Of a stretch of 64,000 nucleotides of DNA, positions 1 through 64,000 are shown one piece after another. Below the pieces are notes generated by a model, which was given only the letters and a program-made list of their open reading frames with translations, had not been told where the DNA came from and made no database searches. The stretch lies in the NCBI GenBank assembly GCA_963722075.1, contig CAVRJM010000001.1, positions 32,001 through 96,000 of the forward strand. Direction: 5' to 3'. The position numbers were made by a program, and so were the translations under genes. Source of the stretch: Candidatus Babeliales bacterium. Lineage in GTDB: Bacteria > Babelota > Babeliae > Babelales > JANWKD01. Each line of letters opens with the position of its first letter. Position 1 is the stretch's first letter.

Positions 1-233
1 ATTCTTTGACCAGATTCCCATGATTGCACAGTCTTAACACTGACGTTAAGCACGCGTGCAAAAATTCCTTGTGAATAATTATGATTCTCTCTGATCTTTT
101 TAATTTCTCTTGCTTTATATTGTTTAGGCGGTTCTGGAAGAATGATATCTTCAGATCGAAGCTCAATTTTGCCTTGCTCATATGCAATAGCATCTTCAAG
201 ACCTGACTTTAATTTTTTAAATAATTTACTCAT
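1..233 (-). CDS. higA: HigA-type XRE/HTH antitoxin (runs off the window edge)
   Basis: Hand translation from ATG 233: MSKLFKKLKSGLEDAIAYEQGK...IKKIRENHNYSQGIFARVLNVSVKTVQSWESGQR; HTH-XRE signature directly downstream of a RelE-family toxin. Confidence 0.85.
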   Translation of the reverse strand, partial: MSKLFKKLKSGLEDAIAYEQGKIELRSEDIILPEPPKQYKAREIKKIRENHNYSQGIFARVLNVSVKTVQSWESGQR

Positions 234-236
234 AAT

Positions 237-581
237 TTAAGCATCACCCTTCAATTTTTTCACTAACGATTTAAGAACATCCTTTTCTTCTTTCGTTAAA
301 TTTTCTTGTTTATTTTTTGCAAATATCCATAGCAAATAGATATGATTTTGATTAACTAAAAAATAATAGCAAACTCTAAACCCGCCACTTTTACCTCGAG
401 AGGCTGATTTTAATCTTACTTTGCGTACTCCACCAGCACCGACAATAATATTACCCAAATCAGGGGATGATGTAAGCGCTGTCTTAAAATCAGTGTAATC
501 TTCAGATAAGAGGCTTCCTTTTTTAAGAAGGCCTTCGATTTCTTTTGTAAATGCTTTAGTTTCTATTATTTTTATTATCAT
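237..581 (-). CDS. higB: RelE/HigB-family toxin
   Basis: PDLGNIIVGAGGVRKVR...RGKSGGFRVCYY...IYLLWIFAKNKQENL motifs; toxin-first order. Confidence 0.88.
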   Translation of the reverse strand: MIIKIIETKAFTKEIEGLLKKGSLLSEDYTDFKTALTSSPDLGNIIVGAGGVRKVRLKSASRGKSGGFRVCYYFLVNQNHIYLLWIFAKNKQENLTKEEKDVLKSLVKKLKGDA

Positions 582-589
582 TTCTTATA

Positions 590-619
590 AGTATACTACA
601 TTGTAGGGTAAAAAAGCAA
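590..619 (-). promoter_or_regulatory. sigma70-like promoter of higBA with operator-like palindrome; probably leaderless mRNA
   Basis: Minus strand TTGCTT-N18-TATACT; near-palindrome CTACAnTGTAG in the spacer; ATG 8 nt after the -10. Confidence 0.55.
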
Positions 620-788
620 TAATTTTTTGGGATCTAGGGCGGCATTAAAATTAAAAGTTTCAAATTGGCTAAATTTGATTTTTTTGATAAATTTTTATAA
701 ACTAATTGATGATTAATTTGTCCGTCTGAAGATGCATAAATTAATCTGTTACATCAAGACTGTTTATATTATTTTAGGAAAATCAAAA

Positions 789-1614
789 ATGTTATCTTAT
801 TCTATTAAAAAAATGATTGCATTAGTATTAATGCTTAGTTCTGTTATTTCATCAAATTCTATGCAGTATGAATCATTAAAAGAGAATTTCTTTTCGATTC
901 TTAAAAATCATCCTATTAAAGTAGGATTTGCTGCGACATTGGGAATTGGAACTATGTCCTATTATTGTTATCGTAATTATCTTATTAATTCTTACAAACA
1001 AGCTCTTTTAAGGCAACAAAAAGATATTCGCGAAATTAAAGAAATTGCTTGCGGGTTATTATATCCGGTTTCTCATGGGGTGCATTAAAACATATAGTGA
1101 TTCCATAGGATATAAAATAGGTTCATGTAATAATATTTTTATTGCTACCTTTCATCCTATAGAACCGAATCTACTAGCTATTGGGGATAAAAATAAGGTA
1201 AAACTCATTGATTTGAAAAATGATACTGTAATACGAGAATTTCATGATCCATTAAATTTTGATTATCTTCCTTCAGCCATCGAATTTGATAAGAAAGGTA
1301 AGAAAATAGCAATCCGCTATGAAGACCAAGAATTATATAAGAACTCTTATCTTTCTTGTTATAAAACAAAATCAGGCAAGCAATTAGGTCATGTTAAGAT
1401 AAATGATAATTGTGGTGTTTGGGGCACTATAATTTTTGATATAACTTCAAAAAATATTATTAGCGGCTTCAACATGGCAGAAAAATTTTATGAAATATAT
1501 ATTGAAAATCCAATTGCCGCTACCATACTTGAAAAATTGGGAACACCCATTTTCCGAAATGACAACAATCAAAGTTTTGGTAGAATTGGAAAATTTCAAA
1601 CTAAAATCAATTAG
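789..1614 (+). pseudogene. Secreted WD40/beta-propeller-like protein split by a frameshift
   Basis: Signal-peptide ORF from ATG 789 and ORF 1045..1614 (FHPIEPNLLAIG, AIEFDKKGKKIA) join if one G is removed from GGGG at 1077-1080. Confidence 0.5.
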
Positions 1615-1682
1615 TTGTTAATGTAAAGAATATATCTTCGATTTGATACACAAACGAAATTTTTTTTTATAAAACATACCCA

Positions 1683-1708
1683 AATTGTCCCACAGCTGTG
1701 GGACAATT
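1683..1708. terminator. Perfect 26-bp palindrome between convergent genes
   Basis: aattgtcccacag|ctgtgggacaatt. Confidence 0.5.
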
Positions 1709-1760
1709 ATTCGAGTGCAATAAATTGTTCAATTGATGTAAAGTCTTGTTTTAGAAAATA

Positions 1761-2120
1761 TTAATTTACTGATTCTTCTTCGACAGGGTTAATAAGATCG
1801 CCCGTTTGTTCGTTATACAATTGCTTATTAACAAAAATCAATTCGCCGCGCAAATCTTTTTCATTATATTGTTTACCATTTAATAGAATGATCAATTGCT
1901 CATTTTCGACTGACGCATCAATATTGAAAGTGGTTTCGCTTTTTATTGATAAATGAGCGCTTTTAAAATTTCTAAAGCCCAATGAAAGGCGACGACCACA
2001 AATACCTGAGAGGCAAACTTTACCATCAGTTACTTTAAAAGGAGATTCTTCAGTTGCTGCTGCTAACGGTAAGGTGGTTAAAAACATGATGCCAAGTAAA
2101 TACGTATTTTTAATGAACAT
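1761..2120 (-). CDS. Hypothetical secreted protein
   Basis: 119 aa, signal peptide ending LPLAAA, SD-like AAGG upstream. Confidence 0.65.
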   Translation of the reverse strand: MFIKNTYLLGIMFLTTLPLAAATEESPFKVTDGKVCLSGICGRRLSLGFRNFKSAHLSIKSETTFNIDASVENEQLIILLNGKQYNEKDLRGELIFVNKQLYNEQTGDLINPVEEESVN

Positions 2121-2165
2121 AGGGGCCTTTCAGTAAAATAAAGCATTGTAATAATGCTTTTAATT

Positions 2166-3311
2166 TTACTGAAGATCACTATATAATTCAATATGCTTTT
2201 GTACCATAATTTCATTATTAAAATCATTTAAATCATCGGCATACTGTTGCATTTTCTTATACAGGTTTTGATTAAGACTTAATTCGATAATGCCGTTTGC
2301 AAGCGACTGCCAATCCCCCTGTTTATATAAAAAGCCATTTTTGCCATGAATAATAACATCATGTATCCCGCCGGTATTATAAGTAAGAATAGGCAACTTT
2401 AAAAGGCGCGCTTCTACAATTGAGCAGGGTAATCCTTCCCATAAAGAAGTAAGAGCAAATGCGTGCCAATTAAGCATAATTTCTGCTACCGATTGTTGCC
2501 AGCCATGCAACGTTATTACCTGATTTAAATTATAAGAAGTAATGAGTTGTTCTATTTGGGGGCGCAATATCCCATCTCCAATAATTTCTAATCGCAGATT
2601 GCTATTATGTTGATAGGCATGCCAGAACGCCTTAATTAAATCCGGAATATTTTTTTGTTTTTTAAAACAGGCAATAGTACCAATAATAAAAAGGTTATGA
2701 TCATGTGTAATGGATAATTTATTGTGTTGCAGTTGATAAAAATGTTGCCAATTAACGGCAGCACGAATAATTGAATATTTTTTTTTAAAAAACGGAAAAA
2801 GAGAAACCCCGGTTTGCACGTCGCTTGATGAAACACATACATAATGCGTGGTAATAAAACTAGTGATAAGTTCTAGAAAATAAATACCCAACCAGATGAT
2901 TTTGGGTTGGAAGGAATGAAAAGCATAGCCATGTACCGTATGAATACGGGTCGGAATGCCGGCAAGAAAAGCTGCCCAGCGACCAACTAAACCAGCTTTA
3001 GTGCTATGCGTATGAACAATAAGGTTTTTATATTTTTTTTTCAATGTTCGTAAATAATAAAACAAAAGAAGAAAACTTTTAATTTCTGCATAAAGATTAT
3101 AAAGTGAGACTTCGCGTTTTAAATTATTTAATAAATAAACGGAGGGATTATGTTGAATGGTAGCTACTAAAGGCCCTTCTGTTCCTGATATAAGGGCAGC
3201 ATTATGGCCTGCTTGTTGTAGCCCTTCAAAGAGTGATAAACATACTTTTTGAGCGCCACCAAGTTCTAATTTAGTAATAATGTATACAACATGAAGCTCC
3301 TTTTTTTTCAT
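2166..3311 (-). CDS. Glycosyltransferase family 4 (GT-B)
   Basis: GGAQK, HTHSTKAG, SLWEGLPCSIVEA (EX7E) motifs; ATG 3311 with GGAG SD. Confidence 0.92.
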   Translation of the reverse strand: MKKKELHVVYIITKLELGGAQKVCLSLFEGLQQAGHNAALISGTEGPLVATIQHNPSVYLLNNLKREVSLYNLYAEIKSFLLLFYYLRTLKKKYKNLIVHTHSTKAGLVGRWAAFLAGIPTRIHTVHGYAFHSFQPKIIWLGIYFLELITSFITTHYVCVSSSDVQTGVSLFPFFKKKYSIIRAAVNWQHFYQLQHNKLSITHDHNLFIIGTIACFKKQKNIPDLIKAFWHAYQHNSNLRLEIIGDGILRPQIEQLITSYNLNQVITLHGWQQSVAEIMLNWHAFALTSLWEGLPCSIVEARLLKLPILTYNTGGIHDVIIHGKNGFLYKQGDWQSLANGIIELSLNQNLYKKMQQYADDLNDFNNEIMVQKHIELYSDLQ

Positions 3312-3356
3312 GCTCCACAATTCCAATTTACGTTAATGAGGATTATTTATATTTAA

Positions 3357-3454
3357 TGGATCCCCATCCGTCTACGTTAAAACTACGCCGGACAGGCACG
3401 CTATTGACGGAATCCGGCGAAGCCTTCGGCGAAGTCGGACGCGCTCGGGATGAC
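3357..3454. repeat. Right arm of a palindromic element with a nested inverted pair of REP-like units
   Basis: tggatcccca...ctcgggatgac as at 32182-32208, interrupted by tccgtctacgttaaaactacgccgga and tccggcgaagccttcggcgaagtcgga. Confidence 0.65.
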
Positions 3455-3471
3455 GGTAGTGTACACCACCG

Positions 3472-4440
3472 TCACTTTAAAATTATAATAAGCAGTGCAA
3501 TAAGTAAAGCGTACATTGCTGCAGCATCTATAATTCCTTGTCCTAAAATACTGGTACGGGAAAGTATAGAATGTTGCTCAGGATGTACGGCAATTTCACG
3601 ACAGGCAGCACCTGCAATAAGACCGGAGCTTATGCCAGGGCCTAAAGTACCCAGTGCTCCGCAGATAGCCGCTGCTAGACAAGAAACGGCACCAAAAAAT
3701 TCATTAGGTGCTTTAATTGGTGTTAATAAGAGTACGATTGAAATAAGGACCGCAAATATAATAGGCGTTTCAATAATTGCTTGGCTGATAAAGGTAAACG
3801 GCATAATGATTTTATAAGCATCTTTATTATACGCAATACTTTCTTGACAAATACGGGCAAAACGCGCGAGTCCAAAGGTGGGTCCTATAGCGCCAAAACC
3901 AATACAAATACCACTGGCAAGTAACCTAATACCATTAGCAAGAGTAGTAACTGATCCTAATTGAGCTTTAATAAAAAGCGCTATTAAAAAACTAAAAATT
4001 ACCGGTGTTTGCACTATTGATTGGGTTATGAGTAAGGCATTTAAAATTTTAGTAGCAAAAAAAGGTTGCCGTGCAAGTGCAAAGGCTGCTTGTTGAGCGG
4101 GCAACGATGATAAAATGCCAACCAGAGCTCCGGAAATGCCCAATGCAAGAGCGATTCCCCATTCTCCAATTGCTACATAGAGTTGCTGTTCTGGTTGTAC
4201 GATTGTTGGCCCCAGTATAAGAAACAGTGCCATGACGATACCTAAAATAGCACTTGTTTCAACTAATGCCAGGCTTATGATAAGTGCTCTAAAAATAGAA
4301 GGGTAACTGAGTGGGGCAATATTAAGTGCACGTACCGCTTGCATACTGGCGTTACCGCCGCCAATACCAATCCCAAGCGAAGTGAGTCCAACAATAAAAG
4401 CAATACTACTATAATGCAATAATGGGTGTAAATCGATCAT
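3472..4440 (-). CDS. atpE: ATP synthase F0 subunit c, four fused hairpins
   Basis: Four Gly-rich helix / loop (e.g. ARQP) / helix units with ET, QT, ET, DA at the ion-binding position; downstream of atpB. Confidence 0.88.
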   Translation of the reverse strand: MIDLHPLLHYSSIAFIVGLTSLGIGIGGGNASMQAVRALNIAPLSYPSIFRALIISLALVETSAILGIVMALFLILGPTIVQPEQQLYVAIGEWGIALALGISGALVGILSSLPAQQAAFALARQPFFATKILNALLITQSIVQTPVIFSFLIALFIKAQLGSVTTLANGIRLLASGICIGFGAIGPTFGLARFARICQESIAYNKDAYKIIMPFTFISQAIIETPIIFAVLISIVLLLTPIKAPNEFFGAVSCLAAAICGALGTLGPGISSGLIAGAACREIAVHPEQHSILSRTSILGQGIIDAAAMYALLIALLIIILK

Positions 4441-5180
4441 TCAAGCCCTCCTTCTTCTGGTGATTGAACTGCAATGGAAAGATAGGTAACCGTTAACATA
4501 GTAAAAACAAATGCTTGAATGAGACCTTCAAAGATAACAAAAAAAGATATAACTAAAAAATTGATACCACTAAAAAGCCCTGCCAGTTGAGTAAATGGAG
4601 AAATAGAAAGTGCATTCATATAAATATTGGTAATAATTGCGCCACCAAAAATATTGCCAAAAAGACGGAAAGAAATTGAAATGATTTTTGAAAAATGGCT
4701 TATTACATTGAGCGGGAACATAATAAAAATTGGATGCAAAAATTCTTGGAGATATGCCTTAAAGCCGTGAATTTTTATGGTATAAAATTCTTTATAAAAA
4801 AAGGAAATGATACCTAAAGCTAATGCAGTATTTATATTTATTGTAGGTTCTTCTATAAAGGGGAGTAATGAAATCCAATTACATAATAAAATGAAGGTGA
4901 AAATTGAGAATACAAATGCAAAATGATGATAGTTAAAGGTACCTAATGATTGGGTAATAAGATCAATAAAAAAAATGATAAATGATTGCGCAACGTAATT
5001 AACAACACTATTTTTATGAATTAAAAACCGGCATATCATTATGAGAACTATTAATACTAATAGTGTGATCCATGTATAGATAATGGTATCGATATTTATT
5101 TGAAGAAAATCAGAATGGAAACCAAAGCGTTCAAAAGGGTTCCAAGCATATTCTGTGCTAAAAAGTTCTAAGCCTTCCAT
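4437..5180 (-). CDS. atpB: ATP synthase F0 subunit a
   Basis: SISFRLFGNIFGG, FEGLIQAFVFTML motifs. Confidence 0.95.
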   Translation of the reverse strand: MEGLELFSTEYAWNPFERFGFHSDFLQINIDTIIYTWITLLVLIVLIMICRFLIHKNSVVNYVAQSFIIFFIDLITQSLGTFNYHHFAFVFSIFTFILLCNWISLLPFIEEPTININTALALGIISFFYKEFYTIKIHGFKAYLQEFLHPIFIMFPLNVISHFSKIISISFRLFGNIFGGAIITNIYMNALSISPFTQLAGLFSGINFLVISFFVIFEGLIQAFVFTMLTVTYLSIAVQSPEEGGLE

Positions 5181-5455
5181 AGCTTTGTATCGCTCTTAAT
5201 TAGAATAGTTATCCATAAGGCTATAAAAAATGATAATAGAATTAGTATATAATTAAGAGACTGATAGCGCAATAGATAAAAAAAAATGAGTGATATACTA
5301 CATACTCTGAGAACCGTATGAGTAAAAACAGCGGTAAAAATAGAAGTTGAAGAAGGTAAAAAGGCATTCCTTTTTGTTCTAAAAAAGGAATGCCCGTATA
5401 GTATACCTATTGTTGATCCAATTATACTAGATGTAATGAGCCAGAATAAGCTCAT
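5168..5455 (-). CDS. ATP synthase protein I-like small membrane protein
   Basis: 95 aa, about 3 TM segments, immediately upstream of atpB. Confidence 0.55.
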   Translation of the reverse strand: MSLFWLITSSIIGSTIGILYGHSFFRTKRNAFLPSSTSIFTAVFTHTVLRVCSISLIFFYLLRYQSLNYILILLSFFIALWITILIKSDTKLWKA

Positions 5456-5464
5456 AGTAATACC

Positions 5465-6904
5465 TTAGCGAGTTGAATCGATTTTTTTAATGCCTTTATG
5501 TTTCCAATATGAAGCAATGATTGATTGTGAACCAGAAATAACCACCAATCCATGGCGTTCATCAACCGATTTTTTAGCGATATCAAATGCTTCTTCAAAG
5601 TTTTTAACTGATTTTGCTTTTATTTTTAAATTTTTTACGTCATTGGTAATCTGCTCTACATCCCATGAGAGTTCGGCAATACCTGGGATTGGAGATTCAA
5701 TAGGACAGAAGATAATTTGACCTGAGTTTTTCTTAGAGAAGTAACGTAATAATCGTAAAAACTCCTCATTGTTCATGTGATTTTTGTCGCAGGCAAAAAT
5801 AAGCGCAAGTCCTTTTAAAGGACGTTGGTAGTGCATTAATCGAATACCTAATAATAGATTTTTTAATGCATCAACGTTACTTGCATTATCAAGAAGAACG
5901 GTTGGTTTTTCTTTATCAAGAATTTGGAAGCGACCTGGTAAGGTGCTTGATTCTTCTTTCCAAAATTGTTCCAGAGTTTTTTGTGGATTTTCTAATGATT
6001 CTTTCTTACGTTGTAAGGTAGGACGGCCACGTTGTCCTTTTGGTTTAGAAAGTAAGCTGTTACTTAAAATGATAGTGCTATCTTTTAAGAATGAATCTAC
6101 ATAGATTTGGCAAATACGTTCAGCTAATGCAGCAGAACGACCAAACATTTGCTCAAAAGGATACGCTAATGGTGCAAGTTTACGAATAGGCATTTCCCAA
6201 ATACCTTTATGAAGCTCAACCTGATCAGCCATTAATTGAAGGTTTAATTTACTTTGATCGCCAGAAATAACATGCATACTTGGTTTAACGCTTGAAAGAA
6301 TATATTTTATATAATCAATGGTTTTTTCATTCTTTGGCGTAATATCTTCATTGGTGATTCGGGTAATTGCAAATACTTTTGGTTGGCATACATTTACCGG
6401 ATCAAATGGGCTATTGTCTTTCATTTCTAATAAGGCAACATCAACATTATTTTGATCAAAATAAAGGATCCCCATCATCGTTAAAATATCAAATGAGGTG
6501 ACTGGTATTTCGTGAGTTTCTGCAACATTGATTACTTCGTTGGCAAGCTCAGTGAACGTTTTATTTGAAATAATTTCATTATTAATAACAAATCGTTCGT
6601 TATAACTTAATAAATGAGGAGAATAAAAAGAACCAACAGTAATTTTTTCTGCTTGGAATAGTTTTGATGCAAAATGGATGGTTAATCCTTTTCCGTTGGT
6701 ACCACCGATTGCAATAGCATTAATTTTTTTTGATGGACTTTTAAGTGCTTGGTCTAATTTATTTATATAAGCAAATGTTTTTGCTGAAGGCTGTTCGTGG
6801 CTCCAATGAGCATCTAAAAAATCTATTATTTCGTTATAATTTTTTTGCTTACCTAACGCGGTAGCAGCTTTTACACTCGTTTCGCGTTTATTTACAATTG
6901 CCAT
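5465..6904 (-). CDS. folC: Divergent FolC/Mur-ligase-family protein (folylpolyglutamate synthase-like)
   Basis: GGTNGKG P-loop, YSPHLLSYNERF, LPGRFQ, LLDNASN, VISGS motifs. Confidence 0.7.
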   Translation of the reverse strand: MAIVNKRETSVKAATALGKQKNYNEIIDFLDAHWSHEQPSAKTFAYINKLDQALKSPSKKINAIAIGGTNGKGLTIHFASKLFQAEKITVGSFYSPHLLSYNERFVINNEIISNKTFTELANEVINVAETHEIPVTSFDILTMMGILYFDQNNVDVALLEMKDNSPFDPVNVCQPKVFAITRITNEDITPKNEKTIDYIKYILSSVKPSMHVISGDQSKLNLQLMADQVELHKGIWEMPIRKLAPLAYPFEQMFGRSAALAERICQIYVDSFLKDSTIILSNSLLSKPKGQRGRPTLQRKKESLENPQKTLEQFWKEESSTLPGRFQILDKEKPTVLLDNASNVDALKNLLLGIRLMHYQRPLKGLALIFACDKNHMNNEEFLRLLRYFSKKNSGQIIFCPIESPIPGIAELSWDVEQITNDVKNLKIKAKSVKNFEEAFDIAKKSVDERHGLVVISGSQSIIASYWKHKGIKKIDSTR

Positions 6905-7120
6905 CTTTTCTCCAAAAATAAATTATAATTGTTTAAAAACCTCGTCATTTATGAATCCATTACCATACTCAGCTTAAACTTTTCTATTTGTATTAATGAT
7001 GTGTTTTTATCACTACATTAATGACATTTCCACTCTTTTAGTATAAAATTTATTATAAAAATGTCAAACATTGAATTATATCTGAAAAAACCTTGATTGT
7101 ATTTACAAAAGATTAAAAAG

Positions 7121-7738
7121 ATGACGTATTTAACTTGGGATAATAAAGGGGATGTAGAACAGTTCATAAGAATCTTGCATGAAGGCAAGGTGGTTGTGGG
7201 TTCTTCTGATACCGTATTAGGATTATATTCTGATAGCACGTATAAGGGCTTTCTTTCGCTTAATGCTATAAAGGCGCGGGGCGATAAACCTTATTTGCTG
7301 CTTATAGACAGTAAAGAAAAGGCTGAATTATTCGTTGATTCAACGTATTTGTTACAAATGGAAAAGTTAATGCATGGCTGTTGGCCGGGGCCGCTAACAA
7401 TAATCTTTCCTGCAAAACCAGCGACGGCATCTTATTTGATGGGTAAGGATGGTACTGTTGCCTTGCGAGTGCCAGCCCATAAGCAGTTATTGTATGTTTT
7501 AAAACATTTTAATGCGCTTTTTTCAACGAGTGCTAATATAAGCGGCGGTGCCGTTCCCAGTACTCTTGCTCAATTAGATCCTGCTATTATGGATGCCACT
7601 GAATACATTATTACCGCAAAGGATCAAATAATTACTCCGACGGTTCCTTCTACCATTATTCAATGGACCGTTGATGGTTTTGTTGTAATAAGAGAAGGCG
7701 CTTATTCTAAACAATTCTTGGAGCAACTCTGTTCATAA
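7121..7738 (+). CDS. tsaC: L-threonylcarbamoyladenylate synthase (Sua5/YrdC/TsaC)
   Basis: DTVLGL, KAR..KP, WPGPLT, VALRVP, STSANISG, PSTII, IREGA. Confidence 0.9.
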   Translation: MTYLTWDNKGDVEQFIRILHEGKVVVGSSDTVLGLYSDSTYKGFLSLNAIKARGDKPYLLLIDSKEKAELFVDSTYLLQMEKLMHGCWPGPLTIIFPAKPATASYLMGKDGTVALRVPAHKQLLYVLKHFNALFSTSANISGGAVPSTLAQLDPAIMDATEYIITAKDQIITPTVPSTIIQWTVDGFVVIREGAYSKQFLEQLCS

Positions 7739-7814
7739 ACGTTAAAGCATTGACTTTTTGATCCTTACTAGCGTTATTATAATTACAGATGCTTTATAGG
7801 GTTAGGGGAAATGT

Positions 7815-8300
7815 ATGAAGCAAACATACAGTGGGTTTACTATGATAGAGCTTATGATAGTAGTGGCTATCATAGGCTTTCTTTCAATGTTGTCGATTCC
7901 AAGTTTTTTACGATTTTTATCAAAAGCAAAACGCGCAGAAGCGTATATGAATTTAGGATCATTATATGTTTCTCAAAAAGCATACTGGGCTGAAAATGGT
8001 ACCTATTCATCTATGCTGCATGGGAAAAATGGCATAGGATGGAAACCGGAAGGTTATTCTGGTGGTGGTGTACAAGAAAAATTCAATTACACCTACGGTT
8101 TTAATCAGGGTCAAGAAGGACAACATTTTTTTACGGGTAAATTAAAAGCGCCACAATCGGCATTAGGTGTCACTAAAGCTGACCAAGAAGGTTTTATTAT
8201 TGCAGCTGCAGCTGATATTGATGGCGATGGCATTTATGATCTATTAACGGTTAATCAAAATAATGATATTCGTGTTATTACTGACGATCTGAGTAATTAA
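7815..8300 (+). CDS. pilA: Type IV major pilin
   Basis: Class III signal G|FTMIELMIVVAIIG; KAKRAEAYMNL. Confidence 0.88.
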   Translation: MKQTYSGFTMIELMIVVAIIGFLSMLSIPSFLRFLSKAKRAEAYMNLGSLYVSQKAYWAENGTYSSMLHGKNGIGWKPEGYSGGGVQEKFNYTYGFNQGQEGQHFFTGKLKAPQSALGVTKADQEGFIIAAAADIDGDGIYDLLTVNQNNDIRVITDDLSN

Positions 8301-8313
8301 TAAAGCGAGAGCT

Positions 8314-9069
8314 TTATGGTAACGAATGAAAAAAGAATGAAGATAATTGTGCCGGGTAAAGACTATACAGTAATGCTCCCAGTGCTAAAAAAGGACCAAA
8401 TGGAATTTTAGCAGAGCGATTTTTATAGAAAAAAATATATATAATTCCATATATAGAACCTATAGCGGAAGCAATAAGAAGTGTTATCCACCATCCCATG
8501 ATTCCTAAAAAAGAACCAATAACCATTAATAATTCAACATCTCCTTGTCCCATTCCTGTTTTTTGAGTGCACCAATAAAATAGTTTATTAATTACATACA
8601 AGAATATAAAGGCAGTTGCGCACCCAGTGATGCTTTGGATGATGGTGATCGGCAATAACTGTAAATAGCTTACTAAAAAACCTACTGGAATTAAAAAAAT
8701 GGTAGTAAAACGCGAAATGAGCATATGTTCTAAATCAGTACGGATAGTAATGATGAGCGCTGAGAAAAAAATAAAGTAGGAAATTTGATACTGATGAGGG
8801 ATAGTTATGAGGAGCGCCATTAATAAAAAAACCGTAAGGGCTTCAATAAAAAAATAGAGCCAACTAATGGGTTGCGCACACCAACGACAGTTACCTTTTA
8901 AAATAAGCCAAGAAAGAAGCGGAATTAAATCATACCAAGCGATGGTTTTATTGCAATGAGGGCAAAATGAACGGAGACGTAATAAGCTATCTTCAGAAAT
9001 TAAGCGATAGGCGAGCATATTAAGGAAAGAACCCCACACCAAAAAAAAAGGAATATAATAGATAATTAT
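8314..9069 (-). CDS. pilD: Prepilin peptidase (A24)
   Basis: GSFLN, SFCPHC, WYDLIPLLSW, CRWC, GMGQGD, IPFGPFL; start either TTG 9042 or ATA 9069. Confidence 0.92.
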   Translation of the reverse strand: MIIYYIPFFLVWGSFLNMLAYRLISEDSLLRLRSFCPHCNKTIAWYDLIPLLSWLILKGNCRWCAQPISWLYFFIEALTVFLLMALLITIPHQYQISYFIFFSALIITIRTDLEHMLISRFTTIFLIPVGFLVSYLQLLPITIIQSITGCATAFIFLYVINKLFYWCTQKTGMGQGDVELLMVIGSFLGIMGWWITLLIASAIGSIYGIIYIFFYKNRSAKIPFGPFLALGALLYSLYPAQLSSFFFHSLP

Positions 9070-9434
9070 AGCTCCCCCTTTTCTTTGAGCGATTCTAATA
9101 ATTTATTGAATTTTTCCTCTTTTTCATATTGCTCATCAAATTTAAAAATTAAATCAGGGGTATAGCGAGACTTAATAGATTTAGCAAGTGCGGTACGCAA
9201 AGACGGTTTATAGAGCTTAAGCGTTTCTAATAGCTCTTTAAATTCCTGCGCCCCGTTTGGCGTATAAAAATAGATAAAACAGGTGCTTTTATCAGAAGAC
9301 AATTTTACGCGACTTATTGCCAAACGAGATAATTGAGGATTATCAGCGGCAGCTTGAAGAAAGAGATACGAGATTTCTCGCATCAAAAGACTTTCTTTTT
9401 GGGCTAATTTTATATTTTTAACACCATTAGGCAT
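9066..9434 (-). CDS. rbfA: Ribosome-binding factor A
   Basis: VKLSSDKS, RYTPDLIFKFD motifs. Confidence 0.9.
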   Translation of the reverse strand: MPNGVKNIKLAQKESLLMREISYLFLQAAADNPQLSRLAISRVKLSSDKSTCFIYFYTPNGAQEFKELLETLKLYKPSLRTALAKSIKSRYTPDLIFKFDEQYEKEEKFNKLLESLKEKGEL

Positions 9435-9438
9435 AAGC

Positions 9439-9651
9439 TTAAACAGATCGTAGGGTGGCCATTCTTATATAATTTTGTTTAATTGCTCGAATGAGGCTTT
9501 TACGGCGTTGTTGGGTAGGCGCTTCATAGTAAACAATACGCTTCATATCGCGCGTAACGCCTTCGCGTTCCATTTTCTTTTTTAGCTGTTTTATAGCACG
9601 CTCTAGGTTATTATTAACCTGAATTTCGATATTAGATTTTCGTTTACTCAT
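9439..9651 (-). CDS. rpsU: 30S ribosomal protein S21
   Basis: NLERAIKQLKKKMEREG...YYEAPTQQRR. Confidence 0.9.
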   Translation of the reverse strand: MSKRKSNIEIQVNNNLERAIKQLKKKMEREGVTRDMKRIVYYEAPTQQRRKSLIRAIKQNYIRMATLRSV

Positions 9652-9729
9652 TGGTTATCATTAGTCCTTTATAAATTATAGGTAATATCCATATTGTAAA
9701 TTCTTTTTTCAACCCTGTCTATAGAATAA

Positions 9730-11340
9730 TTAGAAAACAGCTCTAAAAGTCCCCATATAGGTGCTAGAACGATATGCATTACGCTGGGCTACCGGGAACT
9801 GAGCAAAGAGTCCTAATTGCAGATTTGGCGAAATATCATAGTATAATGAGGTATTTACAAATTGGGAAACAAACTTAGTGGTACATTCTGCCTGTTTTAT
9901 GATAAATGCTGGATCGGGGCTTACCAGTGAAATATGATCTTGCTCATGTTTTACAAAGACATATTCAGCAAACGCCGATAATCGATCTACAAAATGATAA
10001 GCATTAAATACAGCCCGGAAATTGAAGTTAAGGCCCGGTGCCACATCAACTGCTGCAAAGAATGGAAAGATTCCTTGCTGATAGACATCAGTGGGCAAAT
10101 TATAATGGTTAATGGTGCGTGGGAAAAAGTAGTTAAGGCCGCCATAAAATCCGATTTCCACTGTTTCAACAAAATCAATATCGAAGCCAGCATCAAAACC
10201 AACTGACCAATGCCCATCATTACCAAATGGTAAGGAATACAGCTGCAGGCGTTCTTTTGGCTTTGCTGATGGAATAACAAAATTAAATTCCAAGGAAGGC
10301 ATGAGTAGAAAATAAGCCCAACTGCAGCGATCACGATTAATTTCATAAATATGGCGCCACCAAAAAATAAAGCGGACATCTTCAAATGAGGTTTTTTCAA
10401 AATTACAATCATCAAAACCAATTTGTCTAAAAATTGCACTTGCTCTGCTTGCTTGCATCAGTTGGTTTTCAATCTCTATATACGGATTAGTACAAGAGGA
10501 GGTTATACTCGAATCAGGATTTTCTGCGGGGCATAAACTTGGATCGCATATATCGCACATGGAATAGGTATTGCTTGGCAGTAATACAGGAATATTTCTA
10601 AAAAAGTTATTTCCAAATGGTTGGCCTGGACATAAGGGGCTTGGACAATTGCCGCTCGGATAAGCCATTTGTTCATTTTCAGGGGGAATATTTGGGGTAC
10701 GGTCAAGAAGCGCTGTAACGGTTTGGCGGATTTCAGAAACACCGCCTTGAATGGTAAGCCCTATATCGCAAAACAGAAGCCAATCAAATTGCACGCGCGC
10801 ACCAATTTTACGATAATGGATAGGGACGCTAAAAAAACCGATATTTTGACTGCTGTCAGTGATTACGTAATCATTCGTATCGGTGATAATAATATCTTCA
10901 AAGGATACGGGAACGGGGACAGTGGTTCCCGGGCGAGGAAGTAATGATTGCATAAGATCAGAAAAAATATGTAGTTTAGCGACCCCCAATTGAGTATTTT
11001 GTAGAGACTCACCTATGGGTAAGGGGCCATATAGCATCCCCAACATATTCCATGGGCCAGCAAGATCTCCCAGTAAGCGCTGATCATGGGCAAAATCGCG
11101 CCCGCTCTTAGCTTTTTGATCGAATGCTGAGATTGCTAATGCCCATGTTTCTGAATCACAACATACTTCATTACAACCAATAATCCATTCTTTTTCCCAA
11201 CGGCTTAAATAGGGATCATAAATAGCATTATATACAGGATATGGGTCGTTATTTGCTAAAGAACTCAGAGCCGATAATGAATTATTAAAGAAAATACTGA
11301 TAAACAGAATAATTAGATAGGGCTTCATTAACCAAGTCAT
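9730..11340 (-). CDS. Secreted Cys-rich protein, putative outer-membrane beta-barrel
   Basis: Signal peptide, amphipathic strands, C-terminal YMGTFRAVF; resembles 30224..32041. Confidence 0.6.
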   Translation of the reverse strand: MTWLMKPYLIILFISIFFNNSLSALSSLANNDPYPVYNAIYDPYLSRWEKEWIIGCNEVCCDSETWALAISAFDQKAKSGRDFAHDQRLLGDLAGPWNMLGMLYGPLPIGESLQNTQLGVAKLHIFSDLMQSLLPRPGTTVPVPVSFEDIIITDTNDYVITDSSQNIGFFSVPIHYRKIGARVQFDWLLFCDIGLTIQGGVSEIRQTVTALLDRTPNIPPENEQMAYPSGNCPSPLCPGQPFGNNFFRNIPVLLPSNTYSMCDICDPSLCPAENPDSSITSSCTNPYIEIENQLMQASRASAIFRQIGFDDCNFEKTSFEDVRFIFWWRHIYEINRDRCSWAYFLLMPSLEFNFVIPSAKPKERLQLYSLPFGNDGHWSVGFDAGFDIDFVETVEIGFYGGLNYFFPRTINHYNLPTDVYQQGIFPFFAAVDVAPGLNFNFRAVFNAYHFVDRLSAFAEYVFVKHEQDHISLVSPDPAFIIKQAECTTKFVSQFVNTSLYYDISPNLQLGLFAQFPVAQRNAYRSSTYMGTFRAVF

Positions 11341-11422
11341 TACTCACCTTTCTGGACGAAATCAGATTTTGATATTATATAGCATCTTTATCCTGTAGCC
11401 GTCAACTCCCGTAAATCATAAA

Positions 11423-12628
11423 TTAGGTAAGAAAAAAAACTTCTTCAAAGGAAAAATATAATATAACCAAAGCAGTAATAAGTCCTAAAATTGTTTTAAT
11501 ATTTTGACCTGATTGCCATTCTTTTTTATTGAGCAAAAGCGTTACCATAGAACTAATGAAGGCACCAATAAGAAATATATCAGTTAAGCTAAAAAAAAGT
11601 TCGATACGGCTGATAGTGTAAAATGGAATAAAAATGGCAATTCCCATAGCTATTATAGCAGTTCGATTGGTAATTAACTGATGCTGAAAGGCATTTTTTA
11701 TTACGGTTGATTTACACTTATGCAAATACGTAATCAATAACGTGCTTGCTGACCAAAGCATAGAATGAATGGTTCCCAAAAGAGCAGAAATTATAGAAAG
11801 TTGAATCAGCGTTAAAAGCCAACGATGGGTTGGTAATACATTTTCTAAAATAGTTCGCAGTGAAAGGTTTGGATCGGTAAAATATGAAGCAGGAACTGCA
11901 TAAATAATTGATCCGACAAATACCATATATAAAGTGCCAACTAATAAAATTGAATACCGTAAAGCGCGTGGGACATTTTTTTCCGGATATTCAACGATAT
12001 TAAAAAGGGATGCGGCGCATTCAAATCCAAAAAAGCCAAAAATAACCGCTTTGGTAGCGCTTAAAACGTTACCCATTCCATACGGGAAAAAGGGATGCAA
12101 GTTACTACTATTACCATGCCATAAGCAAATAAGGGTGGTCATAATAATAGGTGAAATGGTACAAATAATGAGAATAATTTGGCCAATTTGAGAGATGGTT
12201 ACGCCAAAAATATTAAATATGACTAAAGAAATTAAAACAATAACTCCCCACATAAAGCTTGAAAGGTATGGTAAAAATTCATGAATATAGCTACCGGCCA
12301 TTTGTGTTAAAAGGCCCATAGCAATAATGAGCCCAATAAGATATGAGCCGGCAGTTAGAAGGCCAGCTATATGGCCACCCCATTGATATGCATAGGTATA
12401 AAATGAACCTTCCTTAGGATATAAATATGCAAGGCGAGCTAATGAAGTACCCATGAACCACACAGCGATAATTACAAATAGGTAGGTAAGCAATCCTGCG
12501 GGCCCTACAAATGAACCGAGCGCAGCGGGTACGCTAAAAATGCCCGCACCAATCATGGCATTCATTCCTATTATAGTGGCGGTGGCAACACCAATTTTAT
12601 TAAGTTGATTAGACATTTTTGTTCCCAT
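11423..12628 (-). CDS. APC-family amino acid permease
   Basis: MIGAGIFSVP, EGSFYTY, FGFFGFE, PEKNVPRA. Confidence 0.9.
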   Translation of the reverse strand: MGTKMSNQLNKIGVATATIIGMNAMIGAGIFSVPAALGSFVGPAGLLTYLFVIIAVWFMGTSLARLAYLYPKEGSFYTYAYQWGGHIAGLLTAGSYLIGLIIAMGLLTQMAGSYIHEFLPYLSSFMWGVIVLISLVIFNIFGVTISQIGQIILIICTISPIIMTTLICLWHGNSSNLHPFFPYGMGNVLSATKAVIFGFFGFECAASLFNIVEYPEKNVPRALRYSILLVGTLYMVFVGSIIYAVPASYFTDPNLSLRTILENVLPTHRWLLTLIQLSIISALLGTIHSMLWSASTLLITYLHKCKSTVIKNAFQHQLITNRTAIIAMGIAIFIPFYTISRIELFFSLTDIFLIGAFISSMVTLLLNKKEWQSGQNIKTILGLITALVILYFSFEEVFFLT

Positions 12629-12766
12629 AGTAAATTAATAATATTTTTTAAGAATATAAGAATATAAGAATTTGTAAAAGTCCCAGAAAAGAGGCAGATG
12701 AAATTACTGAATAATTATTGTATAATTGTATAATAAACAGTTGCGCATTTTATTTTAAGGAGGATT

Positions 12767-13359
12767 ATGAGATTTTTATTGTTTCTATTTGTAATGGCTA
12801 TGCCTGGGTTGATATATACGATGAGTTCTAGGGAAAAATTATACGCTAAAAATCCACACTGGCGCCAACTTCACTTACATGCAATGTACAATGGTTTGTA
12901 TCAGGCTGCAAGAAAGAATGAGCTTGTTTCTATTAGTGACCCCAAAAAAAATCTATTAGCAAAAATATTTATAGATTATGGTGATAATACCAAACAGCAT
13001 ATAAAGTATTTAAAACAAATGAATAAAAAACAGATCAACGGCTTAAAACAGAAAACTGCTAATAAAAATATTTTCCGTGATCTAGTGGTATTTTAGCAGG
13101 AGCGGTCTTATATGCACGTCGTTTTTTGATAACAGAAAATAATAGTTTTTTGACCTAAATTGCGCAATTACCAGTTTCTCAAGAAACAACACGAACATTT
13201 TTTAATTATTCTGGTATTGCTTTGGGAGCATTATGTGGTTACAAATGTTTGAAGGGATTCTATAATTGGCTGTTTATTAATAACCATATGGATGAATTAA
13301 AAAGACATAGAAACATTAAAGTGTGGCTTAAAGATATGCCATTGCAACAAGATTTATGA
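12767..13359 (+). pseudogene. Disrupted secreted two-TM protein (paralog of 13356 and 14877)
   Basis: ORF 12767..13096 continues in another frame from about 13081 (SSGILAGAVLY...T*IAQ...GIALGALCGY...KRHRNIKVWLKDMP) to TGA 13359, overlapping the next ATG. Confidence 0.6.
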
Positions 13360-13889
13360 AAAAAATAATCATACTGCCTTTGCTATTATCTAGTTCTTAT
13401 CTTTATGCAATAACTACCGGAAATTCTACGTATAAAAAAATTTACCAAGCGTTTTCTAAGCCAATAAATGAAAATGAATATTATGGGCGTTCTGCTACTC
13501 GCTTTTTCCCCACTAAACGATTAGAAGAGATTTGTCGGGAGAAAATTGAAAAATTAGAATCAAAAATAAAGAAAAATGAGAAAACTGATCCAACCACCTT
13601 ACGAAAGATAAATGTAGGTGGGTTATGGACAGGAATTAGTATTGCTGCAGGCTTTGTTAATTGGAAATATGCACCGTATTCTTCTGCGAATCAAATCAAT
13701 GCATTGCAATATACAATAACAAGCACTTGCATTTTACTTGCCATGTATGGCGGATATTATTCCGTTAAAAATATGTTCACTTTATTTAGATGGAAAAAGA
13801 ATAAAGATAAAATTAATAATTATCAGATGCGATTAGAAACTCATAATAAAGTGATGAAGTGGCTACAAGGCGGAATGATTTTTGATTGA
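13356..13889 (+). CDS. Hypothetical secreted protein with two TM segments
   Basis: Signal peptide, coiled coil, hydrophobic hairpin, C-terminal HNKVMKWL. Confidence 0.75.
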   Translation: MKKIIILPLLLSSSYLYAITTGNSTYKKIYQAFSKPINENEYYGRSATRFFPTKRLEEICREKIEKLESKIKKNEKTDPTTLRKINVGGLWTGISIAAGFVNWKYAPYSSANQINALQYTITSTCILLAMYGGYYSVKNMFTLFRWKKNKDKINNYQMRLETHNKVMKWLQGGMIFD

Positions 13890-14086
13890 TTATTTCCAAT
13901 CATTAATAGTTTCAATGCGATCAAGATCTTTTTCGGGCTTCAGCGTAAGCTTTTTTTAAAAGTAGGGTTTTAAGGGCTTTATTAAGAGCGACGAGACAAA
14001 AGCATTTAATTCTTTTTCTCCAACAAGCTTATGCAGTAATTTATTCGTTTCGGTTGAAATTGAAAAGTAACATTTATGTTTTTCAT
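13890..14086 (-). pseudogene. Decayed ribbon-helix-helix antitoxin-like gene
   Basis: AGGAG SD, then MKNINVTF/SISTETNKLLHKLVGEKELNAFV/ALNKALK/KKAYAEA/EKDLDRIETINDWK across several frameshifts. Confidence 0.45.
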
Positions 14087-14103
14087 GATAACTCCTCTCT
14101 ATT

Positions 14104-14529
14104 TTATATAACTAGATCAATAGAAAGCTCAGGATATATTTTTTTGATCATCGAAATAATTTTTAAGCTCGGATTGCAATTTTTAGTTTCTAGACGTTGA
14201 TAACTATAAATAGTATCAAAACCCATTTTTTCAGCAGCTTCTTTTTGAGTAAGCCCATGTTTGATTCGCCAATAGCGTACAAGAAATGAGAATGCTATTT
14301 GAGGATCGACTGGAACAGTAACAACATTTTTTGAAGTTTTTATGGATTTACTTGGTAATTTTGCAAGATCTTTGGAGTTAGATGGCTCTTGTATATAAAG
14401 ATTTAAAGCTTCTTGCATATTTGTTTGCAGTTCTTCTAAGGTATCGCCTTCAGTAATACAGCCAGGAAGCTCTATACATTGCGCCCAAAAACCGCCGTTT
14501 TCTTTATGAATTTTAAAATGATATTCCAT
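14104..14529 (-). CDS. hicB: HicB antitoxin with C-terminal HTH
   Basis: ELPGCITEGDTLEE...EALNLY; LTQKEAAEKMG. Confidence 0.9.
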   Translation of the reverse strand: MEYHFKIHKENGGFWAQCIELPGCITEGDTLEELQTNMQEALNLYIQEPSNSKDLAKLPSKSIKTSKNVVTVPVDPQIAFSFLVRYWRIKHGLTQKEAAEKMGFDTIYSYQRLETKNCNPSLKIISMIKKIYPELSIDLVI

Positions 14530-14531
14530 AA

Positions 14532-14728
14532 TTATTCCCCTTTAGTTATAGTTTCTAATAACTTTCTCAAAGCATGTTCTGTCCCTTTTTTTAATTCTTT
14601 ATGATCTGGGATAATAATAGTAGGACAACCGCTTTTTTTTATTTAATATGACTCCCTTTGCCACCGGCTACTATTTTATATCCTGCTTTTAAAAAAAGCT
14701 TGCATAAATCGTTCCCACTTATAGGCAT
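14532..14728 (-). pseudogene. hicA: HicA toxin, frameshifted
   Basis: MPISGNDLCKLFLKAGYKIVAGGKGSHIK then TAA; adding one T restores LKKSGCPTIIIPDHKELKKGTEHALRKLLE. Confidence 0.8.
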
Positions 14729-14760
14729 AATCATTATCCTTAGAAGTCTATTTAATAAGA

Positions 14761-14790
14761 AGTATACCAAATATAGTTGGTATGATTCAA
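14761..14790 (-). promoter_or_regulatory. hicAB promoter with inverted-repeat operator
   Basis: TTGAAT-N18-TATACT; ataccaa-N6-ttggtat at 14764-14783. Confidence 0.65.
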
Positions 14791-14876
14791 GAGGCAAAAA
14801 TGATCTTTGATTGATCAAATCAGCAATTTAGAGCTATACTATTTAAAATTCATATTAGTAGCAGAAGGGTATCCCC

Positions 14877-15560
14877 ATGAATAAAATAATAGCTTTGATA
14901 TTAATAATTACTTCTTATATACCAGGTGTGTTTTCTTACGAATTTGATGACCTTTCTTGGGAATTCAAACAAACAATGATTGATGCAATCAATGATTCTA
15001 AAAAAAAGGAAAATAAATCAAAAAAAATAGCGCAAAAATCTAATAAAAATGAATTTTCTTCTCAATCTTCTACCGCTGATCAACCCACAAATTCTTTCGA
15101 ATCACAAAAGCCAATACAAGTAAATACTGAAACAGAATATTCTTACAAGCCGCTATTAACCTACGATGAATTAATGGTTCATTTTGATCACTACAAAGAT
15201 GGAAAACAATTAAGTAATTTTAAAGTAGATAAAGAATTATTATTAGCTCGTGCACACAATGAAATAAAATATTTGGATACATTAGCCAAGGAAGCAGGAA
15301 GTCAAGGCCGTTATGTAGCTAGAATACTTATTACAGGAGGGGCAGCGCTTTGTGCCGTATTGCCATGGATTGCAGTTCTATGTGGATATTCGATTGATAC
15401 TAAGCATGGGCTGTGTTGGAGTGGTGGAAGTATTTTAGTTGGTGGATATGCTGGCAAAGAGGCATTAGAAGCTAAAAAAGCATGGGATACCAATAAGAAA
15501 TTTATTGCAATAAAAAATAAGCATATTGAACTACGCGATTGGTTACAAAATCTGCCATGA
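14877..15560 (+). CDS. Hypothetical secreted protein with two TM segments
   Basis: Signal peptide, hydrophobic hairpin, C-terminal HIELRDWL. Confidence 0.75.
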   Translation: MNKIIALILIITSYIPGVFSYEFDDLSWEFKQTMIDAINDSKKKENKSKKIAQKSNKNEFSSQSSTADQPTNSFESQKPIQVNTETEYSYKPLLTYDELMVHFDHYKDGKQLSNFKVDKELLLARAHNEIKYLDTLAKEAGSQGRYVARILITGGAALCAVLPWIAVLCGYSIDTKHGLCWSGGSILVGGYAGKEALEAKKAWDTNKKFIAIKNKHIELRDWLQNLP

Positions 15561-15812
15561 AATTATGTGCTTATTACCAAGCGCAAGTAAAAAGATCTGA
15601 TACCTGGTTTTTAACCGCAACGTTGCGCAGTTTTGAACATCTTTGCTTTGATCGGGCGCTAAAAAAAGAAGAATAGTTTATTTGAATTTTTTGTACCGCA
15701 CGATTTGGAAACATATTTTTTAACGGTAATGGAGTATTACCAACAACAAGGTATTATAACTGAGTTTAAAAGAGTTCCTAATAGATTAGAAAATCCAGAA
15801 GAACAAGTGTAA
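15557..15812 (+). pseudogene. Small hypothetical gene interrupted at an A7 run
   Basis: ATGA-coupled MKLCAYYQAQVKRSDTWFLTATLRSFEHLCFDRAL, then the +1 frame KKNSLFEFFVPHDLETYFL...VPNRLENPEEQV*. Confidence 0.55.
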
Positions 15813-15925
15813 CAATGGAAAGAATAATTAGATGATAAAAAAACTATTCATAGTTTTATCGCTCGTAATGATTTTTGCAAATCTATCGCAAGTGAGAAAT
15901 CTTTTCTTTTGCAATGATTTAATAT

Positions 15926-17368
15926 TTATACAAATTTTTCCAAACGTCTCTTACTTTCTTGCGGTCCCAAAATAGTAATAATATCTTTAATTGCTGGCCC
16001 ATGAATAGATCCGGTAAGTAATAATCGTAAAATAGTAAAGAGTAATTTGATTGGAATTTGAGCAGTTTTGGCATCACTTTTGAGCTGCTCTAAAAACTGA
16101 TCAGCATTTTCAATAGTACTCAGATGTTTAGTAATAATAGCTTGTAAGGTTGGCTGCAAATCTACCGGAATATGTTCTAAAATGGTTTCCTTAGAAAGAA
16201 TCGGTTCTTCAAAATAGAAATGCAATTTTGCCACCGCATCGTTGAGCGTAGTTAATTCAGATTTGATGACTTGTAGCAAATTAATCAACTGATGATGTTC
16301 AATATTTTTTATTTGTGGATATGCCGCTTGAATATACGGCAAGGTGCGTTGTGCTAATTGTTCAGGATCATAATGCTGTATCCATTTATGATTAACCCAT
16401 TTTAATTTTTCTACATCATATTTAACTGAGCTGGTTGGCTTAATATGATCAAATGGCATGGCTTTAATAAGTTCTTGCATGCTCATAATTTCATGTTCGA
16501 ATGAACCGCCACCGATGATTGCTAAATAATTAGTAATTGCTTCCGGTAAAAAGCCATTATTTTTTAAATCATTAAGGGAGAAGCCAAAATCTCTTTTGGA
16601 TAGTTTTTTCCCATCAACATTACAAATAATAGGCAAATGCCAAAAGAGTGGCGCTTTTACGCCAAATGTTTCATATAAAACAATTTGGCTGGCCGTGTTT
16701 GAAAGATGATCTTCGCCACGCAGTACGTAGCTTATATTCATAAGCATATCATCGACACAATTGGCAAATATAAAGGTGAAGGTGCCATCAGATCTGCTTA
16801 CGGGGAAGTCAGAAAAATGGTTCATATCAAAATTAATAACATCATGGGCCAAGTCATGAACAGCAGCCACATAATCTTCAGGGATTTTAAAACGCCAAAT
16901 GAAGGGAATGCCTTCTTTTAAATTAATTTCAATTTGTTCTGAAGTTAATTTAAGACAGGTGCGATCGTAGCGAGGTGCAATTTTAAGGGCTATCGATCGG
17001 GCACGTTTGCGTTCTAATTCTTCTGGGGTACAGAAACAGCGGTATACCGCGTTTTTATCCTTGAGAAAATCCAGTTGGCTTTGATAAATAGCCGTACGCT
17101 CCGATTGGTAATAAGGAGCATAAGGACCTCCTTTTTGAGCCCCTTCATCATACGTTAAACCTAACCAGGCTAAATCCAGTAATATTTGTTGAGCCTGAGG
17201 GTCAAAATTACGATCGGGATCGGTATCTTCAATACGGATAATGAAAGAACCGTGTTTTTGCTGTGCAAATAGATAATTTAATAAGGCGGTACGAACGTTG
17301 CCTAAATGCATAATTCCGGTAGGAGAAGGCGCAAATCGTACACGAATAAGATTATTTTGAGTTTCCAT
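15926..17368 (-). CDS. gltX: Glutamate--tRNA ligase
   Basis: RFAPSPTG.MHLGN, RIEDTD, RGEDH, KLSKR. Confidence 0.97.
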   Translation of the reverse strand: METQNNLIRVRFAPSPTGIMHLGNVRTALLNYLFAQQKHGSFIIRIEDTDPDRNFDPQAQQILLDLAWLGLTYDEGAQKGGPYAPYYQSERTAIYQSQLDFLKDKNAVYRCFCTPEELERKRARSIALKIAPRYDRTCLKLTSEQIEINLKEGIPFIWRFKIPEDYVAAVHDLAHDVINFDMNHFSDFPVSRSDGTFTFIFANCVDDMLMNISYVLRGEDHLSNTASQIVLYETFGVKAPLFWHLPIICNVDGKKLSKRDFGFSLNDLKNNGFLPEAITNYLAIIGGGSFEHEIMSMQELIKAMPFDHIKPTSSVKYDVEKLKWVNHKWIQHYDPEQLAQRTLPYIQAAYPQIKNIEHHQLINLLQVIKSELTTLNDAVAKLHFYFEEPILSKETILEHIPVDLQPTLQAIITKHLSTIENADQFLEQLKSDAKTAQIPIKLLFTILRLLLTGSIHGPAIKDIITILGPQESKRRLEKFV

Positions 17369-17516
17369 AAGATCAATTATTAAGCTTTTTTATATTTAGT
17401 TTAACGGATAGTTTTTTTAAGTCTAGAATTGAAATTTATTCCTTTTTTTTGACATTAATTCAGTCGATTTGTTAAGTTTGCGTCCAAAGGAATAAAAATA
17501 AAAAGGAGAGAGTATC

Positions 17517-17792
17517 ATGGCACAATGTTTGCGTATTAGTTTTACCGGTGATGTACCTACAGCTTTTTTACAGAATATTATTCAAAAAAACGCCAAAAAA
17601 CTACACCTGGAAGGAACGGCTGAAATGAATAATAATACAATATTAATTGTAGTATGTGGCTTAAAAGAATCGATTGATGAATTTGTTGATATACTCCATA
17701 AAGAGATAATGAAAAAATCTGCGGAAAATTTAGAAATCGAACCATTTATTAAGGAAAAAGATTATAGAGGGGTTTTCAGAATTATAGAATGA
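17517..17792 (+). CDS. Acylphosphatase-like protein
   Basis: AKKLHLEGTA...IVVCG...IDEFVD...FRIIE pattern; catalytic motif degenerate. Confidence 0.55.
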   Translation: MAQCLRISFTGDVPTAFLQNIIQKNAKKLHLEGTAEMNNNTILIVVCGLKESIDEFVDILHKEIMKKSAENLEIEPFIKEKDYRGVFRIIE

Positions 17793-17992
17793 CGGAGCAA
17801 CACGTCATTTTATGGCATGTACAATCACTTATGATACACTATTGAACATAAGTATTATACTTCAATAGGATTTTAGGTGATTTATCAAATTAACCGCTTG
17901 CACCTTACATTTATTATTTTTTTTTCTTTTTTTTTCGAATTTATGGTTCCGAAAATACAGAACAAATAGTAGACCTAAATAGTACCCAAACT

Positions 17993-20797
17993 GTGCAGAC
18001 GCTTACTATTGAAATTGATTTATCAAAAGATAGTCAGCAAAATCTAAACGAGTTATTTAGTATTCTTCCTGAAGAATTTTTTTTAAAGAAATTAGATTTT
18101 AAATCAGATACGTATATCAGCGATTCTGAAAAAAGCTATTTATTGGGTTTTAAGGAAGAATCTTGCGTTACTAAGCAGACACTGATTAATACCTGTTCGT
18201 ATTTTAAAATAAAAAATAAATTCTCAATAATAAAATTAAACTTTACCGTTATAGAAAATGAGTATTGCTTACTAATGGAAACAATAGGGTTATGGACCTT
18301 TAATAAAGTAGTTATTAAAGGGTTAATGCGTAATGCAGAAAAATATAAACAGCTTTATTTAATGGAATATGGTGAGCCTTTTAATATTAATAAGCATCAC
18401 CATTCAATAGAAAAAATTAAAGAAATATTCCAAGAAGAAGGATTCTTTAATGCAAAAATATATGATTATTTACAATATGATGCTACTACCAAAGCAGTGT
18501 TAGTAACCTTAGTGATAGAAAAAGAACACCAATTTACCATTCAAGATGTTATAATAACCATTCAAGCCGAAGATATAAAACTTAATCAATTACTGCTTAA
18601 AAAACTACAAAGACTTTTTACGCCACGCCTCAAGAAAAATTATTATCATCAATCGTTGATTAATAATGAAACACAATTTTTAAAACAATATTTAGCAAAA
18701 AAAGGATTTTTAAATTCTATCATTAAATTGGGTAAAGAGTTTGATTATAATAATAGCATGGTGAAGCTAAACTTTCATTTAACGCTTAATCAAAAAAAAA
18801 CGATCTCATTTTTTGGTAATCATTTTTATTCTAATAAGGAGCTGTTTGATCTATTTTTTGCTTTTGGTCGTTCAGCGGCTTTATTACCTAATTCATTTAT
18901 ATGCCAAGAAATAATAGGGGCATATCAAAAAAAAGGGTTTTGGAACATTGAGGTAAATAGTAAAGAAGAGAAAAATAGAACTTTTTTTTTAATAAATGAA
19001 GGGCAACGCAGTACTATCACTGCTGTTGAAGTGGAAGGGGCGCCACATAGTAATCAATCCGTATTAAAAAATGCCATTCGCCAGGTTAAAAAAGAGCCTT
19101 TTGATGAAGAAGTAGTGCGCATTGCATTGCAAAAAATTGTTAATGCATATTTAAAAGAAGGTTTTTTTGATATAAAAATTCAAAAACAAGAATATATCCC
19201 AACTGAAGAATCAGGTTGTTATAAGTTGCTGCTTATTTTTAATGAAGGGATACAGCGATTTATTGAAAAAGTAACGATTGATCAATTTCCAGAGCTTATA
19301 GATCAGGGCCCTTTTGCTTTAATTACGGCGCAGCAAACAATGCCTTTTGATATCAATCAAATTCAAGTACAACGGCAATGGTTAATAGATTATTTTCATA
19401 AGCAAGGATTTTTGTATGTTGAGCCGGCGCATACCCTTACTTATGAAGGCAATAAGGCTGCCATATCATGGCATGTTGATGGTATACAACAAAAGGTTAC
19501 TTTTGGAAAAACTATTATTTTAGGCGTTACTAAATTTCCTTTTGAATATATTAGAAGAGAACTTGCTTTTAATGAAGGCGATTTGTGGCAAAAAGAGAAG
19601 TTAGAAAAGTCGTTAGATCAATTACGTCGCTTAGGAATTTTTGAGAGCATTTATATTTATCCCTATAACATTTCGCAGCGTGAACAAGAAAAAACTATCA
19701 TCATAAAAGTACAAGAAGATGATCCGTTTGAAGTTCGATTTCGCATGGGCTTTCAGCAAGTAAGTAAAACGTTATTAGAATTCAGAAAAGGAACTACGTA
19801 CAAAATCGGGAGCACGTTCTTATATAAAAATCCTTTTAATGTAGCAGACCGATTTAGTATTGATCTGGATTTTACGCGCTTTTATAGAAATGTTTCAATT
19901 GAATATAAGCGCCCTTGGTTTTTTTCTTTGCCGATTAATACGGTATTAAAGGGCTATAGTAATAAATATATCCAACCGGTTGTTATGGGAAGTGATAAAC
20001 GGTTGTATCAAGCAGTGCAACAAGGGTTTTTAATCAGTATTAATCAGTGTTGTAATTACTTAAATTACGGCTGCAATCTTGGACTGGAAATTATGGAAAC
20101 TAATGATCTTTCATTGGAAATGGCTCGTGCAATTAATTTCATTACCTCATTGGTTGATAAACAAGTACCGTACCTTTATACGGAACCAAATTTAGTCGTT
20201 GATTATTTAGATAATGATGTAAATCCCAGTTACGGGTCATTATCAGTAATTTCTTGTAAAATAATGGTGCCGTTGCGCAGTATTAGTACCACTTATTTTA
20301 AATGTTTATTAGAACAAGTCGTTTTTTTCCCTATACGTTTTTTGTGGTCAACCGTGGGAATTCGTTTTAAATTAGGACATATTTTCAACCGAGAATTTAG
20401 CAATATTATGCCCCCTGACCGCTTTTTTTTAGGAGGGCAAAACTCATTACGCAGTTATGAACCAGATAAGGGGCCACCGCTGGGGAGTTTTACTGAAAAA
20501 GATGGCAAAAGAATTTTGGTACCTCAAGGGGGCAGAACCATGGTTAATTGTAATGTAGAATTACGCTTTCCGTTATTTTGGAATATTGGTGGGGTTATTT
20601 TTCAAGATTTAGGCTTATTAGCGCAGCATTCAATTACCGAAGTAATCAAAAGCCACTTATTAGCCGGAACGGGATTTGGCTTGCGCTATTATACCCCGGT
20701 GGGGCCGCTCAGGTTTGATATTGGGTGGAAATGGAAAAAATTCAATCTGGAGGAATCGCGCTATGCCTGGTTTTTGACATTGGGCCATGCCTTTTAG
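17993..20797 (+). CDS. Omp85-family (TamA/BamA) outer-membrane assembly protein with POTRA domains
   Basis: RFFLGGQNSLRSY, GFGLRYYTPVGPLRFDIG, C-terminal LGHAF; signal peptide appears in another frame from GTG 17877. Confidence 0.9.
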   Translation: MQTLTIEIDLSKDSQQNLNELFSILPEEFFLKKLDFKSDTYISDSEKSYLLGFKEESCVTKQTLINTCSYFKIKNKFSIIKLNFTVIENEYCLLMETIGLWTFNKVVIKGLMRNAEKYKQLYLMEYGEPFNINKHHHSIEKIKEIFQEEGFFNAKIYDYLQYDATTKAVLVTLVIEKEHQFTIQDVIITIQAEDIKLNQLLLKKLQRLFTPRLKKNYYHQSLINNETQFLKQYLAKKGFLNSIIKLGKEFDYNNSMVKLNFHLTLNQKKTISFFGNHFYSNKELFDLFFAFGRSAALLPNSFICQEIIGAYQKKGFWNIEVNSKEEKNRTFFLINEGQRSTITAVEVEGAPHSNQSVLKNAIRQVKKEPFDEEVVRIALQKIVNAYLKEGFFDIKIQKQEYIPTEESGCYKLLLIFNEGIQRFIEKVTIDQFPELIDQGPFALITAQQTMPFDINQIQVQRQWLIDYFHKQGFLYVEPAHTLTYEGNKAAISWHVDGIQQKVTFGKTIILGVTKFPFEYIRRELAFNEGDLWQKEKLEKSLDQLRRLGIFESIYIYPYNISQREQEKTIIIKVQEDDPFEVRFRMGFQQVSKTLLEFRKGTTYKIGSTFLYKNPFNVADRFSIDLDFTRFYRNVSIEYKRPWFFSLPINTVLKGYSNKYIQPVVMGSDKRLYQAVQQGFLISINQCCNYLNYGCNLGLEIMETNDLSLEMARAINFITSLVDKQVPYLYTEPNLVVDYLDNDVNPSYGSLSVISCKIMVPLRSISTTYFKCLLEQVVFFPIRFLWSTVGIRFKLGHIFNREFSNIMPPDRFFLGGQNSLRSYEPDKGPPLGSFTEKDGKRILVPQGGRTMVNCNVELRFPLFWNIGGVIFQDLGLLAQHSITEVIKSHLLAGTGFGLRYYTPVGPLRFDIGWKWKKFNLEESRYAWFLTLGHAF

Positions 20798-20954
20798 CGA
20801 TATATTAATTGCCCTATGCGCTTACTTTGCCTCTAGCCTAGAAAAATTGTAATAAGATATTATGTGGTAAAATATGGTAGTTTTTGATTTATTTTGAAAA
20901 AAATTTATAGTTAAAATTAAGGTATTTTATAGTAAATGGTTAGGAATAAGTTAT

Positions 20955-21686
20955 ATGGATAATCATTCAGAGCATAATTGTACGGCTCATGGGAAGCAAA
21001 ATGGCCTTATTATGGGGGAATTGCTGCACCACTTTCCTTATGCAGTTTTTTCGGTAGCATTCGGTCTTATTATTTTAAGCTTTTTAGATGTTTTAGGGTT
21101 AGATGGGGGTGGCTGCCATGGTGACCATCATCATATGCATGGTGCTCATCTGCTATTTCATAGCTTGCACTTCTTGCATATTATTTTTGCCATTACCGGG
21201 TGTTTAGTTACCTTTTCTCGGTTTTCTTCTAATATAGTGAAAGGCGTTATTGTTGCGCTTTTTTCATCATTCTTTTTTTGTACATTATCAGATGTCATTC
21301 TACCGTACCTATCAGGAACATTATTAGGGGTTACGATGAATTTTCATATCTGCTTGATTTCAGAATTTTATAATGTAATCCCCTTTTATATAATCGGCTT
21401 AGTTAATGGACTGATTATGAGTAAGCATGCCTCTGGCATTAAAAGCTTTTATTCAATAGGATCACATTTTGGTCACATTTTAATTAGCTCGCTTGCTTCA
21501 TTATTCTATTTGATCTCTGAAGGATTTGCTAATTGGTACCCACATATGGGACTTTTATTTTTATTTTTAATTATAGCAGTAGTGATTCCTTGTACCTTAG
21601 CAGATGTTATTGTTCCAATCTTTTTTGCGCGTTCGAGAAAGAATAATGAAAAGTATCAGACTTCAGAATATCAAAAAGTCATATAA
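20955..21686 (+). CDS. His-rich multi-pass membrane protein
   Basis: About 6 TM segments, CHGDHHHMHGAH loop, repeated CTL(S/A)D. Confidence 0.7.
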   Translation: MDNHSEHNCTAHGKQNGLIMGELLHHFPYAVFSVAFGLIILSFLDVLGLDGGGCHGDHHHMHGAHLLFHSLHFLHIIFAITGCLVTFSRFSSNIVKGVIVALFSSFFFCTLSDVILPYLSGTLLGVTMNFHICLISEFYNVIPFYIIGLVNGLIMSKHASGIKSFYSIGSHFGHILISSLASLFYLISEGFANWYPHMGLLFLFLIIAVVIPCTLADVIVPIFFARSRKNNEKYQTSEYQKVI

Positions 21687-22737
21687 TGGGCATACCATTT
21701 TAGACAACCTTAACTTGACTATCCCTGCAGGTCAGTTTTTTGCATTGTTGGGACCGAGCGGCTGTGGTAAAACAACTATTTTGCGATTAATCGCTGGTTT
21801 TGAAGCGGTAGATAGCGGCCATATTTTTTTAGGTGATGAAGAAATAACCCATTTACCTATTAATAAGCGTCCGGTTAATACCGTTTTTCAGACGTATGCA
21901 CTATTTCCTGATTTAAATGTCTTTGAAAATGTTGCTTATAGCCAACGAATTAAGGGATTACCACGTACCGTTATCCAGCAAAAAGTAATGCGTGTGCTTA
22001 CGGCGACACATTTAGAAAATCATGCCTACAAAGACATTGACCAACTATCTGGTGGCCAAAAACAGCGGGTAGCTCTAGCACGTGCTCTTATTAATGAACC
22101 GGAAGTATTGCTTCTTGATGAGCCGCTGACTGCGCTTGATTTGAGATTGCGTGAACGTATTTTGGTTGAGCTTATAGATTTGCAAGATAAATTACAAACA
22201 ACCTTTTTATATGTTACTCATGATCAATCTGAAGCATTAGCAGTAGCAGATCAAATGGCTATTATGAATCAACATGGGGGAATTGAACAAATTGGAACAC
22301 CTAAAGAAATTTATGAATTACCGGTGTCTACCTACGTAGCTAAATTTGTGGGGATGACTAACATCTTCAAAGGAAGCTTAAAGGAAGAAAATAATAAATT
22401 CTTTTTAGATATTCCCGGGCTACACTCAGTACAAGTATGGTTTTCTGAAAGAAAGCCATGGATAAAAGAATCAAATGATTTGTATTTAAATTTAAGGCCA
22501 GAAAAAATACTTATTAGCATTAAAGAGACAGCGGGTTTTTCAAATAATTTAAAAGGTATAGTGGAATCCATTGTCTATCAAGGCCGTTCAACTCAATATA
22601 ATGTTCGACTTGATAATGGTATGCTGGTACATGTTTTTGAACAAAATGAGGAACATTTTGTGCGTGATAGTATCGATTATGGTATGAGCGTATATTTATA
22701 TTGGCAAAAAGAGAACGCTATTTTATTAGAAAAATGA
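21646..22737 (+). CDS. potA: Spermidine/putrescine ABC transporter ATPase
   Basis: GPSGCGKT, RPVNTVFQ, LSGGQKQR, LLLDEP. Confidence 0.93.
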   Translation: MKSIRLQNIKKSYNGHTILDNLNLTIPAGQFFALLGPSGCGKTTILRLIAGFEAVDSGHIFLGDEEITHLPINKRPVNTVFQTYALFPDLNVFENVAYSQRIKGLPRTVIQQKVMRVLTATHLENHAYKDIDQLSGGQKQRVALARALINEPEVLLLDEPLTALDLRLRERILVELIDLQDKLQTTFLYVTHDQSEALAVADQMAIMNQHGGIEQIGTPKEIYELPVSTYVAKFVGMTNIFKGSLKEENNKFFLDIPGLHSVQVWFSERKPWIKESNDLYLNLRPEKILISIKETAGFSNNLKGIVESIVYQGRSTQYNVRLDNGMLVHVFEQNEEHFVRDSIDYGMSVYLYWQKENAILLEK

Positions 22738-22738
22738 T

Positions 22739-23632
22739 ATGAAGCAAAAAATAAAAATTATTTTTAATCGCGAATCATATTTTTTTAAAACGGCACCGGC
22801 GTTTGTGTGGCAATTGTTATTTTTCTTGATACCAATTGCTTTTTTATTAGCTCTCAGCTTTATACAATCTGATAGTAATTCATGGTGGGGATATTCTTTA
22901 ACCATGGCTCATTATGAACAATTACTATCGTTTGATTATGTAAAAATTATCATACGTTCTTTTTTTATGGCATTAATTACGGCACTGCTCTGTTTATTTG
23001 TTGGCTATCCACTAACATATTATATTGCATTAAAGAAGCGTGCATGGAAAAATATTTTTTTATTTTTTTTAGTGCTGCCGTTTGTAACTAACTTATTAGT
23101 ACTGACCTATGCATGGAATTTTGTGCTTGATAAAGATGGTTTATTAAATCAGCTATTATTATTTTTGCATCTGATTGCTGAGCCACTACCATTATTAAAT
23201 AATTATTTTGCAATATTACTCGTAATGTTTTATTGCTATTTACCATTTATGATTATGCCGCTTTTTGCTAGTTTAGAAAAATTTGATCGCACCTTAATAG
23301 AAGCATCACATGATCTAGGGGCAACGCAAACACAAACATTTTTTAAAATAATTTTACCCATGACCTGGCCAGCTATACAAACGGGGATGTTACTTGTTTT
23401 TATTCCGGCATTTGGCGAATTTGTTATCCCTCTATTAATGGGAGGCGATAAATATATGTTTGTGGGAAGCGTTATATCACATTACTTTTTTGTAGGTCAA
23501 GATCGACCAGTTGGTGCAGCATTTACGTTATTAGTGAGCGTATTGATGTGTGCATTTATAGTATTTTATTTATTCTTCTTTTCAAGCAAAAGGCCTAAAA
23601 GAAGGGGGCAGGCATATGATAAAATATCTTAG
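22739..23632 (+). CDS. potB: Polyamine ABC permease
   Basis: YLPFMIMPL...LIEASHDLGA. Confidence 0.9.
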   Translation: MKQKIKIIFNRESYFFKTAPAFVWQLLFFLIPIAFLLALSFIQSDSNSWWGYSLTMAHYEQLLSFDYVKIIIRSFFMALITALLCLFVGYPLTYYIALKKRAWKNIFLFFLVLPFVTNLLVLTYAWNFVLDKDGLLNQLLLFLHLIAEPLPLLNNYFAILLVMFYCYLPFMIMPLFASLEKFDRTLIEASHDLGATQTQTFFKIILPMTWPAIQTGMLLVFIPAFGEFVIPLLMGGDKYMFVGSVISHYFFVGQDRPVGAAFTLLVSVLMCAFIVFYLFFFSSKRPKRRGQAYDKIS

Positions 23633-24401
23633 ATCTATTTTTGCATCCTACTATGGATTATTTATTGCATTAACATTTCTTTTTATCTATATACCAATTT
23701 TCATTTTAATACTTTTTTCATTTAATAAGGTTGCATATCCGTATCGATGGGTTGGCTTTTCAATACACTGGTATCAACAACTTATGCAATCTGAAGAGAT
23801 TTGGCATGTGGTAAAAAATTCTTTTATTGTTGCGGTGAGTTCAGTATTTTTGAGTGTTATGATGGGAACCTTATTGGTGTTTTATACGGCAGGTAGTCGC
23901 TTACGCTACGCGCTTTCCATTTTTTATACTAATTTACTGCTACCTGAAATAATAGTAGCCGTTTCACTGTTATCATTTTTTATATTATGTGATATTCCTA
24001 CGGGGCTTATGACGCTTATTGCCGGGCATACGGTACTGGGGCTTGCGTATGTAGTGCCTATTTTATCAGCACGGCTTGCTGAAATGGATCCCTCTTTAAT
24101 TGAGGCTTCCTTGGATTTGGGGGCAACTATTAATCAGACATTCTATCGAATTATTATTCCGTTTTTATTTCCTGCACTAATAGCAGCAGGATTATTAGTC
24201 TTTGTTATATCTTTTGATGATTTTTTAATTGCTTTTTTTTGTGCCGGAACTGAATCACAAACATTACCACTTTATATTTTTGCAACAATACGTACCGGTA
24301 TCTCACCGTACTTGAATGCACTCTCAACCGTTTTATTGGTCTTGAGTAGTTTGTTTGTTTTGGTTTTTTGTTGGTTGCAAGCAAAAATACGGGTTTTTTA
24401 A
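23616..24401 (+). CDS. potC: Polyamine ABC permease
   Basis: LFSFN, LIEASLDLGA, SFDDF, TLPLYI. Confidence 0.9.
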   Translation: MIKYLRSIFASYYGLFIALTFLFIYIPIFILILFSFNKVAYPYRWVGFSIHWYQQLMQSEEIWHVVKNSFIVAVSSVFLSVMMGTLLVFYTAGSRLRYALSIFYTNLLLPEIIVAVSLLSFFILCDIPTGLMTLIAGHTVLGLAYVVPILSARLAEMDPSLIEASLDLGATINQTFYRIIIPFLFPALIAAGLLVFVISFDDFLIAFFCAGTESQTLPLYIFATIRTGISPYLNALSTVLLVLSSLFVLVFCWLQAKIRVF

Positions 24402-24402
24402 T

Positions 24403-25476
24403 ATGCCTACAAATTTTTTCAAAAGTCTCTTTATAAAAATAGGTATTATATTTTTTTGGGCCATCCTTTTTTTGTTTGTTTTGTATGTACCCAAGTTTTT
24501 TAAGCATATCCATTCACGCAATTCTATCAATATTGCAACATGGACGGATATGATTGATGAAACAATGATTAAACAATTTGAAAAAAAGACCGGCATCAAG
24601 GTTAATTTAAGTTATTTTGATAATAATGATGAGCTTTTAATTAAAATTCGAGCAACCAAAGGCAAAGGGTATGATCTTATTATTCCTTCTGATTATACCG
24701 TACAAACACTTATTAAAGAACAGTTATTAAAACCATTTGATAAAACAAAAATTACCGTTTGGGATCGTATTAATCCACGTTTATTGGGTGCTTATTTTGA
24801 TCCAGAAAACCACTATTCAATTCCTTATTACTGGGGAATTTATGGCATTGGTATTAATACCGATTTGGTTTCTTTGCATAAAAATGATATTTCATGGGAT
24901 CTTATTTTTAAGCCGTATAATACGTACACAATTTCTATGCTCGATAGCCCACGAGAAGCAATTTTATTAACGGCGTATTATTTATTTCATTCGATACATA
25001 ATCTTGATGCTGGTAAAATTCAGCAGGTAAAAGAGCTACTAATTAAGCAAAAAAAATGGGTTGAAGCATATACTGAATTTCGTGCTGATTATTTATTATT
25101 ATCGCAAACGTGTCCGCTGGTGGTTACCACATCGCCTTTAATGTTTAGACTTATGAACACGCAAAAAAATGTTAATTTTTCTCTGCCAAAAGAAGGCACC
25201 TTTACCGTAACCGATAACTGGGTTATTCCTGCAGCAAGTGACAAGGAATTATTAACCTATCAATTTATTAATTTTATCTATCAACCAGAAGTGATTGCAT
25301 ATCATTTTGATATTTTTAGTTTTATTCCAGCAACTATTGATATCGAATTACTTTTATCTGATTATCCTGCCATATACGATGCTCATACCAATAATGAATA
25401 TCATTTAGAATATTTTGAAAATGTATTATCAAAGGACGTGCTTAATAGCGTATGGATCGCGTTGAAGGCAAGATAA
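24403..25476 (+). CDS. potD: Polyamine ABC substrate-binding protein
   Basis: FEKKTGIKV, YDLIIPSDY, SIPYYWG, PKEG. Confidence 0.9.
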   Translation: MPTNFFKSLFIKIGIIFFWAILFLFVLYVPKFFKHIHSRNSINIATWTDMIDETMIKQFEKKTGIKVNLSYFDNNDELLIKIRATKGKGYDLIIPSDYTVQTLIKEQLLKPFDKTKITVWDRINPRLLGAYFDPENHYSIPYYWGIYGIGINTDLVSLHKNDISWDLIFKPYNTYTISMLDSPREAILLTAYYLFHSIHNLDAGKIQQVKELLIKQKKWVEAYTEFRADYLLLSQTCPLVVTTSPLMFRLMNTQKNVNFSLPKEGTFTVTDNWVIPAASDKELLTYQFINFIYQPEVIAYHFDIFSFIPATIDIELLLSDYPAIYDAHTNNEYHLEYFENVLSKDVLNSVWIALKAR

Positions 25477-25487
25477 ATAAGAAAATC

Positions 25488-25516
25488 TTGACATTTGTCG
25501 TTGGCATTTTAATACT
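25488..25516 (+). promoter_or_regulatory. sigma70-like promoter for the 1471-aa gene
   Basis: TTGACA-N17-AATACT about 220 nt upstream of ATG 25735. Confidence 0.5.
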
Positions 25517-25734
25517 AGTGCCATGCAATTTTGTTAATTTTGCGAGCGTTAATAAGGTGTTAAAAATTGATAATATATCCTCAAAAATGCGTGGAGGTGC
25601 CTCGAATAAAAAGTAACAATTAAAAGGTATGGTAGTAAGAGCGCTTATCCTTTCTAATGAAGCATCATATCTCTTTTTATCATAGTAGGCCTTAAACAAA
25701 AACTAATTTAACTCATAAAAAAAGGAAGAAGAAT

Positions 25735-28700
25735 ATGAGAAAAAATGTTCTCTTGCATTGTTTAGCATTAATTTTTCTAGTGGGCCTGAGTATCAGCGGA
25801 CCACGATTATATGCAGCACCGTGTGGTACAACGGTAAACTGGCATAATTTAAGTGATACTGGCTGTGGATCAGGCACTACTGATCCTGGTATCACCATGA
25901 ATGTTATTGACCAAAATATTGATGTAATAGGAACAAATGCGCTTGTTGGCGGCATTCATGTTGAAGCGCGCACCTGCGATATTACTATTTCAGTGACCAA
26001 TGGGGATGCAATTATTACCGGAACGGGTAATCGTTGTGATGGTGTTTCTACTGCGCCGGCAATGTTATATCTTTTTGCTGCACTTGGGCGTACCATTAGT
26101 TTCAATCTAGAAAATAATTTAGCATTTACTGGTACAGCATCTAACGGCGTTCCGCTTGATTTATTAGTAACAGCGTCTGGTGGTGGTACTATACAATTTA
26201 TTCTTCATGATGGTAAATCGGTTAGCTTTACGGCGCTCAATGCAGGGGATGGTGGCACATTCTTTATAGAGGGAATGACAACCCCACCTACAACTACTGT
26301 TATTTTTGAAAATTCGTCATTTGTGACAACAAGTCATCATCATGCGCAAGTAATAGTAGGGCCGAGATCATTTATGGGGTTTGCTTCGCAAATAGGTGTT
26401 GGAAGCGCATTTGCAAGTTTGATATTTAAATCTTCACCATTCAGAGGATTACGATTAGTAATTGAGAATGGTGGCGGTCTTAATATTGCCGGCTTTGCAG
26501 CTGATTTAACATTGCCTGATTTCTCAATTGGAGATATTGACTTTAGTATGCCAACAAATGCGACACCAAATTTTGTAGTAGAATCCTTATTCCTAGGGGA
26601 TGGTGCGAAAATCCCTGGAGATGGTGCGAACGTACAAATTGTTAATAATAACCAACAGGATTGTCAGCAATTACTTTATAATCCATTCTGCCAAAGCACT
26701 CCTTATACCGGTGTACTATCTGGTTTCGTGTTAACAGCACCAAGTACTATTACGGTAAATGATCAATCATATATTGAATATATTGGTACGGCAACCAATA
26801 CGTGTTGTACCTTTACGCTTTATGATGAATGTGGTGTTCCTATGACGATGCAGCGGTTACGTAATGCATCTGCATTAATAGTGGATTCGCCAAGTATCGA
26901 TTTACCAGCATCTATTATTTTGAATGGATCATCAGCGTTCTATTTTGTTTCTGGGGTCAGTAATTGTGGTACAGTATCTTATGATTTTACCGTAAATACC
27001 AGCATATTAAGTGATTGTGCAGGAAACATCGTACTTGATGTTGCTGGACCGTTAAGCATTTTTGGTTCTTCACCAGATGAAACAACGGTAGAAATTCTTT
27101 CATTGCAGGTAGCTCCAACCGGATGCCCAGTAACGGTAGATTCCACGTTGTCAGATTCGAATTTCCCACGTCGTACGTTTGCTCGACAACCAGATGGCCA
27201 TTATGTTCAATATAATTTGGGTGCGTTTTTGATCAGTAGTCAGTTGAGTTTCTTTGATACTTCCTTAGATCATACTGATACCATTCACAAAGTATATGAA
27301 CATTTTAATTTAGGTAATCCAAACTTATTTTCGGAGCCAACCTATATTGGTAGTGATAGCTATTTATTCCCGTGTCATGCAGGTGAGCCGCGTCCAACCA
27401 TATCATTTGTAAATAGTAAATTCAGAGTTCACAATAGTGTTGCTTCAACGGGCGTAGATTTCCTGTTTCCTAATGAGGTTGATCTTGGTAATACCAGTTC
27501 CTTAATTTTCTATAATAACGGTTTCTGTATCGATAAAGGATACGGCCGTAATATGATTTTGGGAACAGATATTTGTTTTGAGCCCTGTATTACTACTACC
27601 GATATGGATTCACATTTGAATGTGTTCCAAACAAGTGCAGATGCTGGTGCCTCTAATTTAAATCTGTGGTTGATAACCGGGTTCAATACTAATTGCATTA
27701 CACAAGGTATTCCAAGCCAAGCAGCGATTGCAGGTCAAAATGCCGTACAGACTATTTTCCTTAACAATGGAAGTAACTTCTCAATTGGTACCAACGGATC
27801 AGTAGGTATTGATCCAACAACAGGTACACCATTTGTTTTAACTGTTACTGCTAACGTGCTCATTGATGGTTCCTATTATTCATTTGATACGCGTGGTGGT
27901 GTGCTTGCGTTCCCACAATCAGTAAGTACTACTGGTCAGGGTGGTATTTTCGTTGATATGCTCGGTGTACTTAGTTTACTTAATAATCGTATTGCAAGTT
28001 TTGGTACCATGGTAACCAAAAGCAGAAACGGTGTAGTAAATCTCCCAAGTAATCAAGCATTCTTTGAACCGCGTGTTGGTATTGCTGAATGGCAACCGAA
28101 TTTATCTGATCCAGTACAACGATTGTTAGTAGCCCCAGGCCAAAGCCTTTCTGATTATACCCTCGATTGGGGTGCTGCTATGAAAACCTATTGCTGTAAT
28201 GATTTTTGTGTGACCCCATACTGCTTTATACCATATACCATTGAAGAAGTTCCAGCACCATGCGCAGCGCCAGCAGTAACACAAAATAACTTAGTGAATT
28301 TACCAACGGTGCAAGGTGAAGTAGATCAAATGCAAATCCTACGTTCACGAATGGGTGATTTTGTTCACTTGCTTGTTGATGGTGGCTTTATTCGTGAGTT
28401 AATATTCTTACATGGCTTTAATACTGCTGAAGGTCCATTTGGCTTCATAGTAATGCAAAATGATAGTTTAGTAGGCCTTGGAACATCGCATAAAGATGTT
28501 GATTCTCTTGAAGCATCAATCGTGCTTGGCGTGAATGGTGTTATGTTGGTACCAAACGGTAATGCTAATATCGAATTAAATGAAGATATTATTATTAATA
28601 ACGTTTGTCATATTCTAAGTGGTACTGCATTTGGCCTGAATGGCCCGAATGTACTTTCAATTAGTTCTACAACGCCAAAAGAATTACGTATTAAATCAAC

Positions 28701-30150
28701 CGGTGTTCTTGATCTGAGTCAATTTACCACCCCAAGTCAGATTATTGAATTTACGGGCCAGGTTCGTTTAGTATGTGAACCGGGCGCACGTATTATCCTT
28801 AATGGCGGTATCATGCGCTTCAGTGGTCAAGCAGAATGGTTCTTAGAACCAGAATTTGATACGCAAGTAATGGCCTTACCTGCAGTCAATGTTAATAGCA
28901 CGGATAATGTCCGCGTAAAACTAAGTGGTACCGGTATCATTGAAATGATTGAAGACTCATCAATGTTTATTGGGCAAAATGCATTCTTTGGTGTTGAGAC
29001 CTTCCCTACCTGTACACCAATCACTAATATATTGTGGGTTCTTAATAATAGCGCGAGCATTCAGATAGGGAATATTTCTAACCCAGGTGGTGCTTTCCAA
29101 GTAGGAGACACCGTTGTTACTTCTCCGGCACAATCAATTTCATTGCAACTTGAATTAAGTGGTCAAGGAGCGTTATTTGAAATTAATCAAAACGGATTCT
29201 TTGGATTAGGTGTAGGTATTGTTCAAAAACTACCTAATGACAATCCTAATACTTGGTTGGTTGGCTGCTTATCAAATGTTACTACGGTTTCCTTGGTAGT
29301 AGGTGGGCCATTTGGTATTACCGGTGCTTCACCGGGCGGAACCTTCAGCCATAATCAAATTGCACCAGGAAATTTCCCTGAAGCTTCGTTATTGGCTATT
29401 GGTTCAACGGGCAGCTATACGTTTGCATTTAATCCTGCTAACTCGGTAATTCTTGGTGGTGGTAACATGGTTCAAATTAACTGTGCACCAACCGAAGTTA
29501 TCAGATTAATTGAGAAGACAAAACGCGGCGTAATTAATGATGAAGAGCGAAATAAATTGCATAAAGAGCTTCTTCAATTATTAATATTGAACCCATTAAC
29601 GCCAATACAGATCAATAATTTGAGCTCTAATCAGGTTCAACTGCCGGTAATCACCATCGATTCTGCTAGTTTAAATGATTTGCTTAATTGCTTAAACGAT
29701 CAGGATTTAAACATTGAAGGACTTAATAGCTTTGTACAACCAACGGCGCTGAATCCAACGGTGACAACATTTGCTGGTAGCACACAAGGTGGATTAGTTC
29801 AAACTGGTATTTTGGCTGGTAAATTCTTATTGCAAGATCGTGGTAAACCAGCACAACCGACAGGGGTTTCAGCATCGGCACTATTTAACTATTTAAGTAC
29901 GGTGAATTATTTCCTTAACTTCTCGCCTAAATCTAATTTAAATTCTAATGCACTTAATCAAACAAATATGGGATTTGTAGTTAATTCCACCATTCGTCGT
30001 GATGAAGATCCAGTAATAAGAGGATCATCAGGTACTAACGTTGTGACTGCAACTCACTCATTAGATATTGGTGCGGTAGCATTTAAGCTCGATCCGGTTT
30101 CTCTTGCAAAGGTAAGTGTGCGTGAGATTTTAGGTTCCAGTAGTTTTTAG
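25735..30150 (+). CDS. Giant secreted Cys/Gly/Thr-rich beta-rich protein of unknown function
   Basis: 1471 aa, signal peptide ending LYA, short beta-strand pattern, scattered Cys and CC. Confidence 0.85.
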   Translation: MRKNVLLHCLALIFLVGLSISGPRLYAAPCGTTVNWHNLSDTGCGSGTTDPGITMNVIDQNIDVIGTNALVGGIHVEARTCDITISVTNGDAIITGTGNRCDGVSTAPAMLYLFAALGRTISFNLENNLAFTGTASNGVPLDLLVTASGGGTIQFILHDGKSVSFTALNAGDGGTFFIEGMTTPPTTTVIFENSSFVTTSHHHAQVIVGPRSFMGFASQIGVGSAFASLIFKSSPFRGLRLVIENGGGLNIAGFAADLTLPDFSIGDIDFSMPTNATPNFVVESLFLGDGAKIPGDGANVQIVNNNQQDCQQLLYNPFCQSTPYTGVLSGFVLTAPSTITVNDQSYIEYIGTATNTCCTFTLYDECGVPMTMQRLRNASALIVDSPSIDLPASIILNGSSAFYFVSGVSNCGTVSYDFTVNTSILSDCAGNIVLDVAGPLSIFGSSPDETTVEILSLQVAPTGCPVTVDSTLSDSNFPRRTFARQPDGHYVQYNLGAFLISSQLSFFDTSLDHTDTIHKVYEHFNLGNPNLFSEPTYIGSDSYLFPCHAGEPRPTISFVNSKFRVHNSVASTGVDFLFPNEVDLGNTSSLIFYNNGFCIDKGYGRNMILGTDICFEPCITTTDMDSHLNVFQTSADAGASNLNLWLITGFNTNCITQGIPSQAAIAGQNAVQTIFLNNGSNFSIGTNGSVGIDPTTGTPFVLTVTANVLIDGSYYSFDTRGGVLAFPQSVSTTGQGGIFVDMLGVLSLLNNRIASFGTMVTKSRNGVVNLPSNQAFFEPRVGIAEWQPNLSDPVQRLLVAPGQSLSDYTLDWGAAMKTYCCNDFCVTPYCFIPYTIEEVPAPCAAPAVTQNNLVNLPTVQGEVDQMQILRSRMGDFVHLLVDGGFIRELIFLHGFNTAEGPFGFIVMQNDSLVGLGTSHKDVDSLEASIVLGVNGVMLVPNGNANIELNEDIIINNVCHILSGTAFGLNGPNVLSISSTTPKELRIKSTGVLDLSQFTTPSQIIEFTGQVRLVCEPGARIILNGGIMRFSGQAEWFLEPEFDTQVMALPAVNVNSTDNVRVKLSGTGIIEMIEDSSMFIGQNAFFGVETFPTCTPITNILWVLNNSASIQIGNISNPGGAFQVGDTVVTSPAQSISLQLELSGQGALFEINQNGFFGLGVGIVQKLPNDNPNTWLVGCLSNVTTVSLVVGGPFGITGASPGGTFSHNQIAPGNFPEASLLAIGSTGSYTFAFNPANSVILGGGNMVQINCAPTEVIRLIEKTKRGVINDEERNKLHKELLQLLILNPLTPIQINNLSSNQVQLPVITIDSASLNDLLNCLNDQDLNIEGLNSFVQPTALNPTVTTFAGSTQGGLVQTGILAGKFLLQDRGKPAQPTGVSASALFNYLSTVNYFLNFSPKSNLNSNALNQTNMGFVVNSTIRRDEDPVIRGSSGTNVVTATHSLDIGAVAFKLDPVSLAKVSVREILGSSSF

Positions 30151-30158
30151 TTTAGCTA

Positions 30159-30199
30159 ATTTTACGAAAGCCATGTGTTTTACATGGCTTTCGTAAAAT
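30159..30199. terminator. Perfect 18-bp stem hairpin between co-oriented genes
   Basis: attttacgaaagccatgt-gtttt-acatggctttcgtaaaat. Confidence 0.7.
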
Positions 30200-30223
30200 A
30201 ATTGATATGTTAAAAGGAGCAAT

Positions 30224-32041
30224 ATGAATAAACGAAATCTTAAAATTCTTGCACTCCTTATCCTGGGTGTTACCGGGGTGAAGGCAGTGATTGATGAATT
30301 TAGAACGCCTATCCCATTGGAGCGTGGATATGCTTTTAGCCATTATCCATTTGCACGTCCTGATTATGGTGATTGCAAAAATTGGTATTTAGATATATGG
30401 GGTGCTGGATGGCATAAAAATGCTAATTTTGCATTCCCTGATAAGGATACTACAAGTAAAGTTTCCCTTTCAAATCTTTTCTTTGGCGCGCCTTCATTTA
30501 CGCTAGCACAAATAGTTACGCCAGGAACGTTGCCTCCTGCTTATTCATTATTAAGTCTGACATCGCTTACGCCAACATTTGATTATAATGAAATTGGCGC
30601 TATTTTTGGTGTTAATTTAGAAACAGTTTTTGGTTGTGATTGTCAATGGCATGCCGGGGTTCGTGCCCGTGTTCCTTTTCGTTCTTTAAAGACGGCACTT
30701 AATAGTTGTTGTGCCCTTGAAGAAAGCACTTCAATTACCGATCTATATGTTCTCGATAATGAACGTGTAAACTGTCCAACTTGTAATGTTGATGTTCCAG
30801 TAGGTATGGAAGAAACGGTTCAAGATGTTTTTGCCATTCGACTCGATTTAGCCTCAGCATTATTTGAGCAGCAATCGGGTGTTCCACCTTTAACTCAATT
30901 ATTAGTATATGGTAACGGAACTACGACACCGCCACCGGTGGGCGATACAGAGATGTTTGGTATTGATATTACCAACGTAAGCCCTGGATTAACGCCAGTT
31001 TATCTTATAGAAAGTGATGGTGGTGGCATACCAACGCCTCCTTTTGGTTTAATACAACCAGATGTTGCAGACTTACCAATGTTACCACTAAGTGGTGTTG
31101 GTGCTGGTACAGGAAGTAGGTATGTATTTGAAGCTGTCGCGCCTTATGCCGGTAGTCCGATAGCAACAAATCCAGCGTTGCAAAAGAACTTCTGGATTGC
31201 TCCTGCTATCAATAATAGCGCTGCTGATCCTGATCTAGATTTAGTAGATGATGCTGATACGATTAGAAATGAACTTAATACATTACTACAATTTCACCAA
31301 ATTAATAATATATCCGGTCTTGCGTTGTTAAGTAGCGGTACTAATGCTGTTAGCTTTGACACTATCGAAAATAACGGCCTTGGTAATTTTGATCTTGAAT
31401 TCTATCTTCGCCATGATTTATGCGATTGCTGCGTAGGTCATTTATTTGCAGAAGGTATTATTGGTGCACGTTTCCCAACTGACACACGCGTAACCGCAAC
31501 AAATAATTTATTATTAGTGCCTACCGGCAATAATAAACATTACGAAGCTAAGATTGGTGGTTTTGTAGGCTGGAGCCCTATTGAATGGTTTGCGGTAAAA
31601 GCTGACGCGTGGTATTATTGGGTGCTTTCAAAAAAAGAAACAGTACCTGCACCATTTATGGGCGCTACCGTTGCTAATATTGGGCCTGGCGTTCCTGCTA
31701 AAGTGAGATGGAGTTACTTCATTGGTGATATTGATTTCACGTTCTTAATTCCGTGTCTTGATTCGTATGTTGGATTCGATGTTGGTTATCAGGCATGGGT
31801 AAAACAAAAAACTCATGTAGATCTCAGTGTCAGTTCAGCTACAAGCTTCTTTGGTACTGTATTACCGCTTGATGCAACTATTCTTGAAAATAATACAAAA
31901 CGTGTTGCACATACTATCAAAGCAGAAATATTTAGACAAACATGTGATTGGCAAATTTATGCTGGTTGGAATCATGCCGTTGCAGGTAAAAATGCATTGA
32001 ATGATTCAGATTGGTATTTAGGATTAGAAGTCTATTTCTAA
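30224..32041 (+). CDS. Secreted protein, putative outer-membrane beta-barrel
   Basis: Signal peptide (VKA), amphipathic strands, C-terminal WYLGLEVYF beta-signal-like end, AGGAG SD. Confidence 0.75.
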   Translation: MNKRNLKILALLILGVTGVKAVIDEFRTPIPLERGYAFSHYPFARPDYGDCKNWYLDIWGAGWHKNANFAFPDKDTTSKVSLSNLFFGAPSFTLAQIVTPGTLPPAYSLLSLTSLTPTFDYNEIGAIFGVNLETVFGCDCQWHAGVRARVPFRSLKTALNSCCALEESTSITDLYVLDNERVNCPTCNVDVPVGMEETVQDVFAIRLDLASALFEQQSGVPPLTQLLVYGNGTTTPPPVGDTEMFGIDITNVSPGLTPVYLIESDGGGIPTPPFGLIQPDVADLPMLPLSGVGAGTGSRYVFEAVAPYAGSPIATNPALQKNFWIAPAINNSAADPDLDLVDDADTIRNELNTLLQFHQINNISGLALLSSGTNAVSFDTIENNGLGNFDLEFYLRHDLCDCCVGHLFAEGIIGARFPTDTRVTATNNLLLVPTGNNKHYEAKIGGFVGWSPIEWFAVKADAWYYWVLSKKETVPAPFMGATVANIGPGVPAKVRWSYFIGDIDFTFLIPCLDSYVGFDVGYQAWVKQKTHVDLSVSSATSFFGTVLPLDATILENNTKRVAHTIKAEIFRQTCDWQIYAGWNHAVAGKNALNDSDWYLGLEVYF

Positions 32042-32064
32042 AAGTAAAAGGATAATAATATTTA

Positions 32065-32104
32065 AGATGTCATCCTGAGGAGTATAAGACTTAGGATGAC
32101 ATCT
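32065..32104. terminator. Hairpin related to the palindromic element arms
   Basis: agatgtcatcctgag-N10-cttaggatgacatct. Confidence 0.55.
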
Positions 32105-32113
32105 AAGGCGAAC

Positions 32114-32210
32114 ATGTCATCACGAGACCCTTTATGGGGTCGTGGTGATCCAACAATAAAAAATTGTCTTAATTTTATTAATGGATCCCCACGCAAGCTC
32201 GGGATGACAT
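32114..32210. repeat. Complete palindromic element (RPE/MITE-like)
   Basis: Outer IR atgtcatcacgag/ctcgggatgacat and inner IR cgtggtgatcca/tggatccccacg; partial copies at 3357, 40362, 56587. Confidence 0.75.
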
Positions 32211-32253
32211 TTTGTTTTTCACGACATTTTTTTATAATTAACAAAATTGTTCA

Positions 32254-32801
32254 TTAAATTTTTTCAACAAAGTTTGGTATACAGGACCAGCTTACAATAT
32301 TGCCTTTTGAACGATGTTGATTCTCTTTTCCTCCATAAATAATATAACTATCTTTTGGGTTTGCTTGAGCTAAATTATTCCAATATTCAAGTCCCTTAAA
32401 AAAACTCATATCAATTGTTTCGGATGATTTAATTTCTATAGGAATTAGTTTAATGCTCATATCAATAACGCAATCGACTTCATGACCGTGGCTATCATGC
32501 CAAAAATATATACTTGGTTGCTGAGCTTGATTATAAAATGATTTAAAAAGATCAGCGATGATCATTGATTCAAATAAACCGCCGCGTAAATAGTGCATAG
32601 AAAGCATTTGGGGCGATTTCTTTTATGTTCATCGATTTCAGTTTGGACATATGATAAAAGATCTGGAACATGTTGGATTTCATCCAAAATTAAACCATAT
32701 TCATTTTTATTATCGCGCAAAAATGCACGCGGGTCAGTTTGGGCAAATATTCGTTGATCAATTTCTTCAAAACTGATGTAGCGATGGTTGGGAAATACCA
32801 T
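32254..32801 (-). pseudogene. AAA-14/DUF4143 ATPase remnant with N-terminal and internal deletions
   Basis: Fragments LILDEIQHVPDLLSYVQ and GGLFES...YFWHD..GHEVD...IPIEIK; no Walker A, middle missing. Confidence 0.8.
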
Positions 32802-32993
32802 TTTTTCTCAAAACAGCTTAAAAGTTGTACAATTTATAACGTCAACCTATTAAATTACACAATTTTACCTATTTTTTTTTACTTATTGTTAACAAAATTG
32901 TTCAATCGATGCAATACTCGCTGAAGAAGTAATAGATGTAAGTAATCCTAGATTTTGCCTGGTAAGGGTAAGTGAATCACCCGGATAACATTA

Positions 32994-34241
32994 CTAAAAA
33001 CGCTCTTCCCATGCTAAAAACCCCATTTGCGTTTGAGATCCCGGTGATATGCCAAATGCCGTTACCGTTAATGTATCACCGGGATACAAATATACCGTTA
33101 AATTATTTTCAGGAATAAACGTATTATAAGGGGTAAAGTTAGTATCAAAAAAATTATATAATTCAGTTCCGGTTCCAACGGTATATGTTCCGGTGCTGCT
33201 TGATAGAACTACCGAATTGACGCTATCAACATTAGTAAAAGTTGTTCCGGTAATAACGGCATTTCTAAGTAATCTAAAACTGGTAACAGTATCGCCTGTT
33301 ACGGCTGATCCCATGGATACAAAGGAGATGCGCACAATAACTTTATTTGGTTTCCCTTGATAAGTAAGTTGGTTTTGAATGGCAAAAATGAATGTTTCTG
33401 TTGCATTTATCAGATTTATTGGAGTAAATTGCCCAGCGGTAAAGAATCTACTTTGAGCAACACTTGGTTCAGCAACAATACCGGCATTCCAACCGGCAGT
33501 GGCAACTGTTACATTCGTTGTAGAACCGGTTGATTTAACTTGAGCGGTCATGGGTAGAATAGGATTGCCAAAAGAAGGATTGGGGTTGACGTTAGTATTA
33601 TTTATCTGATGGAACGTAATCCAGGTGCCATTAGTATTTAAAATTTGGAAGGTAATCTGCATGCCGCCAGTCCACCCATAATCAATTCTGAATACGTTTA
33701 TATCTGCAGTATTGATGGTAAATCCGCTTGCTCCAGTACCATTCAATTTATCCATATTGAATGCTGATTGTGGGATGATAGTATCAACTGCATTTTGTCT
33801 AAATAAGATTGAAAATGTTGTGCCATTAAATCCAACTGCAGCGCCATCATTAGCATCAAACACTCCAATCCATTGTGTTGAGTTAGCGGCTGAACCTGCT
33901 GGCCACATGGCAGAAAAGAATGTATAACCATCATGGCCGGCCATATATTTAAGATATTTTTTGCTTTGTAATTGCGCAAAAGCGGTTGCTCCTGTTCCAG
34001 AGGAGACGATTGCCATGCTGGTAAATGATTGAACAAGGCCTGATGAAAAGGTTGAGGTGGTAATATCGTACGTTGTTACACCATACTCAAATAAATCACT
34101 GACTTGATCAAATCTATCTTCTACGATGGTATCACCAAAAATACTGATAAATCCTGAACTTTCAAGACATAAGATAGGGGTGGGTAAAATCAACCATAAT
34201 AAAATTACATATTTAAAAGTACTATATATTTTTTTGCCCAT
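32994..34241 (-). CDS. Secreted head-only protein (phage-virion-like domain)
   Basis: Signal peptide then QSKKYLKY..GH, DKLNGTGASG, FRIDYGW, WEERF; closely similar to the C-terminus of the 35687 gene; alternative start 34271. Confidence 0.8.
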   Translation of the reverse strand: MGKKIYSTFKYVILLWLILPTPILCLESSGFISIFGDTIVEDRFDQVSDLFEYGVTTYDITTSTFSSGLVQSFTSMAIVSSGTGATAFAQLQSKKYLKYMAGHDGYTFFSAMWPAGSAANSTQWIGVFDANDGAAVGFNGTTFSILFRQNAVDTIIPQSAFNMDKLNGTGASGFTINTADINVFRIDYGWTGGMQITFQILNTNGTWITFHQINNTNVNPNPSFGNPILPMTAQVKSTGSTTNVTVATAGWNAGIVAEPSVAQSRFFTAGQFTPINLINATETFIFAIQNQLTYQGKPNKVIVRISFVSMGSAVTGDTVTSFRLLRNAVITGTTFTNVDSVNSVVLSSSTGTYTVGTGTELYNFFDTNFTPYNTFIPENNLTVYLYPGDTLTVTAFGISPGSQTQMGFLAWEERF

Positions 34242-34315
34242 AGATTGCCCTTTAATGAACTGCTCCGCCATAATACACGAAATAAATTTGCCACACCTTT
34301 GAATCAGTATCCTAT

Positions 34316-35653
34316 TTATGGAATTGAAACATTTTGAAAGGTAAATGGACTTGATGTATTAAATGTTGCTAATGTTCCTACATAAATTGGAATAACGGTA
34401 GCGCCAGGACTGTAATTGGTTCCATTTTTTATGGCAATATTTGAAACTATGTTATTAGTTGTTGCAGCACCAGCATTATCAAATAATCCAAAGGTGATAG
34501 GGCCACCAACATTATAACCGATCGTATTATTGGTGATATTTGAGGTGGTGGTATTATTAAGATCTATGCCAAAAGACGTATTAGTGAGACCAGTATTTCC
34601 GCGTATATCACAATTTTCAATAGCGCTGAAATCCAAAGAATTGAAAAATACACCATACCCATTATTGGCACCGCCATTTCCTTTTGCTATACAGGTGTGC
34701 AGCTCTATTAAAAGCCCATTACTTGCCGAAAATCCTAAACCATCTAACGCACTACTATTGTTACCATTTCCTTGGCAGCTTATATATTGAATGCCATTGC
34801 CATTATTGGTATAAAATCCGCAGGTAGAAAAGGTGCCAGCATTATCGACAGAAATACATGAATCACATGCAATATTATTTGATGAATCAAATCCAAAGCC
34901 AACCATTAATGAATTTGGATTTGAACTGGTATTACTGTTGTTTAGAGAGAAAGAATTTTGGATGATGCAATCTTTAGAATTGAGTAAATATATTCCCGCT
35001 GTTAAAAGGCCCCCGCCAACATTATCGTTTGCAACAAGGTCATTTATTATAATCGCATTGCAATTTTCAAGTTGTATTCCGACACAATTTCCTGAAGAGG
35101 TTTGAATATTATGCACTAATGACTCATTAGTTATAGTTGCTGAATCAACATTTTTTAATAATATGCCATATGCGGGATCTCCCGAAAAATTCATAATGCT
35201 TTCTGAAGTAACGTTATCGAGAAAAAGATTGGTTATTGGATCTGAGGCATTTCCATCGGCTATAACGCCTGCATTTTCAACTGCATTAATAACTAAATTG
35301 GTTAAATAAATACTATCATTAGGCGCCTGTATTTGAATTCCATAGCTGGTCATATCAGTAATAACGCCATTGTTAATGGTAATATTATTGATTCCAGGAT
35401 TGATTTGTATTCCAACGACATCTGGTTGCTCGAATCCGGCAACTTGGTTAATAGAGAACCCATTCATTTCTATCATGACATTATCAGAGTTAACTACAAC
35501 ACATGCTTGTCCTGATGAAGTTAATGCAAATTCCATTGAGCCAGCTAATGAAAATAACCCTGGCGAATTGATTATTACCGGTTCAGTATTTACGCTCTGC
35601 AGTAAGCGCGGGAAGATTAATGTTAAAAATAAGACAAAACTTTTTTTGTTCAT
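34316..35653 (-). CDS. Secreted right-handed beta-helix (pectin-lyase-like fold) protein
   Basis: IINSPG.F.L, NVMIEMNGFSI, NITINNGVI, Asn/Cys ladder repeats. Confidence 0.85.
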   Translation of the reverse strand: MNKKSFVLFLTLIFPRLLQSVNTEPVIINSPGLFSLAGSMEFALTSSGQACVVVNSDNVMIEMNGFSINQVAGFEQPDVVGIQINPGINNITINNGVITDMTSYGIQIQAPNDSIYLTNLVINAVENAGVIADGNASDPITNLFLDNVTSESIMNFSGDPAYGILLKNVDSATITNESLVHNIQTSSGNCVGIQLENCNAIIINDLVANDNVGGGLLTAGIYLLNSKDCIIQNSFSLNNSNTSSNPNSLMVGFGFDSSNNIACDSCISVDNAGTFSTCGFYTNNGNGIQYISCQGNGNNSSALDGLGFSASNGLLIELHTCIAKGNGGANNGYGVFFNSLDFSAIENCDIRGNTGLTNTSFGIDLNNTTTSNITNNTIGYNVGGPITFGLFDNAGAATTNNIVSNIAIKNGTNYSPGATVIPIYVGTLATFNTSSPFTFQNVSIP

Positions 35654-35686
35654 AATATTTTTCCTTTTTTAATAATAAAAATACAA

Positions 35687-38600
35687 TTAAAAACGTTCTT
35701 CCCAAGCTAATATACCAATTACCAGCTGGCCACCACCTTGAATGTTGATACCTGTTATGGTTAAAGTTTCACCAGGATAAAGATATAAGAGCAAATCTTG
35801 TTCGGGGACAAAGGTATTATAAGGAACTGAGTTAGCATTCATAAAGGTAAACATATTTGTTCCTGATGCAGCCAATCCCCCTGACGTAGTCAACGTTCCT
35901 GCCGTACTGATTTGCATTACAGAATTTACTGTATCAACATCCGTAAAAGAAGTGCCGGTAATACTTGCATTTCGTAGTAATCTAAATAGCGTTACGGTTC
36001 CTCCCGTGACGCCCACGCCAGCTGAAACAAAGGATATACGAACAATAACTTTATTTGGTTTGGTTTGATAGGTAGATTTATTTTGGAATGCTACCACAAA
36101 AGTTTCAGTTCCATTATCGGCAATGGCTGTTCGCGTAAGTTGCCCTGCCGTAAAGAACCTACTTTGAGCAACACTTGGTTCAGCAACAATTCCTGCATTC
36201 CAACCAGCGGTAGCAATAGTTACATTCGTTGTAGAACCGGTCGATTTAACTTGAGCGGTCATGGGTAAAATAGGATTACCAAAAGAAGGATTCGGATTTA
36301 CATTGGTATTATTTATTTGATGGAAGGTGATCCATGAGCCATTGGTATTTAAAATTTGGAAGGTAATTTGGGTACCGCCTGTCCAGCCATAATCAATTCT
36401 GAATACGTTTAAATCTGCAGTATTGATGGTAAATCCGCTTGCTCCAGTACCATTCAATTTATCCATGTTGAATGATGATTGTGGAATTATAGTATCTACC
36501 GCATTTTGCCTAAATAAAATTGAGAATGTTGTGCCATTAAATCCAACAGCAGCGCCATCATTAGCATCAAACACGCCGATCCATTGTGTGGAGTTAGCAG
36601 AAGATCCTGCTGGCCACATAGCAGAAAAGAAAGCGTATCCATCGTGACCTGCCATATATTTAAGATATTTTTTGCTTTGTAGTTGAGCAAAAGCGGTGGC
36701 ACCGGTACCTGATGAAACAATAGCCATGCTCGTGAATGATTGAACAAGCCCTGATGAGAAGACTGATGTAGTAATGTCATATGTTGGTACACCATATTCA
36801 AATAGATCACTAACTTGATCTGTTCTATCTGATACAATAGCATCTCCAAAGCCAGAGGTAAATCCTGAGCTACCGCTGGTTGTACTGCTACATACTAAAT
36901 GGGCCAGAATAGTGAACGTGGCATTAAAGCCGGCAGCGAGTGCGGTGAAGGTACCATTAAAGTCAGTATTAAGGAGAGTGAAAACGCCATTAAAATCATT
37001 AGTTAAATTAGCACAGCAGGTGGTTAAGCTATTATTAATGGAATTAAGAACGGTAAAGGTACCGTTGAATTCTGAATTGATCAATGTAAAGGTACTGTTA
37101 AAACCGGTAGCAATAGCCGTGAAAGTACCATTAAATTCATTGGTAATGTTAGCGCAACAAGTGGTGAGAGTATTGTTAATAGAATTTAATACCGTAAAGG
37201 TGCCGCAGCATCATTATTAATTGAGGTTACTGAAGAAAGTATTGAATTTAATACCGTGAACGTACCGTTAAAATCATTGGTTAAATTAGCGCAGCACGTA
37301 GTCAATGTATTATTAATTGAATTGAGAACGGTGAATGTGCCATTAAATTCAGTACTAAGTACCGTAAATACAGGTGATAAATTAACGTTCACATTAGAAA
37401 GAGCGGTGAAGACGCCATTAAAATCAGTACTGAGCACAGTAAATACGCCATTAAAGTCGTTAGTTAAATTAGCGCAGCAGGTGGTTAAGCTATTGTTGAT
37501 AGAATTAAGAACGGTGAAGGTACCATTGAATTCTGAGTTTATTAACGTGAAGGTACCATTAAAGCCAGTAGCAATAGCCGTGAAGGTACCATTAAATTCG
37601 TTGGTAATATTGGCACAGCACGTGGTGAGGGTGTTGTTAATAGAATTTAATACCGTAAAGGTGCCCGCAGCATCATTATTAATTGAGGTTACTGAAGAAA
37701 GTATTGAATTTAATACCGTGAAAGTACCACCAAAGTCAGTATTAAGGAGAGTAAATACACCATTAAAATCATTAGTTAAATTAGCACAGCAGGTGGTTAA
37801 GCTATTATTAATTGAATTAAGAACAGTGAAGGTGCCGTTGAATTCTGAATTGATTAAGGTAAATGTACCATTAAAGCCATTACTAAGAACCGTGAAAGTT
37901 CCATTAAATTCATTGGTAATGTTAGCGCAGCACGTGGTGAGGGTATTATTAATAGAATTGAGAACAGTAAAGGTACCAGCAGCATCATTATTAATTGAGG
38001 TTACTGAAGAAAGTATTGAATTTAATACCGTGAAAGTACCACCAAAGTCAGTATTAAGGAGAGTAAATACACCATTAAAATCATTAGTTAAATTAACGCA
38101 GCAGGTGGTTAGGCTATTATTAATGGAGTTAAGGACAGTAAAGGTGCCGTTGAATTCTGAATTGATTAAGGTAAATGTACCATTAAAGCCATTACTAAGA
38201 ACCGTGAAAGTTCCATTAAATTCATTGGTAATGTTAGCGCAGCACGTGGTGAGGGTATTGTTAATAGAATTGAGAACGGTAAATGTGCCAGCAGCTTCAT
38301 TATTAATTGAAGTTACTGATGGAAAGTATTGAATTTAATACGGTGAACGTACCACCAAAATCAGTATTAAGGAGGGTGAAAACGCCATTAAAGTCATTAG
38401 TTAAATTAGCGCAGCAGGTGGTTAAGCTATTATTAATGGAGTTAAGGACAGTAAAGGTGCCGTTGAACTCAGTGTTTAATAATGTGAAGGTACCATTAAA
38501 TTCGTTGGTAATATTGGCACAGCACGTGGTGAGGGTGTTGTTAATAGAATTTAATACCGTAAAGGTGCCCGCAGCATCATTATTAATTGAGGTTACTGAT

Positions 38601-40243
38601 GAAAGTATTGAATTTAAAACGGTGAACGTACCATTGAATTCAGTATTTAGGAAAGTGAACGTGCCATTGAATTCGGAATTTATCAAGGTAAAGGTGCCAT
38701 TGAAGTTATTTTGTATTTCTGCACAGCACGTGGTTAATGTGTTCTCTATATCTTCAAGCATGGTGAATGTACCAATAATGGTTTCGATTTGTGTCGTAAG
38801 CGTATTGGTAACATCAATTAGTTCAGAAATAGTGATGATCAGGGATGAAGTACTTTCAACAAGCTCATCCACCGTTTCTACTAAAATAGAGGTGGTTACT
38901 TCTAAGGTGGCAACCAAGGTGCTAAATGTTTGAATAATGCTACAGCAGCTAGTTAATGTATTTTCAATGTCAAAAAGCGTTGTAAAGGTTCCATTGAAAT
39001 TGTTTTGTGTTTGAGCGCAACACGTAGTTAATGTAGTCTCGATATCATTAAGTACCGTAAATACCCCAGTAAAATCAACCGTTGCAGTTAACACGATATT
39101 ATCAAGTACGGTGAAAACGCCATTAAATTCATTAGTAATGTTGGCACAACAGGTAGTGAGCGTATTTTCAATATCATTTAAGACGGTAAAAGTACCATTG
39201 AAATTATTTTGTGTTTGAGCACAGCAGGTGGTTAATGTAGTCTCGATATCATTAAGTACCGTAAATACCCCAGTAAAATCAACCGTTGCAGTTATTACGA
39301 TATTATTAAGTACGGTGAAAACGCCATTAAAGTCATTTTCGATGGTAGCACAACAGGTAGTAAGCGTATTTTCAATATCATTTAAGACGGTAAAAGTACC
39401 ATTGAAATTATTTTGTGTTTGAGCACAGCAGGTGGTTAATGTAGTCTCGATATCATTAAGTACCGTAAATACCCCAGTAAAATCAACCGTTGCAGTTATC
39501 ACGATATTATCAAGTACGGTGAAAACGCCGTTGAAATCATTAGTGAGGTTAGCGCAACATGTTGTAAGGGTATTATTAATATCAGTTAGCGTAGTAAACA
39601 CACCTGAAAAATCGACTGTTGCTGTTACTTGGAGATTATTAAGCACCGTGAAAACGCCGTTGAAATCATTAATTAATGTATCGCAACAATTTTGTTGATT
39701 TTGGCAACATTGATTAATAATATTTTGTAAGTTTCTGAGAATTTGTAAAACTTCAGAAAAATCGCATACTAATGGACCTACAATAGAACCATCCATAAAA
39801 CCGGGCGCATTTGGACGTAGTGCACGTGAGAACTGTTCTTGTAAAGTAGAGTTACTTATTTTTTCAATGATAAACGAGAGTGCTTGATTAAAATCGTTGA
39901 TTGGTAAAACTGTATCTTCATTATCGAGTATTCTATAACAGTTAAGGAAGCCTTGCGGTATTTCATCAATGGTATTGTTTTGGTAACTATATTCTATAAT
40001 TACATTAAAGAGTTCTTTAAGATTTAATCCTTTTAAATCGTCTTCGGTAATAGAAACGCATGGGGTGTTTTCAGATTGAAAATGTTCTTCGCAAGCATCA
40101 GCGGTAGATTGTTCTTCGATTATGTTACGTGAAAATTTTTCTAAATGATCAATATGATATGAGACTGTTACTATTGGTTGTATGAGCAATGATATAAATA
40201 CCAATGAGTTAAAAAAAAGTTTTACCTTCTTTTGTAGCTTCAT
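35687..40243 (-). CDS. Fibre A: N-domain, CC-repeat stalk, phage-like head (about 1518 aa; two opposing single-base frameshifts)
   Basis: ORFs 38303..40243, 37186..37437 and 35687..37084 are one continuous repeat gene; extra base at 38321-38322, missing base at 37203-37204; span 4557 nt = 1519 codons. Confidence 0.8.
36900..39700 (-). repeat. Intragenic stalk repeats (312-bp and 204-bp units)
   Basis: Unit recurs at 37671, 37983, 38295 and at 39181, 39385; protein FNG(T/V)FT..TCCAN modules. Confidence 0.85.
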
Positions 40244-40284
40244 AAAACTTTACCCTTTTTTTAATAAAAACAAAATTTATTAAA

Positions 40285-40319
40285 ATTAATCATATTAGGT
40301 AAAAAAATAACAAGAGTTT
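40285..40319 (-). promoter_or_regulatory. Conserved upstream motif of fibre A
   Basis: Minus strand CTTGT...AATATGATTA, also upstream of fibres B and C. Confidence 0.5.
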
Positions 40320-40361
40320 ATTAACAAAAAATAAAAAGAACCTGCATGCGGTTGACCGGAG

Positions 40362-40395
40362 TGTCATCACGAGGCCTTCAGGCCATGGTGATCCA
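40362..40395. repeat. Left arm of the palindromic element
   Basis: tgtcatcacgaggccttcaggccatggtgatcca matches 32115-32152. Confidence 0.7.
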
Positions 40396-40494
40396 GTAAT
40401 AAAAAAGGTTCATCTCTTTTAAATTCTTAAAACTGTTTATAGTATTGATCTTTATTAAGAACGTAATATTAAAGTCTTATTTTGAAACTAATAA

Positions 40495-41184
40495 TTATTT
40501 TAAATAAATGTGTAAAAAACACTCAGTAGATGTAACTTTTTCCCAGATCCAGTGTGAAACTTTGGGTATAGTTCTCATATATTCTTCAATCTTCTTTTTA
40601 TTATAATAGTTATTATAGATTGGCAAGCCGCGTGGATATAAAAGATAGATTGCATCAGGTTCTTGTTCTGGGGGTATGAAAAAAACGATTAATACTTCAT
40701 AACGTGCAACACGAATAAGTTCTTTAATCGCTTTATGATAATAGTGAAGGTGTTCAAGAATATGCCGCGCATAACTGATATCAAAAGAATTGTCTTTTAA
40801 AGGAATATTTTCAATAGATCCTTGTATAACGGGAATATTTTTTTGTTGGCAAAAATCTACTAGTTTTGGCGTAATTTCTATTCCTTGATACGTTATAGCG
40901 ATAGTATCTTGTAACAACCCAAAATAATCGGTTCCTGCTCCACAAGGAATATCTAAGATGCTTGTATAATTATGTTGCTGAATATAGTGGCGCAAAGCTT
41001 TGCGTGACTGTGTATTAAAATCACGTGCCCAAACTTCTAAATCGGGCCAAAAGCCAATTGTACCTGCAAACTGTTGCCACCATAGTTCATAAGGTTGTAA
41101 GTCTAACTCTTTTATCTGTAGTGATGCTTTTTGAGCATTAAACCAGATTAATCCGATCCAAAATATTCTATAAAATAACTTCAC
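40495..41184 (-). CDS. Class I SAM-dependent methyltransferase
   Basis: ILDIPCGAG, GSIENIPLKDNSFD, HILEHL, ELIRVAR. Confidence 0.88.
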   Translation of the reverse strand: MKLFYRIFWIGLIWFNAQKASLQIKELDLQPYELWWQQFAGTIGFWPDLEVWARDFNTQSRKALRHYIQQHNYTSILDIPCGAGTDYFGLLQDTIAITYQGIEITPKLVDFCQQKNIPVIQGSIENIPLKDNSFDISYARHILEHLHYYHKAIKELIRVARYEVLIVFFIPPEQEPDAIYLLYPRGLPIYNNYYNKKKIEEYMRTIPKVSHWIWEKVTSTECFLHIYLK

Positions 41185-41193
41185 GGTAGTTCA

Positions 41194-44100
41194 TTATGGA
41201 TTAATATCAATATTATCAAAGCTTCCTGTTGTGCCTGTTGCTGGCAATACGGTACTAAAGCTGCCAGAAACAACGGGCAGTAGTGCAGAAACATAAGTAA
41301 CATCAAAGTTTGTACCATTGTTAAATGCAAAATTAGCACCAACAAGACTGGTGCTTGCATTAGTTGCAACATCTTGTATGCCAAAGCTTACAAATGGTCC
41401 TAAATTATTGGCTAATGAGTTGTTTTGTAGATAACAATTTATGCAGTTGGGTGGTGTTTGGAGATTATCATCCAATAGAATGCCATAACTGAATCCGTTG
41501 GTTGGATCATTTGCGATGTTATTATTACTGGTGCAATATTTTATCGAAGATCCTGTTTCGGCACGGAGTATAAATCCTGCAGCAGATGAGGTTGCTTGGT
41601 TATCTACTGCTACGCAGTATTCTAGCACATTTGCGGTACCCGTTGTGCATATATATCCTGCAGATTCTGTTATTCCTATATTGCCACTTGTTTGGCATTC
41701 TAGTATTTCTGAAGCAGTTTCATTTTCGAGGGAAAATCCATAAGCAGATTCTACGTTGGTAGTATTATTTGTTGAAACGCACTCTTTAAAGACATTGTTT
41801 GCTCCATCCATACTTGCAAATCCAATTGCAGAATCGCCAGCATTATTTGAAGCTTGGCAATTGATAAATACATTATTGCTTGATGAATTTAATACAACAC
41901 CAGCGCCTAATCCCACCGTATATCGAGTTATGTTATTGCCCAAATTACCATTGAATGTGCAATTTTCAATATAATTATCATTACTTCCAATAAGAGATAA
42001 ACCTGAGCTGAATTGGTTTGCAAGGTTACCATTCATAGTGCAATTGAAGAGTGTACAATTAGAACAGTTTAACAAGCCCACTCCAAAAACATCATTATTT
42101 AAATTTTGATTAAAAAGACTGTTTTTAATAACAAGATTAAAACAGTTGAATGCAAAGAGACCACCTAAATTTGAAAGAGTAAATCGAGTAAGCTCTCTAA
42201 ACAGTAACGTAGGAGGAGTATACATAAGTTGACTACAATAGAGCGCAGCACAATGTGTAATTCGTGAATTTACAATTGGGTCGGTATTGGTGGCTTGGGA
42301 AGCAACAAATCCATTGTCACCTAATTGAAAGCCATAAAAATCACAACTTAATGTCGTAATAGTATCAAGTTCTATATCATTTGAACCACCATTTACAACA
42401 ATACCCGCAATAAACATATTTTGTATTATACCATTTTTAATGGTTACATGGGTGGCTGTATCAATAAAAATTCCCGATGAAAGATTTCCAGGAAGCCCAC
42501 CCAGTTGTCTTTGGCAAAGATCGAGTGTTACATCATTTGCCATAATTTGAATTATGGAACTGTATGCAACTCCTGTTGATACAATATTTTCTTGTAAGAA
42601 GTAGTTGCCTGATGTGCTGATAATATAACTTCCTCCAGCAGCATCGACATCGGCTTGTGTAATTGGAATATTGGAGCAGTTTTTATTTACAATGCTGTTA
42701 AGTGCGGTGAAGGTACCATTAAATTCATTAGTGATGTTAGCGCAGCAAGCAGTGAGCGTATTGTTAATGGAGTTTAAAACAGTAAACGTCCCTGCAGATT
42801 CACTATTAATTGAGGTTACTGATGAGAGTATTGAATTTAATACGGTGAACGTACCACCAAAGTCAGTATTAAGAAGGGTGAAGACACCATTAAAGTCATT
42901 AGTTAAATTAGCGCAGCAGGTGGTTAAGCTATTATTAATAGAATTAAGAACGGTAAAGGTCCCGTTGAATTCTGAATTGATTAACGTAAATGTGCTATTG
43001 AAGCCAGTTTCAAGAACAGTGAAAGTGCCATTGAATTCATTAGCGATGTTAGCACAGCAAGCGGTCAATGTATTATTAATAGAATTGAGAACGGTAAAGG
43101 TACCAGCAGCTTCATTATTAATTGAGGTTACTGATGAGAGTATTGAATTTAATACCGTGAAAGTTCCACCAAAGTCAGTATTAAGAAGGGTGAAGACACC
43201 ATTAAAGTCATTAGTTAAATTAGCGCAGCACGTAGTTAAGGTAGAATCGATATCATTAAGTACTGTAAATACACCAGAAAGATCTACAGTAGCAGTTACC
43301 TTCAGGTTACTGAGTACGGTGAAGACACCATTAAAGTCATTTTCGATGGTAGCACAACACTCGGTAAGCGTATTATTAATATCATTTAAGACGGTAAAAG
43401 TACCATTGAAGTTGTATTGTGTTTGAGCACAGCAGGTGGTTAACGTAGTCTCGATATCATTAAGTACCGTAAACACACCAGAAAAATCAACCGTTGCAGT
43501 TATCGTCAAGTTATTAAGAACGGTGAAAACACCATTAAACTCATTGGTAATGTTAGCACAACAGGAAGTAAAAGTAGTTTCAATATCATTAAGAACGGTA
43601 AAGGTGCCATTGAAATTATTTTGTGTTTGAGCGCAACAAGTGGTTAAGGTAGTATTGATTTCACTCAGTGTCGTAAATACATCAGTAAAATCTACCGTTA
43701 CCGTTACCGTCAAATTATTAAGTACGGTAAAAACACCATTCAAATCGTTAATTATAATATTGCAGCATTCTACTTGATTTTGACAACATTGGTTAATAAT
43801 ATTTTGTAAGTTTCGTAAAATTTCTAAAATTTCAGAAAAATCACACACTAACGGTCCAACAATAGAACCATCCATAAAACCAGGTGCATCTGGGCGTGGT
43901 GCTCGTGAAAGCTGTTCTTGAATAGTAGGGTTACATATTTTTTCAATAATAAAAGATAATGATTGATTAAGATCATTAATTGGCAACATCGTGTTATCAG
44001 TATTGAGTATTTTATAACAATTAATGAAAGCTAATGGTATTTCATCAAGCAGGTTATTTTGATAACTATATTCAATAATGATGTTAAAGAGTTCTTTAAG

Positions 44101-44304
44101 ATTTAATCCTTTTAGATCTTCTTCTTTAATAGAAATACAAGGAGCATCTTTTTCAGGTAAGGGAAGAGAATTCTCTTCAATGGTATCTATTGGAAATTTT
44201 TCTAGCGGCCTATATTGGTACGGGAGCAGTACTAATGGTTGTAATAAGAGAGAAATTAATACCAATGAATCAAAAAAAAGTTTTATATTCTTTTGTGGCT
44301 TCAT
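41194..44304 (-). CDS. Fibre B: N-domain, CC-repeat stalk, right-handed beta-helix head
   Basis: 1036 aa; N-domain homologous to fibre A; head from IISTSGNYFLQENI, DVTLDLC, VTIKNGII. Confidence 0.88.
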   Translation of the reverse strand: MKPQKNIKLFFDSLVLISLLLQPLVLLPYQYRPLEKFPIDTIEENSLPLPEKDAPCISIKEEDLKGLNLKELFNIIIEYSYQNNLLDEIPLAFINCYKILNTDNTMLPINDLNQSLSFIIEKICNPTIQEQLSRAPRPDAPGFMDGSIVGPLVCDFSEILEILRNLQNIINQCCQNQVECCNIIINDLNGVFTVLNNLTVTVTVDFTDVFTTLSEINTTLTTCCAQTQNNFNGTFTVLNDIETTFTSCCANITNEFNGVFTVLNNLTITATVDFSGVFTVLNDIETTLTTCCAQTQYNFNGTFTVLNDINNTLTECCATIENDFNGVFTVLSNLKVTATVDLSGVFTVLNDIDSTLTTCCANLTNDFNGVFTLLNTDFGGTFTVLNSILSSVTSINNEAAGTFTVLNSINNTLTACCANIANEFNGTFTVLETGFNSTFTLINSEFNGTFTVLNSINNSLTTCCANLTNDFNGVFTLLNTDFGGTFTVLNSILSSVTSINSESAGTFTVLNSINNTLTACCANITNEFNGTFTALNSIVNKNCSNIPITQADVDAAGGSYIISTSGNYFLQENIVSTGVAYSSIIQIMANDVTLDLCQRQLGGLPGNLSSGIFIDTATHVTIKNGIIQNMFIAGIVVNGGSNDIELDTITTLSCDFYGFQLGDNGFVASQATNTDPIVNSRITHCAALYCSQLMYTPPTLLFRELTRFTLSNLGGLFAFNCFNLVIKNSLFNQNLNNDVFGVGLLNCSNCTLFNCTMNGNLANQFSSGLSLIGSNDNYIENCTFNGNLGNNITRYTVGLGAGVVLNSSSNNVFINCQASNNAGDSAIGFASMDGANNVFKECVSTNNTTNVESAYGFSLENETASEILECQTSGNIGITESAGYICTTGTANVLEYCVAVDNQATSSAAGFILRAETGSSIKYCTSNNNIANDPTNGFSYGILLDDNLQTPPNCINCYLQNNSLANNLGPFVSFGIQDVATNASTSLVGANFAFNNGTNFDVTYVSALLPVVSGSFSTVLPATGTTGSFDNIDINP

Positions 44305-44341
44305 AACTAACGTCCTTTTTTAATAAATTAAATTTACTAAA

Positions 44342-44376
44342 ATTAATCATATTAGTTAAAAAAAGCACAAGAGTTT
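44342..44376 (-). promoter_or_regulatory. Conserved upstream motif of fibre B
   Basis: Near copy of 40285-40319. Confidence 0.5.
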
Positions 44377-44495
44377 AAAAAACAAAATAAAAATATCCCA
44401 TTCTCCTTTTTAAAGTCCAATGGTTTTGCCATAAGAAAATTTTTTATTTATCCTTTATGTAAAGCGTACAGATGCAAAAACTGAGGTATTTTTAG

Positions 44496-46418
44496 ATGAA
44501 TGATAAATTTTATATAACGACTCCTATATATTATGTTACTGCAAAACCACATCTGGGTTCCCTTTACTCGACTTTACTTGCTGATGTGATTATGCGTTGG
44601 CAAAAATTATTAGGCAAAAATACCTTTTTCTTAACGGGTACGGATGAGCATGGCCAAAAAATAGCGCAAGCAGCAGCTAAAGAAAAATTAGAACCAAAAA
44701 AATTTATTGATAGTTTTGTTCCATATTATAAGGGGTTATGGCGTCACTACCGATTGGATTATACCTATTTTATTCGTACCACTGATGAGCAACATGTAAA
44801 AGCAGTGCAGCTTTGGTTACAAAAGTTAATTGATAGCGGCGATATTTATAAAGATCATTATGAAGGATGGTACTGTGTCTCTGATGAGGCATTTGTTCCT
44901 GAAGCTGTTGACACTACTCAGGCTCCGGCCTGCCCTTTGTGTGGTCGTGAAACTATTATGGTTTCAGAAGAGTCATATTTTTTCCGCTTATCTGCGTATC
45001 AAGATCGTTTATTAGCATTTTATGAAGCACATCCTGATTTTATTGTACCGCATGAACGTGCGCAAGAAGTGATCAACTTTGTTAAATCAGGGTTACGTGA
45101 TTTAAGTATTTCACGTACTACCGTTACGTGGGGAATTCCCTTTCCGGATAATCAAAAGCATGTTACGTATGTATGGGCTGATGCGCTTAATAACTACATT
45201 ACGGCAATAGGGTATGGCCAACCAGAAAAAGAAAAAGAGTTTAATTACTGGTGGCCAGCTGATGTGCAAATCTTAGGAAAAGACATTTTGCGTTTTCATG
45301 CTATTTATTGGCCAGCGTTTTTAATGGCTTCTGATTTGCCGCTCCCAAAACAGCTATTAGTACATGGCTGGATAAAAGTAAATAATGAAAAGATGTCCAA
45401 ATCACGCCATAATGTGGTGGATCCAAAAATACTTGCTGATACCTATGGCGTTGATCAAATTAGATATTATTTAATGAGACAAATGTCTATTTCACAAGAT
45501 TCTAATTTTTCTATTGAGGAATTAGAACAGCGAATTACTGCTGATTTAGCATATGATTTGAGTAATTTATTAAATCGTATGTCTTCATTAACAGAAAAAA
45601 ATCAAATTTTTTCAATCCCGGTTCCAGCGCAATGGTCTCCTGAAGCCGTTGCTTTATACCAGCAAAGCATACAGATGCTTACTGAATTGCAATCACATAT
45701 GAATAATTACGTAGTTCATTTAGGATTAGCAACCATCTGGAAATTTATTGCTCAAGCAAATGCATTTTTTCATGCTCATGAACCATGGAAACTGATTAAA
45801 GAAGATAAAGAAAAATTTTTAGAAGTTTGTTCAGCCGTGTGCCATAGTTTGCGTACAATTAGTATGGCGTTATGGCCCGTAATGCCTTCTAGTATGGAGC
45901 AATTATTGCAAAGTTTAGGCGTGGTGACAGCTTTTGGAAATCAAACTAATCTTATTGAATTACTCATGCATGAATCATGGGATCACAGCTTTACAATTCA
46001 AAAAATTCCGGTTCTTTTTAATAAAATTGAGAAGCAAACGGAAGAAAAAGCAGAAGGAATTGCTCGGAATGACGTGGTAGAAGAACCTACTGTAATTGAA
46101 ATTACTGACTTTGCAAAAATGCAATTGCGTGTGGGCACCATTGATGAGTGTGAGACTATAGCAAAATCAGATAAATTGTATAAATTACAAGTTAATTTTG
46201 GCTCCTTAGGAACCAGACAGGTATTAAGCGGTATTCGTCATTTTTTTTCGCCTGAAGAATTAAAGAATAAACAGGCTGTTTTTGTTTATAATTTAAAACC
46301 GCGCCAAATGATGGGGTTGCAATCACAGGGAATGATTTTAACGGCTAAAGATGATGCAGGTAAATGTCATTTGATTGTTCCTCAACAATTGGTTCCTAAC
46401 GGTACACTTTTACAATAG
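44496..46418 (+). CDS. metG: Methionine--tRNA ligase with C-terminal tRNA-binding domain
   Basis: YITTPIYY, HLGS, GTDEHG, KMSKS, C-terminal OB fold. Confidence 0.97.
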   Translation: MNDKFYITTPIYYVTAKPHLGSLYSTLLADVIMRWQKLLGKNTFFLTGTDEHGQKIAQAAAKEKLEPKKFIDSFVPYYKGLWRHYRLDYTYFIRTTDEQHVKAVQLWLQKLIDSGDIYKDHYEGWYCVSDEAFVPEAVDTTQAPACPLCGRETIMVSEESYFFRLSAYQDRLLAFYEAHPDFIVPHERAQEVINFVKSGLRDLSISRTTVTWGIPFPDNQKHVTYVWADALNNYITAIGYGQPEKEKEFNYWWPADVQILGKDILRFHAIYWPAFLMASDLPLPKQLLVHGWIKVNNEKMSKSRHNVVDPKILADTYGVDQIRYYLMRQMSISQDSNFSIEELEQRITADLAYDLSNLLNRMSSLTEKNQIFSIPVPAQWSPEAVALYQQSIQMLTELQSHMNNYVVHLGLATIWKFIAQANAFFHAHEPWKLIKEDKEKFLEVCSAVCHSLRTISMALWPVMPSSMEQLLQSLGVVTAFGNQTNLIELLMHESWDHSFTIQKIPVLFNKIEKQTEEKAEGIARNDVVEEPTVIEITDFAKMQLRVGTIDECETIAKSDKLYKLQVNFGSLGTRQVLSGIRHFFSPEELKNKQAVFVYNLKPRQMMGLQSQGMILTAKDDAGKCHLIVPQQLVPNGTLLQ

Positions 46419-46420
46419 TA

Positions 46421-47698
46421 TTATGCCCATTGTTCTATCCAATTAATTGATGCATTGGCAAAAGTGGAAAGTCCGGTAATTAAATTATAAGCTGTTATCG
46501 TGAGCATATCTCCCGGGTATAATTCAATAATAAGATCATTTTCAGAAGAAGCAAAGGGAGCAACACTTCTGCGGAGCAAATTATTATTCAAACTGGTATT
46601 TGAAAAGGCAGTTAAAAATAATGAACCAGTACCGCTACTATAAGTGCCTGCGGTGCTTACGCTTACTACTGAGTTGCTATTAACCGCTGAAAAAGAGGTA
46701 CCGGTTACCGTTGCATTTTTATAAACATTAAAAACGGTAAACCCGTCAGCCGAGGCTTTAGTTAACAACGCTGATTGAGAAAAGGGAACACTGGTTTGAA
46801 TAAGGGTAATGACTACGGTAATTCTATTTGAAAAACTCTTAAAGGTATTATTATTTTTTATTGATATAAGATATGATTCAGTAGTTCCTATGGCAGCATT
46901 AAAAACTCCAGTGGTAAAAAAACGGTTGCCTGCTATATCATTTGTTGATTGAGTCGCATAATTCCATGATGCTGTTGCCAGTTCTAATATAGTTGCTCCA
47001 GCGGTTTTACTTACTTGAGCTGTTATGGGTAATTGTGGGTTAGAAAATATTGGTGAAGAAATAGTATTAGTTTTTTCGATAGTATGAAAAAGTATCCAGC
47101 TATTATGTTGACTTAAAATATAAAAATTTATTTCACTTGCTTCCCATCCCCAGGCAATTCTAAAAACATTTATATCTGCAGTATTAAGCGTGAAACCACT
47201 GTGTCCAGTGCCATTTAACGGATCTACATTAAATGAGCTTTGTGCAATGGTGGTGCTGGTACCATTATTACGATATAGAATTGAAAAGGTAGTATTATTA
47301 AATCCGATTGCTACGCCATCTGTTTGATTAAAAGGGCCAATCCATTGGGTGGAACTAGTAGCTGATCCATTAAGGAAGGCAGCAGTAAAAAAACAATCAG
47401 ATTCATGCCCGGGATGATATACTACTGATTCATTGCTTTGCACTTGTGCAAAGCCGGTGACTCCGGTACCGCTTGAGACAATCGCCATACTATTGGAACT
47501 CTGAACCGTGCCACTTGAAAAAGTAGAGGTAGTAACTTGATAGGAGGGAATACCATATTGAAATTCAACCACAATATAATCATCACGTGAAGAAACTAGT
47601 GTCTCTTCAAAGATGGAAGTAAACGCTGTTTGATCTTGCGCTTGTATTTGAATAATAAATAAAACAACAAATACAAATATATTTATTATACTATTCAT
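46421..47698 (-). CDS. Secreted head-only protein (phage-virion-like domain)
   Basis: ATG 47698 overlaps the fibre C stop (TAATG); signal peptide ending IQA; DPLNGTGHSG, FRIAWGW, WIEQW. Confidence 0.82.
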   Translation of the reverse strand: MNSIINIFVFVVLFIIQIQAQDQTAFTSIFEETLVSSRDDYIVVEFQYGIPSYQVTTSTFSSGTVQSSNSMAIVSSGTGVTGFAQVQSNESVVYHPGHESDCFFTAAFLNGSATSSTQWIGPFNQTDGVAIGFNNTTFSILYRNNGTSTTIAQSSFNVDPLNGTGHSGFTLNTADINVFRIAWGWEASEINFYILSQHNSWILFHTIEKTNTISSPIFSNPQLPITAQVSKTAGATILELATASWNYATQSTNDIAGNRFFTTGVFNAAIGTTESYLISIKNNNTFKSFSNRITVVITLIQTSVPFSQSALLTKASADGFTVFNVYKNATVTGTSFSAVNSNSVVSVSTAGTYSSGTGSLFLTAFSNTSLNNNLLRRSVAPFASSENDLIIELYPGDMLTITAYNLITGLSTFANASINWIEQWA

Positions 47699-50600
47699 TA
47701 AAATTGTTCTTCCCATGAAAGTGCTGCAATAACTTCAATACTGGATCCTTGTAACGTTTCTCCCACTATCGTGAGAGTGTCTCCTGGATACAGTAAAATG
47801 GAAACCTCAGATGCAGGAATAAACGTTGAAACAGGCCCGCTGCCACTTGTTGAAACGGGCATAAAAAGTATGGTACTACCACCACTAACATAGGTTCCTA
47901 CCACACTATAGGCAATAACTGAGTTATTACCTATTGGGATATAACTGGTTCCCGAATTGGTCGCATTTATGAAGAAAGTAAATAATGCAGAAGCGGCTGA
48001 AGAGGTAGTAATTCCCCCGGAAAAAAATGAAACTCGTACAATTACTTTATTAGGAAGACTTTGGTAAGTAGTTTGGTTTTGAATGGAAAATACATAGGTT
48101 TGCCCGGTAAGAGAGATCTGGTTACTTGACCGTCCAAAAAAGCGGCTATTAGCTACGCTTGGTTGTCCTATAACGCCTGCATTCCATGAACCGGTTGAAA
48201 TGGTGGGGCTTGTACTGTTACTAGCTGTGTTAGTAACAATGGCACTAATAGGGAGTATGGGATTAGAAAAGGTGGGCGTTTGTGCGATATTTGCTCGATT
48301 TATTTGATGGAACGTAATCCAAGACCCATTGGTATCAAGTATTTGATAGATAATAGGGGCGGCGCCAAGCCATCCATAATCTATCCGAAACACATTAAGA
48401 TCATTTGGATTTAACACAAAACCGCTGGGGCCAGTACCATTAAGCGGATCCATATTAAATGAAGATTGGCCTACAATGGTATTAGAACTGTTTTGCCTAA
48501 ATAAAATGGAAAAGGTAGTACCATTAAATCCAACGGCAGCACCATCAACCGAATCAAAAACCCCAATCCATTGAGTTGAGTTCGCTGCGGATCCACTGAA
48601 CATTGCGCTAAAAAAGGCATACCCATCATGGCCAGAGCGATAGCGTAAATATTTTTTGCTCGATAATTGCGCGTATCCCGTGGTTCCCGTTCCAGAAGAT
48701 ATGGTAGCCATGCTAGAAGCAGAAGAAACTACACCAGAGGAGAAGGTAGAAGTAGTTGTATCGTAACCAGTAACGCCGTATTCAAATAAAACGCTTATAT
48801 AATCAAATCTATTTTCGGTAATTGCATCACCAAAAATAGAAACAAAGGGTGTTGGTTGGGTGGTTAAAGTGGTAATAACGCTATTAATTGCCGTGAAGGT
48901 GCTATTGAATCCATTGGTAATACTACTTTGTATGGTAGCCAGTGCAGTATAGGTGCCATTGAATTCATTGGTGATGGTGTTGCAGCACGTAGTGAGTGTA
49001 GTATTAAGCGCACTGAGAGCAGTGAATGTACTATTAAATTCGGTATTAAGAGCGTTGATGGCAGTGAAGGTACCAGCAAAATCAGTATTAATAGTTGTTT
49101 GAATACTGTTAAGAGCCGTGAAAGTACCATTAAATTCATTAGTAATGTTATTGCAGCAGGTAGTGAGTGTTGTATTTAAGGCATTAAGTGCAGTAAAGGT
49201 ACCATTGAACTCTGAATTAATTAAAGTGAAGGTGCTATTAAAACCAGTAGCAAGTGCAGTAAAGGTACCATTGAATTCATTGGTGATATTGTTGCAACAA
49301 GTGGTGAGTGTAGTATTAAGCGCACTGAGAGCAGTGAATGTACTATTAAATTCGGTATTAAGAGCGTTGATGGCAGTGAAGGTACCAGCAAAATCAGCAT
49401 TAATAGTGGTTTGAACAGCGCTAATGGCAGTTAATGTACCGTTAATGCTTTCTTGAGTTATAGAAATAAGACTAAAGGTATATTTAAACTGATTATCAAT
49501 ATCATTATCTAGAGCAGTAAGTGTTGTGAAAACGTTATTGAATTCAGTGCTCATAACAGTGAAGGTACCGTTAAAACCAGCAGCAAGAGCAGTATAGGTG
49601 CCGTTGAATTCATTGGTAATGTTATTGCAGCAGGTAGTGAGTGTTGTATTTAATGCATTAAGTGCAGTAAAGGTACCATTAGAAGCATTAGTGATTGAAT
49701 TAAGTACAGTAAAGGTACCATTGAACTCTGAATTAATTAACGTGAAGGTGCTATTAAAACCAGTAGCAAGTGCAGTAAAGGTACCATTGAATTCATTGGT
49801 GATGGTGTTGCAGCACGTAGTGAGTGTAGTATTAAGCGCACTGAGAGCAGTGAATGTGCTATTAAATTCGGTATTAAGAGCGTTGATGGCAGTGAAGGTA
49901 CCAGCAAAATCAGTATTAATAGTTGTTTGAATACTATTAAGAGCCGTGAAAGTACCATTAAATTCATTAGTAATGTTATTGCAGCAGGTAGTGAGTGTTG
50001 TATTTAAGGCATTAAGTGCAGTAAAGGTACCATTAGAAGCATTAGTGATTGAATTAAGCACGGTGAAAGTACTATTGAATTCTGAATTAATTAACGTGAA
50101 GGTGCTATTAAAACCAGTAGCAAGTGCAGTATAGGTACCATTAAATTCATTGGTGATATTGTTGCAACAAGTGGTGAGTGTAGTATTAAGCGCACTGAGT
50201 ACGGTGAATGTGCTATTAAATTCGGTATTAAGAGCGTTGATGGCAGTGAAGGTACCAGCAAAATCAGTATTAATAGTTGTTTGAATACTATTAAGAGCCG
50301 TGAAAGTACCATTAAATTCATTAGTAATGTTATTGCAGCAGGTAGTGAGTGTTGTATTTAAGGCATTAAGTGCAGTAAAGGTACCATTAGAAGCATTAGT
50401 GATTGAATTAAGCACGGTGAAAGTACTATTGAATTCTGAATTAATTAAAGTGAAGGTGCTATTAAAACCAGTAGCAAGTGCAGTATAGGTACCGTTAAAT
50501 TCATTGGTGATATTGTTGCAACAAGTGGTGAGTGTTGTGTTCAATGCACTGAGCGTAGTAAAGATACCAGAAAAATCTACGGTTGCAGTTACATTGAGAT

Positions 50601-52200
50601 TATTGAGTGTAGTAAACACCCCATTAAATTCGTTAGTAATGTTGTTGCAGCAAGTCGTGAGCGTTGTATTTAATGCACTTAAAACGGTGAAGGTGCTATT
50701 GAACTCAGAACTGATTAAGGTGAAGGTACCGTTAAAGCCGGTATCGATTGCAGTGAAGGTTCCGTTAAATTCATTGGTGATATTAGCACAACATGCAGTA
50801 AGTGTATTGTTCAGATCTTCAATTATAGTGAAAGCACCTACCAAGTCAGCAAGTTGTGTGGTTAATGTTTCAGTAACTTCTAGTAGTGCAGAAATAGTAA
50901 TAATCAGGCCTGACGTACTTTCAACGAGTTCATCTACTGCTTCTACTAAAATAGAGGTGGTAACTTCTAAGGTAGCAACCAATGTACTAAATGTTTGAAT
51001 AACGCTACAGCAACTAGTTAATGTATTTTCAATATCATTGAGTGTGGTAAAGGTGCCATTAAAATTGTTTTCTGTTTGGGCACAGCAGGTGGTTAACGTA
51101 GTCTCGATATCATTAAGTACCGTAAATACCCCAGAAAAATCAACCGTTGCAGTTATCATGATATTATCAAGTACGGTGAAGACGCCATTAAATTCATTAG
51201 TGATGTTAGCACAACAGGTAGTGAGCGTACTTTCAATATCATTTAAGACGGTAAAAGTTCCATTGAAATTATTTTGAGTTTGAGCACAGCAGGTGGTTAA
51301 TGTAGTCTCGATATCATTAAGTACCGTGAATACCCCAGTAAAATCAACCGTTGCAGTTATCACGATATTATCAAGTACGGTGAAAACGCCATTAAATTCA
51401 TTAGTGATGTTAGCACAACAGGTAGTGAGCGTACTTTCAATATCATTTAAGACGGTAAAAGTTCCATTGAAATCATTAGTAAGATAAGCGCAACATGTTG
51501 TAAGGGTATTATTAATATCAGTTAGCGTAGTAAACACACCCGAAAAATCAACTGTTGTTGTTATTTGAAGATTATTAAGAACAGTAAAAACGCCATTGAA
51601 ATCATTAATTAAGGTATCGCAACAATTTATTTGGTTTTGACAACATTCTTGAATGAATATTTGTAATGATTTTAATGCATCTAAAATGGTAGCTAATTCT
51701 AATGACTGAGGCCCTACAATTGCATTTTCAGTTCCGATAGGGCGTGGTGCTCGGTTAAGAATGGCTATTGTTGCCGGATCCGTGAGCTTTTTTATAATGA
51801 AAGGTAATGCTTGATTTAAATCGATAATATCCACATGTGATAGGCCATTTTGAACAGCTTTACAACAATTAATAAATTCTTGTGGTATTTCTTCTAATGA
51901 ATTAGTTTCAACACAACTTTCAATGATTAAAGTGAGGAGCTCGGTAAAATTGATGCCGTCAATATTTTCTGGGTTAACATCAAAATAGCGATGGAAATCA
52001 GTACAGCATTCTTTTAGATCTTGGTTATACGCTATTTTATGCGATGTAGGTGATGGGTCCTGTGCATGATGGCTATGGGTGATCTGCTCTGTATAATTAA
52101 TATTTGATATGCTTTGCAATGCGCATATATAAGGGTTAGTAAATAATATAAGAGATAGAATAATGTGTATATAATCATTATTTTTTTTGAAAAGCTTCAT
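47698..52200 (-). CDS. Fibre C: N-domain, CC-repeat stalk, phage-like head
   Basis: About 1500 aa intact ORF; roughly 20 CC pairs; head SSKKYLRYRSGH, DPLNGTGPSG, FRIDYGWLGA, WEEQF; ATG 52200 (track start TTG 52206). Confidence 0.9.
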   Translation of the reverse strand: MKLFKKNNDYIHIILSLILFTNPYICALQSISNINYTEQITHSHHAQDPSPTSHKIAYNQDLKECCTDFHRYFDVNPENIDGINFTELLTLIIESCVETNSLEEIPQEFINCCKAVQNGLSHVDIIDLNQALPFIIKKLTDPATIAILNRAPRPIGTENAIVGPQSLELATILDALKSLQIFIQECCQNQINCCDTLINDFNGVFTVLNNLQITTTVDFSGVFTTLTDINNTLTTCCAYLTNDFNGTFTVLNDIESTLTTCCANITNEFNGVFTVLDNIVITATVDFTGVFTVLNDIETTLTTCCAQTQNNFNGTFTVLNDIESTLTTCCANITNEFNGVFTVLDNIMITATVDFSGVFTVLNDIETTLTTCCAQTENNFNGTFTTLNDIENTLTSCCSVIQTFSTLVATLEVTTSILVEAVDELVESTSGLIITISALLEVTETLTTQLADLVGAFTIIEDLNNTLTACCANITNEFNGTFTAIDTGFNGTFTLISSEFNSTFTVLSALNTTLTTCCNNITNEFNGVFTTLNNLNVTATVDFSGIFTTLSALNTTLTTCCNNITNEFNGTYTALATGFNSTFTLINSEFNSTFTVLNSITNASNGTFTALNALNTTLTTCCNNITNEFNGTFTALNSIQTTINTDFAGTFTAINALNTEFNSTFTVLSALNTTLTTCCNNITNEFNGTYTALATGFNSTFTLINSEFNSTFTVLNSITNASNGTFTALNALNTTLTTCCNNITNEFNGTFTALNSIQTTINTDFAGTFTAINALNTEFNSTFTALSALNTTLTTCCNTITNEFNGTFTALATGFNSTFTLINSEFNGTFTVLNSITNASNGTFTALNALNTTLTTCCNNITNEFNGTYTALAAGFNGTFTVMSTEFNNVFTTLTALDNDIDNQFKYTFSLISITQESINGTLTAISAVQTTINADFAGTFTAINALNTEFNSTFTALSALNTTLTTCCNNITNEFNGTFTALATGFNSTFTLINSEFNGTFTALNALNTTLTTCCNNITNEFNGTFTALNSIQTTINTDFAGTFTAINALNTEFNSTFTALSALNTTLTTCCNTITNEFNGTYTALATIQSSITNGFNSTFTAINSVITTLTTQPTPFVSIFGDAITENRFDYISVLFEYGVTGYDTTTSTFSSGVVSSASSMATISSGTGTTGYAQLSSKKYLRYRSGHDGYAFFSAMFSGSAANSTQWIGVFDSVDGAAVGFNGTTFSILFRQNSSNTIVGQSSFNMDPLNGTGPSGFVLNPNDLNVFRIDYGWLGAAPIIYQILDTNGSWITFHQINRANIAQTPTFSNPILPISAIVTNTASNSTSPTISTGSWNAGVIGQPSVANSRFFGRSSNQISLTGQTYVFSIQNQTTYQSLPNKVIVRVSFFSGGITTSSAASALFTFFINATNSGTSYIPIGNNSVIAYSVVGTYVSGGSTILFMPVSTSGSGPVSTFIPASEVSILLYPGDTLTIVGETLQGSSIEVIAALSWEEQF
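48870..51650 (-). repeat. Intragenic stalk repeats (354-bp and 204-bp units)
   Basis: Near-identical blocks offset by 354 bp (49946/50300) and 204 bp (51209/51413). Confidence 0.85.
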
Positions 52201-52235
52201 ATCCAATTCCTTTTTTTTATTTCTTTTTTTATGAA

Positions 52236-52264
52236 ATAATCATATTTTTTATAAAATAACAAGT
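52236..52264 (-). promoter_or_regulatory. Conserved upstream motif of fibre C
   Basis: Minus strand CTTGTTATTTT...AATATGATTA. Confidence 0.45.
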
Positions 52265-52338
52265 TTTATAAGATAGAAATAATTGCGTATAAGCTATTAG
52301 CCTTATATGATAAAGGTAAAGATAAAGGATTAAAGAGA

Positions 52339-54234
52339 ATGAGGCCTCATAAAATCATGCATTACATGCATCGCACGGCTCAACTTGGATTACTAAGAAG
52401 TTGTTTACTTATTGGTAAGCGAATTATGAAAAAATATCAGCATCGTTCATTAAAAGCGAAAGTGCTTGCTAAAAAATCCTTTCATCCATGGTCGTATATA
52501 ATAAAAAAATATAAATATCGTGCTGATTTTAGTTTTTTTTGGAAGGAAAGAAAAAAGAAATTACAGCTAACAGTTGCTGATATACAACTATCGGTATCTT
52601 CTGAAGATCTTTTAACCCAAGCGTTTGAAATTACTAATAACAATTTTACAATTTTAGGATCTTCTAAAAGAAGTTTTACTTATTTGCCATGGCATAGTGA
52701 TATTCGCTTAGCCCAAACAGATGAGAAAAATAGTTATTTTGATCGTGAGCTATTTTATAAAGAGATACTTATTACTTATGGCACTGATAAAAATCTCATT
52801 AAAGATATTAAGGTACCGTGGGAATTATCGCGATTACAGCACTTCTTTGTTTTAGGTGCCGCGTACCAAAAAAGAGCGGATAGTGCATATGTAAGAACGT
52901 TTATTGATCATTTTAATGATTGGTATAAAAATAATAGCTTTTTGCTGGGTCCTAACTGGGTATGCCCTATGGATGTTGGTATTAGAGCCGTTAATATAAT
53001 ATGGGCACTTGCATTATTAAAAGATAGTCCTGAATTGTCATTAGATTTTTTACAAACAATAACCGGTAGTTTATATGACCATTTTGTGTATTTAGAACAA
53101 AATTGGGAAAAGTATGATGATTTAAAAACATCCAATCATTATTTATCTGATTTAATTGGTTATTTCTATTTATGTTATTATTTCTCTGATTTTGCCGCCA
53201 TTGCCAAAAAAACACAATGGTGTTATCAAGAATTATTAACAGAATTTGAAAAACAGATTTTTGATGAGGGAACTGATTATGAAGGATCAACTGCGTACCA
53301 TGTATTAATTACCGAAATTTTTTACCATTTTTATATGCTTGGTCAAAAAATGGGTTTTGTTTTTCCTGATTCATTTATCATCAAATTAAAGCGCATGTTT
53401 ACCTTTATTGATTGGTGTAAAGCAGGAAAAGAGGAACCATTATTGCTTATTGGTGATAATGATTCGGGTAAAATTTTATTCTATGGGCTCAGTAGTTCGT
53501 TAATTGAATCAATGAAAGAAGTGGCTACGAATGAAAAAAAAGATTTTCCAGAATTTGGGCTTTCTATTATTAAAAATGAGCGGGTGCATTGTTCATTACG
53601 CCATTATGTATATCAGGAAAAACAGCCTTCTGGCCATTTTCATAATGATGCTGCCAGTATCACTCTTACGGTAAATAATATTCCTCTTTTTATTGATCCT
53701 GGTACGTATGTATACACGCCGTCAGCATGGTGGCGTAATTATTTTAGATCAGTTAAACAACATAATACTTTTTATATTCAAGATACTGAACCGGTTGAAT
53801 TTACTGAACATCTTTTTGAACATAGGATGCCGGCTGCATCCTGCCAATATGAAATTGACAAAATAGATAAGTTAAAAACAGCTCATAATTTATATAAAGA
53901 GCGATATGGATTACGGGCATCTCGGGAAATTAGCTGCTTACAGAATAAAATACAAATAACTGATATTTGGCGTTCTCAGCGCTCAATAGATCCACATCTA
54001 TTTGGTGTATGGAATTTTATGCTTAATCCCGCAATAATTGCTAAAAAAACGATGCATGGATTTAGTTTCATTAATGAAAATCGAGAAATTGCACAATTTA
54101 CTTCAACGCTCGATTTTGTTATTAAAGATGGTTTTATATCATATGCCTACGGTACTAAAGTGCCTACCGTTCGCTTAGAAGCAGTGGTCAACATAATGCA
54201 TGATGATCCGGTGATATCTATTATAGAGTTTTAA
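52339..54234 (+). CDS. Heparinase II/III-family protein
   Basis: DIKVPWELSRLQH, SNHYLSD, EGSTAYH, IGDNDSG, GHFHND, IDPGTYVY, FRSVKQHNT. Confidence 0.9.
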   Translation: MRPHKIMHYMHRTAQLGLLRSCLLIGKRIMKKYQHRSLKAKVLAKKSFHPWSYIIKKYKYRADFSFFWKERKKKLQLTVADIQLSVSSEDLLTQAFEITNNNFTILGSSKRSFTYLPWHSDIRLAQTDEKNSYFDRELFYKEILITYGTDKNLIKDIKVPWELSRLQHFFVLGAAYQKRADSAYVRTFIDHFNDWYKNNSFLLGPNWVCPMDVGIRAVNIIWALALLKDSPELSLDFLQTITGSLYDHFVYLEQNWEKYDDLKTSNHYLSDLIGYFYLCYYFSDFAAIAKKTQWCYQELLTEFEKQIFDEGTDYEGSTAYHVLITEIFYHFYMLGQKMGFVFPDSFIIKLKRMFTFIDWCKAGKEEPLLLIGDNDSGKILFYGLSSSLIESMKEVATNEKKDFPEFGLSIIKNERVHCSLRHYVYQEKQPSGHFHNDAASITLTVNNIPLFIDPGTYVYTPSAWWRNYFRSVKQHNTFYIQDTEPVEFTEHLFEHRMPAASCQYEIDKIDKLKTAHNLYKERYGLRASREISCLQNKIQITDIWRSQRSIDPHLFGVWNFMLNPAIIAKKTMHGFSFINENREIAQFTSTLDFVIKDGFISYAYGTKVPTVRLEAVVNIMHDDPVISIIEF

Positions 54235-55400
54235 TGGGTGCCATTGCCAACAATAAAATTATTTTCTAGGGCCCAATTATCAATCGCTTCTAAAATCTGC
54301 TTACTGGCTGCATTATTTTTTTGAGTTGCTTTGATGATTGCGTCTTTTAATAGTTGCGGATCTATTGCTTGCGGAAATGTCCATTCGAGTAATAAATGTA
54401 CCAATGGAACATTATTTTCATCGATAGCATAGGTATAGGCAGAATCGCCAAAATTATCATGAATATTAACGTCTGCGCCATTTTCAAGTAATAATTGAGC
54501 CAATGAACGCTGTACGCGATTGGACTGCTCTTTTCGTGCGAGTACCATTAATAGGGGTGCGGAGAACCGAGTATAATTTACATCAGCTCCTGAATCTATT
54601 AATAACTTAATTAATTTTAATGAAGGGATTTTATTTTCACTTGCAAAAATTGAAATAAGCGTATACAGCATTATTGATAAATCATGAATGGGGAGTGCAT
54701 TCAATTTTATCCCTAATACTATTTTTTTATATAAATCATTAACCAGAGATGGATATAAACTTATTGCAGAAAAATATTCTATATAATGGTCTGGATTATC
54801 ATAGGTTAATAATACTTGTAACATTTGTTCACTTGAGGGCTTTAATACCGATTGAATTAAGGTATTTATTGAAGAAATATAAAAATGGGAATTCTTTAAT
54901 TTATATAATAGGCTTTGTGTAGTAATAATATCATTATTTTTAACTGAATTAATTAATTGCTCAAATAATTCTTTTACCCGTTCAAACAATCCAATAAATA
55001 ATGGGTCAATTTTTTTATGCATCAACTCATTAATAATATCATCGACAATATATGAAGCGGGTAATCGACGTGCAATTTTAAGTGCAAGCGAATTTAAAAA
55101 AAGGTCATTTCGTAATGCAAAATAATATTGCTCATTTACCGTAGATAATCTCGAAAAATCTTTAATAAAATCAAGATATTGTTTTTTTAGATTGGTGATG
55201 GTTTCATGAATAGCTAATTGGGTTTCTCTTTTTTTGAATGGTAATCTAACTTTTGGTGGCAAAAGATGTTTTACAACCTTAAGAATAAGTTCCAAAGGAA
55301 GTTTTTCCAGTGATGCTTTTTCAGGCTCACGAGATTCCATTGCAAATAATTTTAATGGCAATAATAGTAGAATAAGAATAAAAATAGATAATTTTTTCAT
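54231..55400 (-). CDS. Secreted F-box and ankyrin-repeat protein (candidate effector)
   Basis: Signal peptide; LEKLPLELILKVVKHL; LLIDSGADVN, LLLENGADVNIHDNFGDSA. Confidence 0.8.
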   Translation of the reverse strand: MKKLSIFILILLLLPLKLFAMESREPEKASLEKLPLELILKVVKHLLPPKVRLPFKKRETQLAIHETITNLKKQYLDFIKDFSRLSTVNEQYYFALRNDLFLNSLALKIARRLPASYIVDDIINELMHKKIDPLFIGLFERVKELFEQLINSVKNNDIITTQSLLYKLKNSHFYISSINTLIQSVLKPSSEQMLQVLLTYDNPDHYIEYFSAISLYPSLVNDLYKKIVLGIKLNALPIHDLSIMLYTLISIFASENKIPSLKLIKLLIDSGADVNYTRFSAPLLMVLARKEQSNRVQRSLAQLLLENGADVNIHDNFGDSAYTYAIDENNVPLVHLLLEWTFPQAIDPQLLKDAIIKATQKNNAASKQILEAIDNWALENNFIVGNGTH

Positions 55401-55532
55401 GATTTCTCCAATTTAATATATTATAATTGTAATTAAATTATTGATACAAAATCAACAAATAGAATACCAAAAGAACGTAAAACTTATATTGGTAAAGGTG
55501 AAATCAAGTTATATAGTATCTAAGTCGTTTTT

Positions 55533-55817
55533 TTATTTCTTCCATACAATTCCTTCCTGCAAAATGGTAGTATGTAGGTCATCTGGAATGGTATTCATAT
55601 CAACCACATCAATCATTAAAGGCAAATTTAATCCTTCTAAGACATTTCTTGCTTTACTTATTTCTAAAAAATTAAGCTTTTTGCCTGTATCAATTGCTAG
55701 GTCAGTATCTGAAAATGGCTTAGCCGTACCTCGGGCACGCGAACCAAAAAGGTAGATTTTTACACCAGGAAATAAAGCATCGAGTAATCGGATTATTATT
55801 TCTTGTTCTTTAATCAT
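55533..55817 (-). CDS. Minimal nucleotidyltransferase (MNT antitoxin-like)
   Basis: IYLFGSRARG...SDTDLAI...IDVVD. Confidence 0.9.
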   Translation of the reverse strand: MIKEQEIIIRLLDALFPGVKIYLFGSRARGTAKPFSDTDLAIDTGKKLNFLEISKARNVLEGLNLPLMIDVVDMNTIPDDLHTTILQEGIVWKK

Positions 55818-55890
55818 TTTAGTTATTAATCTTTGTAACTTATAACATTATAATTACTAAATATAACATTTATATGGCAAGGAAACTATT

Positions 55891-56571
55891 ATGAATAAAA
55901 TGTTTTTAGTACTGATTTTTGTTATTCCATTTTATGCTAAAGGAATGGAACGACAATATAATAACTCAGAAAAAGAAATAGTAAGGCAACTAGTTAAAAC
56001 GCCGGGAGGGTTTGCCCAGCGATGTGCTGAGGTATCTATGGAAGCTCAAGCAAAGCAAGCTGCAATTGAAGAGAGAAGACGAAAAGAAAATGAAGATATT
56101 GATGGTCTTATTGCCCATACGTTAGCAGATCGCGGCTATATTATAAGGCCAAAATATTATAATGATTCATATGCAAGATTAATGTATGAAAGCATAACTT
56201 TATACGAAAATTTTGAAGGAACGGTAAAATATATCGATTTTTCAGGAATTTATCGAATGTATTTGTTACGAGATTTAATTAAGGATCAGCTTAATCGCTC
56301 CGAAAGTTTAGCAGAACTCTTATTTAGCACCTGTGATTTAAATAATCGCGGTAAAAAACAATTTACCGGCCCCAATGTAGATTTACTGGCAATAATATTA
56401 GAAAATTGTGTTATTAACAAAGACCAAGAAGGGAATAATGTTGTTGATACGAGTAATTTGTTAAAAAATACTGGCTTGATAAATCATTTCTATGCAGCAT
56501 TGGGGTATACCTCGCTAGGAATTGGGTTGACGGTTGCTGGGTATTATTTAGCAAAATTGATTCAGAAGTAG
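55891..56571 (+). CDS. Hypothetical secreted protein with C-terminal TM
   Basis: Signal peptide AKG|ME; C-terminal hydrophobic anchor. Confidence 0.75.
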   Translation: MNKMFLVLIFVIPFYAKGMERQYNNSEKEIVRQLVKTPGGFAQRCAEVSMEAQAKQAAIEERRRKENEDIDGLIAHTLADRGYIIRPKYYNDSYARLMYESITLYENFEGTVKYIDFSGIYRMYLLRDLIKDQLNRSESLAELLFSTCDLNNRGKKQFTGPNVDLLAIILENCVINKDQEGNNVVDTSNLLKNTGLINHFYAALGYTSLGIGLTVAGYYLAKLIQK

Positions 56572-56586
56572 GTCTTATTTTATTAA

Positions 56587-56614
56587 TGGATCCCCACGCT
56601 ACGCTCGGGACGAC
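56587..56614. repeat. Palindromic element arm overlapping the tilS 3' end
   Basis: tggatccccacgctacgctcgggacgac matches 32182-32208. Confidence 0.7.
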
Positions 56615-57588
56615 ATAGTGGATAATCTCTTAATACTAACCAATCCCTGTTTCTTAACAATCGCCCATTGTTGATGCAAGGTATGCTGATTACTTTTCTT
56701 TTGTACTAAAAACCGTTGAATTTCTTTTAATAATTTTTCAGTAAGTTCAAAAGGCACTTGCTCTTGAATGAGCCAATATAATAAAACTCTTTTTTGTAGA
56801 AAGTTATCTAATGCTAATAATGATTGCAGATTAAGATACGGTATACCTTCGTTATCCATTATTATTTTTGTGTAAGTATCAAGCGTTAGCTTATATAAAA
56901 AGTCATCCGTTTCTTGTAATGAATGGATTGTTCGTAAAAAGTTAGCATCAAAACGCACATCAGTTTCTTGTAACGCAGGTAATACTTTCATGCGGATGCG
57001 ATTGCGTAAATAATCTAATGAGCAGTTAGTGGGGTCCGTAAGATATTCAATAGAATTATTCTGTAAATATTGCACAATATCAGTTTTATTGGTTTCTAAC
57101 AGTGGTCTAATATACAAGCCTGCTTTGGGGCGCATACTGGTAAGGCCAGAAAGGGTGGTACCACGAATAAGGCGAATAAAAAATGTTTCTTCTTGATCTT
57201 GTAAATGATGCCCCAATGCAATAGCGTTGGCATTATATGCTTGTGCAGCTTCTTCTAAAAAGGTGCGGCGCAATATTCTCCCCATTTCTTCTTTGGAACC
57301 AGTTTTTTTAATGGTTATATTTAATTGAGATGCCTTTTTACTGATAAAAGGAATATCAAGCTGTGCGCATAATTGGGTACAAAAAATAACATCTTGGGCA
57401 GAATTTGAGCGCCATTCATGATCTAAGTGCGCAGCAATAAGCTTTAGATTATAAGAATCTTTTAAATAATGAAGTATATAAGTCAAAAAAACAGAGTCAG
57501 GGCCGCCAGAAAGACCAATAATAATGGTACTTGAGGGGGTAATGAGCTGGTGCTTTTTGATAAATGAATTAATTGAATCGATAATCAT
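56599..57588 (-). CDS. tilS: tRNA(Ile)-lysidine synthetase
   Basis: SGGPDS PP-loop, GHHLQDQEET, IRPLL, DPTN...YLRNRIR. Confidence 0.95.
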   Translation of the reverse strand: MIIDSINSFIKKHQLITPSSTIIIGLSGGPDSVFLTYILHYLKDSYNLKLIAAHLDHEWRSNSAQDVIFCTQLCAQLDIPFISKKASQLNITIKKTGSKEEMGRILRRTFLEEAAQAYNANAIALGHHLQDQEETFFIRLIRGTTLSGLTSMRPKAGLYIRPLLETNKTDIVQYLQNNSIEYLTDPTNCSLDYLRNRIRMKVLPALQETDVRFDANFLRTIHSLQETDDFLYKLTLDTYTKIIMDNEGIPYLNLQSLLALDNFLQKRVLLYWLIQEQVPFELTEKLLKEIQRFLVQKKSNQHTLHQQWAIVKKQGLVSIKRLSTMSSRA

Positions 57589-57784
57589 ACATAAATAAGC
57601 ATACCAAAAAATTATATTTTTGAAATAATTTTTTTAGAAAACAAAAGGCATCATTTCATTCTAAAAGGTAATTCTTGTTTTCATAAATCTCATTTGAGTA
57701 GAATAAACCATAAGGGATAAAAAATGTTCAATCTATTTAATAGGATAATAGATTGCTCCAGTTCAATTAATTCAGGGGGCCTTA

Positions 57785-60136
57785 ATGAAAACATTATCGG
57801 TTAAAAATGTTCAAGAAAAAATTCCAGAAATTCTTCCAGTAATACCCACTATGGATGTGGTGGTATTTCCGCATATGATTGTACCGTTATTAGTTCTTGA
57901 TGAGAAAATAATAAAAGGTATTCAGCATGCTATTGAAAACTCAAAGATGATTATGCTTCTTGCAGCAAAAAAAAGAATTGATAACTACCAAGGAGCTATT
58001 GGTACTAAAGATTTATATGAAATTGGTACCGTTGCTTCCATTATGCGTCTTATTAAGATTCCTGAAGGTGGTGTTAAAATCTTGGTGCAAGGATTATGCA
58101 AAGCGCATGTTAAAGAAATTATAGCAAATGAAGATTCATTACATGTGCTTATTGAACCATTTGATTATGAAAATGCTGGTAATGATCCAGAACTATTGGC
58201 GCAAATAAAAAATATTAAAGAGCTTGCTGAAAAGATGAGTAATTCCGGTCAAGCATTTAGCCCGGATTTTTATGATATTATTGCAAAAATGAACGATCCG
58301 CAAAAGATTGCTGATTTCATTCTTTCTCACTTAAATTTAAGCGTTGAAGATGCTCAAATGCTTCTAGAAAAAAAGACCAATAAGGAGTTCTTAGAAGGAA
58401 TTTATTATTTTCTTTCTCGTGAAGTTGAAGTTGCGGAGGTGCAAGAGCGCATTAAGAATCGTGCACGTGAATCGATGAATAAATCTCAAAAAGAGTTTTA
58501 TTTACGTGAGCAGATGAAAGCAATTAAAAAAGAGCTTGGTGAAGATGATATTGAAGAAATAGAAGCTATGCGTGCAAAATTAGCACAATTAGATCTCACT
58601 AAAGAAGCGCACACCGAAGTTAAACGGCAAATTAATCGCTTAGAGCGCACGGCACAAGATTCAATGGAAGCATCAGTGACCAGAAACTATATTGAATGGA
58701 TTTTGGCACTCCCGTGGGGTAAAGAAACGGTCGATAATTTAGAAATAAAACATGCCAAGGATATATTAGACCAAGATCATTATGGTCTTGGGGATATTAA
58801 AGAACGGATTTTAGATTTTATTTCAATACGTAATCTTAAAGAAGATGGGTATACGCCAATTTTGTGTTTCGCAGGGCCTCCAGGGACTGGTAAAACGTCT
58901 TTAGGAGCTTCGATTGCAAAAAGTCTTGGCCGCGAATATTTTAGAGTTTCACTCGGTGGCGTAAAGGATGAAGCAGAGATTCGTGGTCATCGCCGCACCT
59001 ATGTGGGAGCAATGCCTGGTCGTTTTATACAAGGATTTAGAAAAGCTGGATCAATAAATCCGGTTATTATTATTGATGAACTTGATAAAATTGGTGCTGA
59101 TTTCAGAGGTGATCCATCAGCAGCCATGCTTGAAGTATTGGATCCAAGCCAAAATAAAACGTTTTATGACAACTATTTAGGGGTGGCATTTGATCTTTCA
59201 AAAGTGATCTTTATCGCTACCGCTAATAATCTTGAATCAATCTCTGAACCGTTACGTGATCGTATGGAAGTGATACAACTTTCAGGTTATACCATTATGG
59301 AAAAACTCAATATTTGTAAGCATCATCTGATTAAAAAGGCGGTTCATGATACTGGTATTAATCATACCGATATTATTTTTACTGATGATATTATTCATGA
59401 TGTTATTGGTAATTATACCCGTGAAGCAGGGGTGCGCCAATTAGAACGCGTTATTAGAAAAATGTGTTGTAAGGTTGCGCGTTCTATTGTTGAAGAGAAT
59501 AGACGTATAGAATTTACCCAGGATAATATTGAAAAATATCTGGGTCCTCGTAAATTTATTGAAGACTATGTGGAAAATGAGCATCAGGTTGGTATCACCA
59601 ATGGCCTTGCATGGACCCCATATGGCGGTGAGATGATCAAAATTGAAGCCGTGGTAATGCCTGGTAAAGGGAAATTGATATTAACGGGGCAATTGGGAAG
59701 CGTTATGCAAGAATCAGCACAAGCAGCACTTAGTTATGCGCGGGTGCATGCTAAGGCATTAGGTATTAATAAAACAATGTTTACCCAATATGATTTACAT
59801 GTACATGTACCGGCAGGTGGGGTGCCAAAAGACGGGCCTTCTGCTGGTGTTACGCTTCTTTCCTCTATATTATCGGCATTAACACAAAAACCGATCAATG
59901 CTAATTATGCAATGACGGGGGAACTTAATTTACGGGGTAATGTAATGCCTATTGGTGGGGTCAAAGAAAAGATTTTAGCAGCAAAAAGAAACAAAGTACC
60001 GCATGTTATTTTACCGCAAAAAAATAAAAGTGATCTTGTTGGGTTTGAAGAAATAATGCAAGATGTTAATATTATTTGGGTAAATCATGCTCAAGAAGTA
60101 CTTGATCATGTTCTTATCAACCCTAAGAAGCAGTAA
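57785..60136 (+). CDS. lon: ATP-dependent protease Lon
   Basis: GPPGTGKT, RRTYVGAMPG, PKDGPSAG, IGGVKEK. Confidence 0.98.
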   Translation: MKTLSVKNVQEKIPEILPVIPTMDVVVFPHMIVPLLVLDEKIIKGIQHAIENSKMIMLLAAKKRIDNYQGAIGTKDLYEIGTVASIMRLIKIPEGGVKILVQGLCKAHVKEIIANEDSLHVLIEPFDYENAGNDPELLAQIKNIKELAEKMSNSGQAFSPDFYDIIAKMNDPQKIADFILSHLNLSVEDAQMLLEKKTNKEFLEGIYYFLSREVEVAEVQERIKNRARESMNKSQKEFYLREQMKAIKKELGEDDIEEIEAMRAKLAQLDLTKEAHTEVKRQINRLERTAQDSMEASVTRNYIEWILALPWGKETVDNLEIKHAKDILDQDHYGLGDIKERILDFISIRNLKEDGYTPILCFAGPPGTGKTSLGASIAKSLGREYFRVSLGGVKDEAEIRGHRRTYVGAMPGRFIQGFRKAGSINPVIIIDELDKIGADFRGDPSAAMLEVLDPSQNKTFYDNYLGVAFDLSKVIFIATANNLESISEPLRDRMEVIQLSGYTIMEKLNICKHHLIKKAVHDTGINHTDIIFTDDIIHDVIGNYTREAGVRQLERVIRKMCCKVARSIVEENRRIEFTQDNIEKYLGPRKFIEDYVENEHQVGITNGLAWTPYGGEMIKIEAVVMPGKGKLILTGQLGSVMQESAQAALSYARVHAKALGINKTMFTQYDLHVHVPAGGVPKDGPSAGVTLLSSILSALTQKPINANYAMTGELNLRGNVMPIGGVKEKILAAKRNKVPHVILPQKNKSDLVGFEEIMQDVNIIWVNHAQEVLDHVLINPKKQ

Positions 60137-60149
60137 ATTATCATTATAA

Positions 60150-61247
60150 ATGAAAATAGTAACAGTAGGCGGCGCCACGCAGGATATTTTTTTACATTAT
60201 GAAGATGGGCAAACCATCGAAATTGAAAGCAAATTTGAAAAAAAATCCTTCCTGTTATTGCAGGAAGGATCAAAAATAGAGATAAAACAGCTTTCATATT
60301 GCATTGGGGGTGGCGCTACTAATACTGCGGTTTCATTTAGACGCTTAGGATTTGAAGTAGCTTCATTTTTTAAAGTTGGAGCTGATGATCAGGGTGCCCT
60401 TATTTTAAAATCACTTGAAAAAGAAGGAATTGATGTTAGTTATTGTCTCATAGATGATACGGCACAAACAGGAGTTTCTTATATTATTCCATCGCACACG
60501 GGCGATCGCACCATACTTGCTTACCGTGGTGCCAACGCGGCATTAAAAAAAGAGGAAATTCCTGAAACACTGTTTGATAAAAGTTCATTGTTATATATTA
60601 CTTCATTAAGTGGTCGATCTTCACACATACTATTGCCATTATGTCAAGAAGCAAAAAAGAAGGGTTTATTAGTTGCTACAAATCCTGGAACGAGCCAATT
60701 AATGGCTGGCGCACAGGATATTCGCCGTTCATTACCATCCATTGATATTTTTATTTTGAATCGTGATGAAGCAGCACTGTTGCTGATGAGCATACTCGAA
60801 TCTGAAGAAAACGTACCTACACAATTAAAGCAAAAAGTAGCTTCCCAAGAAAAGCTACCATCATTATTACAGTATTTATGTACGTATAAAGAGTATTGTT
60901 TTAATGTAGTTCATTTTTTCCAAACCATTAGTTCATTTGGTCCTAAAACAATTGTGGTTACCAATGGTGCTGAAGGAGTTTATGTATTTTGTGGAGGAAT
61001 TATCTATTTTCATCCAAGTGTTCCAATAAAACCAGTAAGCACGGTAGGTGCTGGTGATGCATTTGGTTCAGCATTTGTAGCAGGTTTGTTGAAATATGAT
61101 TCAATAGAATATGCAATACGTGCGGGCATTTTAAATAGTGTTTCGGTAATAACGCATAGTGATGCAAAAGAAGGATTGTTAACTGCACAGCAGTTAGAAA
61201 AAGAGATGAGTAGATTAGATAAAGATTTGTTACAAATTTTTAAATAA
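60150..61247 (+). CDS. PfkB-family carbohydrate kinase
   Basis: GGGATNTA, VTNGAEG, STVGAGDAFGS. Confidence 0.9.
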   Translation: MKIVTVGGATQDIFLHYEDGQTIEIESKFEKKSFLLLQEGSKIEIKQLSYCIGGGATNTAVSFRRLGFEVASFFKVGADDQGALILKSLEKEGIDVSYCLIDDTAQTGVSYIIPSHTGDRTILAYRGANAALKKEEIPETLFDKSSLLYITSLSGRSSHILLPLCQEAKKKGLLVATNPGTSQLMAGAQDIRRSLPSIDIFILNRDEAALLLMSILESEENVPTQLKQKVASQEKLPSLLQYLCTYKEYCFNVVHFFQTISSFGPKTIVVTNGAEGVYVFCGGIIYFHPSVPIKPVSTVGAGDAFGSAFVAGLLKYDSIEYAIRAGILNSVSVITHSDAKEGLLTAQQLEKEMSRLDKDLLQIFK

Positions 61248-61280
61248 AAAAAGCCTGTATTTTTCGTACAGGCTTTTTTT
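61246..61280. terminator. Bidirectional intrinsic terminator
   Basis: aaaaaaagcctgta-N7-tacaggcttttttt between convergent genes. Confidence 0.85.
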
Positions 61281-61305
61281 ATTATTCGAATTTTCCGAAC
61301 GTTTT

Positions 61306-62031
61306 TTATTTTGTTTTACCGTCTATGATGTCGTTTAAGGCTTTAGTTGTTTTAGATTGTGCCGCAGCTTTTTCAGCTTCTATTTGCTCAAGCAATCGTG
61401 ATCTCTCTTGACTAAGATCATTATATTCTTTGTCAATAGTGATAGAAGAATTGCAGAGACCAAGTTCCGCTAAACGAGTGTCTATTTGATCTAATTGCAT
61501 ATCTGCTGTCGCTTTTGTAGGAATTGAATCGGTAGGGAATACGGTTTTGATATTAATGATTCTAATCCATTTACCATTCCCTTTATCGAGCTTTAATGTA
61601 TGCGAATTTTCAAGAGCAAAAGCTATTCTACCTAAAATTTGGTCTGTTGTTTCATTATCTTTTTTAATTTTTGCTATTAATGCTAAATTTTCAAGTTTTA
61701 GATAGCCAAATCCTAGTGCTGCAATTGAGCATGCAGCTTTTCTTTCATTTACCCAATTCCATATACCTTGAGTAAAATTCCAAACAAGTTTTGGAGAATT
61801 CTTTATATAGGAATTTTGAAATCCATTTTTATAAACATTGTAGCCATCAATTAGTATACAACTGCCTACTGCAATTCCACCTACCCAAGATGCATAGTAT
61901 TTCATATTAAAAGGAGCGGCAGCCGGTTTTGAGGAGCCTGCATCACTTGTCTTCATACCATACATTTGTAAGGAGCAACTCAGCAATAAAAGTGTAGAAA
62001 TTTTTCCAATAAAATTCATGATTTTCCTCAT
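61306..62031 (-). CDS. Secreted membrane protein, YKNG paralog family
   Basis: Signal peptide; TM-DGYNVYKNGFQNSYIKNS...W-TM; coiled coil. Confidence 0.8.
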   Translation of the reverse strand: MRKIMNFIGKISTLLLLSCSLQMYGMKTSDAGSSKPAAAPFNMKYYASWVGGIAVGSCILIDGYNVYKNGFQNSYIKNSPKLVWNFTQGIWNWVNERKAACSIAALGFGYLKLENLALIAKIKKDNETTDQILGRIAFALENSHTLKLDKGNGKWIRIINIKTVFPTDSIPTKATADMQLDQIDTRLAELGLCNSSITIDKEYNDLSQERSRLLEQIEAEKAAAQSKTTKALNDIIDGKTK

Positions 62032-62143
62032 GGTTAAAATAAAAAAATATAATCACAAAAGATTATATAAAAAATTTAAAAATATACAATCAACATTTTA
62101 ATGAAGAATGTTGTATTAATACAAGAAAAGATGTAAAAAAGTC

Positions 62144-62731
62144 TCAGTCAACGCCTTTTGAAATAGGTGACGGTAAGTCATTGTTCGATTCCTGTTGTGC
62201 TATTTGCAATAGATTACGGCATAACATTTGTTGTGCATCTTCTATCTCTTGGGGCAACATACCAAATGCTGGTCCGAAAATTGCCATAGATTGTTGTGCA
62301 ATATCCATTTGTTGTGCCATATCAATAGGATTCAGCTGTAATTGTTCAGAACCCGCACCTAGGTTTGCATAATATTTAAGCGGATTATAAATTGTTTTTT
62401 CTAGCAGATAAATTTTTCTATGTAAATAAGCATTCCATAATCCAAAGGTTGCTCCCCATCCAATAACTGCCTGTTTCAAATCATGTAACGTCACCATGTT
62501 TTTACCAAAACGCCAGATTGATTGTAATGAGTTCTTTAGATAGGAATGTTCTAAACCATTTTTATAAATATTGATACTATCAAAAAGAGCAAAACACGTT
62601 CCTAAACCAGTAATTGTCCAACCAATATTTTTTTTAGTTAAAAAAGAACTATTCTTCCGTTCCATTCCATATAATGGTACTGCTGCGCAAAATAATAGTA
62701 AAAAACTAAAATATTTTTGGCTTTTATTCAT
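62144..62731 (-). CDS. Secreted membrane protein, YKNG paralog family
   Basis: Signal peptide; TM-DSINIYKNGLEHSYLKNS...W-TM. Confidence 0.8.
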   Translation of the reverse strand: MNKSQKYFSFLLLFCAAVPLYGMERKNSSFLTKKNIGWTITGLGTCFALFDSINIYKNGLEHSYLKNSLQSIWRFGKNMVTLHDLKQAVIGWGATFGLWNAYLHRKIYLLEKTIYNPLKYYANLGAGSEQLQLNPIDMAQQMDIAQQSMAIFGPAFGMLPQEIEDAQQMLCRNLLQIAQQESNNDLPSPISKGVD

Positions 62732-62879
62732 GTTTTCTCCTTTATAAATATAATATTATTATTTTATATACCCTTATTTTTTATACCTTATGAATTTTTT
62801 GCTCTTAAGTGTAAGAAAATGGTATATGATAAAAATAAATTCACCAAATGATTATCAGACAATTCCATATTAGAAAATT

Positions 62880-63815
62880 TTAAAGGCGATCTTTCCCTTT
62901 ATTATTTGATGAATTTTCTGAGGAAGAATCCTGTAAAGCATTATTATTTATCTTAGATTCATCAATTTGTATTGTCCATGAATCGGATAGAGGTTGCCAC
63001 TTCCAATAATCCTTATATTGTTTCTTTTTACACACAGTTAGTGCTTTAAATTGTTGTTGAATTTGATCAAAAGCTTTCTGGTATTCGTTTTTGGTAACAA
63101 AATTTTCCGAGAGTTCATTTGATTGTTTTTTAATTTCGTTTAACACTTCAATTAGCTGTTTATTTTGTTCAAACATGATCTGATAATCAGAGTTAATTCG
63201 TTTATTATTTGAATAATCTTTATACCAGCGCCATCCATTAAAAATAGCGCATGTGGCAAATAAGGTATGGAATGCTTTTTTGGGATGTTGTACGGTCCAA
63301 AGATTTTTTGCAAGATTCCATGCAGTATTTGAAGATTGCTTAATATAAGAATGCTCATAACCATTTTTATAAATATTTAAGCAATCAAAAAGTGTAAAGC
63401 AGGCACCCAATCCAATCATGCTGCCATACAATGTTTTTTTGGAGAACCATGAAGAATAAGGGGAAGGTGTAGGGTTGTTTGCTTCTTGGGGATTGGATAA
63501 AGAATTGATTTGTTGATCCATTTTATCAGGTTCTGGGTTTGTTCTGGTGATTGTATTTCCGTCAAGAAGTTGTGTACCATTTGATCTACCTGGAACTGTT
63601 TTACTGGTATGGTGATTATTTTTTACCGTTGTTTCGGTTACGGTACGTTTTATAGAATTTTCACCTTCGTCATTTGTTCTATTACGTTCTATTACGAATG
63701 CATCTGTTTCGTTAACTAAAGTTTGCCTTACTGATTTTTGATCCAGTTCCATACTCCAAAGCTGTGGCACGTAACTAAATAGTCCTAAAATCATTATTTT
63801 TGCATATTTATTCAT
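62880..63815 (-). CDS. Secreted membrane protein, YKNG paralog family
   Basis: Signal peptide; TM-DCLNIYKNGYEHSYIKQS...W-TM; coiled coil. Confidence 0.8.
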   Translation of the reverse strand: MNKYAKIMILGLFSYVPQLWSMELDQKSVRQTLVNETDAFVIERNRTNDEGENSIKRTVTETTVKNNHHTSKTVPGRSNGTQLLDGNTITRTNPEPDKMDQQINSLSNPQEANNPTPSPYSSWFSKKTLYGSMIGLGACFTLFDCLNIYKNGYEHSYIKQSSNTAWNLAKNLWTVQHPKKAFHTLFATCAIFNGWRWYKDYSNNKRINSDYQIMFEQNKQLIEVLNEIKKQSNELSENFVTKNEYQKAFDQIQQQFKALTVCKKKQYKDYWKWQPLSDSWTIQIDESKINNNALQDSSSENSSNNKGKDRL

Positions 63816-64000
63816 AATGTTCCCTTATAATGGAATTTTGTTTTCGTTCCAGATAAGTATATAAAAAATAATTAAATATACCATTATGAAATTTAAAAAA
63901 GGGCTGTTTTATATCCCTATTATTTTTTATACAATTAATTATGATTAAAAATATGGCTTACCGTAGGGTATAATGGTACATAAATCAATAATTTCGTTAC

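Follow-up and report, generated by a model that had tools for sequence, protein, structure and literature searches.

A four-hairpin F-type c subunit in Babelota and the case for a hybrid ATP synthase rotor

The c ring of an ATP synthase sets the number of ions moved per ATP. Hybrid F-type rotors, which contain a two-hairpin c subunit, are known from a few acetogens. In Acetobacterium woodii and Clostridium aceticum the genes are arranged in the order atpI-B-E1-E2 (PMC7911925), and for A. woodii a ring ratio of 9:1 with an assembly that needs AtpI (PMC8904574) as well as ATP synthesis by the hybrid enzyme from ~90 mV (PMC9171764) have been described. Archaeal forms of subunit c may have 1, 2, 3 or 13 hairpins (PMC9171764). 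In solved Na+ rings the ion is held by Gln/Glu32 and Glu65 of one subunit and by Val63, Ser66, and Tyr70 of its neighbor (PMC3692424). For the phylum Babelota (Dependentiae), ATP hydrolysis by the ATP synthase has already been proposed, with protons assumed as the ion and subunit c unmentioned in the relevant passages of these papers (PMC4776705, PMC6561590). The full-text literature searched yielded no description of an F-type c subunit with more than two hairpins or of a Babelota rotor, and no paper on multi-hairpin c genes of Desulfobacterota; PMC2702500 and PMC12172432 contained nothing on a four-hairpin c subunit or a Babelota rotor, and the genome survey of hybrid rotors by Brandt and Mueller (2015), or supplements of other papers, could mention some of the genes.

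The four-hairpin gene and its genomic context

The window (the whole stretch of 64,000 nucleotides that was analyzed) contains, as a single open reading frame on the minus strand, a gene for a c subunit of 322 amino acids, here named atpE4. It is preceded by a candidate atpI and by atpB, in this order:

3472..4440, minus strand: atpE4 (P0001), four-hairpin F-type c subunit, 322 aa; assigned by open reading frame, Pfam, AlphaFold2, and Foldseek
4207..4428, minus strand: hairpin 1, residues ~5-78; E61 present, G28 at the usual position of the Na+ ligand Gln/Glu, Tyr at +5 absent
3961..4179, minus strand: hairpin 2, residues ~88-160; acid replaced by Q144, R-Q-P loop at 124-126
3718..3942, minus strand: hairpin 3, residues ~167-241; E224, partner face on hairpin 2 is Pro and Phe, not Thr and Tyr
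3475..3699, minus strand: hairpin 4, residues ~248-322; D305, Q301, Y310, the repeat most similar to the single c subunit (37%)
4437..5180, minus strand: atpB, subunit a; essential Arg present (SFRLFGN), 4-nt overlap between its stop and the start of atpE4
5168..5455, minus strand: likely atpI, 95 aa, hydrophobic; assigned from position and size

Four stretches of the atpE4 protein matched PF00137 in the Pfam search, and its AlphaFold2 model (119 homologs in the alignment) consists of four helical hairpins with a mean pLDDT of 96.3, which bears out the four diverged c hairpins recognized in an earlier, sequence-only reading of this DNA. The carboxylate position is occupied by E61, Q144, E224, and D305, which lie in the motifs LVETS, IVQTP, IIETP, and IIDAA, respectively; the loss of one acid out of four, also part of that reading, was confirmed with Q144 in hairpin 2. 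Pairwise identity is 22-32% among the repeats and 23-37% between them and a single-hairpin c subunit of the same genome. For each of 10 hairpin pairs, 0/300 shuffles matched the observed score; composition was preserved in the shuffles, although scores of this kind are inflated by hydrophobic helices. The c1 subunit of A. woodii (4bem_J) was both the closest solved chain by sequence (E-value 2e-10) and the top Foldseek match of the model (E-value 7e-5, rmsd 2.2 Å, 161 columns), matches of the model to V/A-type proteolipids had E-values of 0.002-0.1, and a search of the ESM Atlas returned c-subunit clusters only. Among the hairpins of atpE4 the near-invariant R-Q-P loop is confined to hairpin 2, and Q301 and Y310 of hairpin 4 were invariant in 120/120 close homologs. 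Assignment to the V/A-type proteolipids (subunit K/c) was rejected (NF011483, 37 bits at a cut-off of 188), as was assignment to the N-ATPase (alternate F1F0), which is a single operon without delta: a delta-like gene is present here, the genes are distributed over four loci, and the scores were 82.8 bits for TIGR03322 (cut-off 130.85) and 91.2 bits for TIGR03306 (cut-off 302.1).

The candidate atpI received no Pfam or NCBIfam call, and phmmer detected a homolog upstream of atpB in 30/60 loci. The four-hairpin gene is encoded together with atpB and away from the remaining atp genes in 58/60 loci. In all 57 measurable Babelota loci it starts at most 28 nt from the atpB stop, which it overlaps in 37 of them (3/60 were unmeasurable); for this statistic the start codon nearest to atpB was chosen, which favors small gaps. 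The single c gene has its own leader and did not overlap with the upstream gene in any of the 53 loci (of 60) where an upstream gene was found. Subunit a is present in one copy, and the coupling of atpE4 to its gene points to a single fused subunit in each enzyme; the four-hairpin subunit is likely made 1:1 with subunit a.

Directly upstream of the candidate atpI, here and in many relatives, is a gene for a FolC-like Mur-ligase protein (window 5465-6904, minus strand), which scored 147 bits and thus below the FolC cut-off of 163. The product of an ORF of 114 aa (window 237-581, minus strand) resembles a RelE/HigB-type toxin. Directly past the atpE4 stop lies a GC-rich palindromic repeat of ~105 nt (window 3350-3455) that folds at -36.7 kcal/mol and had 33 blastn matches across the genome, with ~20 long copies at 78-94% identity; it resembles REP or MITE elements.

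The second c gene and the distribution of both

The source genome (1.47 Mb, 99% complete) was searched as a whole for c hairpins, and five were identified: the four of atpE4 and one in a single c subunit of 81 aa (G000:C1:855137-855379), whose gene is the first of atpE-F'-F-H-A. The sequence-only reading had restricted the ring to 8 or 12 hairpins, i.e., 6 or 9 sites, unless a canonical atpE elsewhere forms it; this gene is such an atpE, which at the gene level largely overturns the restriction, since with it nothing limits the ring to these numbers. The single c subunit carries the Na+-type motif P-x3-Q...E-S-S..Y, and among its counterparts in 60 relatives the Gln was present in 52, the Glu in 60, Ser or Thr at +1 in 54, and the Tyr in 49, with Leu or Met at the Gln position in 8/60.

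With atpG and atpD-C at two further loci, the atp genes are split over four loci. The F-type set found comprises a, b, delta, alpha, gamma, beta, and epsilon (b' and b were named by position and shape alone), and b, delta, and the F1 genes are located outside the atpI-B-E4 locus, as the sequence-only reading had expected for b and F1. As there is one atpA, one atpD, and one atpG in the genome, and one subunit-a gene was seen, both c genes would serve one F1. V/A-type catalytic subunits were not detected in this genome; the three PF00006 matches were atpA, atpD, and an ORF that we take to be Rho-like. The two b-like genes between the single atpE and atpH (L009:7406-8243; G000:C1:855405-856242) encode 119 and 162 aa, and the first of them is apparently not long enough for a normal peripheral stalk.

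Across the phylum, the four-hairpin gene was identified in 254/261 Babelota genomes, including all 189 good ones. The number of c-hairpin matches per genome never exceeded five and was exactly five in 215/261 (counted by hand). The single-c query matched 256/261 genomes, a tally in which hairpin 4 of the fused gene may be counted (e.g., G110); matches in frames of at most 136 aa made up the best 150 among the matches listed, plus 30/30 in divergent genomes. A true absence of the single c gene from four genomes was considered and rejected in favor of assembly gaps: a contig of G110 ends 916 bp from the start of atpA, and atpA itself is missing as well from G141, G145, and G113. By these counts the single-hairpin gene accompanies the four-hairpin gene nearly everywhere checked. 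The two c genes were never in each other's flanks (0/80 and 0/60 Babelota loci, 1.5 kb flanks). A two-gene rotor design is apparently common to the whole phylum.

The acid pattern is less uniform. Among 120 close homologs it was EQED in 97, EQEE in 16, and other in 7; among 60 genomes (the 30 closest and 30 picked as divergent) EQED in 29, EEEE in 15, and other in 16; and among twenty further genes EQED in 13, EMED in 4, and EEEE in 3. In quick trees, whether built from the fused protein or from subunit a, Babelota fall into two clades, one mostly EQED and the other mostly EEEE, which were sisters with a support of 90-96 (25/60 Babelota rows and 9 outgroup rows). E/Q/E/D is thus no phylum-wide pattern and, as judged from these trees, is a trait of one of two Babelota clades. 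Gln would be ancestral at hairpin 2 only if the hairpin 2 of the outgroup is orthologous. A joint Gln-to-Leu change in the single c subunit and hairpin 1 (G155, G142, G126, G128) could be traced to one or two events in related genomes, was mismatched in five genomes, and was not used.

A profile search beyond Babelota retrieved proteins with three to five c hairpins, and a second search added 117 new proteins with five to six, whose source, if it named a taxon, gave Deltaproteobacteria or Desulfobacterota with one exception. Record titles among the homologs included Desulfatibacillum alkenivorans, Desulfosarcina variabilis, and Dethiosulfatarculus sandiegensis. In 80 named Desulfobacterota-type genome loci the fused gene had four (61), five (17), or six hairpins (2); atpB preceded it in 79/80 and a single c gene followed directly in 77/80, and in two of the three exceptions to this atpB-cN-c1 order the sequence ends right after the fused gene. 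The order matches that of the acetogens, which in Babelota is interrupted between the two c genes. Acid patterns were EQQQ, EQQE, EQQQQ, and EQQQE. The Desulfobacterota proteins share with those of Babelota the position of the gene after atpB, a Glu in the first and a Tyr in the last hairpin, and a hairpin 2 with S(-33), P(-30), RQP, and QTP..F, a motif set absent from the single c subunit. They differ in that the single c gene is adjacent to the fused gene, whereas in Babelota it is in another operon, in that their internal acids are tied to a Tyr (27/28), and in that additional c loci occur in their genomes. When the four hairpins of both groups were matched in register, the identity order won 633/2000 bootstraps, and 319/2000 without the ion-site columns, so that a common origin rests mainly on the hairpin-2 motifs and gene order. 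Five Desulfobacterota genomes (G261-G265) had the fused-c locus and one to three other single-c loci; three of them had only one atpG, so that one F1 may use two membrane parts.

The same searches retrieved other multi-hairpin proteins. P0206 (968 aa, cluster of 12) is an F-type-like c with 13 hairpins, all with Glu and Tyr, in which Trp at glycine positions suggests a TGA=Gly code, presumably Gracilibacteria-like; it is a candidate single-chain bacterial rotor. P0255 (1139 aa), named Promethearchaeota/Hodarchaeota by NCBI, has 15 hairpins with Glu throughout and is an Asgard candidate for a single-chain rotor that would exceed the known 13-hairpin form in length. P0311 and P0212 are F-type c proteins of six and five hairpins, respectively, that retain Glu and Tyr in every hairpin.

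Ion sites, coupling ion and direction of pumping

In Desulfobacterota, a Tyr at +5 of hairpin i coincided with an acid in hairpin i+1 in 27/28 cases and was absent without an acid in 231/232 (counts from related, not independent, proteins), and the opposite pairing direction gave no such match; this fixes the direction in which hairpin faces form sites. Babelota depart from this rule: none of their internal acids has a Tyr partner (0/131 and 0/235), and the partner faces of hairpins 3 and 4 mostly carry Pro at +2. Inner-helix glycines are lost in hairpin 2 of the four-hairpin proteins. The acid of the first hairpin and the Tyr of the last are kept in 119/119 and 55/59 Babelota and 79/80 Desulfobacterota proteins. 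With no Tyr for the internal acids and outer faces canonical in type, Q144 would be dead, E224 and D305 non-canonical, and the two ends built to pair with neighbors. The sites at E224 and D305 are predicted to be either H+-capable or silent, and the sequence-only count of three working sites out of four is thus unsafe. Comparison with Na+ c subunits, as that reading had proposed, gave a divided answer: the Na+ motif is present in the single c subunit, and G28 (a position with Gln or Glu in 44/60 relatives) and A306 leave each outer junction of atpE4 one Na+ ligand short.

Concerning direction, the C-terminal helices of epsilon inhibit hydrolysis, and epsilon is here 79 aa long and lacks them; its open frames measured 79-123 aa in 116/121 genomes and ended after the beta-sandwich in the 30/30 relatives read. 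No match to PF00361, PF03116, or PF00115, and no member of the complex I/Mrp, Nqr/Rnf, or heme-copper oxidase families, was found in the 99%-complete genome, which does encode ATP/ADP translocases. The truncated epsilon, the respiratory pumps not found, and the translocases make ATP-driven pumping likely. It had been proposed before from the lost site, as befitting an energy parasite, and of that argument the conclusion probably stands and the basis falls: acid losses are more numerous in Desulfobacterota homologs (EQQQ, EQQQQ), and the hybrid enzyme of A. woodii synthesizes ATP (PMC9171764), so that site loss is no mark of parasitism.

The genome encodes an NhaC-family antiporter, an Na+ symporter, and a membrane pyrophosphatase (L247, G000:C1:917947-919866) with the Ala of K+-dependent enzymes and a Glu at the Na+-PPase position, which precedes that of the H+ pump by one turn. 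By the criteria given in PMC9408878 this is an Na+-pump signature; the literature names the enzyme of this phylum a proton pump. Because of the Na+ signatures in the single c subunit and the pyrophosphatase, and the Na+-linked transporters, Na+ is the more likely coupling ion. The junction gaps at G28 and A306 and the Leu or Met replacing Gln in some single c subunits suggest that some lineages may use H+ instead. Three large polytopic membrane proteins had no Pfam match at 1e-5: L256 (780 aa), L262 (1127 aa), and L250 (398 aa).

Rotor architecture and comparison with known systems

We favor, with a probability of roughly 0.7, an Acetobacterium-type hybrid ring of one four-hairpin subunit and several single c subunits in an ATP-driven, probably Na+, pump. 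One copy of the four-hairpin protein would take its place in the F-type rotor among several one-hairpin subunits, and its outer faces would complete normal sites with the adjoining single c, E61 at one end and Y310, serving the Glu of the next subunit, at the other. Assuming 11 hairpins as in A. woodii, the ring would consist of 1 + 7 subunits with eight canonical sites, up to 10 in all, and move 2.7-3.3 ions per ATP; powered by ATP imported from the host, it would build up the membrane potential. The presence of the fused and the separate one-hairpin c gene alongside one complete F-type set is consistent with such a ring, and by analogy the atpB-cN-c1 order of Desulfobacterota supports it. 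The distance between the two c genes, unlike the arrangement in Acetobacterium, argues against it, and a ring built from four-hairpin copies alone would suit the outer faces as well.

A bolder version of the hybrid ring is offered tentatively and is, taken whole, doubtful: a phylum-wide F-type motor with an asymmetric sector, in which the single-copy subunit would dock the stalk via its RQP loop and the Tyr-less, H+-type E224 and D305 would lie amid Na+ sites, so that one ATP-driven turn might export both ions at a fixed ratio, the EQED and EEEE clades being gear variants in a series of two to six hairpins.

It is improbable that the four-hairpin protein sits in the ring chiefly as a structural seed or a docking point for gamma/epsilon, with ion counting incidental and internal acids carrying nothing. 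The R-x-P loop is the usual F1-contact motif, and it occurs in hairpin 2 of 60/60 four-hairpin proteins and as RQP in 0/60 single c subunits. The lost glycines of hairpin 2, the missing Tyr partners, the constant length of four hairpins under varying acid patterns (EQED, EEEE, EMED, EQGE), and the joint encoding with the likely assembly factor atpI fit this role as well. E224, however, is kept in 120/120 close and 55/60 diverse homologs, a costly conservation for an unused buried acid, and this proposal overlaps with the hybrid ring, from which it differs in purpose only.

Two interchangeable rings, one of two or three four-hairpin copies and one of single c only, swapped across infection stages to change the ion/ATP gear, seem similarly improbable. 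Genes in separate operons could be regulated apart, the end faces E61 and Y310 complement each other, and the three Desulfobacterota genomes with two or more c loci and one atpG suggest exchangeable membrane parts there. Yet the only subunit-a gene seen is coupled to the four-hairpin gene, the fused gene of Desulfobacterota has its own adjacent single c in 77/80 loci, homo-rings of EQQQ or EQQQQ subunits would keep one site per four or five, and c1 of A. woodii occurs once per ring (PMC9171764, PMC8904574).

A rotor of single c only, with the four-hairpin protein outside the ring as a leak, chaperone, or stator-side partner of subunit a, would accord with the isolation of the gene with atpB, its strong divergence from single c (23-37%), and a speculation on passive proton channels in a relative (PMC6561590), but is very improbable given that the predicted fold is a ring arc matching 4bem_J with both outer ion-site faces kept, that the F1Fo enzyme itself needs the sole subunit a seen, and that the nearest solved relative is a ring component.

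A four-hairpin version is fixed across a phylum of ATP-importing parasites in two natural site patterns, and versions with four to six hairpins exist in sulfate reducers, some of them cultured. With this series one can ask what number of blank positions a rotor is able to pass and whether ring size or stalk position is determined by the fused subunit; the series also bears on whether duplication or site loss came first toward V-type rotors. The V/A-type proteolipids (Enterococcus NtpK, eukaryotic c/c'/c'', and archaeal c with 2, 3, or 13 hairpins) likewise have fused hairpins and lost sites, whereas the atpE4 protein scores best on F-type models and its genome yielded no V/A-type catalytic subunit.

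The closest known system is the hybrid rotor of A. woodii and C. aceticum (4BEM chain J; c1:c2/3 = 1:9). Its c1 is the top match in sequence and fold, is made of fused F-type hairpins encoded right after atpB, and has Glu in the first and Gln in the second hairpin, with Gln at -4 and Tyr at +5 in the last hairpin and no such Tyr in the first; in these features atpE4 agrees with it, and both systems have a one-hairpin c carrying the Na+ motif that is encoded separately. Acetobacterium c1, however, has two hairpins and one acid, the protein described here four hairpins and three acids, of which those in hairpins 3 and 4 lack a Tyr partner. The c genes adjoin in one operon there and in 0/80 and 0/60 Babelota loci, so that the Babelota system departs from two defining features of that rotor, the two-hairpin, one-acid subunit and the adjacent c genes. 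The A. woodii enzyme makes ATP, whereas a truncated epsilon in an ATP-importing parasite, and a sister clade that is mostly EEEE, set the Babelota enzyme apart.
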